In this document: positions 1 to 64,000 of the stretch, in pieces
How positions within the stretch are numbered: the stretch's first letter is position 1
Layout of the letters: each line of letters starts with the position of its first letter
NCBI GenBank assembly: GCA_965220805.1
Contig: OZ244844.1
Coordinates: 3,617,072-3,681,071 of the forward strand
Origin: Alphaproteobacteria bacterium
GTDB taxonomy: Bacteria; Pseudomonadota; Alphaproteobacteria; SP197
Direction: 5' to 3'
Length of the DNA stretch: 64,000 nucleotides
The notes under the pieces: generated by a model
Databases searched by the model: none
The model's input: the letters and a program-made list of their open reading frames with translations, nothing else
What the model was told of the DNA's origin: nothing
Program-made: the position numbers and the translations under genes

Positions 1-564
1 GGTGCATTCCGGGTGAAACTGCACGCCGTAGACGCTCGGGCCGCAGGAGAACATCTGGTTGGGGAAGTGTTCCGACACGCTCGTGGCGAGAAGCTCGCAT
101 CCCCGCGGAAGATCGAAACCCTCCCCGTGCCACTGATAGACATGGCGCAAGTCACCCAGCACCGGCCGTCCGGACTCCGTGGGAACCAGCTGCGTGAATC
201 CGATCTCGTGCCAACCGTCCTCATGCGGCTTCACGGCAGCTCCGAGGCTGCGGGCCAGCATCTGGGCTCCAAGGCAGACCCCGAAGAACGGCGTGCCCGC
301 CTCGAGGACCCGGTCGATCCAGCGCAATTCGGCGGCGATGAAGTCCAACGTGCCGTCATCATTGGCGCTCATCGGGCCGCCGAAGATGATGGCGCCGGCG
401 ATATCGTGGAAGTTCTGGGGAAGAACGTCGCCGGTCTTCAGACAGCAGCGCACCTCCTTGTAGCCTCCTTCGCGAAGGACCCGACCGATACGACCGGTGG
501 TCGACCATTCGCCGTGAACGACACAGATCACCTTGCGCCGCCCACGATCCCTACTGCCCCTCAT
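1..564 (-). CDS. Class I glutamine amidotransferase-like protein (partial; 3' end beyond window start)
   Basis: Minus-strand frame stays open from the ATG at 564-562 to the window edge, which is why it is absent from the ORF track (no stop in window). The translation MRGSRDRGRRKVICVVHGEW...TPFFGVCLGAQMLARSLG...GWHEIGF...VQFHPE carries the G-x-C-x-G nucleophile elbow and the His/Glu region typical of GATase1 (GuaA/PabA-type) domains. Confidence 0.6.
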   Translation of the reverse strand, partial: MRGSRDRGRRKVICVVHGEWSTTGRIGRVLREGGYKEVRCCLKTGDVLPQNFHDIAGAIIFGGPMSANDDGTLDFIAAELRWIDRVLEAGTPFFGVCLGAQMLARSLGAAVKPHEDGWHEIGFTQLVPTESGRPVLGDLRHVYQWHGEGFDLPRGCELLATSVSEHFPNQMFSCGPSVYGVQFHPECT

Positions 565-652
565 GGCACACGCCCTTCAACATCAGACACCCCTCGTCGC
601 CTGGAGACACATAGCCGATTTCCCGGCCGGCGCATAGCGGCCGCCCATAGTG

Positions 653-1882
653 TCAGACCGTTCTCGAGCCGGAGACGGGTTCGACCGGCTGGACGCGGAA
701 TCCGGCCTCCTGCAGACGTTCGGCAATCCGCCCGATGTGATCACTGTCGAGGGTCTCAAGAACGATATCGAGATCGGCGAGCTTGACCGAGAGATTGGAG
801 AATGCCCTCTGGTGGTGCACCTCGATGATGTTCGCTCCGGTTTCACCGATGATGGAGGTCACTCTGGCCAATACACCCGGTGCATCGGGAATCTCCAGGC
901 CAAGACGGACCATGCGGCCATCCCGCACGAGACCGTGCTCGATCACCATCGACAACACCCGGCTGTCGATGTTGCCACCCGACAGGACAAGACCCACCTT
1001 GCGCCCGCGAAAGCGTTCGGGATGGGCGAGAAGGCAGGCGAGCGACGCAGCCCCTCCGCCTTCCGCAACCGTCTTCTCGATTTCCAGATAGGTCTGGACG
1101 GCGTGTTCCAGCTGGCTCTCGCTCACCAGGACAATGTCCGACACGAGATCCCGGACAATCGGAATGGCGTTCTTCCCGGGCGTCTTCACCGCAATGCCGT
1201 CAGCGATGGTGCGGCCTCCCGCCTTCACCTCCAGCCCCTGGAGCTGCTGGTACATCGAGGGGAACATCTCGGCCTCGACACCGACGATTTCCGCTTCCGG
1301 GCGGATGGCTCTGGCGGCAATGGCGATGCCGCCAATCAGCCCGCCGCCACCGATAGGGACGATGATGACATCAAGGTCGGGCGCATCCTCGAACATCTCG
1401 AGGGCGAGGGTCCCCTGCCCTGCCATGACGTGGTCATCATGATAGGGATGGACAAAGACGAGATTCTCGTCGGCCGCCATAAGATGAGCGGACACGGCCG
1501 CATCGTCGATGGTCTCGCCTGTCAGGATGACCCGGGCGCCAAAGCGCTCGGTATTCCGGACCTTTATTACCGGTGCCCCTTCGGGCATGACGATGGTCGC
1601 CGGAATGCCCAGGCGCTGCGCATGGTAGGCGACGGCCTGGGCGTGATTGCCGGCTGACATCGCGATGACTCCGCGGGAGCGCTCGTCATGTCCGAGAGAA
1701 ACGATCTTCACCAGGGCGCCACGGTCCTTGAAGGATGCCGTAAACTGGTGATTCTCGAACTTCACGAACACGTCGGCCCCGCTCATGGTCGACAACGTGC
1801 GCGAATGGACACAGGGCGTCCTGACGACATGCCCCGCGATCACGCCCGAGGCCTGGTTGATGGAGTCGATCGTCACGCTCAT
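653..1882 (-). CDS. ilvA: Threonine ammonia-lyase / threonine dehydratase (PLP-dependent, one C-terminal ACT-like domain)
   Basis: 409-aa ORF with the PLP-lysine region FENHQFTASFKDRGA, the glycine loop PIGGGGLIGG and a C-terminal regulatory (ACT-like) domain. The family is recognised by motif only. The start overlaps the stop of the upstream gene (1879-1882). Confidence 0.8.
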   Translation of the reverse strand: MSVTIDSINQASGVIAGHVVRTPCVHSRTLSTMSGADVFVKFENHQFTASFKDRGALVKIVSLGHDERSRGVIAMSAGNHAQAVAYHAQRLGIPATIVMPEGAPVIKVRNTERFGARVILTGETIDDAAVSAHLMAADENLVFVHPYHDDHVMAGQGTLALEMFEDAPDLDVIIVPIGGGGLIGGIAIAARAIRPEAEIVGVEAEMFPSMYQQLQGLEVKAGGRTIADGIAVKTPGKNAIPIVRDLVSDIVLVSESQLEHAVQTYLEIEKTVAEGGGAASLACLLAHPERFRGRKVGLVLSGGNIDSRVLSMVIEHGLVRDGRMVRLGLEIPDAPGVLARVTSIIGETGANIIEVHHQRAFSNLSVKLADLDIVLETLDSDHIGRIAERLQEAGFRVQPVEPVSGSRTV

Positions 1883-3504
1883 CGCTCACGTGTCTCCCGG
1901 GCTGCCGGCACGCCAGCCATGACGATGTTGCTTGCGTCTTCCGGCGTGTCGATATCCACCAGAACGGCGCCGTCGTCCATCGCGACCTCGATCACGTAGT
2001 CCCCGTACTCGCCGATAAGGTGTCTCGCGCCGGCATCGCCCGTCACCCTGCGCATCGCCTGGAAGAAGCTGCTGTCCCACAGGACGGGGTTGCCGCGGCG
2101 ACCATTCCATGTCGGCACGACAATCGCCTTGGCCCCGGACCCCTGCCATGCCCGGGCAAGGGATCGCAGCGCCGGGCCAGTGACCGCCGGCATGTCGCCC
2201 AGGCAGACGAATGCCGCACCACAGGAGGTGGGGAGCGCATCGAGACCAGCTTTCAGTGATGTGCTGAGCCCGGCCTCGTGGTCGCTGTTGTCGACAAATG
2301 AGACAGGACAACCCTCAAGGGCTGCACGCACGGCGGGGGCCTGATGGCCGGTCACCACCCGTATGACCGTGATTCCGGCCGAATTGAGGGCGTTCACCAC
2401 GTGGCGCACCATGGGCACGCCATCGATCGTCATCAAGAGCTTGTTGTGCCCGCCCATGCGCCGGCTGCGACCGGCCGCCAGGACGATCGCAGCCGGCATC
2501 TCCCTGCGGCTTCCCGCTACGGGAAGAACACCCGACGGCCGCCCCTTGAGGAGGCCGCCCACGCCCATGGCCTGGATGTCCGTACCGGTCACGCGGATTC
2601 CTGCAGCGAGACGCCCCAGAACGAGATCAAATCCGTTGGGCTGCGGTGACCTGGCACACCCTGGCAGACCGAGAACGCGGGTGCTGCCAATGTGGGCGAG
2701 AAGCAGGAGATTGCCCGGATCAACAGGCATGCCCAGATGATCGACCACGCCGCCTGCGGCCTCGATCGCCGCCGGGATGACATCCCGGCGGTCCGAGATG
2801 GCCGAGGCGCCGTAAACGAGAACGATATCGTGGGTCGCGGCCATGCGGGTGATGGTGTCGCTGAGATCCACAGTGCGGTGCGGGGTCCTGACGCTGTCGC
2901 CCAGGCTCAAGCCGAAACCTTCGATTCTCGCGGTCACCACACTCGTGGTCCGGTCGAGAACCCGGGACTTCACCGCCGGCGAGGTGGTCATGACGAGACC
3001 CGTGCGCCAGGCGCCGAAGGGGGCAATCGCCAGTGCCGGCGCCGTCATGAGACCGATGCATGACTCGACGGTGGCTGATGGCACGGCGAATGGAATGATC
3101 TTGATGGTCGCCACTCTCTCACCCTCGCCCACCGGTTCGAAGCCGGGCAGCGTGGCAATCGTCACCGCCTCGTCGACACCGTTCACGGCCTGCAGCGCAA
3201 CGACGTCGACCGTCACAAGGCCCGCCTGTCTGGCAACGATGTCGACCCGCCCCCTCGAGGCGGGTCTCACCAGCAGATGGGACCCCGCCAGGGCCTGGGC
3301 CACCCTGGTTGCCGCTTCATCCTCCAGGACATCGTCGGTGTCGGGCATGGCGACGAACAGCGAGGTAACACCGGCTGCCACGAGTTCGTCGGCGAGCGCC
3401 TCGTCAAGACGGCGCCCCTTCCTCACGGAAAGCCCTTCAATCGTGACACTGTGGGCAAGAATGCCGCCAACGGCGTCACGCACCGGCACGTCTCCGAACT
3501 TCAC
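1879..3504 (-). CDS. Molybdopterin-binding (MoeA/CinA-like) domain fused to a MobA-like NTP-transferase: putative molybdenum cofactor cytidylyltransferase (MocA-type) accessory protein
   Basis: 541-aa ORF. The C-terminal half carries nucleotidyltransferase motifs (LAAGRSRRMGG..NKLL, CLGDMP, RGNPVLW) like MobA/MocA. The N-terminal half resembles a molybdopterin-binding fold. It overlaps both neighbours by 4 nt, consistent with an operon. Confidence 0.65.
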   Translation of the reverse strand: MKFGDVPVRDAVGGILAHSVTIEGLSVRKGRRLDEALADELVAAGVTSLFVAMPDTDDVLEDEAATRVAQALAGSHLLVRPASRGRVDIVARQAGLVTVDVVALQAVNGVDEAVTIATLPGFEPVGEGERVATIKIIPFAVPSATVESCIGLMTAPALAIAPFGAWRTGLVMTTSPAVKSRVLDRTTSVVTARIEGFGLSLGDSVRTPHRTVDLSDTITRMAATHDIVLVYGASAISDRRDVIPAAIEAAGGVVDHLGMPVDPGNLLLLAHIGSTRVLGLPGCARSPQPNGFDLVLGRLAAGIRVTGTDIQAMGVGGLLKGRPSGVLPVAGSRREMPAAIVLAAGRSRRMGGHNKLLMTIDGVPMVRHVVNALNSAGITVIRVVTGHQAPAVRAALEGCPVSFVDNSDHEAGLSTSLKAGLDALPTSCGAAFVCLGDMPAVTGPALRSLARAWQGSGAKAIVVPTWNGRRGNPVLWDSSFFQAMRRVTGDAGARHLIGEYGDYVIEVAMDDGAVLVDIDTPEDASNIVMAGVPAARETRER

Positions 3505-4187
3505 GGCAGTTTTCCGTTCCGGGCGGCGATGACTTCGGCCATGATCGAAAGCGCAATCTCCTCTGCCGAACGCGCCCCGATGTCGAGACCGACGGGACCG
3601 CGAATTCGCGCCATGGCAAGGCCGTCAATCCCCTCGTCCGCAAGGCGTTCCAGACGTTTTGCGTGGCTGCGCCGGCTGCCCAGGGCACCGATGTAGAAGG
3701 CCGGCGACCCGAGTGCGGCGATCAGCGCCGAATCATCGATTCGGGGTTCGTGAGTCAGTGCCGCCACTGCCGTGCGGTGGTCCGGATCGAGCTGTGCCAG
3801 TGCATCGTCCGGCCAGGCCTCGATCATGCGGACATCGGGAAATCGCCGGGCATCAGCCCAGGCGCGCCGGGGGTCGACGATCACCGGGTCGATACCCGTT
3901 GTCCTGGCAAGGACTGCCAGCGGCTGCGCGACATGAACGGCGCCAACGATGATCAGCCGCACCGGCGGATTGAAGACATGCAGGAAGAGTGGCCGGCCCT
4001 TCACATCCAGCGTCCGGGAGTGATCGAACCGGAACGCCTGCGCAATGTCCTGCGCCAGGGTGGCATCACCAGGAGGGTCATCGTGGCGGATCAGCCATGA
4101 TTCGCCGCTGTCAAGCCAGGTCGCGTGGATGATGCCCTTCCGCTCCCTTCGGGCCTGGTTGAGAGTCCTGAGCGTCTCACCCTTCAT
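3501..4187 (-). CDS. XdhC family protein, C-terminal Rossmann-like domain (stand-alone)
   Basis: 228-aa ORF with the RLIIVGAVHVAQPLA Rossmann-type motif and the ...FYIGALGSRRSHAKRL... region typical of the XdhC/CoxI C-terminal domain. There are 4-nt overlaps at both ends. Confidence 0.7.
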   Translation of the reverse strand: MKGETLRTLNQARRERKGIIHATWLDSGESWLIRHDDPPGDATLAQDIAQAFRFDHSRTLDVKGRPLFLHVFNPPVRLIIVGAVHVAQPLAVLARTTGIDPVIVDPRRAWADARRFPDVRMIEAWPDDALAQLDPDHRTAVAALTHEPRIDDSALIAALGSPAFYIGALGSRRSHAKRLERLADEGIDGLAMARIRGPVGLDIGARSAEEIALSIMAEVIAARNGKLP

Positions 4188-4495
4188 GTCAGTGGCGTGA
4201 CGAAGACCTGCACCGTGCCTCCGCAGGTCAGCCCCACTTCCCAGGCACGTTCGTTGGAGACGGTAAACTCGAGAGTGCGCACCTTTCCCTCCGCCATCGC
4301 TTCGCGCGCCCCTTCGACGACAGCAGCCTCGATGCAGCCTCCCGACACGGAGCCCCTAAAGGATCCGTCCTGGCGCACCACAAGCTGACTCCCCACGGGA
4401 CGGGGACTTGACCCCCAGGTCCTGGTCACGGTTGCCAGCGCAACCTGGTGGCCGTCGCCGGACCAGGCCTCGGCCGTCTCCAGAACATCCTCCAT
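4184..4495 (-). CDS. XdhC/CoxI family protein, N-terminal domain (stand-alone)
   Basis: The ORF track extends to 4513, but the internal Met (MEDVLETAEAWSGDGHQVALATVTRTWGSSPRPVGSQ...) matches the canonical XdhC N-terminus (..ALATVV.T.GSSPR..). Starting at 4495 also removes an overlap with the CoxE-like gene. Confidence 0.65.
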   Translation of the reverse strand: MEDVLETAEAWSGDGHQVALATVTRTWGSSPRPVGSQLVVRQDGSFRGSVSGGCIEAAVVEGAREAMAEGKVRTLEFTVSNERAWEVGLTCGGTVQVFVTPLT

Positions 4496-5679
4496 CAGAC
4501 CTGTCTCAGCCATCCTTCCATGTCCTCCGCAGATCCGCGTCCCGGTCTGGCCAGAATCTCCGCCAGACCTTCGAGACTCGCAAGATTATGGCATGGAAGG
4601 AATCTGTCGACATGTGGCAGCATCGTCCGGATCCCCCATGTGCGGGGACGGAATTCACGCCATCGCAGCAGGGGGTTGAGCCACACCAGTTTCCGGCACG
4701 AGCGCCTGAGCATCGCCATCTCGCGCCCGAGATTGCCACCGACATCGCGGTCAAGCCCATCGGTGACGAGAATGACGATGGTACCCTGGCCGGGAAGACG
4801 ACGGCCCCAGCCGCGATTGAAGGTCCCAAGGCACTCGCCGATGCGAGTGCCGCCGGACCAGTCCTCCACACGCCCGGCGACCGCACGCAGGCCTACCGCA
4901 GCATCCGGCGTTGCCAGATCGCGGGTAACATGGGTGAGCCGGGTGCCAAAGGTGAAGGTATGGACTTTCATCGCACCGACGGTCCATCGGCGAGTACCCG
5001 CCTTGCGGCCGTGCGCCGACAGGGCATGGGCGAAACAGATCAGCATGCGTGCATAGTCGATCATGGAACCCGAGATGTCGCACAACAGCACCACCCCGGG
5101 TGGCTTGTCGACGCGCCGGACGAGAGGCAGCGTGATCATGCCGCCCGGTTGGCGCACGCCCCCCTGCAGCGCCGCCCTCAGATCAATGCGACGGCCGGAT
5201 GGCGAGGGCCTGAGGCGGCGTCCGGCAAGCGGGGCCAGGGCAATCGACATCCGCGCCACCACCTGACGCGCACGAGCCATCTCGTCTTCGTCCATGTCGG
5301 CAAAGTCCATGGTGCGCAGTGCCTCGGCGGGCGACCAGGTTCCCTCTTCTCCGGCTTGCGGGCCGTGTCCCCCGTCTTCTCTTGTGCCCTCCGGCAGTCC
5401 CGGATTCGTGGCTCCGGCCTCGACGACGGGTTCCTGCGTGGCGCTCCCGTCAGCGGGTTCCCCCGACCAGAAGCGGTGAAAGATCCTGGCAAAGAGATCG
5501 CTTTCCTGCTCACGGGAAACGAAAATGGCATGCCACATCCAGAAGACATCCTCGCGCCGGGCGACCCCCGCCAGGTCCAGGGCACGGATGGCGTCGGGCA
5601 CCTTGTCCGGTCCCGCCGCCAAGCCGGCGGCACGCAGGGAACCGGCAAAGCGCACCACGTTGGCCAGGATCGCACTCAC
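4495..5679 (-). CDS. coxE: VWA domain protein of the CoxE type (molybdoenzyme maturation)
   Basis: 394-aa ORF with a C-terminal von Willebrand A fold (VVLLCDISGSM MIDAS-type motif, ...IVILVTDGLD...). Its position directly after a MoxR ATPase matches the CoxD-CoxE pairing. Confidence 0.7.
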   Translation of the reverse strand: MSAILANVVRFAGSLRAAGLAAGPDKVPDAIRALDLAGVARREDVFWMWHAIFVSREQESDLFARIFHRFWSGEPADGSATQEPVVEAGATNPGLPEGTREDGGHGPQAGEEGTWSPAEALRTMDFADMDEDEMARARQVVARMSIALAPLAGRRLRPSPSGRRIDLRAALQGGVRQPGGMITLPLVRRVDKPPGVVLLCDISGSMIDYARMLICFAHALSAHGRKAGTRRWTVGAMKVHTFTFGTRLTHVTRDLATPDAAVGLRAVAGRVEDWSGGTRIGECLGTFNRGWGRRLPGQGTIVILVTDGLDRDVGGNLGREMAMLRRSCRKLVWLNPLLRWREFRPRTWGIRTMLPHVDRFLPCHNLASLEGLAEILARPGRGSAEDMEGWLRQV

Positions 5680-6596
5680 GTGCCGGCTTCCTTCAGCAGC
5701 ACGTCAATGCCGGCATCCCTGATGGCCCGGATGTCGTCCTGGTGCTTGAGCAGCACGCCAAGCGAACTGTCGACAATCTCCGGTTCCAGTGACCGGGTGT
5801 TAAAGTGCTCGAGAGCCATCGCCCAGTCGAGGGTCTCCGCGACCCCCGGGGTCTTGTAGAGATCCTGGCGGCGCAGGGTCTGGACAAACCTGACGATTTC
5901 GGCGCCGAGCCGGTCCCCGCATCCGGGCACCTTGCGCTCCACGATCTCGATCTCCCGCTCGGGCGAGGGGTAGTCGACCCAGTGGTAGAAACAGCGACGC
6001 TTGAGCGCGTCATGCACTTCGCGCGTCCGATTGGAGGTGATGATGACGATCGGTGGCTGGCCTGCCGCCACGGTTCCCAGTTCGGGAATGCTGACCTGCC
6101 AGTCGGACAGCACCTCCAGCAGGTAGGCTTCGAAAGGTTCATCCGTTCGGTCGATCTCGTCGATGAGAAGGACGGGCGGTCCCTCCTCATGAGGGCGCAA
6201 CGCCTCCAGAACGGGCCGGCTGAGCAGGAATTCGTCGCGATAGATCGTGCCGGAGACCGCATCACGATCAACCGCCCCGGCAGCCTCTGCAAGCCGGATC
6301 TCCACCATCTGGCGCGGATAGTTCCACTCATAGACCGCCTGGGCCACATCGAGGCCCTCGTAGCACTGCAGGCGAATGAGCCGGCGGGCGAGCGCGGTTG
6401 CCAGAACCTTCGCCGTCTCCGTCTTGCCAACACCGGCCTCGCCTTCGAGGAAGAGTGGTCTTTCCATGGCCAGCGCCAGGTAGATGGCGCAGGCAAGTCC
6501 GCGCCCGGTGACGTAGTCTTCCGATTCGAGAAGGCGAACGGTCTCGTCAATCGAACCGGGGAGAACCCCGGAGCCCTCCATCACGTGCTGTCGCAT
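5676..6596 (-). CDS. coxD: MoxR-family AAA+ ATPase of the CoxD type
   Basis: 306-aa ORF with Walker A LEGEAGVGKT, Walker B LLIDEIDR and a MoxR-like C-terminal region. It sits immediately upstream of the VWA gene with a 4-nt overlap. Confidence 0.8.
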   Translation of the reverse strand: MRQHVMEGSGVLPGSIDETVRLLESEDYVTGRGLACAIYLALAMERPLFLEGEAGVGKTETAKVLATALARRLIRLQCYEGLDVAQAVYEWNYPRQMVEIRLAEAAGAVDRDAVSGTIYRDEFLLSRPVLEALRPHEEGPPVLLIDEIDRTDEPFEAYLLEVLSDWQVSIPELGTVAAGQPPIVIITSNRTREVHDALKRRCFYHWVDYPSPEREIEIVERKVPGCGDRLGAEIVRFVQTLRRQDLYKTPGVAETLDWAMALEHFNTRSLEPEIVDSSLGVLLKHQDDIRAIRDAGIDVLLKEAGT

Positions 6597-9541
6597 CGGG
6601 CGTCATCCATCCATGCTGCGACTGCGCCGGCCAGCGCGTCGATGCCGTGACCGAGAGAGAATTCCCGCCGCAACCGGCACCTGCCTTCCGTCATCGTGAC
6701 ATGCATCGATCCGGATGTCCCTTCCCCGCGGTCATAGTGGAACTCCAGTGCATCGTAGACCCGCTCTCCGCGGTCGGCGAAGGCAACGACCCCAGGCGAC
6801 GAGGTACGCAACTCCGCCATGTCAACTACAAGACCCTCCTCGCCAGGCAACACGTCGACCTCGCCATCGAGAAGACTCTCCAGACCGAGTCCCGCTACTC
6901 CGGCATGGTCGAGAAGCGATCCGGCATCGAGGCCGGAAAGACGGAGTTTCATCATATTGCCGTCATGGCCCAGGGGTTCGACCCTGAACGGCTTGCCCGT
7001 GGGCAGACTGGCCACGACGCTCTCCACCACCAGCGTGCCGTCGCCAGGCCAGGACACCGACACCTCGACATCCTGGAGCGGCAGAAGGGCATCGAGACCG
7101 GCGATCGTGAACGTTTGGGCAGACGACGTCTCCAGCGGCAGGAGGTGGGTGAAGGTGCTGGTGCCGGAGACCTGTCGCACCTGGACACCGGCGATCCTGG
7201 CGGAGACGTCATTGATGGTGACAGCAAGATCAGCGCCGGACTCTTCTCCCTCGAACCAGAGCGTTCCCGTGACAGCCACGCCTCCCTGGACATCGCTGAA
7301 GGGCGCACCATAGAGAGGGGAGAGGTCCGCCGGCTGCAGGCCCGGGACCTCGAACAGCGCACTGATGGTCTTCACGGAGGCCTCCAGACGGTCCCGTCCC
7401 GGCATGTAGCGGGCATCGACGGCACCGAGGAACCGCGCCTTGTCGGCGTGGAGGGTCATCGACATGCGCGCATCGTCGCCGTCCGGCCACACGGGTGTTG
7501 CCACGACATCCACCGACATCCGGGTAAAGCGTTGCGGGTCTCTCAAGTCCTCGATCTCCCGGATATCGGCACTGAACTGCGGCCAGGGCGACAGACCCGA
7601 ATTGTAGTTGAGGAGGGCACGGACATCCCTGACCCTGAGGTCCGGCCCCCTGAGGACGAGATCACCGCCTTCTGCATCCATGGTTGCCTGCAGGTAGTTG
7701 GCGCCCAGACTCTCGAGACGGATCCCGAGCTCAGGCAACACTCCCTCGATCTTCACGGGACGCGGCGTGTCGGCGAGAACGACCGCATGCAGCGGTGTAT
7801 CGCTGAGCTGCAGACGCAGATCCCAGGAAAGATCATTTCCCAGCCGTTCAAGGACAAAGAGAGGGAGTGATTCCCTTTCGAGCTTGACGGAGACCGGCCC
7901 CACGAGGCGCACGGGACCATGTGTGAAGGTCTGCAGGTCGATCCAGCCGGTGTCGCTCTGACGAACCTCGATACCGCGCTCCATGACATCGATTCCGAAC
8001 GGCAGCTCCAGGTCCACGCCGCCCACGACCAGGACTTCGCTGCGAACCTCGCCAACATGCAGGAGCGCGGAGGAATCGCTGCCGAGGAGGTGGTTGCCGG
8101 TACCGGTCGCGAGTGTCAGCGGAAGATCGAGAACGATGTTGTAGAAGGTGGTGTCCGCCATCACCACCTCCTCCAGAAGACCGTGAATCCCGATGCCGCC
8201 CCGCCAGGCATCCGGTCCGCGGGCCACGTCGGCGGATCCGGTTACATGACCCGACACATCACCCTCCATGACGAGATCGAGGTCCGGAATCCTGAGCGCG
8301 ACAACACGGCCGGCATGGTCGAACGCGACATCGCCCCTGATGAGAGCCCGGCCATGGCCCCGTCCCGTCACCTCGCCCGATGCCTCGAGAACCACGGCAA
8401 GGTCCACGCCGTCACCCTGCCGCATCGCCTCCAGCGAGACCGCCTCCATGGAAAGGTCAAGGCGCAGGCCATCGCCAAGATGGAGAACGAGAGGAAGGGG
8501 CGCGCCGAGCGATGCCCGCCATCGACCATCCTCGAGGGACAGGTCCGTGGCGAAGTTCGCACCCTCCACCGACAGCCATGATCCCAGGCGCAGGTCAGCT
8601 GTTTCCACGACGCCGTCGCCCGTGATCGTCCAGCTTGCCGGCTCGGACATCTCAGCAGTTCGGGCGTGGAGTCGCAGGGCGGCATGGAGCGACGTGCCTG
8701 ACGTCACCACGCCCTCCACCTGCCAGTCCCCGCCTTCGCCCGTGACATCGATGTCGGCGGTGAGCGAAATCCTGCCACCGGAGAGTGTGGCCGTTCCCTT
8801 GATGCCCGTGCCGTCCACGGTGCCTTCGATCTCGAGATCGCCCGCTGCGAGGCCAGGCCACCCCAGACGAACACGGACATCCGGCTGAGGGCTCGTCACA
8901 CCATCCACCACGATGCGGCCGCCGGGAAGACCGGCACCCTCCCCCCCTGGCGTGATGTCAATCATCGCCTGGTCAACGGTTTCGCGCCAGATGAAGGCAA
9001 GGTCACCGGCACCCTCCAGCCCCATGAGTTTTGCCTGCCAGTTCCCGGTGCCGGTCAATCCGTTCCGCTGATCGTCGAGCTTCGCGTCGAAGCGAAGGAT
9101 GATGGCGCCCCACGGTCCGGAAATGTCGAGACGCGCGTCCTCGGCAACAACGTCCGCCGCCAGCGAGGTCATGCCGGCCGCCACCTCTGACAGACCAGAC
9201 CAGTCCGACTCCCATCCCCTGAGTGTCAATCGCTCGAGGTGGCCGGAGGTGAGTCCGCCGAAACTCCAAAGGACCCGGGCTTCTTCGATCGTGCCTCCGG
9301 AATCGAGCACGACATTGGTCATGGTGACGGTCCCAAACGTCACCTCCGCCACCTCGAATTCGACAACCGCATCGCCAAGGCTGCGGTCGATCAGCCATCC
9401 TGCGATCTCGTGACGGGCCCCGTGGAGGCCGGCGGTCATGGCCGCTCCGGTCACAAGCACGACCAGCGCAATGATTCTTCCGGGACGTTTGGGCCATCGG
9501 GGCATGGCCCTATCATGCCTGATGCCCGGCGGTGGCGTCAC
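6581..9541 (-). CDS. Large membrane-anchored envelope protein, possibly AsmA/YdbH-like (986 aa)
   Basis: Longest ORF in the window. It has an N-terminal hydrophobic anchor (RIIALVVLVTGAAMTAGL), then a Gly/Asp/Thr/Val/Leu-rich beta-type sequence with few charged runs. Third-codon positions are GC-rich, as in real genes here. The overlapping plus-strand ORFs are Arg/His-rich and look spurious. The family assignment is tentative. The start could instead be the Met at 9505. Confidence 0.4.
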   Translation of the reverse strand: MTPPPGIRHDRAMPRWPKRPGRIIALVVLVTGAAMTAGLHGARHEIAGWLIDRSLGDAVVEFEVAEVTFGTVTMTNVVLDSGGTIEEARVLWSFGGLTSGHLERLTLRGWESDWSGLSEVAAGMTSLAADVVAEDARLDISGPWGAIILRFDAKLDDQRNGLTGTGNWQAKLMGLEGAGDLAFIWRETVDQAMIDITPGGEGAGLPGGRIVVDGVTSPQPDVRVRLGWPGLAAGDLEIEGTVDGTGIKGTATLSGGRISLTADIDVTGEGGDWQVEGVVTSGTSLHAALRLHARTAEMSEPASWTITGDGVVETADLRLGSWLSVEGANFATDLSLEDGRWRASLGAPLPLVLHLGDGLRLDLSMEAVSLEAMRQGDGVDLAVVLEASGEVTGRGHGRALIRGDVAFDHAGRVVALRIPDLDLVMEGDVSGHVTGSADVARGPDAWRGGIGIHGLLEEVVMADTTFYNIVLDLPLTLATGTGNHLLGSDSSALLHVGEVRSEVLVVGGVDLELPFGIDVMERGIEVRQSDTGWIDLQTFTHGPVRLVGPVSVKLERESLPLFVLERLGNDLSWDLRLQLSDTPLHAVVLADTPRPVKIEGVLPELGIRLESLGANYLQATMDAEGGDLVLRGPDLRVRDVRALLNYNSGLSPWPQFSADIREIEDLRDPQRFTRMSVDVVATPVWPDGDDARMSMTLHADKARFLGAVDARYMPGRDRLEASVKTISALFEVPGLQPADLSPLYGAPFSDVQGGVAVTGTLWFEGEESGADLAVTINDVSARIAGVQVRQVSGTSTFTHLLPLETSSAQTFTIAGLDALLPLQDVEVSVSWPGDGTLVVESVVASLPTGKPFRVEPLGHDGNMMKLRLSGLDAGSLLDHAGVAGLGLESLLDGEVDVLPGEEGLVVDMAELRTSSPGVVAFADRGERVYDALEFHYDRGEGTSGSMHVTMTEGRCRLRREFSLGHGIDALAGAVAAWMDDARCDST

Positions 9542-9556
9542 GACGGCTGCAACGGA

Positions 9557-10963
9557 TCAGCGCGGGTCGAGCGGCGTGAGTATCCCGGTCGCGTTCTCGA
9601 TGACTTCGGCGGCATCGAGGGTCATGTCCTCGCGGTACCGGCTGCCGATGATCTGCACCCCGAGCGGCAGACCGTCGGCCATTCCCACCGGCACGGCGGC
9701 TGCCGGAAGGCCGAGGAAATTGACGGTCGTCAGCAGTCGATTGGCAACAAAGATCTCACCGAGCCGTTCGGCGCTCACAAGATCGTCGTCCACCGGAAAC
9801 TGCGGCTCCGTGGACACCGGACCGAGAACCAGAGGATGGTCCTCGAGGAAGAGGAGCCATTCGCGCAACAGGGTCTGACGCTCGCACAGCACCGCGAGAT
9901 AGGACTCAAGGTCGAGCGTCGGCACGTTGGTCCTGATGAAGTCGAGCTTGCGGTTGATCGCATGGCCACCATGGCGGCGGATGTCCCGCTCCATGAAGAA
10001 TGTCAGCTCGGTGGCAATCTGGCGCTCCCAACACCGCATGGCATCGCCAATGCGCGGAGGTTCGGCCTCGACGACATCGTATCCCGCTGCAGCAAGGGCA
10101 TCGGCAGCCGTCGTGACCGAGTCGCGTTGACGCGGATGAACTCCCATGGCGCCGGGGTCGGGCGTGACGGCGACCCTGGGCTTGCGATCGGGAGGAGGAG
10201 GCGCGACCGGCGCCGGCACCCACCACGGATCCCGGGGATCACGTGCCGACATGACCTCGAGGGCGAGACGCACGTCCTTCACCTCACGCGCCATCGGACC
10301 CTGGACCGACATCAGCTGGAACATGGGCGGACGTTCGGCTGCCGCCGATGGATTGAACGCCGGGACACGCCCGAGAGTCGGGCGAACGGTCGCGACACCA
10401 CAGGCAAAGGCGGGGTAGCGCAGCGAACCGCCCACGTCGTTTCCATGGGCGATGCAGCCGATACCCGCGGCCAGGGACGCGCTGCCGCCGCCTCCCGAAC
10501 CGCCGGGCGTAACATCCCGGTTCCAGGGATTGACCGTGGCGCCACGCAGCGGATTGTCGGTGAACCACCGGAAGCTGAACTCCGGGGTGTTGGTACGGCC
10601 GATAATGATGGCGCCGGCCTTCCTGAGATGAGTAACGACAGGAGAGTCCGCGCTGGCCACATTTTCGGCGAAGGCGGGAATGCCGTTGGTGGTCGCCTGT
10701 CCGGCCACGTCGACATTTTCCTTGATGGTGACAGGGACTCCATGCAGCGGTCCCACAGGCCTGCCGGCTGCCATGGCGTCATCGGCGGCGCGCGCTGCAC
10801 GGCGCGCCTCTTCGTCCATGCGCATGGTAACGGCGTTCACATGCGCGTTGACCTCATCCATGCGGGCGATGTGACTCTCGACCACCTCGAGAGCACTCAC
10901 ATCCCGGCGGCTGATTGCCGCCGCCGTATCAACGGCGCTTCTTTGCCACCAGCGACCCGTCAA
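9557..10963 (-). CDS. Amidase (amidase-signature family)
   Basis: 468-aa ORF with the GGSGGGGSA signature and a conserved Ser/Lys region typical of AS-family amidases (GatA-like fold). Confidence 0.85.
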   Translation of the reverse strand: MTGRWWQRSAVDTAAAISRRDVSALEVVESHIARMDEVNAHVNAVTMRMDEEARRAARAADDAMAAGRPVGPLHGVPVTIKENVDVAGQATTNGIPAFAENVASADSPVVTHLRKAGAIIIGRTNTPEFSFRWFTDNPLRGATVNPWNRDVTPGGSGGGGSASLAAGIGCIAHGNDVGGSLRYPAFACGVATVRPTLGRVPAFNPSAAAERPPMFQLMSVQGPMAREVKDVRLALEVMSARDPRDPWWVPAPVAPPPPDRKPRVAVTPDPGAMGVHPRQRDSVTTAADALAAAGYDVVEAEPPRIGDAMRCWERQIATELTFFMERDIRRHGGHAINRKLDFIRTNVPTLDLESYLAVLCERQTLLREWLLFLEDHPLVLGPVSTEPQFPVDDDLVSAERLGEIFVANRLLTTVNFLGLPAAAVPVGMADGLPLGVQIIGSRYREDMTLDAAEVIENATGILTPLDPR

Positions 10964-11009
10964 CGGCAGCTCAAGGGGCCCACCCCGGTTTCAGGGTGAT
11001 CCGTCTCCG

Positions 11010-12401
<1,392 letters not shown>

Positions 12402-12568
12402 CTCCGATGATGCCGGCGGCCACCCGCCGCGCCTGAATATCTGGTGCGACGCCTGTCACACGCGATCCGAACAATCCGGTGATTGACGGTATTTTTTCGC
12501 CGGTTTGCTGTCAACGAACCGCTGAAGAGTCCTCCACAGGCGTCATGATGTGCCCCGGTCACCGGCAT

Positions 12569-13756
12569 CTACCACCAGAAGTCGGGAGAATGGGTGAGGA
12601 TCTCGTTTCCGCCGGCATGGACAATGAGATTCTGTTCGTGCGCGGCGGTGCCGGTTCCTTCGCTGTCAAGAAAGACCTCGACGCCGAGAACCATACCGGC
12701 TTCAAAGCGCTCGTGCGCTTCACACATTGTGAGGCCGATGTAGGGATGCTCCCAGTAGAGACCGGTGCCGTGTCCATAGAGCGGCCACTGGGCGCTCATC
12801 TGGCTGGAGCCCTGGCGATGGCAGTCCGTCAGCCGGTCTCCCAGACGCGCCACATCGTGGACCAGGACACCCGGCCGGATAGCCTCGATCAACGTGTCCA
12901 CGATCGTCACGCAACTCTCGATGAGGGACCGCTGCTCGTCTGTCGGCCTGCCGCCGGCAACCGCCGTGCGGCCGGGATCGAGCCAGTATCCCTGGTAGAT
13001 GATGCTGTCGAGCCAGCCCCTGACGAGATCGCCCGGGCGTGGCACGTCACGACTGGCGCCTGTCAGCGGCTCCGACGTCCAGTGGCCGATGTGAGGTCCA
13101 TGGGCTACCGGAATCATCTGCGATACCGCGCCGGACCGGCGCAATTCTCGGATTGCGTCGCCCACGGCTTCTGCCTCGGACATGCCGCCCACGAGACCTG
13201 TCATGAGCAAGTCGAGGGAACGTGTCGCGATCTCTCCGGCTTCGCGAAAGACCTCCATCTCGGCCGGGCTCTTGATGCGGCGGGCGCGCTGGATGAGGGT
13301 GTCATCCTCGGTCCAGGCGACATTCCCGGCCGCGGACCGGATGAGCCGCCAGTACTTGAGGGGCAGGAAGTCGGCCCCCACCAGGGCGATGGTGCCATCG
13401 ATGGCACGTTCCGCCAGCGCCCGGCCGGCGGCGGACATGGGATCGTTGTGACCGCTGACATGCCCCGTGGCGAGGCGATCACGGCGCGGCTCGGGATCAT
13501 CGATCAGGAGTTGCGGTTCGCGGCCTTCCTCGAGCAGGAGAGCCGAGAACGAGCGCGCCGTGTTGAGCGGGTTGTCGACTTCGTGACCCGATGCCGGGGA
13601 ATAGTGATTGGCCAGATAGAGGACATCGCCGCTGCGGTCGTAGGAACCGCCGCCACGGCCGATCACAAGGGCCGCGGCATGTCCGCGCCGACGCATGTCT
13701 TCGTGCACACGGCGCCAGCGATCCTCGTACTCCTCCCGCGCAAAGGGAGTCCTCAT
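12569..13756 (-). CDS. M24 family metallopeptidase / creatinase-like (Xaa-Pro aminopeptidase fold)
   Basis: 395-aa ORF with a creatinase-type N-domain and a pita-bread C-domain (metal-ligand regions ..HGTGL.., ..GMVLGVEVF..). Its stop overlaps the start of the upstream aminotransferase (13753-13756). Confidence 0.7.
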   Translation of the reverse strand: MRTPFAREEYEDRWRRVHEDMRRRGHAAALVIGRGGGSYDRSGDVLYLANHYSPASGHEVDNPLNTARSFSALLLEEGREPQLLIDDPEPRRDRLATGHVSGHNDPMSAAGRALAERAIDGTIALVGADFLPLKYWRLIRSAAGNVAWTEDDTLIQRARRIKSPAEMEVFREAGEIATRSLDLLMTGLVGGMSEAEAVGDAIRELRRSGAVSQMIPVAHGPHIGHWTSEPLTGASRDVPRPGDLVRGWLDSIIYQGYWLDPGRTAVAGGRPTDEQRSLIESCVTIVDTLIEAIRPGVLVHDVARLGDRLTDCHRQGSSQMSAQWPLYGHGTGLYWEHPYIGLTMCEAHERFEAGMVLGVEVFLDSEGTGTAAHEQNLIVHAGGNEILTHSPDFWW

Positions 13757-14943
13757 GGTTCAGGTGAATCGCCGCGAACCTTGCGCAGGCCGACGCCGAG
13801 ACGGCGGACACCTTCGTCGATTTCCTCGACCGTCGGGAAGCCGAAGGCGAGGCGGATGACCGATCCGGCGTCGTTCCTCACATGGAATGCCGAACCGTCG
13901 ACGACCTCCACCCCCTCGTCACGGGCCACGTCGACGAGACGGACAGGATCGACATCGTCGGGCAGCCGCACCCAGATGAAGAGGCCGCCTGGCGGGCGGA
14001 CAACGGAACACGCGTTGCCCAGTTCCCGCCTGAGCGCGTTCATCATGGTGTCGCGCTTGACCTTCAGCGCCCGGTTGGCCATGGCGACATGGTCCCACAG
14101 GCAATCCTTCAGGTATGCATGGGTGATGGCGGACGCCAGGGTGTTGGGTCCCGCGTCATGACGCTTCGCCAGCACGTTGTCGAGCATGGGTGGCCGCGCC
14201 ACCATGTAGCCGAGGCGCACGCCGGGAGCGAAGATCTTGGAAAGGGAACACAGGTAGATCAGCGAGGGGGACGGATCGAGCGCGTAGAGTGCCGGAGGAA
14301 CGTCACCGTCGAAGTGGACGTCTCCGTAACAGTTGTCCTCGACGATCGGGACGCCATGACGCCCGGCAATGGCGATCATCTCCAGGCGGCGGGACCGCGG
14401 CATCACCGTGCCGGTCGGGTTCTGGTAGGTGGCAAGGGTGTAGATGCAGCTGGGTCGACGTCCCTGGCTCGCCAGTGACTGAAGAGTGTCCTCAAGAGCC
14501 TCCATCACCATGCCATCGCCGTCGACCGGAACGCCCACCATCTCGATTCCCATGGAGCCGAAGGCAACGATGCTCCCCGAATAGCTGAGCTCCTCCATGA
14601 TGACGATGTCGTCCACTCCGGTGCACAGCGTCTCCACGGCCAGAGTGACGGCCTGCATGGAACCGTTGGTGATCAGCACGTGATCGGGATCCACCGATAT
14701 TCCCTCGCGGTCCATTTCGCGCCGGGCCATCAGCTGGCGCAGCCCTTCATGACCGAGACTCCCGGGATAGGTGGTGAGATCCACTGCCATGGTACGCATC
14801 ACATCGGCCGCAGCCTCGGCGAAGTCTGTCACCGGAAAGGTCTCCGGATTGGCGTTGCCACTGGCAAAACTGATCAACCCATTATCCATGCCTTTTCTCC
14901 GGCTCCCTGCCCTCACAATAGCTGCGAGAGGCCTGCGGAACAT
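13753..14943 (-). CDS. PLP-dependent aminotransferase (class I/II fold)
   Basis: 396-aa ORF with fold-type I aminotransferase motifs (..SLSKIFAPGVRLGY.. PLP-lysine region). There is no N-terminal HTH, so it is not a MocR regulator. The start may be the internal Met at 14889. Confidence 0.8.
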   Translation of the reverse strand: MFRRPLAAIVRAGSRRKGMDNGLISFASGNANPETFPVTDFAEAAADVMRTMAVDLTTYPGSLGHEGLRQLMARREMDREGISVDPDHVLITNGSMQAVTLAVETLCTGVDDIVIMEELSYSGSIVAFGSMGIEMVGVPVDGDGMVMEALEDTLQSLASQGRRPSCIYTLATYQNPTGTVMPRSRRLEMIAIAGRHGVPIVEDNCYGDVHFDGDVPPALYALDPSPSLIYLCSLSKIFAPGVRLGYMVARPPMLDNVLAKRHDAGPNTLASAITHAYLKDCLWDHVAMANRALKVKRDTMMNALRRELGNACSVVRPPGGLFIWVRLPDDVDPVRLVDVARDEGVEVVDGSAFHVRNDAGSVIRLAFGFPTVEEIDEGVRRLGVGLRKVRGDSPEP

Positions 14944-15001
14944 CCCCCACCTTCGCGCGCGAGACCTTCTTCCAGAGGATTGACGAGTCTATCCTCTCCC
15001 G

Positions 15002-16729
15002 ATGAAAGGGGCGCCTGGACAACTGACGCGATACGAGGACGCTGCGGGGCGAGCCCTCGCCGATCGCTACGAGTCCATCGACCCCGACGCGCTTCATGCC
15101 TGGTTCGCCGATCAGTTGCCGCCTCCACCGGCTGCCGTGCTCGACGTCGGCGCCGGATCGGGCCGCGACGCGGCGTGGTTCGCCGCAATGGCCTACGAGG
15201 TCGTGGCTGTCGACCCGTCGGCGACGATGCTCGCCGAAGCGCGACAAAGACACTCGACACCACAAATCACCTGGATCCGCGATTGCCTGCCGTCGCTCGA
15301 CCGCGTTGTGGGGCGGGGCCTGAGCTATGACGTCATTCTGCTCAACGCCGTGTGGATGCATGTCCATCCGAACGAACGGCAACGCGCCTTTCGCAAGCTC
15401 ATCGGCCTCCTCAAGCCCGGCGGACTCATCATCTTCGCGCTGCGTGTCGGCGGCAACGACGCCGACGACGACATGCATGCCTCCAGCGCCGCCGAGATTG
15501 AATCTCTCGCCCGTCGCCACGGCGCCATGGCGCTTTCCAGGAATACCACGCCGGACAGTTTTGGCCGTCCCGACATCAGATGGGAGCAGGTGGCCCTGCA
15601 GCTTCCCGATGACGGCACCGGCGCGCTCCCGCTGCTTCGCCACATCATCCTCAACGACCGGAAGTCATCGACCTACAAGCTCGGCCTGCTTCGCGCCGTG
15701 GCGCGGGCCGCCGACAGCGCCCCCGGCATGGCGCACCACGAGAATGACGACACCGTTACCGTGCCTCTCGGTCTCGTCGCTCTCAACTGGCTCAGACTCT
15801 ACAAGTCGCTCATCGACGCCAGACTGCCGCAGCGCCCCGGCAGCGATGGACTGACCAATCTTGGATTTGTCAGGCAAGGCTGGCGTGACATCCGCGATCT
15901 CCCCGCCTTCGACTTGCGTGTCGGCCAGCGCCTTTCAGGTTCCCTCGCCCGTGGCCTGCACCAGGCGCTTCGGGATGCCGTTGACACGCTGGTGAGGATG
16001 CCGATCCACTTCATGACGCTTCCTGGTTCCGACGAACAGGTGTTCGAGGCTCGCAAGGCGAAGGCCGGTAGAGCATCCGACTCCGTCCTCGTGGATCGGG
16101 AGTATCTGGCGCAGTTCGGCGACCTTCGCATACCCGTCCATCTCTGGAACTCGCTCATGCGCCATGACGCGTGGATCGAGCCCGCGCTGATCGGTGAATG
16201 GATGAAGCTGATGACGGACTGGGCGACGACACAGGGCAACGAACTCGACCATCGGCGCGTCGAAGCCGCCATGCGATGGTCCGATCCCGACCGTGATGTT
16301 GGATTCGCCCGAAAGATCTCTCAACAACTCCTTGAAAATGATGACCTCTATTGTGTCTGGACGGGTCGAAGGCTGGACGGCAAGCGACTCAACATCGATC
16401 ACTGCATGCCGTGGGCGGCATGGCCGTGCGATGCCCTGTGGAACCTCTTGCCCACCGACAGGCACGTCAACCAGCGCCAGAAACGCGCCCGGCTTCCCTC
16501 AGCAGACGCTCTCGACGACGCCCGGGACAGGATCTGCACATGGTGGCAGGAGGGCTATGTGAAACGGGCGCGTGACCGGTTCTTTGCCGAAGCCCGCTCC
16601 TCCCTGATGCTCGACCCCTCCGGGATTGCGGATGCCGACAAGGTCTTTGAAGGACTTCAGGGCCGACGGCAGATGTTGCGCACCGAGCACCGGATCGAGG
16701 AATGGGCGCCACCTGCCTTTTCCCCGTGA
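15002..16729 (+). CDS. Fusion protein: N-terminal class I SAM-dependent methyltransferase fold + unknown central domain + C-terminal HNH (His-Me finger) nuclease motif
   Basis: 575-aa ORF. The N-terminus has SAM-binding motif I VLDVGAGSGRD and post-I/II motifs (DVILLNAVWMHV, LKPGGLIIFAL). The C-terminus has CVWTG...NIDHCMPWAAWPCDALWNLLPTDRHVNQRQK with the D-H / N / H triad of HNH nucleases. It is a solitary plus-strand gene, and part of the C-terminal half has lower GC than its surroundings. Confidence 0.6.
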   Translation: MKGAPGQLTRYEDAAGRALADRYESIDPDALHAWFADQLPPPPAAVLDVGAGSGRDAAWFAAMAYEVVAVDPSATMLAEARQRHSTPQITWIRDCLPSLDRVVGRGLSYDVILLNAVWMHVHPNERQRAFRKLIGLLKPGGLIIFALRVGGNDADDDMHASSAAEIESLARRHGAMALSRNTTPDSFGRPDIRWEQVALQLPDDGTGALPLLRHIILNDRKSSTYKLGLLRAVARAADSAPGMAHHENDDTVTVPLGLVALNWLRLYKSLIDARLPQRPGSDGLTNLGFVRQGWRDIRDLPAFDLRVGQRLSGSLARGLHQALRDAVDTLVRMPIHFMTLPGSDEQVFEARKAKAGRASDSVLVDREYLAQFGDLRIPVHLWNSLMRHDAWIEPALIGEWMKLMTDWATTQGNELDHRRVEAAMRWSDPDRDVGFARKISQQLLENDDLYCVWTGRRLDGKRLNIDHCMPWAAWPCDALWNLLPTDRHVNQRQKRARLPSADALDDARDRICTWWQEGYVKRARDRFFAEARSSLMLDPSGIADADKVFEGLQGRRQMLRTEHRIEEWAPPAFSP

Positions 16730-16859
16730 CGTTGCGCGTGTTGGCACGAATCGTCCGGCCTGGTTGATTACGCCGTTCGCTCATGGATAGGGAAGCGCTG
16801 AACCGCGCACCGGCCGCCCCGGTCCGTCGCCATGCGCCGGCGACAAGAGATCACTGCTG

Positions 16860-17753
16860 ATGGAATTGTGGATTCCGATCACCATTGCCGCGGCGTTCCT
16901 GCAGAACACCCGCTCGGCCCTGCAGAAACATCTGCGCAGCAGACTGGATATCGTCGGCGCAACCTATGTCCGCTTCGTCTACGCGGTGCCCTTTGCCCTT
17001 GCCTGGGTCGCCGTGCTGTTCGTCATTGGTGGCCGCCCGCTCCCGGCGCCTGACAGCACGTTCCTGGTCTTTGCCGGCATTGCCGGCCTGGCGCAGATCC
17101 TCGCCACCCTCTTTCTCGTGACGCTCTTCTCGCTGCGGACCTTCGCCGCCGGCACGGCCTATTCCAAGACGGAAACGGTCCAGGCAGCCATCATCGGCCT
17201 TCTCATCCTGGGTGATCCCCTGAGTATCGGGGCACTGACCGGAATCGTCGTCAGCCTTGCCGGCGTACTGGTCCTCAGCATGACGCGCGCCGCCACGGAC
17301 GCCCGGGAATTCTCCGGCCGCGCCATTCCCATCGGCCTTGCGTCCGGAGCGCTCTTTGCCCTGACGGCCGTGTCGGTGCGCGCGGCGTCGCTCTCGCTGG
17401 GCGGCGAAGGCTACCTGATGCAGGCCGCCTTCACGCTCCTCGTCGTCACCACCTGGCAAACCGTGATCATGACCGCGTGGCTCGCCGCGCGGCAGCGCCA
17501 GGTTCTCGCCGAGGCCTTCCGCAGCTGGCGGGTCTCCGGGCTCGTCGGACTGACCGGCATGCTGGCATCCGCATGCTGGTTCACGGCCATGACCATCGAG
17601 AACGCCGCCTACGTGCGCGCCCTGGGCCAGATCGAACTGGTGTTCACATTCGTCGCCTCGCGGGTGATCTTCCGGGAGGTCACCAGCATCGCGGAGATCG
17701 CCGGCATTCTGGTGATCGTCGCCGGAATCCTCGTCCTCGTCCTCGGCCGATGA
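16860..17753 (+). CDS. EamA/DMT-family transporter
   Basis: 297-aa protein with 10 predicted TM segments and the duplicated EamA-like architecture. Confidence 0.8.
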   Translation: MELWIPITIAAAFLQNTRSALQKHLRSRLDIVGATYVRFVYAVPFALAWVAVLFVIGGRPLPAPDSTFLVFAGIAGLAQILATLFLVTLFSLRTFAAGTAYSKTETVQAAIIGLLILGDPLSIGALTGIVVSLAGVLVLSMTRAATDAREFSGRAIPIGLASGALFALTAVSVRAASLSLGGEGYLMQAAFTLLVVTTWQTVIMTAWLAARQRQVLAEAFRSWRVSGLVGLTGMLASACWFTAMTIENAAYVRALGQIELVFTFVASRVIFREVTSIAEIAGILVIVAGILVLVLGR

Positions 17754-17771
17754 CCCTCCACGCCCCCGTGA

Positions 17772-18446
17772 TCAGTCCGGGGCACCGGCAACAAATCCCT
17801 CGCCCACATGAGTGGCCTTCCAGCTCTCGAGCTGTTCGACGCCTTCGGTCATCCAGCGAACCAGATTGGGATGGTCATCCAGCGGCAGTTGCGCCCACTC
17901 GTGGAGATGCATCGGTGCGGCCACCGCAATGTCGGCAATCGTGACGGCGTCGCCGGTGAGCCATGGATTGTCCGCCAGGCGATCATCGAGAATGCCGGCG
18001 AGCTTGTGGAAATTGTCGGCCTCCCCGGCCAGCACGGCAGGATCGGTGGTATCGCCGAGCAGCGGCTTCACGCAGTTCTCGACCAGGTAGATGTAGCAGG
18101 ATGGAAACCATGAGGCGGCTTCCCACAACAACCAGCGATTGACATCGGCTCGGGCTGCGGGCTCTGAGGGATAGCAGTCCTCGCGACCCGTCTTCTCGGC
18201 CGCGTACTGCATGATGGCGTTCGATTCCCAGAGCACGAGGTCACCATCCCTGAGTGCCGGCAGCGCTGCATTCGGATTGATCTTCCGAAAGGCCTCGCCT
18301 GCCTGCTCCCCGGCGAAGTAATCGACCTTGGTGAGTTCGTAGTCAGCGCCAAGCAGGTGCAGCCCGGCAAGCACCTTGCGGCAGTTCACCGTAATCGGAT
18401 CAGCAAAGAGTTCCATCGTGTCCTCCACAATCTTGGTTCCAGCCAT
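17772..18446 (-). CDS. Glutathione S-transferase
   Basis: 224-aa ORF with an N-terminal thioredoxin-like GST domain (..LPALRDGDLVLWESNAIMQY..) and a helical C-domain. An alternative start is the Met at 18416. Confidence 0.75.
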   Translation of the reverse strand: MAGTKIVEDTMELFADPITVNCRKVLAGLHLLGADYELTKVDYFAGEQAGEAFRKINPNAALPALRDGDLVLWESNAIMQYAAEKTGREDCYPSEPAARADVNRWLLWEAASWFPSCYIYLVENCVKPLLGDTTDPAVLAGEADNFHKLAGILDDRLADNPWLTGDAVTIADIAVAAPMHLHEWAQLPLDDHPNLVRWMTEGVEQLESWKATHVGEGFVAGAPD

Positions 18447-18497
18447 TCCATCGTGGCAGAATGGCCCGCGTTACACCATCCATCAGGAAGTTCATTG

Positions 18498-19463
18498 ATG
18501 ACACATTCGCCAGGCACCGGACGCTTCAACTATCTCGGCGCATCGGTGGAACCCTCCCTCTACCGCAATGGCAAGGTGCTGACCCGTCGTGACCGCGACG
18601 GCAGCGACGACCACTGGGTCGGCGTCGACCTCGAGGAGTACCCGATGCCGGTATGCGATGCCCGCCAACTCGATGCCGCGCAACGCCCGACACTCGCGCA
18701 CAATGGTTTCTGCATGACCCGAAATCCCCTGGCGCATTCCGATTTCGACTTTCTCAGTCACAACGAGGTGGTGCGCCGCTACTATCCGGAGTGTGCCGAC
18801 ATCGTGCGCGAGGCGAGTGGCGCAACCTTCGCCGCCGCCTTCGATCACAACGTGCGTTCGGCTGGCGGCAAGTCCAGCCGCAGCCGCATCAGCGGCGGCC
18901 AGGAGGTGCAGGGACCCGCGCATGTGGTCCACGGCGACTACACCCTCACCAGCGCTCCGCAACGGCTCCGCGACCTGACAAGACCGCCGGGCGAGAACGA
19001 CACCCTCTCCACGGTGCTTGCCGACGGCACGTCGCTGCTCGACAGGGACGAAGTTGACTGCGCTCTCACCTCCGGACGGTTTGCCATCATCAACGTCTGG
19101 CGCAACGTGAGGCCGGAACCGGTCGCCACCCATCCCCTGGCGCTGTGCGATGCAGCCAGCGTGAATCCGGACGACCTGGTCGTCTTCGAGATTCACTATG
19201 CTGACCGCATCGGAGAGAACTACTTCGCGCGGCACGCCGATGCCCACCAGTGGACCTTCTATTCGGCGCTCACCCGTGACGAGGTCCTGGTCCTCAAGCA
19301 ATGGGATTCGGACGGGACGCTCGCTTCGTCCGGGGGCGAGCGCGGAGACGGCGACGCCACCTCCACCTTCAGCTTTCACAGTGCCTTCGAGGACCCGTCG
19401 ACACCGGACGACGCACCCGACCGCTGGAGCATCGAGGTCCGCTGCGTCGCGCTCTGGTCCTGA
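18498..19463 (+). CDS. Uncharacterized protein, possibly CmcJ/NvfI-like hydroxylase-type fold
   Basis: The ORF track starts at 18357 inside the convergent GST gene. The in-frame ATG at 18498 gives a 321-aa product (MTHSPGTGRF...). The His/Asp-containing segments (AHVVHGDYT, HQWTF) suggest a metal-dependent oxygenase-like family. The assignment is weak. Confidence 0.4.
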   Translation: MTHSPGTGRFNYLGASVEPSLYRNGKVLTRRDRDGSDDHWVGVDLEEYPMPVCDARQLDAAQRPTLAHNGFCMTRNPLAHSDFDFLSHNEVVRRYYPECADIVREASGATFAAAFDHNVRSAGGKSSRSRISGGQEVQGPAHVVHGDYTLTSAPQRLRDLTRPPGENDTLSTVLADGTSLLDRDEVDCALTSGRFAIINVWRNVRPEPVATHPLALCDAASVNPDDLVVFEIHYADRIGENYFARHADAHQWTFYSALTRDEVLVLKQWDSDGTLASSGGERGDGDATSTFSFHSAFEDPSTPDDAPDRWSIEVRCVALWS

Positions 19464-19480
19464 GCCTGGAGGAACATTCC

Positions 19481-20194
19481 ATGATTGCCCCTGAAGGACG
19501 CGTCATCATGGTGTCTGGCGCCAACCGCGGAATCGGCCGCGCCATCGCCGAACGCCTCCATGATGCCGGCTACACGCTGAGTCTGGGCGTCCGCGATCCC
19601 GACTCGCTCACCGACATGACCCACGGCTGGGGTCCCGACCGCCTTCTCCGCCACCGCTACGACGCCGAGGACAAGGACACCCATCGCACGTGGGTAGACG
19701 ACACGGTGTCGCGTTTCGGGCGCATCGACGGCCTCGTCAACAACGCGGGCATGGTCGTGCGGGTCACGGTCGAGATCGACAGGGACGAGGAACTCGACCG
19801 CATGTGGGCCGTCAACGTAAAGGCGCCGCTGTCGATGATCCGACTCGCCCTGCCGCATCTCAGGAGGAGCGGTGCGGGACGCATCATCAACGTCGCCTCG
19901 ATCGCCGGAAAGGCTGTCTACAACAACAATGTCGGCTATGCGATGACCAAGTTTGCCGCCGTCGCCCTGTCCCATGCGACCCGCCATTGCGGCTGGGACG
20001 ACGGGGTGCGCTGCACGGCACTGTGTCCCGGCTTCGTTGCCACCGACATGACGGCTGATGTCACCACCTTCCCCCAGGAGCAGATGATGGAGCCTGGCGA
20101 CATCGCCGAACTCGCGGCCACTCTGATCGCCCTCTCCAACACCGCCTCCATCGCCGAGCTCGTCATCAACTGCCGCAACGACGTGACCCTGTGA
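19481..20194 (+). CDS. SDR-family oxidoreductase
   Basis: The internal start has a GGAGGA RBS 8 nt upstream. The product has VSGANRGIGRAIA (TGxxxGxG-type) and YxxxK catalytic-region motifs. The ORF-track start at 19301 is unlikely. Confidence 0.8.
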   Translation: MIAPEGRVIMVSGANRGIGRAIAERLHDAGYTLSLGVRDPDSLTDMTHGWGPDRLLRHRYDAEDKDTHRTWVDDTVSRFGRIDGLVNNAGMVVRVTVEIDRDEELDRMWAVNVKAPLSMIRLALPHLRRSGAGRIINVASIAGKAVYNNNVGYAMTKFAAVALSHATRHCGWDDGVRCTALCPGFVATDMTADVTTFPQEQMMEPGDIAELAATLIALSNTASIAELVINCRNDVTL

Positions 20195-20366
20195 CATGAA
20201 TCCGGCTGCTATGCCATGAGCCGACAATCGCTCCATGTGAACATGTCTCCGGCCGGGCGGAGCATCACCGGCCGGTCTGTGTTCCCGTTGTCATGAACGA
20301 CAACGGTGGACTGCTGAACAGGACCGCGGCAGGGCACCGGTGACGAAACCGGGAATCGTCATTCAC

Positions 20367-21755
20367 CTACAGACTTGAATCGCGAACGACGTTCAATGGC
20401 ACCGGTCTCAGCGGCATGCGGGGACGGCTGAACCCAATTTCCTCGATGCTGTTTCCGGTCTCTTCAGCAATCAACCGGGCCAGCGACCAGCCGCAGATAC
20501 GAGCCTGGCACGGGCCCATTCCGGCCCGAGTCCAGAGCTTGACGCCATGGACGGTGTCCATTCCTCCCGTGATCTCCTTCCTGATCTCACCGGCAGTTAC
20601 GTCTTCGCATCGGCAAACAACCGTCTCGTCCGGGAGAAGTCCGGCCAACCCGGGAGGGGGCGTGAACCGGTGATTGAGTCCTCTGGCGAATCTGCGGGCA
20701 CGCTGCAGGCGCCTCGACAGAGTGCGCCGTTCGAATACGGTTTCCTCCTCAAGAATCTGGCCGGCAGCTGCAAGGCCGGCTATGCGCCCCGAAAGCACTG
20801 CAGGAACGGCACCGCTCACGCCGCATACCTCACCGGCCGCAAACACCCCGGACGTGTCCGTGGCACCACAGTCGCTTTCCACAGTGCAGCACCAACCGCC
20901 AGCCTCTTCATCGAAATGATGTCGGCAACCCAGCACTGCGGTGAGTTCCGTCTGCGGCTGAAAACCGAAACCGACGAGCAGCGAATCGATATCCGAAACA
21001 ATGCGTCTTCTTGCGATGTCGGGCTGACCGTCAGCATCGAGCGGTGCCAGCTCAACCTCACTCACCCTTTCTTCGCCTGACGCGGCCACCACGACCTCGC
21101 CGAATCGGAACCTGATACGGGCCGCAAGTATCGGAAACAGCAGGCGCAGCGTCTCCGGCCACTTGTCCGGATGAACCGCGAGGAGGGGCAGCGTCGGCAG
21201 GAACGAGGATTGTGCCTCGATCACTTCCACGAGCCTGCCGCCAGCCTTAAGGATGGCCCCCGCAACCGGAAGGAGAAAGGGTCCACTGCCCGCCAGTACT
21301 GTCCGCCGGCCAGGCGGCACGCCTGAGGTCTTGGCCAGGCGCTGGGCGGCGCCCGGTGTCATGACGCCGGGAAGAGTCCAGCCCGGAAAGGCCTGAACCC
21401 GATCGTGTGCTCCCGTCGCGACGATGACGGCTTTCGACTCGATGCAGACGGCACCGTCGGGATCCTGGGCATGAAGCACGAAGCCCGGGAACGCCCCCCA
21501 CACTTCAGTCGCGAGCAGCATCGTTACACCGGCAGCCCTTGCGCTTCGGGCCTGGGCCTTGCCCCGCATGACCTGTGCCGATCTGGAGAAGACGGATCCC
21601 GCTGCGAGTGGTTGCATGTAGTATTGACCGCCGGGAAGGCTGTTGGCGTCCACCACCATGACATCAAGGCCTTTCTCCGCCGCCGCCTGCGCCGCCGACA
21701 GGCCCGCGGGCCCTGCTCCCACAACCACGATGTCACATGCGTACCGCCGCCTCAT
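20367..21755 (-). CDS. FAD/NAD(P)-binding oxidoreductase subunit with BFD-like [2Fe-2S] domain (HcnB / opine oxidase subunit A-like)
   Basis: 462-aa ORF with the dinucleotide-binding IVVVGAGPAGLSAA and a C-terminal CRCEDVTAGEI...GPCQARIC BFD-like cluster motif. Confidence 0.8.
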   Translation of the reverse strand: MRRRYACDIVVVGAGPAGLSAAQAAAEKGLDVMVVDANSLPGGQYYMQPLAAGSVFSRSAQVMRGKAQARSARAAGVTMLLATEVWGAFPGFVLHAQDPDGAVCIESKAVIVATGAHDRVQAFPGWTLPGVMTPGAAQRLAKTSGVPPGRRTVLAGSGPFLLPVAGAILKAGGRLVEVIEAQSSFLPTLPLLAVHPDKWPETLRLLFPILAARIRFRFGEVVVAASGEERVSEVELAPLDADGQPDIARRRIVSDIDSLLVGFGFQPQTELTAVLGCRHHFDEEAGGWCCTVESDCGATDTSGVFAAGEVCGVSGAVPAVLSGRIAGLAAAGQILEEETVFERRTLSRRLQRARRFARGLNHRFTPPPGLAGLLPDETVVCRCEDVTAGEIRKEITGGMDTVHGVKLWTRAGMGPCQARICGWSLARLIAEETGNSIEEIGFSRPRMPLRPVPLNVVRDSSL

Positions 21756-22003
21756 GACCGATGTGTCTCCACCACCATGCCTTCCCTCACCTCAGTCAGG
21801 CATGCCCGCACGTTGGGACGTCCGTCGACCGAGAGCAGACATGCAAAGCAGACCCCCATCCCGCAGAACATACCGCGCGGGTGTCCCAGCCGGGTGCTGT
21901 GGTGGAAGACAATTCGGCCGGCTTCGACCATTGCTGCCGCAACGGTTGTTCCCGGGGGGACGTCAAGCGGCGCACCGTCGATCGAGATTCGCAGGCGCTT
22001 CAT
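21752..22003 (-). CDS. Small (2Fe-2S)-binding subunit (HcnA-like)
   Basis: 83-aa ORF with a Cys cluster (CGMGVCFAC...C), wedged with 4-nt overlaps between the two flavoprotein genes. Confidence 0.7.
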   Translation of the reverse strand: MKRLRISIDGAPLDVPPGTTVAAAMVEAGRIVFHHSTRLGHPRGMFCGMGVCFACLLSVDGRPNVRACLTEVREGMVVETHRS

Positions 22004-23193
22004 GCCGAAACCGGGTACTCGCAGGAGAAACGTTCAGGCGCATAGAGTGTCGTGTCAAAGGCAGGATGTTCGCCGCCAAGCATTTGACCGATCAATCGTG
22101 CGATTGCCGGCGCCCGTGTGAAGCCGGTGCCACAGTCTCCTGCGGCGATCCAGAGACCCTCGGGTCCGAGGGGGCCTATGAGGAAACGGTTGTCAGGCGT
22201 GACCGCCTCGAAGCGGACCCAGGAGCGCAAGAGATGGACACGCCACAGATCGGGAAAGAGAAACAGCAACATCTCGACAGAATTCCGCACAAAGGCCGCA
22301 TCAACTTCAGGAATACGGTCTTGTGCGCCGTCGTCGACAAGTCCGTCTGCGAGTACCGTGTTGAACAGCACCTGCCCGTCCCTGGATTGCTGGATTTGTG
22401 TGTAGCCAGCCTCGACACCGCCCTCGCTTTCACAGGCGCCGACGACACGGAGGATCGAGGGCGGAATGCGCACCGTCGCAAGGCACTGGGCCCTGTGAGG
22501 CCGAATCGGCAGGTTCATGCCAAGACTGGCAGCGAGCCGCGCCGTCCAGGGGCCCGATGCCAGCACGACGTGCTCGGCCGACATGTCGGTCGACGCACAA
22601 CGCACACCTGCAATCTTGCCATCGCGCTCGATGAGCGAGTCCACACGGCAGTGCGTCTCGAGACGGGCGCCACAATCACGAGCCCTTTTGAGAAGGGCGC
22701 GAACCGCAAGAAACGGATTGACCACTGCATCGTCTTTCGACCACGAGGCCGCCACGATTGGACCGGTCAGCGACGGTTCCACCTCCCGCACCTCGATGGG
22801 CTCCAGGAGTTTCACATCCAGTCCGGCGTTCCGCTCGACTTCGATCCAGGCCCGCGCCGCCGCAAGTTCCTGCTCACTCAGGACGAAACGGAGCTGACCG
22901 CATGGATGGTACTCGAAGCCCCCGATCTCCTCGTCCAGTGTCCGCCACGCGTCGCAGGCCCAGGCCAGCAACGGCAGTTCCTCCATGTCGACCATGTGAG
23001 AGCCGATGCAGGCCAGACTTGCGCCGGATACGGCGGCGCCCGGCACACCCTGTTCCACGATCATCACGTCGTGTCCGAGCAAAGCCAGTTCCGCACCGAT
23101 CGCGGAACCGACGACGCCCGCGCCCACGACAATGACTTCGGCCGTCCTGCTCAAATGGCTTGCCGTCGGAAGGCGGGGGGCACCGAATGCCAA
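22000..23193 (-). CDS. FAD-dependent oxidoreductase, DAO family (HcnC / opine oxidase subunit B-like)
   Basis: 397-aa ORF with the dinucleotide-binding VIVVGAGVVGSAIG. The ATG start at 23193 overlaps the upstream gene by 43 nt. A TTG at about 23154 would abut it instead. Confidence 0.75.
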   Translation of the reverse strand: MAFGAPRLPTASHLSRTAEVIVVGAGVVGSAIGAELALLGHDVMIVEQGVPGAAVSGASLACIGSHMVDMEELPLLAWACDAWRTLDEEIGGFEYHPCGQLRFVLSEQELAAARAWIEVERNAGLDVKLLEPIEVREVEPSLTGPIVAASWSKDDAVVNPFLAVRALLKRARDCGARLETHCRVDSLIERDGKIAGVRCASTDMSAEHVVLASGPWTARLAASLGMNLPIRPHRAQCLATVRIPPSILRVVGACESEGGVEAGYTQIQQSRDGQVLFNTVLADGLVDDGAQDRIPEVDAAFVRNSVEMLLFLFPDLWRVHLLRSWVRFEAVTPDNRFLIGPLGPEGLWIAAGDCGTGFTRAPAIARLIGQMLGGEHPAFDTTLYAPERFSCEYPVSA

Positions 23194-24080
23194 AAGCGTT
23201 GGACCGTCATCTCGGATGCCGTCACGAACGACCCCAGCAGTCCGGTCTCCCTCGCTGCGGCAAGCGCGTTTTCCGCATGCGCCGGATCGGGATATCCGAG
23301 GCCATGGCTTCGTGTCGCCCCATTCCGGCTCAGCACCCGGATATCTTCCAGCTGTCGCGCCTGATCTTCGCGATCGAGCTCCAGCCTTGCCGCCAGACAG
23401 GCTTCAATTGCCGCCTCGGTGTCGGTGAAGGCCAAAGTCCACCCGGCAAGGACCGCGCAGACAACGTCCTGGACCAGAGTCTCGTTCTTCTCGACATAGT
23501 CTCGTCGTGCAATCAAGCCATCCTTGAGAAGGCCGATGCCCTGATCCGCCGCCCTCAGAAGACGGAACTCCTCCCTGCCCGGCAATGCCGCCTCAAGCTG
23601 GTGCAGTTCATGATAGGTGGTCATCTGGGCGCAGTCGGCTTCGCCCCCGAGATAGGCGGCAACGGTATCCGCAACCGGAAGTAGCCTCACCCGATTCGCA
23701 TCAAGACCTGCTCTCGCGATCATCCATTGCAGTTCCAGATCCTCGCTGCCGGGCCAGACCGCGACACGGCACCCGGAAAGGTCGCCCGGATTCTCTATGC
23801 CGCTGGTCCGGGATACCGGATACACAAGGGGGCTTTCCTGCTGGATGGTGAGCAGCCAGACAAGATCCGCCGACGCCCCGGACTCCAGAATGTGCGCCGG
23901 GCTTGCGACGGCAAACTCGCATTCTCCCTGCAGCAACGCCGTGGTCGGTCCGGTCGACAAGTCGGCACCCTGGCAGATGATGCGTGGCCCGTTCTTCCCG
24001 AGGCGGGTTTCCTGTTCTGCAAGGAGATAGCCGGCGAACTGAGCCTGCGGGAACCACAGAAGGCGAATGCGCACGTCCAT
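23151..24080 (-). CDS. NMT1/THI5-like substrate-binding-fold protein without signal peptide
   Basis: 309-aa ORF resembling NitT/TauT-type periplasmic binding proteins (paralogous to the next gene). Its N-terminus, MDVRIRLLWFPQAQFAGY, is not hydrophobic or secretory. Confidence 0.55.
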   Translation of the reverse strand: MDVRIRLLWFPQAQFAGYLLAEQETRLGKNGPRIICQGADLSTGPTTALLQGECEFAVASPAHILESGASADLVWLLTIQQESPLVYPVSRTSGIENPGDLSGCRVAVWPGSEDLELQWMIARAGLDANRVRLLPVADTVAAYLGGEADCAQMTTYHELHQLEAALPGREEFRLLRAADQGIGLLKDGLIARRDYVEKNETLVQDVVCAVLAGWTLAFTDTEAAIEACLAARLELDREDQARQLEDIRVLSRNGATRSHGLGYPDPAHAENALAAARETGLLGSFVTASEMTVQRFWHSVPPAFRRQAI

Positions 24081-24155
24081 AGAGTCAGATCCAATCCTCC
24101 TTGAAGCGGACCCGGCCGGCGCTGCCGCGAGCAGCGCCGGCCGATGTATCGGTCT

Positions 24156-25166
24156 CTACATCGAACACATGACCTGCTTGTACTCCGCGGGAACCATGTC
24201 CCAGAACCTGTTGGTGAAGCCTTCCTCGAGATCGACGGTCGAATCGATGACTCCGGCCTCAAGAATGACGGTCTGCGAAGTTTCCCAGTCCGCAAGCACC
24301 GACTTGCCGAAAGCACCCTCCAGGGTCGGACCGGCACAAATCAGATCAGCCATTGCCTTGATCTGGCCAATCTGACTTTCGAGAGTCAGTTCCTCATTGT
24401 ACTTCAGCACGATTTCTGCGGCGGCTGCGGGATCAGCCAGGGCGTCTCTCCATCCGCGCATGGTCGCTTCGACCACACCCTGAACGACATCCGGCTTCTC
24501 GTTGATGACATCCTCTGTCGTGAAGAGGCCGCCAGATATCAACGCCACCCCGTAGTCCTCCGGATTGAGCAGGACCAGATCCTCAGGGCCGAAGCCGTTG
24601 TCATAGACCTGGAGAAGCTCGTTGAAGCGCGTGACCTGCATCACTTCGTACTCGCCGTTGAGCCAGGCGATGATGTCGAAACCCTGGGAAATGATCTGAA
24701 CATCTTCCTGACTGACACCTGCCGCATTCAGCATGGCGAGAAACTCGTGCTCGTCACCTCCGAACCAGAGTCCGACACTCCGACCCGGCATGTCGCTGAC
24801 GCCGGAAATGCCCGAGTCCTTGCGTGCAACGTAGGTCGTGGCGCTCTTTTGGCCGAACTGCATCACCATCACCAGCGGCACGCCGTTTGAGCGCGCTGCA
24901 ATGATCTGGTTGGGATGGCCCAGACCGAATGTGTCGGATCCTTGTGCCACTGTGACCGCCGGCTTGATGTCGGGCCCGGCCGGCAAGAGTTCGATGGTGA
25001 CGCCCGCTTCTTCATAGTAGCCCTTGTCGTGGGCCACGATCGGTCCCGCAAACTGTCCCTGCATGACCCATTCCAGGCGCAACGTCTCGTCGGCTTGCGG
25101 ACTTGCTGAAAGAGCCGCTCCCACAACAGCAAGCGCGGCCAATACGGCCGTCGTTCTCGATTTCAT
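24156..25166 (-). CDS. ABC transporter substrate-binding protein (NitT/TauT family, NMT1-like)
   Basis: 336-aa ORF with a signal peptide (MKSRTTAVLAALAVVGAALSA) and an NMT1/SsuA-like fold. A GGAGG RBS lies in the low-GC leader 25167-25227. Confidence 0.8.
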   Translation of the reverse strand: MKSRTTAVLAALAVVGAALSASPQADETLRLEWVMQGQFAGPIVAHDKGYYEEAGVTIELLPAGPDIKPAVTVAQGSDTFGLGHPNQIIAARSNGVPLVMVMQFGQKSATTYVARKDSGISGVSDMPGRSVGLWFGGDEHEFLAMLNAAGVSQEDVQIISQGFDIIAWLNGEYEVMQVTRFNELLQVYDNGFGPEDLVLLNPEDYGVALISGGLFTTEDVINEKPDVVQGVVEATMRGWRDALADPAAAAEIVLKYNEELTLESQIGQIKAMADLICAGPTLEGAFGKSVLADWETSQTVILEAGVIDSTVDLEEGFTNRFWDMVPAEYKQVMCSM

Positions 25167-25227
25167 GATATCAGTCCTCCTTGCTTCCCCTTCTGGACAG
25201 CCATGTTCAGGAGTTCACTCTATCAAC

Positions 25228-26049
25228 TTACTTGTCCTCCTGCATGGAACTGTGCCACGGGATCGTCCGCTTTTCGATCCAGGCAATCAATGCAAAGAAG
25301 AGAATTCCGATCACGGCCGACAGCAGCATCGCTGCCCAGAGACGCGGCATGTTGAGAGTGCGGTAGGTCGTCATGATCACGAAGCCGAGACCTTTGTCGG
25401 CTTGCACGAACTCCGCGACGATGGCGCCGATGACAGAAAACGTGACGTTGAGCTTCAGACCGACGAAGACGTAGGGGAGCGCGTTTGGAAGACGCATCTT
25501 GAAGAAGCGCTGCCACTCGCTGGCGGCGGACACATGGAACACGTCCATGACCACCCGGTCGTATGACTGAAGTCCTTTCATCATGTTGAGCGCCAGCGGG
25601 AAAAAGGAAAGAAACGCGGTGACGGCCACTTTCGACTGCATGCCATGTCCGAACCAGAGGATGATAATCGGAGCGATGGCGACGACGGGGATCGTGTTGG
25701 CGGCGATGATGTAGGGCAGAAGACCGCGTGCAAGGAGACGCGAGTAGGCGAAGGCCGTCCCAAGCAGGGCCCCCAGCACGGAGCCGATGACAAAGCCCGA
25801 GATCGCCTCGAGAAAGGTGACCCCTCCGTTGAAGAGCAGGGATCCTGGCTTGGATATGAACGCAGACCAGATCCTGGTCGGTGCCGGCACGATGTAGGGC
25901 GCGATGCTGAAGGCATGGCAAACCCCCTCCCACAGCCCCACCATGACGATGGCTGCCACGATCGGTGGTCCCGCCATGCGTGCCAGGGTCCCGAGCCGTT
26001 GGCCGATGCCAACCTCATGTCGAACCACCGGTTGCGTGCTAGACGTCAT
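25228..26049 (-). CDS. ABC transporter permease (NitT/TauT family)
   Basis: The 6 TM helices and the EAA-like loop are typical of SsuC/TauC permeases. Starting at the internal ATG at 26049 leaves an 11-nt overlap with the ATPase gene. The ORF-track start at 26160 is inside the ATPase gene. Confidence 0.85.
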   Translation of the reverse strand: MTSSTQPVVRHEVGIGQRLGTLARMAGPPIVAAIVMVGLWEGVCHAFSIAPYIVPAPTRIWSAFISKPGSLLFNGGVTFLEAISGFVIGSVLGALLGTAFAYSRLLARGLLPYIIAANTIPVVAIAPIIILWFGHGMQSKVAVTAFLSFFPLALNMMKGLQSYDRVVMDVFHVSAASEWQRFFKMRLPNALPYVFVGLKLNVTFSVIGAIVAEFVQADKGLGFVIMTTYRTLNMPRLWAAMLLSAVIGILFFALIAWIEKRTIPWHSSMQEDK

Positions 26050-26836
26050 AGCCCTGCTCGAGTTCGCGGGCGCCAATGCGGACCAGTTCGCCGAAGGTCC
26101 TGTCGTCGCGCACAAGGAGGTCGCGTGGACGAGGCAGGCCGACCTCGATGGTGCGGACAATGCGGCCCGGCCGTGGTGACATCACGATCACGTTGTCCGA
26201 CAGGAACACGGCCTCCCGGATGGAATGGGTGACAAACAGGACGGTAATGCCGGTTTGTTCGAAGACACGCACCAACTCCAGATTCATGCGGTCTCGCGTG
26301 ATCTGATCCAGCGCACCGAACGGCTCGTCCATCAACATCACGTGCGGTGATGTCGACAGGGCACGGGCAATGGAGGCACGCTGTTTCATGCCGCCCGAGA
26401 GTTGCGAAGGCCATACCGCCTCGAAGCCGCTCAATCCGACAAGATCGATCAACCGCCGCGCTTCCGTTTCGCGTTGCGCGCGCCCGATTCCCTGGAGTTC
26501 CAGCGGAAGGGCGACATTGTCCAGGACACTACGCCACTCGAGCAGGGCAGGCTCCTGAAAGACAAAGCCGATCTGGCGTGCGCGTCGGGCAGAAGCGGGC
26601 GTCTGGCCCTCGATCGACACGCGCCCGGTAGTGGGTGCTACAAGATCCGCCACCACCCTGAGCAGGGTGCTCTTGCCGCAACCGGAGGGACCGATAAGAG
26701 AGGTGAAGCTGCCACTCGCAATGGCAAGGTCCACGCTCTGCAGGGCTTCCACAACCGATTGTTGCCTTGGCACGTCATAGGTCACCGAAACACCGCTCAG
26801 TTCCACGAGCGGCGCCGGTGTGACTCCGACGGTCAC
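26039..26836 (-). CDS. ABC transporter ATP-binding protein (NitT/TauT family)
   Basis: 265-aa ORF with Walker A GPSGCGKST, the signature LSGGMKQR and Walker B VMLMDEP. Confidence 0.9.
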   Translation of the reverse strand: MTVGVTPAPLVELSGVSVTYDVPRQQSVVEALQSVDLAIASGSFTSLIGPSGCGKSTLLRVVADLVAPTTGRVSIEGQTPASARRARQIGFVFQEPALLEWRSVLDNVALPLELQGIGRAQRETEARRLIDLVGLSGFEAVWPSQLSGGMKQRASIARALSTSPHVMLMDEPFGALDQITRDRMNLELVRVFEQTGITVLFVTHSIREAVFLSDNVIVMSPRPGRIVRTIEVGLPRPRDLLVRDDRTFGELVRIGARELEQGYDV

Positions 26837-26944
26837 GATGATGTCCGCGACTGTTCAGGCGCATGTGACACATCACGGCAAACGTACCCACCCATGCCGA
26901 TGGCGGCATGAGGCCCCTCACCCCTGTGTGACACTTGCACGACG

Positions 26945-28210
26945 TCAACGGGCATCCGCGAGTTCCCAAAGGACATCCGCAAGAACGCGACTGCCATCTG
27001 CCACCTGATGGGGTTCGGTCCATTCGCTTTCGTTGTGGCTGATTCCGTCCCTGCACGGGATGAAGATCATGCCGCTGTCGCAGTGGTAGTGAAGCTGCCG
27101 GGCGTCGTGCCCTGCGGCAGAGTGGATTTCCCGCCACGACAGCTCCAGCCGTTCCGCGGCGGTGGATATCGTGTCGCGGAGTCTCCCGGGAAACTCGAGT
27201 GACGGCGCATGCGCGATTTCCTCTACCCCGACCGTGCAGGCCCCGCTGTTCGCATGGCAGCAATCGTGCACTGCATCACCCAGCCGGGTGAGCACGCCAT
27301 TGTCGGGATGCCTCAGATCGATGGAGAAGTAGGCCTCCCGGGGAACGACCGAAGGCGCATTCGGCTGTACCCGGAACAGACCGACCGTGAACATGACGTC
27401 CTCAGGGTCGCGAACAAGATGTGCAAGCGCGTCGATCATGCCGACAGCGGCCAGCAGGGCGTCCTTGCGATCCTTGCGCGGGGTCGTGCCGGCATGCGCT
27501 GCTTCGCCCCTGACCGTCACACGAAAACGCCGGCTGCCCTGGATGCCGGACACGACTCCGATGGACGTCTCTTCGCGTTCCAGGATCGGTCCCTGCTCGA
27601 TATGGGCTTCAACATAGGCGTGAACCGGAAAACCCATCGGACGACGGGCGACGTCCGGCTCGGCCTCGAGAACCTGCGCCAAGGCTGACCTGACGCTTGT
27701 ACCGTCGACATCCTCGACCTCGAGCATGCCTTCGAGCGCCCTTTGTCCGGTGAAGGCCTCCGAACCCATCATTCCCGGAGCAAAGCGGGATCCTTCCTCG
27801 TTGGTCCAGGCAACTGCCTCGATGGAACGTCGGGGTTTCCTGGCAGACGGTGCAAGCGCGCAGAGTGCTTCCAGCGCGGCGAGAACTCCGAAGGTGCCGT
27901 CGAACTTTCCGCCCGTGGGTTGCGAGTCGATGTGAGAGCCCGAAAGGATCGGCGCCGCTGCCGGATCGGCGCCTTCCAGTCGGAAGAACAGGTTGCCGAT
28001 CGGATCGTTGAGGACATTCAGGCCGGCCTCGCGAGCCCAGGCCACCAGAACTTTGCGGGCGGCGATTTCTTCCGGCGAAAGCGCCTGCCGGTTTACGCCA
28101 CCGGCAGATGTGGCGCCAAATTCAGCCAGGCGCATCAGACGATGCCACAGGCGGTCGACATCAATCAGATCGGAAGGGCGCATGCCGCGCTGTTCCATGG
28201 CCGACGTCAC
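26945..28210 (-). CDS. M20-family Zn-dependent amidohydrolase (allantoate amidohydrolase / N-carbamoyl-L-amino-acid hydrolase type)
   Basis: 421-aa ORF with the metal-binding region GSHIDSQPTGGKFDG, a dimerisation-domain insert and C-terminal His ligands, as in AllC/AmaB-type hydrolases. Confidence 0.75.
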   Translation of the reverse strand: MTSAMEQRGMRPSDLIDVDRLWHRLMRLAEFGATSAGGVNRQALSPEEIAARKVLVAWAREAGLNVLNDPIGNLFFRLEGADPAAAPILSGSHIDSQPTGGKFDGTFGVLAALEALCALAPSARKPRRSIEAVAWTNEEGSRFAPGMMGSEAFTGQRALEGMLEVEDVDGTSVRSALAQVLEAEPDVARRPMGFPVHAYVEAHIEQGPILEREETSIGVVSGIQGSRRFRVTVRGEAAHAGTTPRKDRKDALLAAVGMIDALAHLVRDPEDVMFTVGLFRVQPNAPSVVPREAYFSIDLRHPDNGVLTRLGDAVHDCCHANSGACTVGVEEIAHAPSLEFPGRLRDTISTAAERLELSWREIHSAAGHDARQLHYHCDSGMIFIPCRDGISHNESEWTEPHQVADGSRVLADVLWELADAR

Positions 28211-29085
28211 CGTGTTCTCATGATCTGGTTTGGATCGGCGCGCGGGTCTCGCTCACCCCAGCGGCCAGCTTCGGCAGCGGCAAGGAAATCGGCCAGGAGG
28301 CGATTGAACAACTCCGGCTCTTCGAGATTGATGGTATGCCCGCTCTTCGGAAGCACCGCGAGGCCGCTGGTGCGAATGGTCCGCTTCAGGAAAATGCCGG
28401 GCTGCAGGCAATGATCGTCTTCGTCCCCGGATACGATGAGAGTGGGAGCCGAGATTCGCGACAGGTCTTCTTCGAGATCGAAAAGCGAGGGCCTCTGCGC
28501 CTGGACACCACGCATGGTGTTGGCCGCGCCGTGCTGCGAGTGCCTGGCCAGCCGTTTGGCGAACAAGCGCCATCCGGCCGGATCCTTTGACTGGAACTGC
28601 ACGCGCGATGCGCCTTCGGCGTAGGTCGCAGCAAAATCGGCCGCGCCGCTCTCGAAGCCATCAGCGACCTCGCAGGAAATCCTGCGGAAGTAGTCCTCAT
28701 GCGCCTTTTCCGCGCCATAGCCCGTACCCGCGGCAACAAGCGAACGAACACGCTCCGGACGCAACATCGCCGCGTGCAGGACGGCGAAGCCGCCCATCGA
28801 CAGCCCGACCAGGTGAGCGGAGTCGCATTCGCACGCATCCATGACAGCAAAGATGTCCCGGGCGGCTCGCTCCTGGGAATAGGCATCGACGGACGCCGGA
28901 ATGTCGGATGGCGGGTACCCGCGCGCAGCAAAGGTGATGCATCGGTGACGCCGGGAAAATGCGTGCACCTGCGGTTCCCAGCTCCAGTAACTTCCTCCGA
29001 ACTCGTGCACGAACAGGATTGGCGTTCCGGCCCCTTCCGACTCGAAATACAGCCTGACGCCGTCATCGCATGTTGCGTAGGGCAT
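28207..29085 (-). CDS. Alpha/beta-hydrolase fold protein
   Basis: The nucleophile elbow GLSMGG and the HEFGG oxyanion region are present. The start is taken at Met-Pro-Tyr (29085) rather than the ORF-track 29100. There is a 4-nt overlap downstream. Confidence 0.75.
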   Translation of the reverse strand: MPYATCDDGVRLYFESEGAGTPILFVHEFGGSYWSWEPQVHAFSRRHRCITFAARGYPPSDIPASVDAYSQERAARDIFAVMDACECDSAHLVGLSMGGFAVLHAAMLRPERVRSLVAAGTGYGAEKAHEDYFRRISCEVADGFESGAADFAATYAEGASRVQFQSKDPAGWRLFAKRLARHSQHGAANTMRGVQAQRPSLFDLEEDLSRISAPTLIVSGDEDDHCLQPGIFLKRTIRTSGLAVLPKSGHTINLEEPELFNRLLADFLAAAEAGRWGERDPRADPNQIMRTR

Positions 29086-29096
29086 CCGGCACGCCT

Positions 29097-29879
29097 TCAC
29101 ACAATCGAGTGGCGCGACGAGATGCCGCCGTCAACCGTGATGACGGTGCCGGAGGTGTATCCGGAACGATCGGAGGCAAGGAAGACCATGAGATCCACCA
29201 CTTCGCGAACCCTGGCGGGCCGTCCCAGAGGATAGGACTTCAGCAACTCCTTGAAGCGCGCCTCATCGCCATAGAGATCCCTGGCGCGGACCTTCAGCAG
29301 TTTGTAGATGCGCTCGGTATCGACAGGCCCGGGATTGATACCGACCACGCGAATGCCATCGGCGAGGCTCCGCCCGCCCATCGCGCGAGTGAAGGCGATG
29401 AGACTGGCGTTGCCGGATGTACCCGCGACATAGCCCGAATCATAGACTTGGCCGGCATTACCGATGTTGTTGATGATGACCCCGCCGCCACGGTCTCGCA
29501 TCCTGCGATAGACCGCGCGCGTCAGGTTGATGTAGCCGAAAACCTTGAGCTCCCAGCCTTCGCGCCACGCCTTCTCATCAATGGCGTCGAGACTTCCCCC
29601 GGGGATGGAGCCGGCGTTGTTGACCAGAATGTCGATGTCATCGATTGCTTCCACGAGCGTCTCGACTGCACCGGACCGCGCGAGGTCCATCGGGTGCACA
29701 TGTACGGTGACCCCTGTCCGGTCCTGGAGGCGCCTCTGCAGATCCTCGAGCCGGTCGGCATTGCGCGCCGTCAGGTGCAGGTTGACCCCTTCCGAGGCGA
29801 AGGCATCGGCCAACCCCTCGCCAATGCCCTGAGAAGCGCCGGTCACAAGAGCCCATCGACCAGTCAATCCGAGATCCAC
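29097..29879 (-). CDS. SDR-family oxidoreductase
   Basis: 260-aa ORF with TGASQGIGEGLA and a YxxxK active-site region. Confidence 0.85.
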   Translation of the reverse strand: MDLGLTGRWALVTGASQGIGEGLADAFASEGVNLHLTARNADRLEDLQRRLQDRTGVTVHVHPMDLARSGAVETLVEAIDDIDILVNNAGSIPGGSLDAIDEKAWREGWELKVFGYINLTRAVYRRMRDRGGGVIINNIGNAGQVYDSGYVAGTSGNASLIAFTRAMGGRSLADGIRVVGINPGPVDTERIYKLLKVRARDLYGDEARFKELLKSYPLGRPARVREVVDLMVFLASDRSGYTSGTVITVDGGISSRHSIV

Positions 29880-29906
29880 ATTTCCTCCTCTACGTCATTC
29901 ACTACG

Positions 29907-31070
29907 TCAATACAGGGTCTGGACGGCCATCGCACTGCGGCTCCATTCGATGGCGTCTTCGATCTGACTGCAGAATGCATTGATCCACTCTGAAGGCACT
30001 GTCGTGCTGACCTTTATGAAGCGGTCTCCGCAATGGGTTGAATGGTATCCGCCATGCCGGATGAGGATATCGTGCTCCAGATAGAATGCACAAAGGTTAT
30101 CAGGCGCAAACCCGGCCTTGCAGGTGTCGATGGCGAGAAAGTTGCCGTGTGAGGGAAAGACCGTCGTTTCCAGCCCTTCGATACGGTCGACCGCCTGCCT
30201 GATGGAAGCCTGGTTGGCACGCTGGCGTTTCTGCACATCATGAAACCACTCTGCCTTGTGACGCAGGCCTGCGAGCGCCGCGCGCTGTGCGATGAAGGAA
30301 GAGCCAAGATTGTTGGGTGGGGCGTCAGCAAGGAGATTGATGATATCGGGAGAGGCAACCACCGCCCCGAGCCTGAGACCTGCCAGTCCAAGCCACTTGG
30401 AGAAACTGTAGGTGGTGATCGTCCCCTGCGGATAATGGCGGGCAGCCAGAGTATGTCCTTCGGCGAAGTCGCGATAGGTGCAGTCGTGAATGAGAAATGC
30501 ACCGGCATCGCGGGCAATGGAGGCGATCTCCTCGATCTCGACAGAGGTCTGGATGGAACCCAGCGGATTGTTCGGATCCACCAGATAGATGAGACGCGTC
30601 TTCTCCGTCATCGCCTCGCGCAACTGTGACGGCTTCAGGCGAAAGCCCGCTTCGCGGTCATAGATCGGCAACTCGACAACACGTGCCTGCCGACTGGCTG
30701 CAAAGCGCCTCGGCCACAGCCACCCCGGATCGGTCACGACGAATTCGTCGTCCGGACCAAGCAGCGTATGGCAGGCATGGTAGAGTCCCTCGATCGCACC
30801 GTCGGTCACTATGACGGAAAATTCCCGGTCAAGGCCAAGGTCCTGGAGGACGGCCCCACGCAGCTCCTCGACGCCCAGAGGGGGTGCGTAGCGATGACAC
30901 TCCCCTGAATCAATGCAGTCGATCATCGCCTGGCGGACAGCCGGGCAAGGTTCGAAGTGATTGGTGTTCTGACCGAGCCACATCAGGCCCGGTCGCGAGG
31001 CGAGGGCATCAAAGTGCCTGTTGCGTTGTTCGAGTCCGTCGCTTCGGTCCATTGCACGCTCCCTTGCCAC
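29907..31070 (-). CDS. PLP-dependent aminotransferase (class I/II)
   Basis: 387-aa ORF with fold-type I motifs (..YSFSKWLGLAGLRLG.. PLP-lysine). An alternative start is the Met at 31052. Confidence 0.8.
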   Translation of the reverse strand: MARERAMDRSDGLEQRNRHFDALASRPGLMWLGQNTNHFEPCPAVRQAMIDCIDSGECHRYAPPLGVEELRGAVLQDLGLDREFSVIVTDGAIEGLYHACHTLLGPDDEFVVTDPGWLWPRRFAASRQARVVELPIYDREAGFRLKPSQLREAMTEKTRLIYLVDPNNPLGSIQTSVEIEEIASIARDAGAFLIHDCTYRDFAEGHTLAARHYPQGTITTYSFSKWLGLAGLRLGAVVASPDIINLLADAPPNNLGSSFIAQRAALAGLRHKAEWFHDVQKRQRANQASIRQAVDRIEGLETTVFPSHGNFLAIDTCKAGFAPDNLCAFYLEHDILIRHGGYHSTHCGDRFIKVSTTVPSEWINAFCSQIEDAIEWSRSAMAVQTLY

Positions 31071-31528
31071 CGCTCAAGCGGACAGCCGTGACCCTGCTTA
31101 ACGCATTGGCGATGGGTTGGCACGTTCTTGGGTGACGCATCGGACACCCCGGGCCGTATTGCCGGGACAGTCTGCGACAGTTGCTCTTGCATGCCGCTCG
31201 GCCCCGCCACTTCCGGGACACGATTTGATCGAGGGGGATTCTTCATGTGGCTGCCACCGCAGGCGTGCGGCGGACCGGCGCCATCCGAAGTCGGAGGTCT
31301 CGCGATCCGGAAAGCGCAGCGCAATGGCAATCCTCCACCGTCGTCAGCATGCCTCCTGCTGTGACCATAAGGCGTTCAAAGGGAGGACGTGTGAATCTCC
31401 CGGTGCAGGTGCATTGGCCTTGGTCGTCGTGGTGTCGCAGATTGCCACCATCGAATGAATGTTCAGCTGTGGCTGTGACAGGCGGGCCTCCTTTTGCGTT
31501 CGATGCCGTGCCGGGAGACACTTGCGTC

Positions 31529-33157
31529 ATGGACATATCGGCAAGTCACGACATCATCATCATCGGTGCGGGGACCGCCGGGTGTGTGCTGGCGAATCGC
31601 CTGAGCGAGGATTCGGGAGTGCGTGTGCTGATGATCGAGGCGGGCGGCGCCGATCGGGGCCTCACCATCTCCATGCCGGCGGCCGCGGCACTGGCTGCCC
31701 GCGACCCCCGGTTCGGCTGGGGGTATGAGACCGAACCGGAACCCTACCTGCATGGCCGCCGGATCCAGGCCCGCCGGGGACGCGTCTTGGGCGGATCATC
31801 GTCGATCAACGGAATGGTCGCCAATCGCGGCAATCCCCGGGACTATGACCAGTGGGCGAGCGAGGGCCTGGGCGACTGGTCCTTCGCCCATTGCCTGCCC
31901 TACTTTCGCAAGAGTGAGACCTTCGATCGCGGCGGGAATGCCTGGCGGGGCGACAGGGGCCCGCAGTTCATCGAGACCTGCCCGGCCCAGCACGCTTATG
32001 ACCAGGCCTTTCTGGAAGCCGGCCGACAGGCGGGGTACCACGTCACGGACGATCAGAACGGCGCACACCACGAGGGATTTCATGTCGCCCAGAGCTTCAC
32101 GCACCGGGGACAGCGCTGGAGCGCGGCGTCAGGCTACCTGAGACCGGCCCTCAACCGGTCCAATCTCACCCTGATGGGCCAGGTCCTGGTCCATCGCATC
32201 GTCTTCGACGGCAGGAGAGCGGTCGGCGTCGAAGTCGGACTCAGAGGAGAGGTTCGCCGTCTGGAGGCCCTGAAGGAGGTCATCGTCGCCGGTGGCGCCA
32301 TCAATTCGCCCCAGCTCCTGCTGCTTTCGGGAATTGGCGATCCGGCCCACCTCGCCGAACACGGTCTCCCGCTCGTGGCTGAGGTGCCCCATGTCGGACA
32401 CGGGCTCGAGGATCACCCGATCGTCCAGGTCGTCCACCGCGAAAGGCGGCCGCTGTCGGTATCGCACCGGCTCAGAGGCTGGCGGCGCGCCGGAACTGGT
32501 CTGGCGTGGCTGCTGGCGAAGCGCGGCTTCGGATGCTCGACACTCTCGGAAACCGGAGCCTTCTTCTCCAGCTCTGCTGATGTCCCCTACTGCGACATGC
32601 AGCACGAGTTCTATCCCATGAGCGGCTTTGCCGACGAGGAGGAGGCAAACGTGGCTCCGGGCTTCATGTTCTCGATGGGACTCATGCGCCCGAAGAGCCG
32701 CGGCCGTGTGTGGCTGAAGTCGCCCGATCCGCGCAAGGCACCGGCCATCGTCTTCAACTATCTCCAGCATGACCACGACGCGGACGTGATGGTGAAGTCC
32801 CTGGAGCGGACCCGCGAGATGGCTCGCCAGCCGGCATTCGACCCGTGGAGTGCCGGTGAACTCATGCCCGGCGAGGATGTTCAGAGCGAGGCGGAGTTGC
32901 GTGCCTGGCTGGTGGCAGAGGTCTCTTCCGAGTATCACCCCTGCTCGACATGCCGCATGGGAACCGGAGACAATTCGGTGACGGACCACCAGGGACGGGT
33001 GCACGATACCGAGGCGCTGCGCGTCGTCGACGCCTCGATCATGCCGCACAACGTGACGGCGAATCTCAACGCGCCGGTGCTCATGGTGGCCGAGAAACTT
33101 GCCGACGCGATACGTGGCCACAATCCGATGGAGCCTCTACATGCTGACGTTGCCTGA
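31529..33157 (+). CDS. GMC-family flavin oxidoreductase (choline dehydrogenase-like)
   Basis: The start is taken at the internal ATG (MDISASHDIIIIGAGTAGCVLANRLSED), which is the canonical GMC N-terminus. The GGSSSINGMV and C-terminal His-containing active-site region are present. The ORF-track start at 31247 would add 94 Arg-rich residues. Confidence 0.85.
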   Translation: MDISASHDIIIIGAGTAGCVLANRLSEDSGVRVLMIEAGGADRGLTISMPAAAALAARDPRFGWGYETEPEPYLHGRRIQARRGRVLGGSSSINGMVANRGNPRDYDQWASEGLGDWSFAHCLPYFRKSETFDRGGNAWRGDRGPQFIETCPAQHAYDQAFLEAGRQAGYHVTDDQNGAHHEGFHVAQSFTHRGQRWSAASGYLRPALNRSNLTLMGQVLVHRIVFDGRRAVGVEVGLRGEVRRLEALKEVIVAGGAINSPQLLLLSGIGDPAHLAEHGLPLVAEVPHVGHGLEDHPIVQVVHRERRPLSVSHRLRGWRRAGTGLAWLLAKRGFGCSTLSETGAFFSSSADVPYCDMQHEFYPMSGFADEEEANVAPGFMFSMGLMRPKSRGRVWLKSPDPRKAPAIVFNYLQHDHDADVMVKSLERTREMARQPAFDPWSAGELMPGEDVQSEAELRAWLVAEVSSEYHPCSTCRMGTGDNSVTDHQGRVHDTEALRVVDASIMPHNVTANLNAPVLMVAEKLADAIRGHNPMEPLHADVA

Positions 33158-33181
33158 AACTGACCACCGGGTGATCCGGCC

Positions 33182-34099
33182 ATGACGTCGTGCAGCGACG
33201 AGGCGCGTGCATTCATCGCCGCCGGCCTTGACGCGCCTCCCCGCCACGTGACGCGAGACAACCTGGCAGCGACAAGGGCAGAGACCGCTGCCGAGTTCGC
33301 CCCCAGGATAGAGCGTGCTCTTGACCGCTACCCCGTCGAGGTGCGGGAGATCACCCTGGGGGGCATCGACTGTCTCGAGATCATCCCCCGTGCCGACCGC
33401 AAGCCCGGAACGATCCTCTACTGCTATGGGGGTGGATACATCATGGGCAGTCCACGCGAGGACCTCATCGTCAGTGCCGCTCTCGCCGCACATGCCGGGG
33501 CGCGAGTGGTGGCACCCTGGTATCGCCTGGCTCCCGAACACCCCTATCCGGCGGCCATCGACGACTGCACGGCGGTCCACGCCGTGGTCGCGGGCGACCC
33601 GTCGTGCGGTCCACTGGCGCTGGCCGGAGAGTCGGCGGGCGGCAATGCGGCGCTTTGCCTGATGAGACGTTCCATGGAAGCCGGCGCCGCCATGCCGGTC
33701 GCAGTCGTCCTTCTCTCTCCCTGGAGTGATCTGAAGCATGAAGGCGACAGCCAACGCACAAATGATGGTCGTGATCCGACGCTGACCCTTGAATTGACTC
33801 GCCAGGCGGCGCTGCTCTATTCGGGAGGACGCGACCTCGCCCATCCGGGCCTTTCTCCCCTGCGCGGCACGTGGAATGAACCCCTTCCCCCGGTCATGAT
33901 CACCACGGGAACACGCGATGTCTTGCTTGATCAGAACCTGACCCTCGCCACTGTCCTCGAGAATGCCGGGGCGGACGTCACGCTCCGCGTCTGGGACGAG
34001 CTGTGGCATGTCTTCGAGTTCTACGACGAACTTCCGGAGGCCGACCGTTCCCTGCGCGACATCGCGGCCTTCCTGCGGCGCCACCTGGACGGGGGCTGA
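33182..34099 (+). CDS. Alpha/beta-hydrolase (esterase/lipase, HSL-like)
   Basis: 305-aa ORF with the oxyanion motif YCYGGGY, the nucleophile elbow GESAGG and a C-terminal Asp/His. Confidence 0.8.
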   Translation: MTSCSDEARAFIAAGLDAPPRHVTRDNLAATRAETAAEFAPRIERALDRYPVEVREITLGGIDCLEIIPRADRKPGTILYCYGGGYIMGSPREDLIVSAALAAHAGARVVAPWYRLAPEHPYPAAIDDCTAVHAVVAGDPSCGPLALAGESAGGNAALCLMRRSMEAGAAMPVAVVLLSPWSDLKHEGDSQRTNDGRDPTLTLELTRQAALLYSGGRDLAHPGLSPLRGTWNEPLPPVMITTGTRDVLLDQNLTLATVLENAGADVTLRVWDELWHVFEFYDELPEADRSLRDIAAFLRRHLDGG

Positions 34100-34121
34100 C
34101 CGCAGCCCACGCCCTCATGTC

Positions 34122-35414
34122 TCACACCTTCGCGCCGAAGGGCTCGATGGCGTTCCATTGGCGGGCAGCGGCTGTGACGGCCTCGATCGACCCATAGTGT
34201 CCCGGACCGGTCATGAGGGAGCGCGCCATCATGAGGGCCCTTGCCTCGGCAGTGGCGCGCACGTCGGCGTCCGAGATGTTCTCGAGGTCGATGTTGTGGG
34301 CAAGGCCGAGGATGCGGCGGATCATCTTGGCAGCCGCAAACCCCAGCGTGTCGGCGAACAGTTCCGCCATGTAGCGTTCCTGTTCACGGGCCAGGCGGAT
34401 CCGGGCAACCGGGTCATCGAAGAGGACCGCCGGATAGGCATCGCCCCTCCCTTCGTTTCGCCACAGGGCAAGGAACCGGGAGCGGAATCCGTTCCAGAAT
34501 TCCTCGATGCTGCCGAGCACCCAGTCCCGGTAGGAATCCCTGGCGCCGGGAGTCGATTCGTGACCGATCTGCGAGAAGTAGTTCAACAACAGGTTGGCGA
34601 TCACGGCCCCGGTGTCGAAGCCCATCGGACCGACGAAGGCGAACTCCGGATCGATAATCCGGGTGTCGGTCTGCGTCACCATGATGGAGCCCGTATGCAG
34701 GTCCCCGTGAATCATGGCCTCGGCCGAAGACATGAACTTCACCTTGAGCCGCGACACGGCAACCTTGAGATCGCCGTCGGCGCGAATGGATGCCGCCAGT
34801 CCGTCAAGTTGCGGTGAGGTCCACCGGTTGTTGTCGGCAACCATGTAGGGTTCGGTGAAGATCAGGTCCTCGGTGATGGCGCACAGCGCCGAGTTGCCGG
34901 CGAAGTCGGCCACGAGGGCCTTCTTGTCTCCTGCCGCCATGGCTAGGTCCGACGTGTGAAAGAGGGTCGAGGCGGCGAAGGTCGACAAAGCCTCGGTGAA
35001 CAACGGATAGACAATGCCGTCGATCATGCCATGGCGCATGATGATGTGGGGCTCCAGGAGTTCCATGGCGATGAGCGCCATGTCGGCGTCATAGTGGACG
35101 ACCGCCGGCGTGAGCCCTGGGGCGTGACGGGCCTGGCGGTCCAGGGCGAGATGCTCGAAGTGCGCCCGCGTCAAGGGCAACGGCCAGCTTTCGCCAACCA
35201 GACGTACGTAGGGGAGCGCCTGCTTGACGGCAATGCCGCCGGCAGAACCGCGCACCTTGAAAACCAGATTGAGATTGCCGTCGCCGACCTCCTCGACTGT
35301 CCACGTGTCGGGCGTGCCTCCGAGGAGGTCACGGATCACCGCGACGCTGCCGAGCAGTGCGGGCAGGCTCTCCGGCGTCTGCGGCACATAGGCCTCCGGC
35401 ACGTCAATCTTCAC
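34122..35414 (-). CDS. mtnK: S-methyl-5-thioribose kinase-like protein (aminoglycoside-phosphotransferase fold)
   Basis: It resembles MtnK from memory (..EVGDGNLNLVFKV..IAVKQALPYVRLVGESWPLPLTRA.., HGDLHTGSIMV). A probable GTG start at 35414 gives MKIDVPEAY...; the ORF-track ATG is at 35492. Confidence 0.7.
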   Translation of the reverse strand: MKIDVPEAYVPQTPESLPALLGSVAVIRDLLGGTPDTWTVEEVGDGNLNLVFKVRGSAGGIAVKQALPYVRLVGESWPLPLTRAHFEHLALDRQARHAPGLTPAVVHYDADMALIAMELLEPHIIMRHGMIDGIVYPLFTEALSTFAASTLFHTSDLAMAAGDKKALVADFAGNSALCAITEDLIFTEPYMVADNNRWTSPQLDGLAASIRADGDLKVAVSRLKVKFMSSAEAMIHGDLHTGSIMVTQTDTRIIDPEFAFVGPMGFDTGAVIANLLLNYFSQIGHESTPGARDSYRDWVLGSIEEFWNGFRSRFLALWRNEGRGDAYPAVLFDDPVARIRLAREQERYMAELFADTLGFAAAKMIRRILGLAHNIDLENISDADVRATAEARALMMARSLMTGPGHYGSIEAVTAAARQWNAIEPFGAKV

Positions 35415-35574
35415 GTCACGTACTCCCCAGGTCTGAGCCCAACCGGGGGAGACTCGCCAGAGTCGGGCAAACTGTCCAGAGCCGCATTCCATCAGGCGCC
35501 GGAAGCGACATTTACGCCCGCCCTCATCTCGTGTAGCGTCGCCCGTCCGTCCCTGATGGCCGGGGATTTCTGGT

Positions 35575-36618
35575 TTGCATGCATCAGGATCGGGCGCCGG
35601 TTTCCGACGGGCCGGTGTGTCTGTTCCTCCTGGAGTGTTGAGCGTGCGCCAGGCGATTGTCAGGGGTAACCCTTCGACCTATCCCGACTGGTTCGATGGC
35701 AAGCGGCGGCAACGGCCCCTCATCGTGGCCCGCTGGGTGCCGATCGCCATGGTCGGACTGCCGGTGGCCGTTCTCTTCGCCATCGTCGTCTACCCCACCG
35801 TCTGGATGTTCTACCACTCGCTGCGCGACACCAACATCACGGGCCTCTTCACCGGAAACCACGCGTATGTGGGATTTGCCAACTATGGCACCGTGTTCAG
35901 TTCGGACCGCTTCCAGGACAGCCTGGTCCACCTCGTGCAGTACCTTTCCTTCGGCGCCGTACTCCAGGTCATCCTCGGCGGAATCCTGGCGCTGACACTC
36001 TACGAAGTCGTCAAGTCCAACCTGTGGCGCACCATCATCCTGATTCTGCTGGTCCTGCCGATGATGCTGCCACCCTCGATTGTCGGAGTTCTCTGGCGCT
36101 TCCTGCTGACTCCATCGAACGGCGCCGTCAACCAGGCACTCCTCGACCTCGGCCTGATCTCCGCCCACATCGAGTGGTTCAATGCCGGTGTTTCACTGTG
36201 GTCGATCATCCTCGCCGACGTGTGGAACTGGACGGCACTGCCGTTGCTGATCATCTATTCCGGACGTGTCAGCCTGCCCCCGGCGGTCTACGAGGCGGCA
36301 CGCGTCGATGGCGCAAGCCAGTGGAAGGTGGTGCGGCGCATCACCCTTCCCATGCTGAAGGAAGTCATCGCCATCGCCTTCATCCTGCGGTTCACGGACG
36401 CCTTCAAGTTCGTCGACCTGGTGTACGTCATGACATCGGGGGGACCGGCGCAGACATCGGAACTGCCAACTTACATTGCCTTCCAGCGCGGAATCCGCGA
36501 GTTCGCGATCGGCGAAGCTGCTGCCTATGCGATCATCATCTTCGCCATCTCGGCAATTCTCGTCACGCTCTTCCTGCAATACATGAAGCGCGTCATGCGC
36601 GCCCAGGGACTGGCCTGA
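35575..36618 (+). CDS. ABC transporter permease (CUT1 sugar family, MalF/UgpA-like)
   Basis: 6 TM helices and the EAA loop (..AARVDGASQWKVVRRITLP..). The true start is probably an alternative codon downstream of 35575, just before the KRRQRP...first TM. Confidence 0.8.
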   Translation: MHASGSGAGFRRAGVSVPPGVLSVRQAIVRGNPSTYPDWFDGKRRQRPLIVARWVPIAMVGLPVAVLFAIVVYPTVWMFYHSLRDTNITGLFTGNHAYVGFANYGTVFSSDRFQDSLVHLVQYLSFGAVLQVILGGILALTLYEVVKSNLWRTIILILLVLPMMLPPSIVGVLWRFLLTPSNGAVNQALLDLGLISAHIEWFNAGVSLWSIILADVWNWTALPLLIIYSGRVSLPPAVYEAARVDGASQWKVVRRITLPMLKEVIAIAFILRFTDAFKFVDLVYVMTSGGPAQTSELPTYIAFQRGIREFAIGEAAAYAIIIFAISAILVTLFLQYMKRVMRAQGLA

Positions 36619-36621
36619 GCG

Positions 36622-37476
36622 ATGGCGGACCTGGCAAGACCTGATGACCGCTGGCGGCACGTCCGCGTGCTGTTCCTGGCCTTCCTGGGGCTGTGGCTCC
36701 TGTTCACCCTGTTCCCGCTCTACTTCATGATCATCACGGCCCTCAAGACGACGGCCGAGACCAATCTCACGGTGCCGACCTTCTGGCCCGAACTCTTCGC
36801 ATTCGGCAACTTCGCCGCGGTCTTCGCCGAGGCCACCAACTTTGACGCGCTGGTCGACAGTTTCGTCATCGCCACGATCAACACGTTGCTGTCGCTGTTT
36901 CTCGGCACCCTCGCCGGCTATGCCTTCGCCCGCTTTCCGCGCCAGGCCGGCGGAGAGAACCTTGCCTTCTGGATACTCTCGAACCGCATGTTTCCGCCGG
37001 TCGCCATCCTGGTGCCGATGTTCTTTCTCTTCGATTCGACGCCGTGGGGCACCGACTCGATCTGGTCGCTCATCATCCTCTACCTCGTCTTCAACCTGCC
37101 GCTGGCCACCTGGCTGATGATGGTGTTCTTCCGTGATGCGCCCCGCGAACTGGAAGAGGCCGCCTACCTCGACGGCTGGACCCCGTTGCGCGCCTTCATG
37201 CGCATCACCCTGCCCCTGGTGTTGCCGGGAATGATCTCGGTCGCGATGTTGTGCTGGATCTTTGCGTGGAACGAGTACCTGTTCGCCAACCTGTTCGTCG
37301 GCACCGACGTGCGCACCTACACCATCGTCATTCCGACGTTCACGCATGGGTCCCAGACACTGTGGAACCTGCAGATGGCGTTCTCTCTGATCGCCATGAT
37401 TCCCCCCGTGACCCTGTTCATCCTGCTGCGTCGCTACATGGTGCGCGGGCTGTCTCTGGGAGTGGTCAAGGGCTGA
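36622..37476 (+). CDS. ABC transporter permease (CUT1 family, MalG/UgpE-like)
   Basis: 284-aa ORF with 6 TM helices and the EAA loop (EAAYLDGWTPLRAFMRITLP). Its stop overlaps the next start (ATGA). Confidence 0.85.
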   Translation: MADLARPDDRWRHVRVLFLAFLGLWLLFTLFPLYFMIITALKTTAETNLTVPTFWPELFAFGNFAAVFAEATNFDALVDSFVIATINTLLSLFLGTLAGYAFARFPRQAGGENLAFWILSNRMFPPVAILVPMFFLFDSTPWGTDSIWSLIILYLVFNLPLATWLMMVFFRDAPRELEEAAYLDGWTPLRAFMRITLPLVLPGMISVAMLCWIFAWNEYLFANLFVGTDVRTYTIVIPTFTHGSQTLWNLQMAFSLIAMIPPVTLFILLRRYMVRGLSLGVVKG

Positions 37477-38570
37477 TGGCGCGACTGACGATCGAAGGAC
37501 TGTGCAAGGGCTGGGACTTTCCGGTCATCAGTGATCTCTCGCTCGAGGTCGAGGAAGGCGAATTCCTGGTCATTGTCGGCCCTTCGGGTATCGGCAAGAC
37601 CACGTTGCTGAGGCTCGTGGCGGGTCTCGAGACTCCGGATCGCGGGCGCATTCTCGTCGGTGACCGCGATGTCACGCGGGTTCCTCCCTACCGGCGCGAT
37701 GTGGCAATGACCTTCGAGAGCTACGCGCTTTACCCCCACATGACCGTGGCCGCGAACATCGCCTCGCCGCTCAAGGCGCGGGGGCTTCCGGATGACGAAA
37801 TCAGGCGGCGTGTCGGGGAGGTGACGCGCCTGTTGCGTATCGACACGCTGCTCGAGCGCAAGCCCGGTGAGATCTCGGGCGGCCAGAAGCAGCGTACCGC
37901 GCTTGGACGCACCCTGGTCGCCGACCCCCAGGTCTTCCTGCTCGATGAGCCGATCAGCCATCTCGACGCGCGCATCCGGCACGAATTGCGCAGCCAGTTC
38001 CACACCCTGGAGGATTTGCGCAGGGTGGCGACCGTCTACGTCACCCACGACTATGCCGAAGCGCTGTCACTGGGGGACAGGATTGCCGTCATGGGCAACG
38101 GCGGCCAACTGGTCCAGGTCGGCAATCCGCGGGAACTCTTCGAACAGCCGGCGACACTGTTTGTCGCCGAACATCTGGGGCAACCCACCATCAATGCCAT
38201 TGAGGCCGAGCTCGTCGACGTGGACGACCGTCTCGAGGCCCACGCCGGATCACTTCGCCTGCCGATTTCGCCGGACCATCGTTCAGCCCTGGCACGGATG
38301 CAGAAGCGCCAGGTGACCATCGGCCTGCGGCCCCAGCACCTGCGGCCGGCGGATGAACTGCCAGAGGGTATGGCGCTCGAGGGCCGTATCGACATCTTCG
38401 AGGCTCTGGGTTCCACGGGCGTCATGATCGTGGATGCCGGTGGCGTCAGACTGACGGCCCTCACACGGCCTGAACGCGCATTCGACCACGGAGAGGTGGT
38501 CACCCTGGCATGGAACCCTGACGCCCTCTACTTCTTCAGCCCGACCGACGGGCGCAACCTGCTGTTGTGA
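37476..38570 (+). CDS. ABC transporter ATP-binding protein (MalK/UgpC-like), copy 1
   Basis: The internal ATG at 37476 gives MARLTIEGL... The product has Walker A GPSGIGKTT, the signature ISGGQKQR, Walker B FLLDEP and a C-terminal TOBE-like domain. Confidence 0.9.
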   Translation: MARLTIEGLCKGWDFPVISDLSLEVEEGEFLVIVGPSGIGKTTLLRLVAGLETPDRGRILVGDRDVTRVPPYRRDVAMTFESYALYPHMTVAANIASPLKARGLPDDEIRRRVGEVTRLLRIDTLLERKPGEISGGQKQRTALGRTLVADPQVFLLDEPISHLDARIRHELRSQFHTLEDLRRVATVYVTHDYAEALSLGDRIAVMGNGGQLVQVGNPRELFEQPATLFVAEHLGQPTINAIEAELVDVDDRLEAHAGSLRLPISPDHRSALARMQKRQVTIGLRPQHLRPADELPEGMALEGRIDIFEALGSTGVMIVDAGGVRLTALTRPERAFDHGEVVTLAWNPDALYFFSPTDGRNLLL

Positions 38571-38571
38571 C

Positions 38572-39672
38572 ATGTCGAACGTCACGCTGAGCAAGGTCAA
38601 CAAGATCTACGGATCCGGACGGACGGGCGTTCACGCGGTGCGCGACCTCGACCTCGCGGTGTCGGATGGTGAGTTCATGGCGTTGCTGGGGCCATCCGGG
38701 TGCGGCAAGACCTCGACACTGCGCATGATCGTCGGTCTTGAACCGATCACCTCCGGTGACATCCACTTCGGTGACCTGCGCGTCAATGATCTCGAGCCCA
38801 GGGAACGCAACGTGGCCATGGCCTTCGAGACCTACGCTCTCTATCCGAACTTCACCGTCGAGGAAAATCTCGCCTTTCCTCTCGAGGTGCGCGGTGTTCC
38901 CCAGGCAGAAAGGCGCCGCCGTGCCCGGGAACTGGCGGAACTGCTGCGCATCACCGAGATCCTCTCGGCCAAGCCACCGGTTCTCTCCGGCGGTCAGCAG
39001 CAGCGCGTCAGCCTGGGGCGCGCACTGATTCGAGAGCCGGCGGTGTTCATTCTCGACGAGGTGATGAGCCACCTCGACGCCCATCTCAAGTTCCAGATGC
39101 TGTTTGATCTCAAGCGGCTTCACCAGGAACTTGGCCGCACCATGATCTATGTCACGCACGATCAGGTGGAGGCCCTGGCGCTGGCGGACAGGGTTGCCGT
39201 GATGTCGAACGCCGAGCTCCAGCAGGTCGGCGACCGCAACACGCTCTACAACCGTCCCTCCAACATGTTCGTGGCCGACTTCATCGGTGAACCACCGACG
39301 ACCTTCATCCCGGTTGAGCGACGCGACGACGGGGAGTGCATTCGGCTCCATGCGACCGGCGCGGATCTCGTCTTTGACGTGGCCCCGGAGCGCATGCCGG
39401 ATCTCGACGCCCATGGGGGACGCGAATTCACCGTGGGCATCCGGCCTCAGAACCTTCATCTTTGCGACCAAGGTGCGACGGTCGGCGGCAAGGTCGTGAT
39501 CAACGAATACCTCGGAGAAAGGTCCATCCTCTCGATCGTGACGGGCGATGTGACGCTGCAGGCGCTGGCGCCTCCGGACACCCGGATGACGCCGGGCGAG
39601 CATGCAGGCTTCAGCCTCGATCCGCGGGATGTGATGATCTTCGACGCTGAATCCGGAGCGCTTGTGACCTGA
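38572..39672 (+). CDS. ABC transporter ATP-binding protein (MalK/UgpC-like), copy 2
   Basis: 366-aa ORF with Walker A GPSGCGKTS, the signature LSGGQQQR, Walker B FILDEV and a C-terminal TOBE-like domain. It sits 1 nt after copy 1. Confidence 0.9.
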   Translation: MSNVTLSKVNKIYGSGRTGVHAVRDLDLAVSDGEFMALLGPSGCGKTSTLRMIVGLEPITSGDIHFGDLRVNDLEPRERNVAMAFETYALYPNFTVEENLAFPLEVRGVPQAERRRRARELAELLRITEILSAKPPVLSGGQQQRVSLGRALIREPAVFILDEVMSHLDAHLKFQMLFDLKRLHQELGRTMIYVTHDQVEALALADRVAVMSNAELQQVGDRNTLYNRPSNMFVADFIGEPPTTFIPVERRDDGECIRLHATGADLVFDVAPERMPDLDAHGGREFTVGIRPQNLHLCDQGATVGGKVVINEYLGERSILSIVTGDVTLQALAPPDTRMTPGEHAGFSLDPRDVMIFDAESGALVT

Positions 39673-39745
39673 CGGTCGCAGGCGCCCACCATCCGGGGCA
39701 GGATGTTGCCTGTCCCGTCATTGACCAGGAGAAAGGAAGAATCCA

Positions 39746-41287
39746 ATGGGTGTTTTCAGTGCATGGACACGACGCAAGTTCATGAAATCCGTAGCCGCCG
39801 GCGCTGGTGCCGCGGCTGGTCTCCAGCTTCCCGGCAGGCTGTCGTGGGGCGCTCAGTCCGTTCCTCCCGGAAAGAAGCTCTTCAATGATATCGAGCTGAC
39901 CTACTTCCAGGACTCGAACTGGCTTCATGCGCCGCTGTGGTTGTCGGAGCACCTGATGAATGAAGCCGGCGTCGGCATCAAGGGGCGCGAGAACTACGAT
40001 GGCGGCGATGCCGTGGCCAAGATCCTGCCACAGCTCCTGTCACGCAATCCAAGGTTCGACTGGGTGCAGTTTCCCTCGCTCTTCTTCGGCGCCTTCGCCG
40101 AAACCGGGCAGCTTGAGCCCCTGGACGACTACTTCGCCCAGTACGAGGGCAGCGATGCCTATCTCGACTGGGTCATGCCCGCCTACCGCGAGTTCTACAC
40201 GAAGTGGGCCGGCAAGACCTATGGCGTGATGCTCGATGGCGACATTCACATCCTGCATTATCGAAAGAGCTTCTTCGAGAACGCGGAACTTCAGTCGAAG
40301 TACTCCAAGCGCTTCCAGACCAACCTCGAAGTCCCCAAGACGTGGCCGGACTTCCTCAATGTCACGCAGTTCATGACCGAGGAACTGGGTTCGCAAGGCA
40401 TCTACGGCACGTCGATGGTGGTCAATCCGCCGAACTTTGGATGGGGCTTCTGGATGGACATTGCCGCATCGGCCGGCGTCAACTACTTCGACGAGAACAT
40501 GAACCCGGTCATCAACCAGGGCAAGGCGGCCGAGTCTCTCGACATGTACCGGGAGATCATCAAGTTCGGACCTCCGGGCGCCGAAGCCATGGATATCGGA
40601 ACGACCATCCAGCGCTGGCAGTCGGGTTCTGACGTGATGTCAGTGTGGTGGATCGATCTCGCGGAATTCACGGTCCAGCAGCAGGGCATGGAACGCGCCG
40701 AAGATCAGGGTGCGGCTGTCGTGCCAGGCTGGGTCCATGACGATGGCGAGGTGGTTCACCGGGCGATCAGCCTGTGGTGCCGGACGGCCTCCATTCCGGC
40801 GAACCTGCCCCAGGACATCAAGGATGCGGCCTTCTACTTCATCTACCGCATGTCGCATCCCGATTACTCCGACAGGATCGTCGCCGATCCCTACTGCGGC
40901 TCCGACCCGTTCGGCGCATCGCACTACACCGATGCGGCGGCCCAGATGTACATCGAGCCCAATCCGCAGCGTGGGACGAACGACATCTATCCGACGAACG
41001 ACGGTATCTTCCAGACCTTCGGGAGAGCCCGCAATCATCTCGATGCCGGCCTTGCCAATGTCGAGGTGGGCTACCCGCAGTTCTTCTGGGAAGGGGCTCC
41101 TGAGTACGCCGATGCCCTGGGACGCAACATCTCCAAGGCCATTTCCGGAGAGCTGACGTCGCAGCAGGCGCTCGACGAGGCCGCCGAGGAATGGGTGCAG
41201 ATTGCCCAGAAGCTCGGCCTCGACAAGCAGAAGGCCCAGTACCGGAACTTTATCGACGGCGCCAGGTCGCTCGGTTACAAGATCTGA
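39746..41287 (+). CDS. ABC transporter substrate-binding protein (family 1 solute-binding protein) with twin-arginine signal
   Basis: 513-aa ORF. Its N-terminus, TRRKFMKSVAAGAGAAAGL, matches the Tat consensus (S/T-R-R-x-F-L-K). It is placed last in the transporter operon. Confidence 0.8.
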   Translation: MGVFSAWTRRKFMKSVAAGAGAAAGLQLPGRLSWGAQSVPPGKKLFNDIELTYFQDSNWLHAPLWLSEHLMNEAGVGIKGRENYDGGDAVAKILPQLLSRNPRFDWVQFPSLFFGAFAETGQLEPLDDYFAQYEGSDAYLDWVMPAYREFYTKWAGKTYGVMLDGDIHILHYRKSFFENAELQSKYSKRFQTNLEVPKTWPDFLNVTQFMTEELGSQGIYGTSMVVNPPNFGWGFWMDIAASAGVNYFDENMNPVINQGKAAESLDMYREIIKFGPPGAEAMDIGTTIQRWQSGSDVMSVWWIDLAEFTVQQQGMERAEDQGAAVVPGWVHDDGEVVHRAISLWCRTASIPANLPQDIKDAAFYFIYRMSHPDYSDRIVADPYCGSDPFGASHYTDAAAQMYIEPNPQRGTNDIYPTNDGIFQTFGRARNHLDAGLANVEVGYPQFFWEGAPEYADALGRNISKAISGELTSQQALDEAAEEWVQIAQKLGLDKQKAQYRNFIDGARSLGYKI

Positions 41288-41299
41288 CACCAGGACCAA

Positions 41300-41336
41300 G
41301 GGCCCTCCAGGCTTCCCGCCTGGAGGGCCCTTTTTT
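41300..41336 (+). terminator. Rho-independent terminator (12-bp GC-rich stem, 7-nt loop, T6 tract)
   Basis: GGGCCCTCCAGG-cttcccg-CCTGGAGGGCCC followed by TTTTTT. It sits 13 nt after the stop of the SBP gene, in a convergent gap. Confidence 0.75.
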
Positions 41337-42469
41337 CATGACCAGGCGAAACGATCGGGGCGGAACTCCTGCAACAGGGGTGATGCCGGCCCGCCGGTGA
41401 TCTCGTCGGCGATGAGGGCGCCAACGGCCGGCGCCAGCGTGATGCCGCTGTGGGTAACAGCGACGAAGACGTTGTCGCATCCGGGAAGGTGACCGACGAT
41501 CGAGCGGCCGTCCGCCGGCATCGGACGGTGTCCGACCCTCGCGATCGTCCGCGCCATCGCGTCGGCCGCATCGAGGCCGTCGAAGTAGTGTTGCGCCCTT
41601 GCGGCGAGATGACGCCTCGCCTGCACCTCGTCGGGCAGCATCCTGTCCGCGGCATCCGCGCCCATCAGCAGCCCGCCTCCCACATTGGGGCGCATGTGCA
41701 GTTCATCGTCACCTTCGGGAAAACAGACGACGCGGTTGAGCAAAGCCTCTGCCCCGGCGATCTCGACCAGTAGGCCAGGATCGCTGCCCACGGGCCGGAG
41801 CGCCGCTTGGCTCCTGAGCGCCATGGCCGCAAGGTCACCGGTTCCGGTCCCGGCGGCAATGACGATCCTCTCGGCATGGACCGGGCCATCTGCGGTCACA
41901 ACGCCCTCCAGAACGGGAGCGGAGCCGAGGAAGCCGGTCACCTGTGTCTCCTCGTGGATGGCGCCTCCCTGGCGCACGATGCCGTGTGCAAGGTGACGGG
42001 CAAGACGCGGCGCATCGAGCCAGCCATCCAGCGACATCAGCAGTCCTTCTGCCCCGTGACCGAAGGTGATATGCGGCTCCAGGTCGGCCAGTTCGCGCCC
42101 GCCGACGCGGCGACAGGGATAGTCGAGGCGTGAGAGTCGATCGAAGATCTGTTCGAGGTCATCAAGGGTGGTGGCGGTGTCCGGACCCGCCCACATCAGG
42201 CAGCCCGTGTGCCGGTGGCCGGTCACGGCGCTCCCCCAGCGGGAAGCCCAGCGCCAATGGCCCTCCACGCCGGCAACGTTGAGACGATGGTAGTCCGCTT
42301 CCAGTTTGGAGGTGGCATTGAGCCAGGCGAATGTCGTCGATGTCGTCCCGCCGGCAATCCTTCCCCGCTCGATCACACGGCAGGACATTCCCCTCACGGC
42401 AAGTTCATGGGCGATTGCAAGACCGACCAGTCCCGCACCGATCACCACGCAATCCTCTCGTTCAGTCAT
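41336..42469 (-). CDS. FAD-dependent oxidoreductase (DAO family; glycine/D-amino-acid oxidase-like)
   Basis: 377-aa ORF with the dinucleotide-binding CVVIGAGLVGLAIAHELAVRG and a DAO-type C-terminal region (..HSGITLAP..). Confidence 0.8.
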   Translation of the reverse strand: MTEREDCVVIGAGLVGLAIAHELAVRGMSCRVIERGRIAGGTTSTTFAWLNATSKLEADYHRLNVAGVEGHWRWASRWGSAVTGHRHTGCLMWAGPDTATTLDDLEQIFDRLSRLDYPCRRVGGRELADLEPHITFGHGAEGLLMSLDGWLDAPRLARHLAHGIVRQGGAIHEETQVTGFLGSAPVLEGVVTADGPVHAERIVIAAGTGTGDLAAMALRSQAALRPVGSDPGLLVEIAGAEALLNRVVCFPEGDDELHMRPNVGGGLLMGADAADRMLPDEVQARRHLAARAQHYFDGLDAADAMARTIARVGHRPMPADGRSIVGHLPGCDNVFVAVTHSGITLAPAVGALIADEITGGPASPLLQEFRPDRFAWS

Positions 42470-42572
42470 CGTGCCTCACCATACGCCTTCCCTCGGTGAA
42501 CCCGCTCGGCGCGAGTCCTCTCCTTCACGGATCGGGCCCGACATGCCAAAGCCGTGCGTCTGCATGATCGTC

Positions 42573-44209
42573 TCATGGCGACGAGCGAGAGTCTTCGGTC
42601 CCGGTCGGGGCCATGGCCGGCATGTCCCCGGCGACATGCGCGGCGAATCCCGAACCTGCCTCCGCGTAGACGTTGAAGACGGTCGATGCGCCGGCCTCTT
42701 CGAGTGTCTCGATGTCATCCTGGAACCTGACCGTGGCGGCAACCCGGCCGCTGAATGAGGCCGCCTTGAGCTGGTCGATCACGGCAAGGTTCGCGGCAAG
42801 GTTAGGCAAGGCCAGCATGACCAGTTCCAGTGTGTGGGCGCTCTGAACGCGATCCCAGAAATCGGCATCACCCGGGTCGCCCAGCAACACCTTTCGTCCG
42901 CCGCTCCGTTGACGCTCGACCGTGGCCTGATCGAAGTCCACCCCGACGACGGTCTCTCCGTGCAGTTCGCGCATAGTGTCATATGCCCCCGATCCAATGC
43001 GGCCCATACCGATGATGGCAATCGTCGCCGCGCCGATATCAAGGGGTTGATCGTCGGCGACAAGGTCGGATCGTTGCAGGCGCTTCCACACGCCTCTGTG
43101 CCGCGCGTAGATGCGTTCGCTGGCGACGTTGAACCCGGAAGAGATGACGCAGGAGAGAGCCAGCGCGACCGCGATCACGATCAGCCAGTCGGCGTCGATC
43201 CAGCCACGGGCGACTCCGATGGCTGCTACGATGAGCCCGAATTCGCTGAAGTTTCCGAGATTGAACGATGCCAGAAGCGACGTGCGGGCCTGGAGCCTGA
43301 AGGCGGTCAACAGTCCGAAGAAGAGGGCCGACTTGAAAAGCACGAACGGCGTGATCGTGGCGCCGATCAGGAACGTCTCCAGAGTCAGCTGACCCGAGAG
43401 CCCGACGGAGAGGAAGAAGGCGAGTAGGAAAAAGTCCTTGAAACCGAGCATGGACTTCGCCATCTCGTCGGCCTTCGCATGATTGGCGATCAGAACGCCC
43501 AGAACGAGTGCGCCGAGATCACCCTTGAGTCCGACGAGCTCGAACAACTGCGCACCGCCCAGAGCCAGCAGGAAGCCATAGAGGACCATGAGCTCTCCGT
43601 GGCCGACGCGCTGGAGCAGAAGAGTCAGCAGCGGCCGAAGCGGAAAGACGAGCAGGACCAGCAGGGCCCAGTAGGTCGGCAACTTCCCCGCGGAGATAGC
43701 CAGAAAGACCACGGCAGCCAGATCCTGCACGATGAGAATTCCGATCGCGATCCGGCCGTGGAGCGCATTCGTCCGGCCCCTGTCTTCCAGCGCCTTCACG
43801 ACGAACACGGTGCTGGAAAAGCTGAGCGCAAAGGCGACCAGGAGTGACCGGGCAAGGTCGAGATCGGAAAGGAAAGGCACGCCGAGAGCGGCGACAACAT
43901 AGATGGCCGTTGCGAAGAGCGGCACGATGATGGCCATGTGCAGCCCGGTCACGGCCCATACCTGCGGCCGCGCAAACACCCGAAGGTTGAGCTTCAGGCC
44001 GACGATGAACAGCAACAGGGTGATGCCGAGGTCCGACAGCTTCCGCAGCATGTCCCCGCCGACCACTCCATGCAGGTTGAGCACGAATCCCGCAACCAGG
44101 AATCCGACCAGGGGCGGCAGCCCGACGGTTCTCGACAGCAGACCCAGCACGAAGGCGATGGCTATCCACGCCACGTCTCCGAACACAATGGCAATCAGCT
44201 CAAAATCCA
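42573..44209 (-). CDS. Monovalent cation:proton antiporter-2 (CPA2, KefB/KefC-like) with C-terminal TrkA-N/RCK domain
   Basis: There are about 12 TM helices, then a Rossmann-type IAIIGMGRIGSGA. The start is taken at the GTG at 44209 (MDFELIAIVFG...). The ORF-track ATG at 44282 adds an Arg/Cys-rich extension. Confidence 0.8.
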
Positions 44210-44367
44210 CGGCTTTATCGACGGTGGCTGCGCTCGAACAGGCTGACCGGCATCGGGCGGACCGACGCCAAGCATGCCGCACGCATGGGCAAGGGGCTCG
44301 GTGTTGTCATGCCTCAATGTACCATCGCCATGTAACATTGAGGCAAAGGGCGCCCACGCCTCCGGCG

Positions 44368-46026
44368 TCAGGGACCGGTCAGGCGGCAGTAACAGGACGC
44401 CCTGATGTTGACGTCGGCGCGGGCCATGGCGCGATCGAGGCGTCTCCTGACGTGACGGCGTTCAACGGCCTCACCGCGGCGTGAGAGACACTCGTGGAGA
44501 CCGTGCAGGCTCCACACGTTGTCCGGGTGCTGGCAGGGACGGCGCAGGCTGTCATCGAGACCGAGGTCGGCGCGATAGATCGCCTCGGCCTCATCCGCCT
44601 CGCCCTGCTCGAGCAGAAGCGCTCCCAGGGCATGACGGGTGGGCTGCATCCATGCCCACGGTTCATCGTACTCAAGGGTGTCGTCGAGAACGACGGAACG
44701 CCTCAGGTGGGCGAAGGCCGCATCGAGATTGCCCCTGCGGTACTCGAGCTCACCGGAGAGCATTTCGCCGGCCACCTGGAGAACACTCAGGCACGTGTTG
44801 TGAAACAGCTTGCGGGTCTCAGGCACACGGTCCCGCGCCTCGAGAAACCGCTGCTGCTCGATCTCCGCTTCATCGACTCGGCCCGTGGCCGAAAAGGCCA
44901 CGCCACGAGCATAGTGCATGGTCGCGGTGGTGACGCAGTAGAGGTCCTGATCGTCAGGCAGGGGATCGTCAAGAATGTCCTGCCAGCGCCCGAACCGGAT
45001 CAGCACGTGCGGCCTTATCGGAACATATCCCTCCAGCCAGTCAGCAAGGGGCGGATCGCCCGAGGCGAGAAGCTCCGCGGGCAGGGTCGAGACCATCTCT
45101 TCGGCGGCCTCGACCGCCGGACCGAGCTGACCCAGAAACATCGCTCCATAGGCCTTGAAGTGATAGTCGTGGGCGCGGTAGCCCGAATAGAAGTTGAAGA
45201 CCCCACGCCGCTCTACGAAGGCGCGATCGGAGACGATCGCCCGCTGGTTGCGCTCAACCACGGTCTGGTAGTCGCCGCACAGCACGTCAATATGGGTCGG
45301 CATGTGGTTGAGGTGACCTGAATCGGGGATGAGGCCATGCAGGGCGTCGGCCGTCTTGAGAGCCCTTTCCGGATGCGGTGACATCTCCATGACATGAACG
45401 TGCATGTGGAGGATCCCCGGATGGCTCCAGGCGCCATCTATCTCGGAAAGCGCCGTCTCGAGCAACTCGATGGCCTCCAGGGTGTCCGAGCCGGCCACCG
45501 GTTCGCCGGTCTCGAGATCCCAGAGTTTCCAGGGGGTCCGGTTCATGAGGGCATCGGCAAAGAGTGCACAGACATCCGGATGGTTCGGGTGCGGGCGATG
45601 GACCTCTCGCATGGCTGCCGCATAGGCGTCATCCCAGGATGACCAGTCATCTGTCGGATCATCGGGAAACCGCGCCACCAGCGCCGCGGCAAGTCCCTTC
45701 TCGACATCGCTCGCACCGCTCGCGCATTCCTGGGCCTTGCGGCTCTCCGCGCGGGCCCGGGCCAGGCAGTCCTTGCGCTCGGCGTCGCCGAAGTCCACCC
45801 ACAACTTGTTGTAGTTCGGACCACTGGCATAGGCGACACCCCAATGCGCCATGGCGCAATCGGGGTCGTGTTCAAGCGCATTGCGGAAGCAAAGGAGCGC
45901 CTCTTCGTGGTTGAAGCCGTAACACCAGGCAAGGCCGCGGTCGAACCAGGTCTGGGCCTCTTCGGACGTCGTGGTGATCGGCATGTGGAACGCGCCGAGA
46001 TCGAAGTAGTCGTCCATGGCCTTCAC
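44368..46026 (-). CDS. Cytoplasmic TPR-like helical-repeat protein, function unknown
   Basis: 552-aa ORF with no TM segment or signal peptide. It has repeated amphipathic helix pairs (..EEALLCFRNALEHDPDCAMAHWGVAYA..). Its start overlaps the stop of the MBL gene (4 nt). Confidence 0.5.
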   Translation of the reverse strand: MKAMDDYFDLGAFHMPITTTSEEAQTWFDRGLAWCYGFNHEEALLCFRNALEHDPDCAMAHWGVAYASGPNYNKLWVDFGDAERKDCLARARAESRKAQECASGASDVEKGLAAALVARFPDDPTDDWSSWDDAYAAAMREVHRPHPNHPDVCALFADALMNRTPWKLWDLETGEPVAGSDTLEAIELLETALSEIDGAWSHPGILHMHVHVMEMSPHPERALKTADALHGLIPDSGHLNHMPTHIDVLCGDYQTVVERNQRAIVSDRAFVERRGVFNFYSGYRAHDYHFKAYGAMFLGQLGPAVEAAEEMVSTLPAELLASGDPPLADWLEGYVPIRPHVLIRFGRWQDILDDPLPDDQDLYCVTTATMHYARGVAFSATGRVDEAEIEQQRFLEARDRVPETRKLFHNTCLSVLQVAGEMLSGELEYRRGNLDAAFAHLRRSVVLDDTLEYDEPWAWMQPTRHALGALLLEQGEADEAEAIYRADLGLDDSLRRPCQHPDNVWSLHGLHECLSRRGEAVERRHVRRRLDRAMARADVNIRASCYCRLTGP

Positions 46027-46805
46027 GCTCCCTGGTGCATCCGCGAATCAAGGTAGGCGCGGGTCAGTTCGACAAGACGCTCCCTGCCAAAGCTCGGTTC
46101 GTGGCCCGCATGAACGACCGTCACGGGCATTGTCATCAGCCGCTCCATGGTCCGGCAGTAGGTGGTCACATCGGATTCCGGCAACTGGTCGAGAAGCGGT
46201 CCGTCATAGACCGCATCGCCGGAAAACAGCGTGCCCGTCCGCTCCTCCCACAAGCCGACACTGCCAGGGGAATGACCGGGAAGGTGCAGCACCTCGAAAT
46301 GCCGGTTGCCTATGGAGACCACGTCTCCCTCATCGACGATGCGGGTTGGTCGTGCCGGTTCGACCCGGTAGGCCCTGGCATCGTAGCCGGCGTGGGGCAG
46401 CGCATCGATGAGGCACTCCGGCAGTGCGTAGCCGGCATTCTCCAGGCACTCCACGACCTCCGGTTCCATGTCTTCCCTGAAGAGGGAGAAGCGGTTGTCG
46501 GCATCCTCCATGATGGCGGCCTCCTGGCGTGACACCACGCGATGGGAGAACTCGTGGAGACTGCCGACATGATCGAAGTGCGTGTGTGTGGCAAAGGCAA
46601 TGACGGCATGGCCGAAGAGATCGGCAATCGCCGGCTTGAGTTCGGCAATGCCCATGCCCGTATCGACCAGGAGATCGGCCTCGGACCCGCGGACGTGCCA
46701 GATGTTGCAACGCCCCAACGGGTCGACATGGGGCTCGAAGACCAGCGTGATGTCGTCGTCGATCCGGCGGCGCTCGAACCAGGTGTCGGCAATCCGGAAG
46801 GTCAT
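46023..46805 (-). CDS. MBL-fold metallo-hydrolase
   Basis: 260-aa ORF with the HxHxDH motif (ATHTHFDHVGS) and downstream His/Asp ligands (HLPGHSPG, HAGH). Confidence 0.8.
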   Translation of the reverse strand: MTFRIADTWFERRRIDDDITLVFEPHVDPLGRCNIWHVRGSEADLLVDTGMGIAELKPAIADLFGHAVIAFATHTHFDHVGSLHEFSHRVVSRQEAAIMEDADNRFSLFREDMEPEVVECLENAGYALPECLIDALPHAGYDARAYRVEPARPTRIVDEGDVVSIGNRHFEVLHLPGHSPGSVGLWEERTGTLFSGDAVYDGPLLDQLPESDVTTYCRTMERLMTMPVTVVHAGHEPSFGRERLVELTRAYLDSRMHQGA

Positions 46806-47482
46806 GGCTCAATCCCCGGCAGTTCCGATTCGTCATGATGCCACGCATCACCCTGTCGGCAAGCGATGATCCGGACGCGTATCGGTGTCGGCCGTCCGCC
46901 GGCTGCCGCGTTGTTGACTTGCGGACAATTGGAGATGACGGCGAGAACATCCCGCTCGGCCCTGAGATCAACCCGGTCGCCTGGCGCGGACGGACTGTCG
47001 ACGAAGGTGCGTTCCGCCAGCTGGAACTCGTTGCGGACGGGAACGTGGCAGAAGAAGTTCACGTTGGAAACGATGTCCCGCCAACCCAGGCCATGCGGCG
47101 CCAACGCCTTCAGGAAATTCTCGCGGCATCCGGGCATGCCGGTGACACCGTAGAGCATCGCGTTGGAGGATTCGCTGCAGCAGCCGGCGATGGTGTCATG
47201 AAAGCCGCAGGTGTCGGCAACGATGGTGAAGAGTGGACGCGCCCGATCGGAATAGAGCACATGACCCCGGGTGAGGCGCAGCGTTCCGCTCTTCTTGACG
47301 GTGTTGGGTGCGTGATAGCGCTCCGCCGGATCAGCAGCGTTGTAGCACAGGAAATCGACCCCTTGGCGACCCTCCAGATCGATGATCCGCAGCACCTCGC
47401 CACGACGGACGATGCCGGACCACGGAGCACCCGGCGCCACCAGATCATCACGCACGAAGAAGGTGGCCCTGTCTTCAGACAA
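46802..47482 (-). CDS. DUF1989-like (urea-carboxylase-associated family) protein
   Basis: 226-aa ORF with conserved Cys-containing segments (VDFLCYNA, GFHDTIAGCCSES). I recall these from urea carboxylase-associated proteins. The assignment is moderate. Confidence 0.55.
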   Translation of the reverse strand: MSEDRATFFVRDDLVAPGAPWSGIVRRGEVLRIIDLEGRQGVDFLCYNAADPAERYHAPNTVKKSGTLRLTRGHVLYSDRARPLFTIVADTCGFHDTIAGCCSESSNAMLYGVTGMPGCRENFLKALAPHGLGWRDIVSNVNFFCHVPVRNEFQLAERTFVDSPSAPGDRVDLRAERDVLAVISNCPQVNNAAAGGRPTPIRVRIIACRQGDAWHHDESELPGIEP

Positions 47483-48233
47483 CGGTCATGCCCCCGTCAA
47501 CGGGGAGGACGGCACCGGTGATGTAGGCGCCGTCATCCGAAACGAGAAAGGCCACTGCTGCAGCTATCTCTGCCGGATCTCCCAGACGGTTGAGAGGAAC
47601 GAATCGCTCCAGCCAGGTGCGGCGTTCCTCCGGATCGTCGAGCCACCCTTCGAGCATGGGTGTCGCCACCGGCCCGGGCAGGATGGCATTCACCCTGACG
47701 GAGGGCGCGAGCTCGGCAGCAAACTGCATCGTTAGACCCAGCTGCCCCGACTTGGCAGCGCTGTAGGCGCTGCAGACCGAGACCTTGTCCCCCATGACGG
47801 CATTGACCGACGCGATGTTGACGATGGCTCCGCCGTTATCGGCCATCGTTCGCGCTGCGGCACGCGACGTCCTCATGACGGCGCCCAGATTGATGGCAAG
47901 TGCATCCTCCCAGTCGCCATCGTCAAGGCTGTCGACGGGCGTTGCCGGAAAGGTTCCGGCAGCGTTGACGAGAATGTCGAGCCGGCCTCCCCATGCGATC
48001 GCCGCGGCAACTGCCTCGTCACCACCGGTTCTCGTGGAAAGATCGACAGAGCAGCCCTCGACGGTGCCGCCCTCGGCTCTGATACGGTCAATGACAGCCG
48101 TGAGCCGCTCCAGGCGGCGTCCAACAATGAAGACCCTGGCGCCCTCGCCCGCCAGACGCTGTGCAGTCGCCTCGCCTATCCCCGATCCACCTCCGGTCAC
48201 GAGGGCCACCTTGTCATCCATGCCGCGCGCCAT
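47475..48233 (-). CDS. SDR-family oxidoreductase
   Basis: 252-aa ORF with TGGGSGIGEATA and a YSAAK active-site region. Confidence 0.85.
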   Translation of the reverse strand: MARGMDDKVALVTGGGSGIGEATAQRLAGEGARVFIVGRRLERLTAVIDRIRAEGGTVEGCSVDLSTRTGGDEAVAAAIAWGGRLDILVNAAGTFPATPVDSLDDGDWEDALAINLGAVMRTSRAAARTMADNGGAIVNIASVNAVMGDKVSVCSAYSAAKSGQLGLTMQFAAELAPSVRVNAILPGPVATPMLEGWLDDPEERRTWLERFVPLNRLGDPAEIAAAVAFLVSDDGAYITGAVLPVDGGMTVV

Positions 48234-48364
48234 GGGTTCATTCTCCGGTTGCCGGAAAGGCCATGGTGCGCCCTCAAGGCAGCGCCTGCAACGGTCGATG
48301 GTTGCCGCGCCGCCATTGCCTCGCCTATCGTCACCGCCTGCGACGGCATGGAGAATGAAGGACC

Positions 48365-49123
48365 ATGGGACGGTTCACTGGAACGTCGGCGCTGGTCACC
48401 GGCGCCGCATCCGGGATCGGTTTGCTGACCGTCCACCGCCTCCTCGAGGAAGGCGCCCGGGTGGCGATGAGCGACATCGACGAGGCGGCGCTGGCCGAGG
48501 CCGCCGACCCCCTCGGACAGTCCGTGTGCACCATCTACCACGACGTGACCTGTGAGGACTCGTGGATGGCGGCGATCACCGAAGCCGGGAACGTCAACGG
48601 ACCCATCGCGGTTCTCGTCAACAGTGCAGGAACAGGGCGCTCCTCCAATGTCGAAGAAACCACCCTTGAGGACTGGCGCCGGGTCATGGCCGTCAATGCC
48701 GACGGGACTTTCCTGGGATGCAAACACGCGGTCATCGCCATGAAGCAGTCCGGTGGCGGATCGATCGTCAATCTCTCTTCCGTTTCCGGTCTTGTCGGCG
48801 GTCACAATCTTGCCGCCTACAACGCGAGCAAGGGCGCCGTGCGTCTGCTCACCAAGTCCGTCGCCCTCCACTGCGCCCGCAAGCGCTACAACATCCGCTG
48901 CAACTCGGTGCATCCGGCGTTCATCGAGACGCCGATGGTGGACTCGCTCATCCAGCGCAGCCGCGACCCGGAGAACACTCGCAGGAAGCTTGAGGCACAG
49001 ATCCCTCTCGGCCGCCTGGGCAGGGCGCGCGAAGTTGCCGACATGATCCTCTACCTTGCCGGCAGCGAGAGCCGGTTCGTCACCGGTGCCGAATTCGTTA
49101 TTGACGGCGGTCTGACCGCCTGA
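48365..49123 (+). CDS. SDR-family oxidoreductase
   Basis: 252-aa ORF with TGAASGIGLLTV and YNASK. Confidence 0.85.
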   Translation: MGRFTGTSALVTGAASGIGLLTVHRLLEEGARVAMSDIDEAALAEAADPLGQSVCTIYHDVTCEDSWMAAITEAGNVNGPIAVLVNSAGTGRSSNVEETTLEDWRRVMAVNADGTFLGCKHAVIAMKQSGGGSIVNLSSVSGLVGGHNLAAYNASKGAVRLLTKSVALHCARKRYNIRCNSVHPAFIETPMVDSLIQRSRDPENTRRKLEAQIPLGRLGRAREVADMILYLAGSESRFVTGAEFVIDGGLTA

Positions 49124-49126
49124 GAT

Positions 49127-49879
49127 TCACGTCCGCCAGGCGTTCCCTCGTTCCCGTTCAAGCTGCGTGAGCAGCGACGACCACTCCATGCCCGAGCGTG
49201 CATGGCCCGAGTTGGAGAGTATGCGGCGACCCTGCTCGATGGTCTTCTCCCGGACGTTCTCATCCGGATAGCGAAGCGGCGCGCCACCCGCCATGCCGTC
49301 CACCTGGTACCCGCAGGCGGCTTCCATGCGGTGCATCCACACAAACGCCGCTGCGACACTTTCACCGCAGGTGAGCAACCCGTGGTTGCGCAGGACGAGA
49401 ATCATGTTGTCGCCGAGGTCACGGACAAGGCGTTGCTGTTCGTCAGCGTCGAGAACGACACCCTCGAAGTCGTGGTAGCCCACCCAGCCCATCAGGATGA
49501 GGGCCTTCTGGCTGAGCGGCAGCAGCCCGGCCTCCTGCATGGCCACGGCATTACCGGCGCGTGTGTGGGTGTGGAGAACGCAGTGAACATCGGGTCTGGC
49601 ATCGTGGATGGCACGGTGAATGAGAAAACCGGCGGGATTGATGTTGCCTTCGCCACCGCTGTCGACCCTAACCAGTGAACTTGCCGTGATCTGGTCGAAG
49701 AGCACGCCATAGGGATTGAAGAGCACGTCATCGGTTCCCGGAATGCGCGCGGAGATATGGGTACTCGACAGATCCGACCAGCCGTAGAGATCGACCAGCT
49801 GGTAGCATGCCGCAAGATCGCAGCGAACCTGCCACTCCTCCTCGGACATGGGGCCGGGAACCTCTCCTGGTTGTGCCAT
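49127..49879 (-). CDS. Class II aldolase/adducin-family protein
   Basis: 250-aa ORF with His ligands in HTHTRAGNAVA and ..NHGLLTCGESV.., typical of L-fuculose-phosphate-aldolase-like folds. Confidence 0.75.
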   Translation of the reverse strand: MAQPGEVPGPMSEEEWQVRCDLAACYQLVDLYGWSDLSSTHISARIPGTDDVLFNPYGVLFDQITASSLVRVDSGGEGNINPAGFLIHRAIHDARPDVHCVLHTHTRAGNAVAMQEAGLLPLSQKALILMGWVGYHDFEGVVLDADEQQRLVRDLGDNMILVLRNHGLLTCGESVAAAFVWMHRMEAACGYQVDGMAGGAPLRYPDENVREKTIEQGRRILSNSGHARSGMEWSSLLTQLERERGNAWRT

Positions 49880-50043
49880 GGCTCTTCGATCCGATCAGAC
49901 GAGGCTCAAGTCTACCAGTGGCCCGGCATGCATGTCAGGGGTGTCTCGGATGGTGGCCACGTGACTGTCGGAGCATTTTCCACTTGCTCCCAAAATACGG
50001 CTATGACACTTTCCGTGGTGTCGATTCGCCAGGGGGTGCCACC

Positions 50044-51240
50044 ATGAGTGGGATTTCCTCGACGTCGCGTTACCGTATCGCCCATATCGACAACGCCGGG
50101 GACCACCTGGTCATTCACTGGCGGGACAGACACCGAAGCAGATTTGATGCACTCTGGCTGAGATACGCCTGCGAGTGCGCCTCGTGCGGCACCTATCACA
50201 GCGCCATACGCTCGCTGCGGCTCGTCGACATTCCCGAAGACATCCGCATCGCCAGCACCCGAGTAGGTGAGCACGGAACCCTGGATGTCATCTGGTCAGG
50301 CGATGGTCATGCCAGCAGCTATGCCGGTGAATGGCTGCGCAACCGATGCAACAGTGCCGCCGAACGGGACCGCCGGCGATTCCGGCCGGTGTTGTGGGAC
50401 AACGGCCTCGAGGGTCACGCGCCCGAGGCGGACTATGCGGCATGCATGGAGGACGGCGCTGCGCATCTGGCGATGCTGGAGGCGCTCAGGGACTACGGCT
50501 TCGTCCTGGTGCGGGGTGTGCCGCGCGAACCGGACCACACCGAAGCCATCGCCTCTCTGGCAGGTCCGTTGCGCACCACGAACTATGGCAGGATCTACGA
50601 GTTCACCTACAAGCGGGACGCTCTCGTTCTGGGTGATCTCAATGTCAGGCTCGATCCTCACACGGATGAACCCTATCGCCAGAATCCACCGTCCGTGACC
50701 TGCTTTCACTTTGTCCGGGCTTCGGCGAGTGGCGGGGCATCGACCCTGACCGACGGCTTCAATGTCGGCATGCGTCTCAGGGAGAGAGACGAAGAAGCCT
50801 TCCGCCTGTTGTCGACCCGGCCCATTACTTTTTATCGGCGCCTCGTCGACCCGGACCGCGACTTTCGCATGCGGGCGCCAGCCTTCAGCCTCGACGAGAA
50901 TGGAGAGATTGCCGGCATTCGCCTCCTCGACCGGGCGATCGGTCCGGGCGACCTCCCCGACGGCGAGATCCGCTCCTTCTACCGCGCCATGCGCCTCCTC
51001 CAGCAGATGCTCTTCGATTCGGAATACCGGATCACTCTCCCCTGTGCCTCCGGCGAAGCGCTGTTCTTCAACAATCAGCGGGTGCTCCACGGCAGGACGG
51101 AGTTCGCCGCCGACAGCGACCGCTACATGAGGTCCTGCAACATCGAGGCCGACGAGTTCAACTCGACCCTGCGCCTCCTCGCCAGTTCCCTGGGAAGCGA
51201 TGCAGCCAACATGAACCTCCCCCACGGTGCCCTCTCCTGA
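50044..51240 (+). CDS. Fe(II)/2-oxoglutarate dioxygenase, gamma-butyrobetaine hydroxylase-like (N-terminal DUF971 Zn-ribbon + TauD-fold)
   Basis: The internal ATG gives MSGISSTSRYRIAHID... The N-domain has CECASCGTYH. The catalytic domain has an HTDEPY (H-x-D) facial-triad motif and C-terminal H/R. The ORF-track start at 49807 overlaps the divergent aldolase. Confidence 0.7.
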   Translation: MSGISSTSRYRIAHIDNAGDHLVIHWRDRHRSRFDALWLRYACECASCGTYHSAIRSLRLVDIPEDIRIASTRVGEHGTLDVIWSGDGHASSYAGEWLRNRCNSAAERDRRRFRPVLWDNGLEGHAPEADYAACMEDGAAHLAMLEALRDYGFVLVRGVPREPDHTEAIASLAGPLRTTNYGRIYEFTYKRDALVLGDLNVRLDPHTDEPYRQNPPSVTCFHFVRASASGGASTLTDGFNVGMRLRERDEEAFRLLSTRPITFYRRLVDPDRDFRMRAPAFSLDENGEIAGIRLLDRAIGPGDLPDGEIRSFYRAMRLLQQMLFDSEYRITLPCASGEALFFNNQRVLHGRTEFAADSDRYMRSCNIEADEFNSTLRLLASSLGSDAANMNLPHGALS

Positions 51241-51442
51241 TCACCGGCAGGACGGTCGTCGTACGGCGCGTTCCGCCGGCAGGGAAGCCTCATCCGATGA
51301 CGCAGTTCTTGCGCCACGGCATCCGCCCGGGAACACACAACGCGGGTGAGAGCCACGTGGACCCGCGAGCGTCATGACGGCGATCGTCTGACTGTGCTAT
51401 GCCGGCTTGGGGAGCCTGGGACGAAGCACGGGCAGCATCGTG

Positions 51443-53077
51443 ATGAAGTACGGTCCGGACACGCTACGCGGTGACATATTCGGCGGCGTGACCTCGATGG
51501 TGGTGGCGCTTCCGGTTTCCCTCGGGTTCGGTATCGCTTCGGGGATGGGCGCGGCGGCCGGACTCTACGGAGCGATCGCAGTCGGTTTCTTCGCGTCGGT
51601 CTTCGGCGGCACGCGCTCGCAGATTTCCGGTCCCACCGCACCGATGACCGTCGCCATGGCGGTGGTCCTGACCAGTTACGCAGACAGCCTCGGCGAAGCC
51701 CTGACGGTTGTCGTCATGGCAGGCCTCCTGCAGGTGCTTCTCGGCGTCTCCAGGATTGGCCGCTTCGTGGCCTACACTCCGCATGTCGTCGTCTCCGGGT
51801 TCATGTCCGGCATCGGCCTCATCATCATGCTGATGCAGTCGCTGCCGCTTCTCGGCGCCTCCGGCGTGACGAGCGGCCCGATGAGCGCCGCGCGGGCGCT
51901 TCCGGCGGCGGCAGGCGACGTTCACGTCAGCGCCTTCGCTGTCGGCGCGGTCACATTGGCCGTCGGGTTTCTCTGGCCGCGGCGGCTCTCCCGCTTCGCG
52001 CCAGGCCCGCTCGTAGCCCTCGCCGCCGGAACATTGCTCGGGATCGTGTGGTTCGATGACGCACCCGTGATTGGCGCAATTCCGATCGGCCTTCCGGCCT
52101 TGCAGTTCACCCTGCCGTCGGCCGGGTTCCTGCTGAATGCGCTGCAGCCGACGATCATCCTTGCCCTCCTGGGTTCGGTCGACAGCCTGCTCACCTCCCT
52201 CGTGGCGGATTCAATGACCGGCAACCGCCACAACCCGGACCGGGAACTGATCGGCCAGGGTATCGGCAACATTGCGGCAGGTTTGATCGGCGCGCTGCCC
52301 GGCGCCGGGGCGACCATGGGCACCGTCATCAACATTCGGTCGGGCGGGTCGACACCGGTATCGGGCGCACTGCGCGCCCTGCTTCTGCTCGCTCTTGTGC
52401 TCGGCCTCGGGCGGTTCGTCGAGCCGATTCCCCTCGCCGCCTTGGCAGGAGTCCTGATCAAAGTTGGCTGGGACATCGTTGACTGGCCCATGCTCTCCCG
52501 GCTTCACCGTCTCCGGCGCGAGCATCTGCTCGTGATGCTGATCACGCTTGGCCTGACGGTTTTCGTCGACCTGATCACCGCGGTCGCCATCGGATTGATC
52601 GCCGGCGGGATGGTGCATGCGCGTCGGCTGGAACGACTGGAGCTGGACAGCGTGATATCAGTGCCTCTGCTGGACTCGACATTCTTCGCCGGAGAAGAGA
52701 TGCCGGCGGACACCGACCGCTTCAGCGCCCGGGTCGGCATGGTGGCCCTCGGCGGCACGTTGAGCGTCGCGTCGTCGCACAAGCTGGTGAGCGTGATCGG
52801 CCTCGACATCAGGGACCACGAGGTCGTCATCTTCGATTTTTCGGAAACCGCCTATGTTGACGACAGCGCATCCATGGTGATCAGACAACTTCTCGAGGTC
52901 GCCGCGAGTTCCAGGACCGGGTGCATCGTCATGGGCCTCGGCAACGAGGCAGCCGCCACGCTCAACAGCTTCGATGCCCTGGGCGGACTGCCTGTCGGAC
53001 GAATCGTCGGAACCCTGGACGAGGCGCGCCAAATCGCGCGTCAGGACCTTGAGGAGAAAGCCGGCACGCAGTCCTGA
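51443..53077 (+). CDS. SulP-family anion transporter with C-terminal STAS domain
   Basis: The product has the SulP signature region (..GGTRSQISGPTAPMTV..), about 11 TM helices and a STAS domain. The start is taken at MKYGPDTL (51443). Confidence 0.85.
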   Translation: MKYGPDTLRGDIFGGVTSMVVALPVSLGFGIASGMGAAAGLYGAIAVGFFASVFGGTRSQISGPTAPMTVAMAVVLTSYADSLGEALTVVVMAGLLQVLLGVSRIGRFVAYTPHVVVSGFMSGIGLIIMLMQSLPLLGASGVTSGPMSAARALPAAAGDVHVSAFAVGAVTLAVGFLWPRRLSRFAPGPLVALAAGTLLGIVWFDDAPVIGAIPIGLPALQFTLPSAGFLLNALQPTIILALLGSVDSLLTSLVADSMTGNRHNPDRELIGQGIGNIAAGLIGALPGAGATMGTVINIRSGGSTPVSGALRALLLLALVLGLGRFVEPIPLAALAGVLIKVGWDIVDWPMLSRLHRLRREHLLVMLITLGLTVFVDLITAVAIGLIAGGMVHARRLERLELDSVISVPLLDSTFFAGEEMPADTDRFSARVGMVALGGTLSVASSHKLVSVIGLDIRDHEVVIFDFSETAYVDDSASMVIRQLLEVAASSRTGCIVMGLGNEAAATLNSFDALGGLPVGRIVGTLDEARQIARQDLEEKAGTQS

Positions 53078-53146
53078 AGGCGGCCTCAGCTGCGCCCCGA
53101 GCGCCGATCCGGAGTTGGATCGTAGTGAGTCACTGAGAGGCCGACG

Positions 53147-55126
53147 TTACCGGAGTGAGGCGAGGAGATTGGGAACACTCGCCGGTGCCACGTTTTCTCC
53201 GTTTTCGAGGCACCTGCGGACCTTCTCGACGAGTTTCTGGTGGACGAACTGCCTCAATTGTACAGGCAGATCGTCGGTAGCCGACGAGATGGCATCCTCG
53301 AGATCATCCGGCCACAGAGCGGACCAGGCATCCCGGGCCTCACCGAATCCGTAGAGTGGAGGGTCCTGCCAGCGTCGTTCCGCGCGGATGGCCTGACGCC
53401 GCTCCGCTGTTGCCGCGGCATCTATTGCGCCATCGTCATCGAGCACGACCCCGTAGTGGCGTTCCGCACCGGTTCGATGCACAACGCCGTTGGCCACGTC
53501 AGCGACGACGTCGGCCTCCGGCCGCTCGAGGGGATCGCCGAAGCCGCCCCCGCCCTGGGTGCCAATCCTCAGGACATCGCCGGGTTCCAGTTCGAGAACG
53601 TCGATCTTGCCGAGGTCGCGCTCAAGGGGCGTTCCCGGATTGAGCATGGTGTACCCCGTGGCGCCCATGTGCCCACCCAGCCTGCCGGGCGGGCCAAAGA
53701 CATAGCGCTCCATGCACCGCGACGTGATCGAGGTGTAGTGCGAAGACGTCTCGATTTCGATTTCGATGCCGGTGCCTCCCCTGTAACGGCCCGGGCCGCC
53801 TGAATCTTCCCTCAGTCCGTAGTGGCGGATGAGGATCTCCGGCATCTCGTTCTCGAAGATCTCTGTCGGGATGTTCTTGAGGAAGTTGAGAATCACCATG
53901 GTGCCATCGACACCATCCGCCACCGGTCGCCCTCCGGAACCACCGACGATGGGCTGGATCACCGACACCCTGGTACCGCCGGTCTCCAGGTCGGGGACCG
54001 AAACGAGAAGAATGGACCCCTGCCCCGAATCTGTCGCCGGCAGTTCCATGGGCACCGCCTGGGCCAGGGCTCCCACGGTGACGTCGCACACCTTGTGGCT
54101 GGTGGAATAGCGCGCTCCGCAGGCGGCCCCGGGCTCGGGGTTGAGGATCGTTCCCTTCGGGATCGTCACCCGCAGCGGTCGCACCAAGCCGGCATTGTAG
54201 GCGATGGCCGGCGCCTGGGTGCACATCCAGTTCACCAGGCCGGTGATCAGCATCCAGTGCCCGTCCTGGTTGTAGGTCGGGATGTTGAGGGCCGCCCTCA
54301 CCTGGGGCGCCGTTCCCGTGAAATCGAGCAGCATGCCATCGCCCTCGACTGTCAGGGTGACATGGATGCGCACCAGGCCAAGACCCACCATGTCGGCCTC
54401 GATGTAGTCGGTGTAGCGATAGCTGCCGTCGGGGACATGGGCGATCACCCGCCGCGCCTGGGTCTCGGCATAGTCCAGAGCCTCGTCGATCGTGTGATCG
54501 ATCACGTCGCGGCCGTAGTGGTCAACCAGGTGCTGCACCCTTCGCTCAGCAGTGGCCAGTCCGGCGAGACAGGCCTTCATGTCGCCCCAGTTGCCCTCCG
54601 GGGTGCGGCAGTTGGCAAGAATCATGTCCAGCAGAGGCTGGTTGAGCACACCACCGCGGTAGAGTTTCTGTGGCGGGATTCGCAGGCCTTCCTGGATGAT
54701 CTCGTGACTCGATGGCGCGATCGATCCTGGAACCCGGCCTCCGATGTCCGAGACATGGATGAATGTCCACGCCCAGCACAGCAATTCGTCGTCGACATAG
54801 ATCGGCGCCCACAGGTAGACATCTGAAAGATGGGTCGCCATGCCCTTCGTGGCATCCGGATCATTGGAAATGAAGACATCGCCCTCCCCGACATCGTCAC
54901 CGATCCGCTCCAGGGCTCCGGCCATGGGCATGCCGATCATCATCAGCACGCCGTAGCGGCGCGGCGCGGCGAACACCTCGCCGGACCGCGACACGAGAAC
55001 CGAACCGTAGTCCTGCGTTTCCTTGACGAAGACGGTATGCGCCGTGCGCGAAATCACGCCTGCCATCTCGTCGACAATGGCCTGAAAGCGGTTGAGAAGA
55101 ATCTCGAGGCGAACAGGATCGTCCAT
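53147..55126 (-). CDS. hyuB: Hydantoinase B / oxoprolinase-family protein
   Basis: 659-aa ORF matching the HyuB family by length and conserved blocks (..ISNDPDATKGMATHLSDV.., ..GGTGIEIE..). It pairs with a HyuA-like gene. Confidence 0.85.
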   Translation of the reverse strand: MDDPVRLEILLNRFQAIVDEMAGVISRTAHTVFVKETQDYGSVLVSRSGEVFAAPRRYGVLMMIGMPMAGALERIGDDVGEGDVFISNDPDATKGMATHLSDVYLWAPIYVDDELLCWAWTFIHVSDIGGRVPGSIAPSSHEIIQEGLRIPPQKLYRGGVLNQPLLDMILANCRTPEGNWGDMKACLAGLATAERRVQHLVDHYGRDVIDHTIDEALDYAETQARRVIAHVPDGSYRYTDYIEADMVGLGLVRIHVTLTVEGDGMLLDFTGTAPQVRAALNIPTYNQDGHWMLITGLVNWMCTQAPAIAYNAGLVRPLRVTIPKGTILNPEPGAACGARYSTSHKVCDVTVGALAQAVPMELPATDSGQGSILLVSVPDLETGGTRVSVIQPIVGGSGGRPVADGVDGTMVILNFLKNIPTEIFENEMPEILIRHYGLREDSGGPGRYRGGTGIEIEIETSSHYTSITSRCMERYVFGPPGRLGGHMGATGYTMLNPGTPLERDLGKIDVLELEPGDVLRIGTQGGGGFGDPLERPEADVVADVANGVVHRTGAERHYGVVLDDDGAIDAAATAERRQAIRAERRWQDPPLYGFGEARDAWSALWPDDLEDAISSATDDLPVQLRQFVHQKLVEKVRRCLENGENVAPASVPNLLASLR

Positions 55127-57192
55127 CAGCTGCGTTCCCCGATGAGGTTCCCGTATTCGTCAACCGTCAACACGAATCCCGGCGGCACCCATGTTGTGGT
55201 GTCGTACTGCTCGATCACCAGGGGACCAGGATAGTTCACCCCCTGCCGCAGGTCCTGGCGCCGCCACACGTGAGCCTCGACCACGTCCCCCGCTTCGTGA
55301 ACACGCCGCACACCCCGGGAGCCGCTGCCGCCTCCGGCAGGCCGGGAAAGGGCCGGAGGAGAAGGCGTGACCCCGACAATCTGCAGGCGTGCTTCCAGCA
55401 TCCGCACAGGTGCGTGCGGGTCGTGGTAGCCGTAAACCTTCTGATAGCGCTCGTGAAACCACCGATTCAGGTCTTGCGTCGACAATTCCGCGACATCCGG
55501 GAACGGCACGTTGATTTCGTAGGACTGACCGATATGGCAGAGATCCGCCGATCGCAGGACATGGACGTCCGCCACCCCGGCATCCTGCTCCTCCAACCAG
55601 GCGCGGGCCTCATTCTCGAGAAGGGTGTAGGTATCGCCAAGGTCCCTGTCCGAGAGGGCATCGAGATCACGCCACACGCTCTGGACGAAGTCGGCACGAA
55701 AATCCGCGACGAGGCACCCAAGGGCGCACAGCGTCCCAGGGGCGGGTGGCACGATGATGCGGCGCAGGTCCAGTTCGCGCGCCAGCATGAAGGCCTGCGT
55801 CGGGCCGGCGGCGCCATAGGCCAGCAGGGAAAATCCTGTGGTGTCGATTCCCCGCCGCGCCGTCAGGGGCAGAAGCTGCGCGTAGATGTTGGCTGTCGTC
55901 ACCTGGAGAATCGCATCGGCGGTCTCGCTCCGCGTGCGGCCGATGACGGCAGCCAGCTGGTCGATTGCGGCATGGGCCCGCTTGTGATCGAGAACCATCG
56001 TGCCATCGAGGAGGCTGTCCTCGGCGATGATGCCGGCCACGAGATAGGCATCGGTGACGGTTGGCTCCGTGCCGCCCCTGCCATAGCAGGCCGGGCCCGG
56101 CAGGGCGCCGGCGCTCCGGGGCCCCACCTTGAGCACGCCTTCGCTGTCCGTCCAGGCGATCGAACCGCCGCCGGCACCGACCGCCGACACATCAACAGCC
56201 GGCATGATGACCGGGATGTCCCCAATCGTGTTGTCGGTCGCCTGGCCGATGGCTCCCTGGATGATCGACACGTCGACACTGGTGCCGCCCATGTCGAGGG
56301 TGACGACATGATCGTCTCCGATGGAACTGGCGACATGGCGGGCGCCGATGACTCCCGAGGCCGGACCGGAGAGCAAGGTCTCGACGGGCCGGCGGGCCGC
56401 CGAGGCGGCGGTCATCACACCTCCGTTCGACTTTGTCGAAAAGACACGGCATGGCATGGCCAGGTCCCGTGTCCGTTTCTCGAGGGTGTTGAAATAGGTT
56501 TCCATGCGACTGCCGACATAGGCGTTGATGACACTGACGAGAGCGCGTTCATACTCCCGTTGCTGGGGCCACACGTCGCTTGAGATCGTGACGTAGGTCT
56601 CCGGAAAACTCTCCGTGATCCACTGCCTTGCCCGTCGTTCGTGACGTGGATTGCGATATGCGTGAAGCAAGCACACGGCAATGGTCTCCACGCCCTCCTG
56701 CAGCAGGGCGCGGACCTGTTCTTCCACGTCCTCGCGACAGAGAGGCCTGATCACCTCCCCGTCGGCCTTCAGCCTTTCGTCGAGTGGACGGACCAACCGA
56801 CGGGGCACCAGGGGAACGGGCCGGGGCACAAAGAAGTCGTTCGCCTTCGAAAGACGCAGGCGGCGCAGCTCGAGCGTATCGGTAAAGCCCCGGGTCATCA
56901 GCACTCCGGTGCACGCACCCTTGCGCTCGAGAAGCGTGTTGACCGCGAGCGTGGTGCCGTGGGCGAAGTAGCGGATGGCAGCAGGGTCAATGCCGTGACG
57001 CCTGGTTATGTCCTCCAGTCCTCTCGCCACCGCGAGCGACGGATCCTCCGGCGTCGACGGCGTCTTCAGCGCCACCACCTCTCCCGACCGGGCGTTCATG
57101 AGCTGGAAGTCGGTGAAGGTTCCACCGATGTCGACGCCAAGACGCCAGCCGTCTTCACACATCGTGCGGGTCCCGTCCGTATCGTTCGACAT
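55126..57192 (-). CDS. hyuA: Hydantoinase A / oxoprolinase-family protein (ATP-dependent)
   Basis: 688-aa ORF with the N-terminal actin/hexokinase-fold motif LGVDIGGTFTDF and a second ATPase-fold segment LDMGGTSVDVS. Confidence 0.85.
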   Translation of the reverse strand: MSNDTDGTRTMCEDGWRLGVDIGGTFTDFQLMNARSGEVVALKTPSTPEDPSLAVARGLEDITRRHGIDPAAIRYFAHGTTLAVNTLLERKGACTGVLMTRGFTDTLELRRLRLSKANDFFVPRPVPLVPRRLVRPLDERLKADGEVIRPLCREDVEEQVRALLQEGVETIAVCLLHAYRNPRHERRARQWITESFPETYVTISSDVWPQQREYERALVSVINAYVGSRMETYFNTLEKRTRDLAMPCRVFSTKSNGGVMTAASAARRPVETLLSGPASGVIGARHVASSIGDDHVVTLDMGGTSVDVSIIQGAIGQATDNTIGDIPVIMPAVDVSAVGAGGGSIAWTDSEGVLKVGPRSAGALPGPACYGRGGTEPTVTDAYLVAGIIAEDSLLDGTMVLDHKRAHAAIDQLAAVIGRTRSETADAILQVTTANIYAQLLPLTARRGIDTTGFSLLAYGAAGPTQAFMLARELDLRRIIVPPAPGTLCALGCLVADFRADFVQSVWRDLDALSDRDLGDTYTLLENEARAWLEEQDAGVADVHVLRSADLCHIGQSYEINVPFPDVAELSTQDLNRWFHERYQKVYGYHDPHAPVRMLEARLQIVGVTPSPPALSRPAGGGSGSRGVRRVHEAGDVVEAHVWRRQDLRQGVNYPGPLVIEQYDTTTWVPPGFVLTVDEYGNLIGERS

Positions 57193-57260
57193 GCGTGTGA
57201 ACCGGTGTCTTCACTGGACGCCGGACTGCACCGACAGGCTCCGGACTGTCATGGGCCCCG

Positions 57261-58268
57261 TCAGCTCCCAGGGGCCGACGCACCCTTCGCACGGCGTCCG
57301 AGCAGCTGGTAGAGATCGTGTTCACGGCGGACAAGATCGTGATCGTTGTTTTCCTGCCAGACAGCTTCGACCGCCGGCCTGTTCTTCTGGCGTTCGGCCT
57401 TCAAGGCACGGATGAAGCTGCCGTCCTTGATGTTGGTGATCATCCGGCGCATGCCTTCGAGCGTCCCTTCCTCGTCGAAGTACTGTTTCGACCACACGAG
57501 ATGGCCGAACTGCGCCGTGGCGCTCGTCCGTTTCATGCGCTCGAAGGCGCCGAGGTCGCGCCCGTACTCGGCGAACTTGACGCTTTCGCCGGACGCATAG
57601 AGATCCAGCATGACCGCCTCGGGAGAACAGCCGGCCTCGACGAGGGCCGTGTACATGGCGCGCAGGGCATAGAGTCCCGGCTGATGTTCCTCGAAGAGAT
57701 CGATGAGAACCTCCTCGCCGAAACTCGATTCCAGCGCCCCCATTCTTGTCGTGCCGATGGCCCAGGAGATCGCAAGGCACATGTCGAGAGCCCTGCCACT
57801 GCCATCCTGGGCGACGGCAATGAGGCTCGGAAAACCTCGACCCTCGAGGAACGTCGCCCGCACGCCCTCTCCGAGCATGCGTGGAGCCACCATGACCACA
57901 TCCGTCTGCGGATCCGGGACAATCTCGCCGTAATGGATGTTGAAACCATGAGCAAAGCACATGACATCACCGGGTTTGAGGCTTTTCTTCACCCAGTTTT
58001 CATAGACATCAGGCTGACTGTCATCGGACGTCAGCATCATCAGGACATCGGCCCGGGCGGCTGCCTCCTCGATGGTCAGGAGATCCCATCCGTCAGCCCG
58101 TGCGCTTTCGGCATACTCGTCCTCGATGTTGCCGACGACCACGTCGACACCGTGGTCCTTCATGTTGAGCGCCTGGCTGCGTCCCTGGTTGCCGTAACCG
58201 ATCACGGCAACCGTCCTGCCGTCGAGCAAGGCCGGATCGGCATCGTCATCAAAATAGAACCTGCCCAT
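57261..58268 (-). CDS. Ketol-acid reductoisomerase-like NAD(P)H oxidoreductase (class I KARI fold)
   Basis: The start is taken at MGRFYFDDDAD...GRTVAVIGYGNQGRSQALNMKDHGVDVVVG (58268), which is the typical IlvC N-terminus. The ORF-track start is 58343. Confidence 0.75.
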   Translation of the reverse strand: MGRFYFDDDADPALLDGRTVAVIGYGNQGRSQALNMKDHGVDVVVGNIEDEYAESARADGWDLLTIEEAAARADVLMMLTSDDSQPDVYENWVKKSLKPGDVMCFAHGFNIHYGEIVPDPQTDVVMVAPRMLGEGVRATFLEGRGFPSLIAVAQDGSGRALDMCLAISWAIGTTRMGALESSFGEEVLIDLFEEHQPGLYALRAMYTALVEAGCSPEAVMLDLYASGESVKFAEYGRDLGAFERMKRTSATAQFGHLVWSKQYFDEEGTLEGMRRMITNIKDGSFIRALKAERQKNRPAVEAVWQENNDHDLVRREHDLYQLLGRRAKGASAPGS

Positions 58269-58317
58269 GGTATCTCCTGGCGGTAGTCTTTCGGGGGCGG
58301 AGTGTACTGCAAGAAGG

Positions 58318-59115
58318 ATGCCATCGGGAACACGCCACGACATCCGGGATTATCGCGCCACGGGATTTGCGGCGCCGCTCACGGCCATGCCGGCCGAAGA
58401 CGCCGCCCGCATCCTCGCCAGGCTCGAAGCGGTCGACGTCGACCTGCCGCATCCCTGGTACTACAAGTCCTACCTGCTCTTCACGTGGATGGACAAACTG
58501 GTGCGTCAGCCCGCCATCCTCGATGCGGTGGAGCGGTTGACGGGCCCGGACATCATGGTGATGAGCGCCGACATCTGGACCAAGCCTGCGCGGGACCGGC
58601 GCCACATCTCCTTTCACCAGGATGCCGGCTACTGGAACCTCGATACACTCGACATCGTCACGGCCTGGGTTGCTCTCACACCGGCGACCTCGGCCAACGG
58701 CTGCATGCGCTTTCTTCCGCGAACCCACCTGCTTGGACGCGTGGTCCACGACGAATGCCAGACGGCCGACAACATGCTCTCCCATGGCCAGACCGCGAGG
58801 ATCGATACCAAGGCGTGGCCGGTCTACGACAACGAGCTCGAACCGGGCGCCATGTCGCTCCACCACGCTCTGCTTGCACATGGATCCGGCCCGAACACGA
58901 CGGAGAGGCCTCGGACGGGGATCTGCATCCGCTACCTCCCGGGACGCATCACGTGGACCGGCGGACCACCGGTGTCGGCCATGCCGGTAAGAGGGCGCCA
59001 CGAGGGCAATCTCGTTCTGGAGCGACCGCCTTCAAGCGATCTTTCCCCGGAAGCGGTCCGCCAGCACACACGCCTGCTCGCACCCCACGCCTCGCGGCGT
59101 TACGTGACCTTCTGA
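58318..59115 (+). CDS. Phytanoyl-CoA dioxygenase (PhyH)-family Fe(II)/2OG oxygenase
   Basis: The H-x-D motif is in ISFHQDAGYW, with a C-terminal His/Arg. The start is chosen at 58318. The ORF-track ATG at 58267 would overlap the divergent KARI start within a CCATGG palindrome. Confidence 0.7.
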   Translation: MPSGTRHDIRDYRATGFAAPLTAMPAEDAARILARLEAVDVDLPHPWYYKSYLLFTWMDKLVRQPAILDAVERLTGPDIMVMSADIWTKPARDRRHISFHQDAGYWNLDTLDIVTAWVALTPATSANGCMRFLPRTHLLGRVVHDECQTADNMLSHGQTARIDTKAWPVYDNELEPGAMSLHHALLAHGSGPNTTERPRTGICIRYLPGRITWTGGPPVSAMPVRGRHEGNLVLERPPSSDLSPEAVRQHTRLLAPHASRRYVTF

Positions 59116-59339
59116 TGACGACCCTCCGGACGAGCATTGACAAGAGCCTCCGCGAGACAGGCCTGGTCATCGGACGCATCGGGAACAAGGCGCTGCATCC
59201 AGGAGTTTCGCATCTTCCAGTCCACGAAGTCGCTCCTCCCCTGGGCACTGGCCACCTTCTGCACCCGCTTCATCGGGTAGAGCACTGAGCTTGCCGACAG
59301 GCCGCACGAACTGCCACGACATCCAGGAAAGGACGTCCC

Positions 59340-59987
59340 ATGCCCTCTGATCGCGCGTCGATCGATCTCGCGAACGACCAGTTCGTGAGCGGCTCCTACT
59401 CTCTGCGTAACGCTCAGGAGGCCGAGGCGTTCTATCAAGTGTGGGCTGACGACTACGAGGACCACATGGTTGGCGAACTGGGCTACTGTTCGCCGCGCCT
59501 CGTTGCCGAGCGCCTGATCCGGCGTCTTTCCGACACAGCGGCAGAAGTGCTCGATATCGGGTGCGGAACCGGATTGACGAGCGACCTCCTCTCCGAGCAT
59601 GGGTTTCGCAACATCGACGGAATCGACCTGACGGTGTCGATGCTGGAAAAGGCCCGGACTCGCGGAATCTACCGCAACCTGATCCAGGCCGACCTCAACG
59701 AACCCATCGAATTGCCCGACCAAAGCTACGATGCGATGGTCTCCTCGGGCACCTTCACCTGCGGTCACGTCGGCCCCGAACCCTTTGACGAACTGGTACG
59801 CCTCCTGCGACCCGGCGGCCTGTGGTCATTTTCCATTCACATGGATATCTGGGAGCCCGCCGGGTTCAGGGCGACCCTTGATCGTCTCATCAGCCAGGGT
59901 CAGCTCGCCTGCGTGGAAAAGGAACCGGACAGGTTCTTTGAAACACTGGAGCCAGCCGGCTGGTTCTTCGTCTATCGCAGGCTATAA
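59340..59987 (+). CDS. Class I SAM-dependent methyltransferase (small-molecule type)
   Basis: 215-aa ORF with motif I VLDIGCGTGL, a post-I acidic residue, and motifs II/III (YDAMVSSG, LRPGGLWSF). The overlapping minus ORF 59100-59768 is judged spurious. Confidence 0.8.
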   Translation: MPSDRASIDLANDQFVSGSYSLRNAQEAEAFYQVWADDYEDHMVGELGYCSPRLVAERLIRRLSDTAAEVLDIGCGTGLTSDLLSEHGFRNIDGIDLTVSMLEKARTRGIYRNLIQADLNEPIELPDQSYDAMVSSGTFTCGHVGPEPFDELVRLLRPGGLWSFSIHMDIWEPAGFRATLDRLISQGQLACVEKEPDRFFETLEPAGWFFVYRRL

Positions 59988-60131
59988 CCGCAGGCGATCC
60001 GACCCCTCTGCGTCAGGACCAGTGCGATGGCATCGAATGAGTACGGAGCCGTCGTTCCAGGCAGCGCACGCCATCCTTGAGTTCCCGGGTGCCATCTTCG
60101 AATGGCCATGGAGGCACGATCGAATGCAGCC

Positions 60132-60971
60132 TCAGACACCGATGGTGGCGCGCCGCATGACTCGGCGAAAGCCCTTGTCGCCACGCATGGCGGCAAGGTC
60201 ATCCTCGAGGGCAATGTGCATGGTGCAGCGGTTGTCCCAGATGACGACCGTGCCGGGTTGCCAGCGGAAGCGGCAGGTGAGGATGTCCTGGGTTGCATGG
60301 CGCTCGAGGTGATCCAGAATCATCCGGCTTTCCTCGTCGGTCATGCCTTCGATGCGATGGCAGTAGCTCGGACTGATAAGGAGTGATTCCCGCCCGGTTT
60401 CGGGGTGCACCCAGACAAACGGATGAGCCGTGATCTGTCGCTCCGATCCCAGCCTGTGCTGCATCTTCATGCCCTTGAAGGTGTCGGTGTGGCGTTGCGG
60501 CGTGCCCGAATCGTGGATCGCGCGGAGTTGACGCAACACGGCCTTCATGCCCTCCGACAGCATTTCCCAGGCCAGGTACATGTTGGCAAACAACGTGTCG
60601 CCGCCGACCGGGGGAACCTCGAGGGCGTAAAGAACCGCTCCGGCAGGAGGTTGTTCGCGAAACGTCATGTCCGTATGCCAGAGATGGCCGAAATTGATGA
60701 CCTCGTCGGGCTCCTTGACGATCTCGATGAGTTCGGGGTAGCCGTCGATACCGTGCACGAACGGGTATTCCTCGAGGCGACCGAAGCGACGCGAAAACTC
60801 GACCTGCTGCGCGGGCGTCAGTTTCTGGTCGTGAAAGAAAAGGACGAGGTGCTCCAGATAGGCATCGCGCAGTGCGGTCCAGGTCGAATCGTCCAGCGCC
60901 CGGGACAGGTCGACCCCCGTCACTTCCGCGCCGATGGCCGTGGCGTAGGGATGTACAGCGAAATCGGACAT
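60132..60971 (-). CDS. TauD/TfdA-family Fe(II)/2-oxoglutarate dioxygenase
   Basis: 279-aa ORF with the HTDMTF (H-x-D) motif, a C-terminal His (..MHIA..) and R-x-x-x-R. Confidence 0.85.
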   Translation of the reverse strand: MSDFAVHPYATAIGAEVTGVDLSRALDDSTWTALRDAYLEHLVLFFHDQKLTPAQQVEFSRRFGRLEEYPFVHGIDGYPELIEIVKEPDEVINFGHLWHTDMTFREQPPAGAVLYALEVPPVGGDTLFANMYLAWEMLSEGMKAVLRQLRAIHDSGTPQRHTDTFKGMKMQHRLGSERQITAHPFVWVHPETGRESLLISPSYCHRIEGMTDEESRMILDHLERHATQDILTCRFRWQPGTVVIWDNRCTMHIALEDDLAAMRGDKGFRRVMRRATIGV

Positions 60972-61138
60972 GATGGGGGTCTCCGGATGCCGGACTCATA
61001 CTAGTCCCTGATTCAATCATTTGGAGCCGCAAGCGAGAAGCGGGAGTGCCCGCCGTCACCTGCGGAACCGAAGGCGGGGCATCGAAGGATTCTGGTGCGC
61101 AGTTCCCGATGCGGCAGGATCGAAGACGGATCTCGATG

Positions 61139-62761
61139 TCAGTGGGAAGCGTGCGCTGCTTCCTGGACCCAGTCTGCGAACTCGTCGACGTGCACGAGAG
61201 TCGGGCCCTTGGTCTGCCATGCCTGCCGCATGCGTTCGCTGAGGTCCTCCAGACCGGAGGGTTTGGCGTAGGCCATGCCGTAGGCTTGTGCCAGCGTGGC
61301 GAAATCGGGGTTCCTGGGGTGTACGCCGATTTCCTCAATCTGCTGCTCCCGCATGAAGCGGGCGATCTGCTTGAGGCTGTGATTGTCCCAGAGCACGATG
61401 GCAATGGGTAGTTCGTGTTCGACGGCTGTTGCGAGTTCCGCCATGGTGAACTGCAGCCCGCCATCGCCGATGAGCACGGCGCCGGGCCGTTCGGGTGCGG
61501 CGAACGCGGCTCCGATCGCCGCGGGCAGGGCGAAACCCAGGGTGCCGTAGCCGGCGGGAAAGAACCATTGGCGCGGCCTGTTGGCCGGAAAGAGCGAGTA
61601 GCCCGAGTAGGCGATCTGCGTCATGTCCGTGAAACAGTATCCGTCGGGCGGAAGCCCATTCCGGATGGCCTGGATGACCGGTTCGTGCAGCCGCTCGAGG
61701 GATCCGAAATCGGCGCGTCCGGCCCCGCGCGCCTTGTCGAGGGCGTCACTGCCGTATCCGGGCCCGGTATTGCGACCCTCGAGGCGCTGCAGGATGCCAT
61801 CCAGGGACCGGGCGGCATCACCAAGGATGGCGACGTCGGCGCGCCAGTCCCGGGCCAGTGTTCCTGCATCGATGTCGATGCGGATGAGCTTGCCTGTCAC
61901 CGGCAGGGGTTCGGGAATCCAGAAATCGGGTTCCGCGAACTCAGTGCCGACGGCGATGACCAGTCCGGCTTCGCAGATGAAGGACTGCGTGCCCGGCTGG
62001 TCCACCGTCATCTCGAGCGACAGGGGGTGGTCCGCGGGCATGACACCCTTGCCGGCAATCGTCGGCAACACGGCCGCGCCGAGGCGCTCGGCAAGCGCGC
62101 GCACCTCGTCGGCCGCATCCACCGAGCCTCCTCCCGTGATGATCACTGTGGGACCGCATGAGGACGCGAGCGACGCGGCGGCATCGAGCGCGCCGCTGTC
62201 CGGCACCGGCCGTCCCGGCAGGCGCGCTGCCGCGAACGCACCCTCATAGGGTTGAGGCAGCACATCCAGCGGAACCGAGATGTGACAGGGCCGGGACCTG
62301 TGGGAGGCAAAGTGGGCGAAGGCGCGATGGACGAGTTCCATTGCCTGCGCGGGTGTCGTTGCGATCTCGCTGAAGTGCGTGATCGGCGCAGTCACGGCCC
62401 GCTGGTCGGGAATCTCGTGAAGCCGTCCCCTGCCCATGCCGAGATCGGCGAGGCTGTTGACTGAGGAGAGGACCAGCATGGGTTGCGAATCGGAGTAGGC
62501 CTGGCCGATCGGCGTCGCCGCGTTGGTGATGCCGGGACCACTGATCAGCAGGCAGACCCCGGGCCGGCCGGAGATGCGTGCATAGCCGTCCGCCATGAAT
62601 CCCGCCCCCTGTTCGTGGCGCACGCCGATATGGCGGATTCCGGCTTCCGGGAGCGCTCGATAGAAGTCGAGAGTGTGGACACCGGGCATGCCGAAGACCG
62701 TGTCGACACCGTAGGCCTTCAGAAGATGTATGAGGGCCTCTCCCGTGCTGAGCGTCGTCAT
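61139..62761 (-). CDS. Thiamine-diphosphate-dependent enzyme (acetolactate-synthase-like decarboxylase/synthase fold)
   Basis: The start is taken at the internal ATG (MTTLSTGEALIHLLKAYGVDTVFGMPGVHTL..., the canonical TPP-enzyme N-terminus). The GDGG...N TPP-binding motif is present (LIGDGGLQFTMAELATA...NN). The ORF-track start at 63109 adds an Arg-rich 116-aa extension that overlaps the aldolase gene. Confidence 0.8.
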   Translation of the reverse strand: MTTLSTGEALIHLLKAYGVDTVFGMPGVHTLDFYRALPEAGIRHIGVRHEQGAGFMADGYARISGRPGVCLLISGPGITNAATPIGQAYSDSQPMLVLSSVNSLADLGMGRGRLHEIPDQRAVTAPITHFSEIATTPAQAMELVHRAFAHFASHRSRPCHISVPLDVLPQPYEGAFAAARLPGRPVPDSGALDAAASLASSCGPTVIITGGGSVDAADEVRALAERLGAAVLPTIAGKGVMPADHPLSLEMTVDQPGTQSFICEAGLVIAVGTEFAEPDFWIPEPLPVTGKLIRIDIDAGTLARDWRADVAILGDAARSLDGILQRLEGRNTGPGYGSDALDKARGAGRADFGSLERLHEPVIQAIRNGLPPDGYCFTDMTQIAYSGYSLFPANRPRQWFFPAGYGTLGFALPAAIGAAFAAPERPGAVLIGDGGLQFTMAELATAVEHELPIAIVLWDNHSLKQIARFMREQQIEEIGVHPRNPDFATLAQAYGMAYAKPSGLEDLSERMRQAWQTKGPTLVHVDEFADWVQEAAHASH

Positions 62762-63501
62762 CGTCCGGTCTCTCCGGTTTCGGTGGCGATCGCCTCGAGT
62801 GCCGCGGCCAGACCTGAATGGATCGACCCCGTCTCGTCGGCAATGACCATCCAGGCGGTTCCCAGTTTCCTGGCGAGGATGCGTTCCCCGGCAGTCCAGC
62901 CCGGCATGATCCAGGGCTTGCCGGCGGCCGCTGCTGCTCCTGCGATGGTTTCCAGGTCCCGGCGGTCTTCGGCAGAAAAGCGGTAGCGGTCCCGTCCGCA
63001 CGACAGCGCGAGATCGGACGGTCCGACGAACACCCCGTCCACCGTGTCGAGCGCGAGGATTGCGTCGATATCCGCAAGCGCCGCCGCGCTTTCGATCATG
63101 GGAAAGCACAGCTGCCGCCGATTCTCCGCTTCGAACCAGCCGTCCGCGGGTGCATCGTAGGCGACGGTTCTGCCACCCGCGAAGCTGCGCGTGCCCAGAG
63201 GCGGGTACTTGGCGGCGGCACAGGTGCGGGACGCGTGATCAAGGCCCTCGATGTGCGGAATGATGACGCTGTCACAGCCTAGATCGAGTGCCTGCTGGAT
63301 GGGGATGGCCTCAGGCCCCAGAATCTTCGCGTGGACTTCCATGCCGAGGGCGCGCGCGAGAGGCACCAGCCTGTCCAGGCGTTCGAGGTCGAAGATGCCG
63401 TGCTCGATGTCGAGCACGGCACGCCGGAACCCCAGATCGCGAGCGATCTCGATCATGGCCGTATGGGGAGTCGAGAGCCAGATCGCAAGATCGGCGGTCA
63501 T
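62758..63501 (-). CDS. HpcH/HpaI-family 2-oxo-acid aldolase
   Basis: 247-aa ORF with a TIM-barrel aldolase signature (..WLSTPHTAMIEIARDLGFRRAVLDIEHG.., ..VFVGPSDLA..). It overlaps both neighbours by 4 nt. Confidence 0.8.
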   Translation of the reverse strand: MTADLAIWLSTPHTAMIEIARDLGFRRAVLDIEHGIFDLERLDRLVPLARALGMEVHAKILGPEAIPIQQALDLGCDSVIIPHIEGLDHASRTCAAAKYPPLGTRSFAGGRTVAYDAPADGWFEAENRRQLCFPMIESAAALADIDAILALDTVDGVFVGPSDLALSCGRDRYRFSAEDRRDLETIAGAAAAAGKPWIMPGWTAGERILARKLGTAWMVIADETGSIHSGLAAALEAIATETGETGR

Positions 63502-64000
63502 GTGCCTTCGTCTCCGCCGAGATCGAGGCCGGTGGCCTCCTCGATCATGGCCGTCGCTCCGGAAAGGACGCCGAGCCGTTCCCCGCGTTCCAGCGCCTCG
63601 TTGAACGGAATCTCCTCGGACTGCTCGTCAAGCGCGTAGCGTGCCCAGAGTTCCGCCTCGCCCGGGGCGAGCACCACGACACCGTTGTCGTCGGCAATCA
63701 CCGCGTCGCCGGGATTGACGATGACGCCTCCCACCGTGACCGGGACGTTGAGTCCGCCCCCAGCCGCGAGCAGGCGCGTCGTGATCGGCGACGGCCCCCG
63801 ACACCACACCGGAAAGCCGATGCGCCTGATGTCGCCGAAGTCCGTGGCGCGACCGTCGATCACCGCACCGGCAAGATTCCGCGCTCTGGCGGCGACCGTG
63901 AGCGAGCCTCCCCAGCACGCGTGGAGGTCGTCTCCGCAACGGTCGATCATGAGGACGTCGCCGGGCCGCACGTGGCCCAGGGCGTGGTGCAACAGCGTCG
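63498..64000 (-). CDS. RraA-family protein (RraA / 4-hydroxy-4-methyl-2-oxoglutarate aldolase-like), partial; 5' end beyond window
   Basis: The 164-aa C-terminal portion is visible (..GDVLMIDRCGD...GGSLTVAARARNLAGAVIDGRATD..). The frame stays open to the window edge, so the true start is outside. Confidence 0.7.
   Translation of the reverse strand, partial: TLLHHALGHVRPGDVLMIDRCGDDLHACWGGSLTVAARARNLAGAVIDGRATDFGDIRRIGFPVWCRGPSPITTRLLAAGGGLNVPVTVGGVIVNPGDAVIADDNGVVVLAPGEAELWARYALDEQSEEIPFNEALERGERLGVLSGATAMIEEATGLDLGGDEGT

Follow-up and report, generated by a model that had tools for sequence, protein, structure and literature searches.

A class I SAM methyltransferase, a tandem winged-helix module and a Cas9-type HNH domain joined in one bacterial protein, a candidate conflict nuclease

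A 575-residue alphaproteobacterial protein unites three modules in one chain: a SAM-dependent methyltransferase, a tandem winged-helix module and a Cas9-type HNH nuclease domain. This three-part architecture, proposed in a first-pass annotation of the same DNA, is borne out by profile searches and structure prediction. No curated family was found that covers it, and literature searches on the methyltransferase-winged-helix-HNH combination returned no paper describing it, in keeping with the original impression of an undescribed family. Our best explanation, held with middling confidence, is that the protein is a stand-alone enzyme acting as a DNA-targeting conflict or defence nuclease, akin in logic to the type IV enzymes that couple a reader domain to an HNH nuclease.

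The gene occupies positions 15002..16729 (+) of the window, the 64,000-nucleotide stretch analysed here, and runs from an ATG start codon through 575 codons to a stop codon. Its completeness is supported by the list of open reading frames, by full-length homologues (48-96% identity) and by an AlphaFold2 model (pLDDT 83.9, pTM 0.83); the reading frame and the peptides quoted at first pass agree with it exactly. It is a real, intact gene and not a high-GC shadow ORF, because the protein has 3982 database relatives (E = 0 for many), its N-terminus agrees with those of its homologues, and its GC3 of 75.7% is similar to that of neighbouring genes. A Foldseek search of the model against the PDB gave nothing at E <= 1e-3, and the better-ranked weak matches were all Cas9 or other HNH domains. 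In the model, the chain ends in a helical tail (residues 536-575; 16607..16726, +), which is the least conserved stretch of the protein, with a mean pairwise identity of 39%.

The N-terminal domain (residues 1-200; 15002..15601, +) is a TehB/RPA2492-like class I SAM methyltransferase of the small-molecule type. Pfam Methyltransf_25 matches residues 46-141 with 62.8 bits (cut-off 27; E 5e-17), Methyltransf_11 scores 57.5 bits (cut-off 21.2) and the TehB profile 24.7 bits (cut-off 20.4), which upholds the initial assignment to this class. The domain adopts the seven-stranded Rossmann-like fold and contains motif I (L47-D-V-G-A-G-S-G-R-D56), a strand-4 region (D110-V-I-L-L-N-A-V-W-M-H120) and a basic helix (R126, R128, R131, K132). 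Among 34 aligned members, D48-x-G50-x-G52-x-G54-R55-D56 is invariant, and D94 is kept in 31 and replaced by E in two; by analogy with the class I fold, the motif I residues would bind SAM and D94 would be the acidic residue that contacts its adenine. Residues Y23, W118, H120, R126, R128, R131 and K132, at positions that usually line the acceptor site beyond the SAM pocket, are invariant or nearly so. RPA2492 (PDB 3e23) and the TehB-like methyltransferases are single-domain proteins of small-molecule or unknown function, whereas the family's copy is fused to a DNA-binding module and a nuclease.

Motif IV of DNA amino-methyltransferases is missing from this domain, as had been remarked from the single sequence. 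The pattern [DNS]PP[YFWH] is present in none of the 34 aligned members, where the position reads L-(S/N)-A-V-W-M-H, and [DNS]PP[YFW] likewise in 0/34; the 60 structural matches listed for the domain include no DNA methyltransferase. These observations bear on the idea of a type IIG-like restriction-modification (R-M) enzyme, in which the methyltransferase would mark host DNA at a site chosen by the central module, leaving unmethylated foreign DNA to be cut by the HNH domain. Such an enzyme would explain why methyltransferase, DNA-recognition module and nuclease share a single chain, as they do in the type IIG/IIL enzymes MmeI and BpuSI, and both catalytic centres appear intact to judge from their residues. 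The PADLOC profile mad2 also matches the methyltransferase region (residues 23-153; E 7e-21), although over only 132 of its 492 positions (271-402). However, MmeI/BpuSI-type enzymes are gamma-class N6-adenine methyltransferases with an NPPY/DPPY motif, variable target-recognition domains and PD-(D/E)XK nucleases, whereas in the present family the methyltransferase is a minimal one of the small-molecule type that lacks motif IV, the DNA-binding module is highly conserved and the nuclease is of the HNH kind. Its DNA-binding region, with a mean pairwise identity of 63%, is the most conserved of the domains in the 34 aligned members, unlike a variable target-recognition domain, so that all members would have one common specificity, as R-M systems do not. 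A type IIG-like function is therefore improbable. By analogy with these enzymes, SAM likely influences cleavage in the family.

The central module (residues ~205-445) is a tandem winged-helix module. The first-pass annotation could put no name to these ~250 residues; no Pfam, NCBIfam or PADLOC family matches them, but their fold could be recognised. The first winged-helix domain (residues ~205-300; 15614..15901, +) is better conserved than any other part of the protein and carries the signature D219-x-K221-x-x-T224-Y225-K226-L-x-L-L, followed by P255...W263. The second alpha/beta region (residues ~301-445; 15902..16336, +), in which P334, W382, E399 and W400 are invariant, is probably a second winged-helix-like domain with a helical linker.

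The sulfur-binding domain (SBD) of type IV restriction enzymes was considered as a relative of the first central domain and rejected at the sequence level. Pfam PF26340, to which a precomputed annotation assigns the SBD homologue P0285, gave no match at E <= 1; an hhalign comparison with an alignment of 22 SBD sequences, reached through an SBD-HNH neighbour in Nostoc, gave a probability of 0.1%; and the family profile found no SBD in the PDB at E <= 10. Any likeness would thus be one of fold only, and the family shows no profile relationship to the SBDs of the SBD-HNH and SBD-SRA-HNH type IV enzymes (ScoMcrA, SprMcrA, EcoWI, Hga). Known sulfur pockets are built from H-(R/K) and Y-P residues (PMC6224610, PMC7461809). 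Judged by sequence position, [Y/H]225-K226 and V-P255-L of the family lie at helix starts topologically similar to those pocket positions. In a phosphorothioate-directed enzyme, the first central domain would be a divergent sulfur-binding reader, and the methyltransferase, the HNH domain or both would act on phosphorothioated DNA; we regard this as very unlikely. The family has two parts that SBD-HNH enzymes lack, its second central domain and the SAM methyltransferase at the N-terminus. Its nuclease is the Cas9-like H-N-N domain (HNH_4), whereas HNH_2 is the nuclease in the neighbours examined, SBD-HNH and other restriction types alike. The resemblance to type IV restriction lies in the architecture of a reader-like domain with HNH, and in co-location with type IV enzymes.

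The C-terminal nuclease (residues 446-535; 16337..16606, +) is an HNH, or His-Me finger, domain of the Cas9/HNH_4 type with the beta-beta-alpha-metal fold. Its core, C451...D466-H467...N481...N490...K494, spans nucleotides 16352-16483. Pfam HNH_4 scores 24.8-25.6 bits (cut-off 22), and every one of the 33 members in one alignment (A2) matches it at E <= 1, with a best E of 6e-8. D466, H467, N481, N490 and K494 do not vary across 34 members and four distant relatives, and 149 of 159 full-length members match a strict regular expression for the motif. Judged from these residues, the nuclease motif is catalytically intact. The general base of the D-H pair and the structural Asn had been identified correctly, but the supposed metal-binding His, H488 of DRHVN, sits in a column occupied variously by T, S, R, H or V. 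It is N490 that does not vary, and the motif accordingly takes the H-N-N form known from Cas9. With its catalytic residues invariant, the domain is not a decayed zinc ribbon, an outcome that had been named as fatal to a nuclease assignment.

Cas9 HNH provides the best match to residues 446-535 in both sequence and structure. The two share the D-H pair, a structural Asn, a metal-binding Asn and a following K-x-x-x-P-S helix. Unlike Cas9, the family lacks RuvC, the REC and PAM-interacting lobes and any CRISPR context, and the likeness is confined to the nuclease domain of about 90 residues.

The central module and HNH_4 also occur together without the methyltransferase. Distant relatives of ~387 aa, labelled 'HNH endonuclease domain-containing protein', are carried on plasmids of Nostoc, Tolypothrix, Deinococcus and Hymenobacter; they differ from the 575-aa family in having no methyltransferase, and share the remaining modules with it at 21-24% alignment identity (25-31% by tblastn). 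They keep D219, K221, Y225, K226, W263, P334, W382, E399, W400, D466, H467, N481, N490 and K494. Their existence indicates that the winged-helix and HNH core is an autonomous unit. In Nostoc, Tolypothrix, D. radiophilus and Hymenobacter, the gene follows a small ORF of 79-94 aa, HTH_17-like in Hymenobacter. Three of the six relatives adjoin an HNH_2 nuclease, and one of these nucleases is a bona fide SBD-HNH. Apparent short members of the family itself among the representative proteins are mostly truncated ORFs or starts mis-called inside the methyltransferase domain; a few, such as P0174 and P0214, truly differ at the N-terminus.

Within the window, the gene stands among metabolic or transport genes. 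A class I/II aminotransferase gene on the minus strand, correctly named from the start, matches PDB 1x0m (E 2e-61) and diverges from it across a 58-bp intergenic region (14944..15001). This region presumably holds both promoters, a function that we infer, since a simple sigma-70 scan of it gave no match. A same-strand ORF of 297 aa, a putative EamA exporter in the first-pass annotation, begins 130 bp downstream, and no terminator-like site lies between the two, which does not bear out the description of the gene as monocistronic. The 3' half, thought to be AT-richer, differs marginally in GC content (62.3%, against a window mean of 63.8% with an SD of 2.8% in 300-bp windows, 9% of which have <= 60% GC). 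Six related alphaproteobacterial MAG loci share the gene order Amt-M24-aminotransferase-GENE-membrane protein-GST, with 75-96% identity of the gene. Because composition is ordinary and synteny is kept, the hint of recent horizontal acquisition drawn from base composition finds no support at this locus and was rejected. Together with the metabolic and transport neighbours, these features indicate that the window offers no defence-island context, and they count against the conflict-nuclease reading.

The same features suit a housekeeping or regulatory enzyme, in which a metabolic or RNA/DNA-processing methyltransferase would be joined to a winged-helix/HNH half serving repair, recombination or autoregulation. 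Stable synteny among metabolic genes, a methyltransferase fold like that of small-molecule enzymes and strong purifying selection over the full protein length are what such a role would leave behind. The family is nearly always about 570 aa long and retains ~50% identity across phyla with almost no indels, a conservation unusually high for a defence gene, and the resemblance of the methyltransferase to small-molecule enzymes only makes a metabolic acceptor possible. However, the gene is rare and patchily distributed, being present in at least 592 of 185,579 species representatives (roughly 0.3%, a lower bound) from at least seven phyla, and its neighbourhood differs in almost every lineage. 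Carriers comprise hundreds of species, many of them sponge-associated and soil lineages, among Alpha-, Beta- and Gammaproteobacteria, Acidobacteriota, Nitrospirota, Cyanobacteria, Myxococcota and Actinomycetes. The closest relative of a copy is in some cases found in another phylum: a Nitrospiraceae copy, for example, has 82% identity to an alphaproteobacterial copy, against only 52% to other Nitrospirota copies. Plasmids of Roseomonas, Azospirillum, Sphingobium, Sinorhizobium and Pseudoalteromonas carry the gene, and IS elements flank some copies. The family is therefore an accessory, horizontally moving one. These traits, the invariant HNH catalytic residues and the restriction nucleases that recur alongside make a housekeeping role unlikely.

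Neighbouring genes in other genomes favour the conflict-nuclease reading. All ORFs of at least 90 aa from 80 loci were clustered, and no conserved partner gene emerged, in agreement with the gene having been called solitary; the sole cluster recurring in more than six loci consists of generic ABC-transporter ATPases (19 loci, varying positions), and cluster 16, which at first looked like an operon partner, turned out to be a shadow ORF antisense to the aminotransferase gene. The kinds of neighbour that recur, counted as raw sightings across loci, are type IV restriction nucleases (HNH_2, McrBC, Mrr), SspC/BrxC ATPases, SNases, toxin-antitoxin pairs and transposases. In loci L009, L018, L023, L026 and L045, the gene directly adjoins an HNH_2-type nuclease ORF (identified by similarity only in L018 and L026). 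That of L023 weakly resembles the PUA-HNH enzyme 6yex (E 0.13), that of L045 has a type IV N-terminal match, and L026 also contains Mrr and DUF2779. An SspC/BrxC ATPase gene diverges from the family gene in L052 and L055, and a PPK2-like ORF beside SspC in L055 matches PDB 21fy 'PptA'. McrC, a DUF3578 protein and VapBC accompany the Roseomonas plasmid copy, and a thermonuclease and an HNH endonuclease the Azospirillum copy. Further neighbours include PDC-S41, PDC-M33A, a cytosine methyltransferase, AbiEi, DarG, SoFic and transposases.

The frequent position beside restriction enzymes makes a single-gene defence nuclease plausible, and the early notion of a conflict system gains from these neighbours and from plasmid carriage. 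The more specific proposal of a modification/cleavage or toxin-type enzyme fares unevenly: the genomic contexts support the conflict type, but classical R-M logic is unlikely because the protein lacks the DNA-amino-methyltransferase motif and its DNA-binding module, instead of varying as a specificity domain would, is conserved more strongly than any other part. The family is essentially absent from phages (0 in 50,697 phage records; one partial match in 2.9 million viral contigs), which marks it as a host-side gene. Against the conflict-nuclease reading, no full-length PADLOC model matched, PDC candidate models included. Pooled PADLOC matches among the neighbours, not assigned to single ORFs, include mad3 and mad8. 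Mad2 is described as an N6 DNA methyltransferase (bioRxiv 10.1101/2023.03.30.534895). Membership in MADS was rejected, the mad2 match being at domain level only, the N6 methyltransferase catalytic motif absent and the checked flanks an aminotransferase and transporter/metabolic-like ORFs. Septu was rejected as well, with PtuB E-values of only 0.005-0.03 and, besides the ABC-transporter ATPases, no neighbour in more than 6/80 loci.

Taken together, the domains with their intact motifs, the accessory mobile character, the defence and mobile-element neighbours and the host-side occurrence lead us to infer that DNA is the target, that the role is defensive and that SAM is coupled to nuclease action. 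In the enzyme so pictured, the tandem winged-helix module would dock the protein on DNA. Its conservation, higher than elsewhere in the protein, suggests that what it reads is probably a constant feature, be it a modification, some property of the backbone or a DNA structure, and not a variable sequence. The H-N-N HNH domain would then nick or cleave nearby with one divalent metal ion, and the TehB/RPA2492-like methyltransferase would bind SAM and tie nuclease action to it, whether through methylation of an acceptor other than a base or through licensing of the cut. Such licensing by SAM is a feature of type I, III and IIG enzymes, and there are phages that break SAM down to escape restriction and BREX.

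That background also feeds an abortive-infection variant, in which the methyltransferase would be a SAM/SAH sensor guarding the SAM level, and SAM depletion by a phage would free the HNH domain for indiscriminate DNA cutting. The SAM-binding motifs are invariant, the structure suggests no methyl acceptor, and neither a partner nor a separate antitoxin or protective modification gene accompanies the family gene. However, the invariance or near-invariance of the acceptor-site residues listed above suggests real catalysis on a substrate, and we know of no experimental precedent for a small-molecule-type methyltransferase serving a nuclease as SAM sensor. We consider this variant a minority prospect.

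If the methyltransferase does act on a substrate, the acceptor may lie outside the bases. The TehB-like clade methylates S, Se and Te nucleophiles. A single-polypeptide conflict enzyme could be imagined in which such a methyltransferase methylates a non-base DNA position and the invariant reader and the HNH domain sense or exploit that chemistry; in its most concrete version, the methyl group would go to a phosphorothioate sulfur, to a phosphate or to a DNA end. Such an enzyme is a long shot, but if real, it would be the first to 'write, erase or cut' at the backbone in a SAM-dependent manner.

If the conflict-nuclease reading is right, the family would be a compact single-gene defence system missed by current catalogues, with a PADLOC match at domain level only. 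So strongly conserved a DNA-binding module suggests that its ligand is universal, which would make the protein a candidate reagent for the detection of a DNA modification or structure. If the protein is instead a metabolic methyltransferase, the intact HNH domain would still call for an explanation. What sets the family apart is a fully conserved small-molecule-type SAM methyltransferase joined to a Cas9-like HNH domain. This fusion points either to a new coupling between nuclease immunity and SAM status or to an unrecognised nucleic-acid methylation chemistry, and either outcome would be of interest to the restriction and defence field and to enzyme discovery.

The methyltransferase-HNH gene (15002..16729, +) begins with ATG and encodes 575 aa. 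In a window of 64% GC, the length of an open reading frame (ORF) is by itself weak evidence for a gene. For example, a 560-aa ORF at 12479..14161 (+) was rejected as a typical high-GC shadow, antisense to two real genes encoding M24-peptidase-like and aminotransferase proteins. Its equivalent in related loci was likewise discarded as a conserved operon partner, being an antisense shadow. The methyltransferase-HNH ORF is nevertheless a real gene, as indicated by its 3982 database relatives (many full-length at E = 0), an N-terminus common to the aligned homologues, and a GC3 of 75.7% versus 73-85% in neighbouring genes. The peptides quoted in the first-pass annotation, made from the sequence alone, match its translation exactly.

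The protein comprises a class I methyltransferase, a tandem winged-helix module, an HNH_4 nuclease and a short helical tail, a reading that follows from Pfam matches, structural models and a profile match to the Cas9 HNH domain. Pfam places Methyltransf_25, 11, 12, 23 and 31 and TehB on residues 35-148, all over cut-off, and HNH_4 on residues 451-499 (24.8 bits, cut-off 22). NCBIfam yields many small-molecule methyltransferases, sub-threshold only, and the Cas9d HNH at the domain level; in PADLOC, 'mad2' matches at the domain level (E 7e-21, profile positions 271-402 of 492) and PtuB marginally. An AlphaFold2 model built with 34 homologues in the alignment was confident (pLDDT 83.9, pTM 0.83), and a second model of residues 196-575 was better (pLDDT 88.8, pTM 0.89), with the HNH core resolved. 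Foldseek returned no significant match for the target model, and its better-ranked weak matches were all Cas9 or other HNH domains. A PDB search with the family profile reached the Cas9 HNH at E 4e-4, in an alignment spanning the D-H pair, two Asn residues and the K-x-x-x-P-S helix.

Residue conservation, assessed in 34 diverse family members, extends across all three modules. Invariant positions include D48, G50, G52, G54, R55 and D56 of methyltransferase motif I; W118 and the basic helix R126, R128, R131 and K132; K221, T224 and K226 of the central signature, in which D219 and Y225 are nearly so; P255 and W263; and C451, W453, D466, H467, N481, N490 and K494 of the HNH. The first-pass annotation had assigned metal binding to H488, which varies in the family; as in Cas9, it is N490 that serves as the invariant ligand. 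Mean pairwise identity is highest in the first winged-helix domain (63%), compared with 50-55% in the methyltransferase, the second central region and the HNH, and 39% in the tail. When 159 full-length members were screened with strict regular expressions, the HNH was recovered in 149, motif I in 148 and the winged-helix signature in 151, most failures being minor motif variants. These counts, together with the invariant HNH residues, therefore argue against a degenerate HNH and against homologues without catalytic residues, either of which would have undercut the earlier proposal of an intact nuclease. The [DNS]PP[YFWH] motif is absent from all 34 members, and classical restriction-modification logic, in which the methyltransferase would methylate bases, is very unlikely. 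One low-GC member, P0214 (524 aa), has a degenerate N-terminal domain with I-V-S-G-E-K-K in place of the D-x-G-x-G-x-G-R-D of motif I; some lineages may be losing the methyltransferase or have replaced it.

In the window, a verified class I/II aminotransferase gene and ORFs whose translations read as ammonium-transporter-like and M24-peptidase-like lie upstream of the gene, all on the opposite strand; the downstream ORFs, the first 130 bp away, read as a membrane protein, a GST-like and an SDR-like protein. Simple scans found no promoter-like or terminator-like site at the gene. A housekeeping or metabolic role is rather unlikely. The gene order is kept in six loci of related alphaproteobacterial MAGs, with neighbours 88-99% and the gene itself 75-96% identical to those of the window. 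A 368-aa ORF at 18357-19463 (+) also occupies the same position in four related MAG loci (L002, L003, L007 and L042), at 88-90% identity. Composition had earlier been read as a hint of horizontal acquisition, a suggestion undone by the gene's GC content, 64.1% where the window averages 63.8%, and by the kept order. The gene has thus been resident in this lineage for some time.

Across other genomes, the gene is accessory: rare, mobile and host-side. Relatives occur in at least 592 species in a survey of one genome per species. Carriers among the matches listed include Alphaproteobacteria, with many Paracoccaceae and Rhodobacterales, Acidobacteriota (Vicinamibacterales, Bryobacterales), Nitrospirota, Betaproteobacteria, Cyanobacteria, Myxococcota and Actinomycetes; judged from isolate names, many carrier MAGs appear to be sponge-associated. 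Residues 190-575 matched 1306 of 1.84 billion cluster representatives at E <= 1e-3. In the best 150 of these clusters, the match mostly starts near residue 185-200 of a protein of about 570 aa, and shorter entries mostly have truncated methyltransferase domains. Some members have their nearest relatives in another phylum. For example, a Nitrospiraceae copy shares 82% identity with a copy from Alphaproteobacteria but just 52% with the other Nitrospirota copies, a pattern to which MAG binning errors may contribute. Plasmids carry full-length copies in Roseomonas, Azospirillum, Sphingobium, Sinorhizobium and Pseudoalteromonas. The phage collection searched contained no member, and 2.9 million viral contigs gave one partial match.

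Clustering the ORFs of 80 loci revealed no conserved neighbour of the family. Defence and mobile-element genes recur among the 147 immediate neighbours scanned in 37 non-redundant loci. HNH_2-type nuclease ORFs with differing N-terminal domains directly adjoin the family gene in L009, L018, L023, L026 and L045, those of L018 and L026 being recognised by their similarity to the other three and not by the scan. Other neighbours are Mrr and DUF2779 (L026); SNase nucleases (L012, L016); a thermonuclease (an Azospirillum locus); McrC, a DUF3578 protein and VapBC (a Roseomonas plasmid); and, at further loci, PDC-S41, PDC-M33A, a cytosine methyltransferase, DrmD-like and BrxHI-like proteins, AbiEi, DarG, SoFic and several transposases. 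On the Roseomonas mucosa plasmid p2-HV1 (L083:3463-6248), a member adjoins hxsB and hxsC, which encode His-Xaa-Ser radical-SAM maturases; transposases of IS1182 and IS5 flank it, as does the toxin-antitoxin pair BrnT/BrnA.

In two Vicinamibacterales loci (L052, L055), an SspC/BrxC-type ATPase gene (E 1.8e-263) divergently adjoins the family gene. The L055 copy is intact (4318-7935, -; 1205 aa). The L052 copy (1471-7906, -) is split into an N-terminal piece (7397-7906) and a body (1471-4605, E 1.8e-263) by an insert of about 2.8 kb, which looks like a mobile element because paralogues of its two ORFs occur in L062 and at other places in L052. Only a 75-aa remnant persists in L056/L057, and a distant ATPase of this type occurs in a Myxococcota locus. 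Just downstream of the L055 ATPase, an ORF at 3518-4672 (-) matches PDB 21fy 'PptA' (E 2.6e-9) and PPK2-type polyphosphate:AMP phosphotransferase, and an HNH_2-like ORF comes next; ATPase, kinase and nuclease may form an uncharacterised system. No sspB, sspD or dnd gene was identified beside the ATPases.

Distant relatives of about 387 aa (25-31% identity, tblastn) on Nostoc, Tolypothrix, Deinococcus and Hymenobacter plasmids lack the methyltransferase and keep all signature residues. A same-strand ORF of 79-94 aa precedes four of them (L082:6612-8452, L084:5720-7134, L086:5768-7188 and L081:6268-8125) and could encode a controller or antitoxin-like regulator absent from the methyltransferase-fused family; on the Hymenobacter plasmid (L082) it is HTH_17-like, and a MazG-like NTP pyrophosphohydrolase follows the relative. 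HNH_2 nucleases adjoin three of six such relatives. The one in Nostoc is a bona fide fusion of HNH to the sulfur-binding domain (SBD) of phosphorothioate-dependent restriction enzymes, its N-terminus matching the SBD structure 8h0l at E 3e-16. On Nostoc sp. PCC 7120 plasmid pCC7120delta (L081:5294-8125), the 387-aa relative, an HNH_4 protein, is divergent from this SBD-HNH gene with small ORFs between, and the Tolypothrix plasmid (L086) has the identical arrangement. Among solved folds, the SBD appears to be the nearest to the central winged-helix module of the family. PF26340, the Pfam family given for one SBD homologue by precomputed annotation, does not match the target, and hhalign of the central region (44 sequences) against the SBD alignment gave a probability of 0.1%; the domain is therefore not classed as an SBD. 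A phosphorothioate-directed activity is very unlikely.

Proteins that join a reader domain to an HNH nuclease, and single-chain methyltransferase-nucleases, are known, and this family is of the same general kind. What is undescribed is the joining of a methyltransferase of small-molecule type to an invariant tandem winged helix and an HNH of Cas9 type: Pfam, NCBIfam and PADLOC have no family that spans the protein or its central module, the sole label given by the source databases is 'class I SAM-dependent methyltransferase', and the literature searched for the architecture yielded nothing. The domains comprise a SAM methyltransferase that looks enzymatically competent, a module of DNA-binding type and an intact one-metal HNH nuclease, and the gene is solitary, mobile, host-side and often found among restriction genes. 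Domains and gene context together give about an even chance that the product is a stand-alone DNA-targeting nuclease of defence or conflict type. Because its reader module is invariant, such a nuclease would be expected to read one unvarying chemical or structural feature instead of a range of sequences, and its action would be coupled to SAM. A guard that senses SAM is a minor possibility. The window itself offers no defence context; as a stand-alone nuclease of this type, the family is a good, testable candidate.
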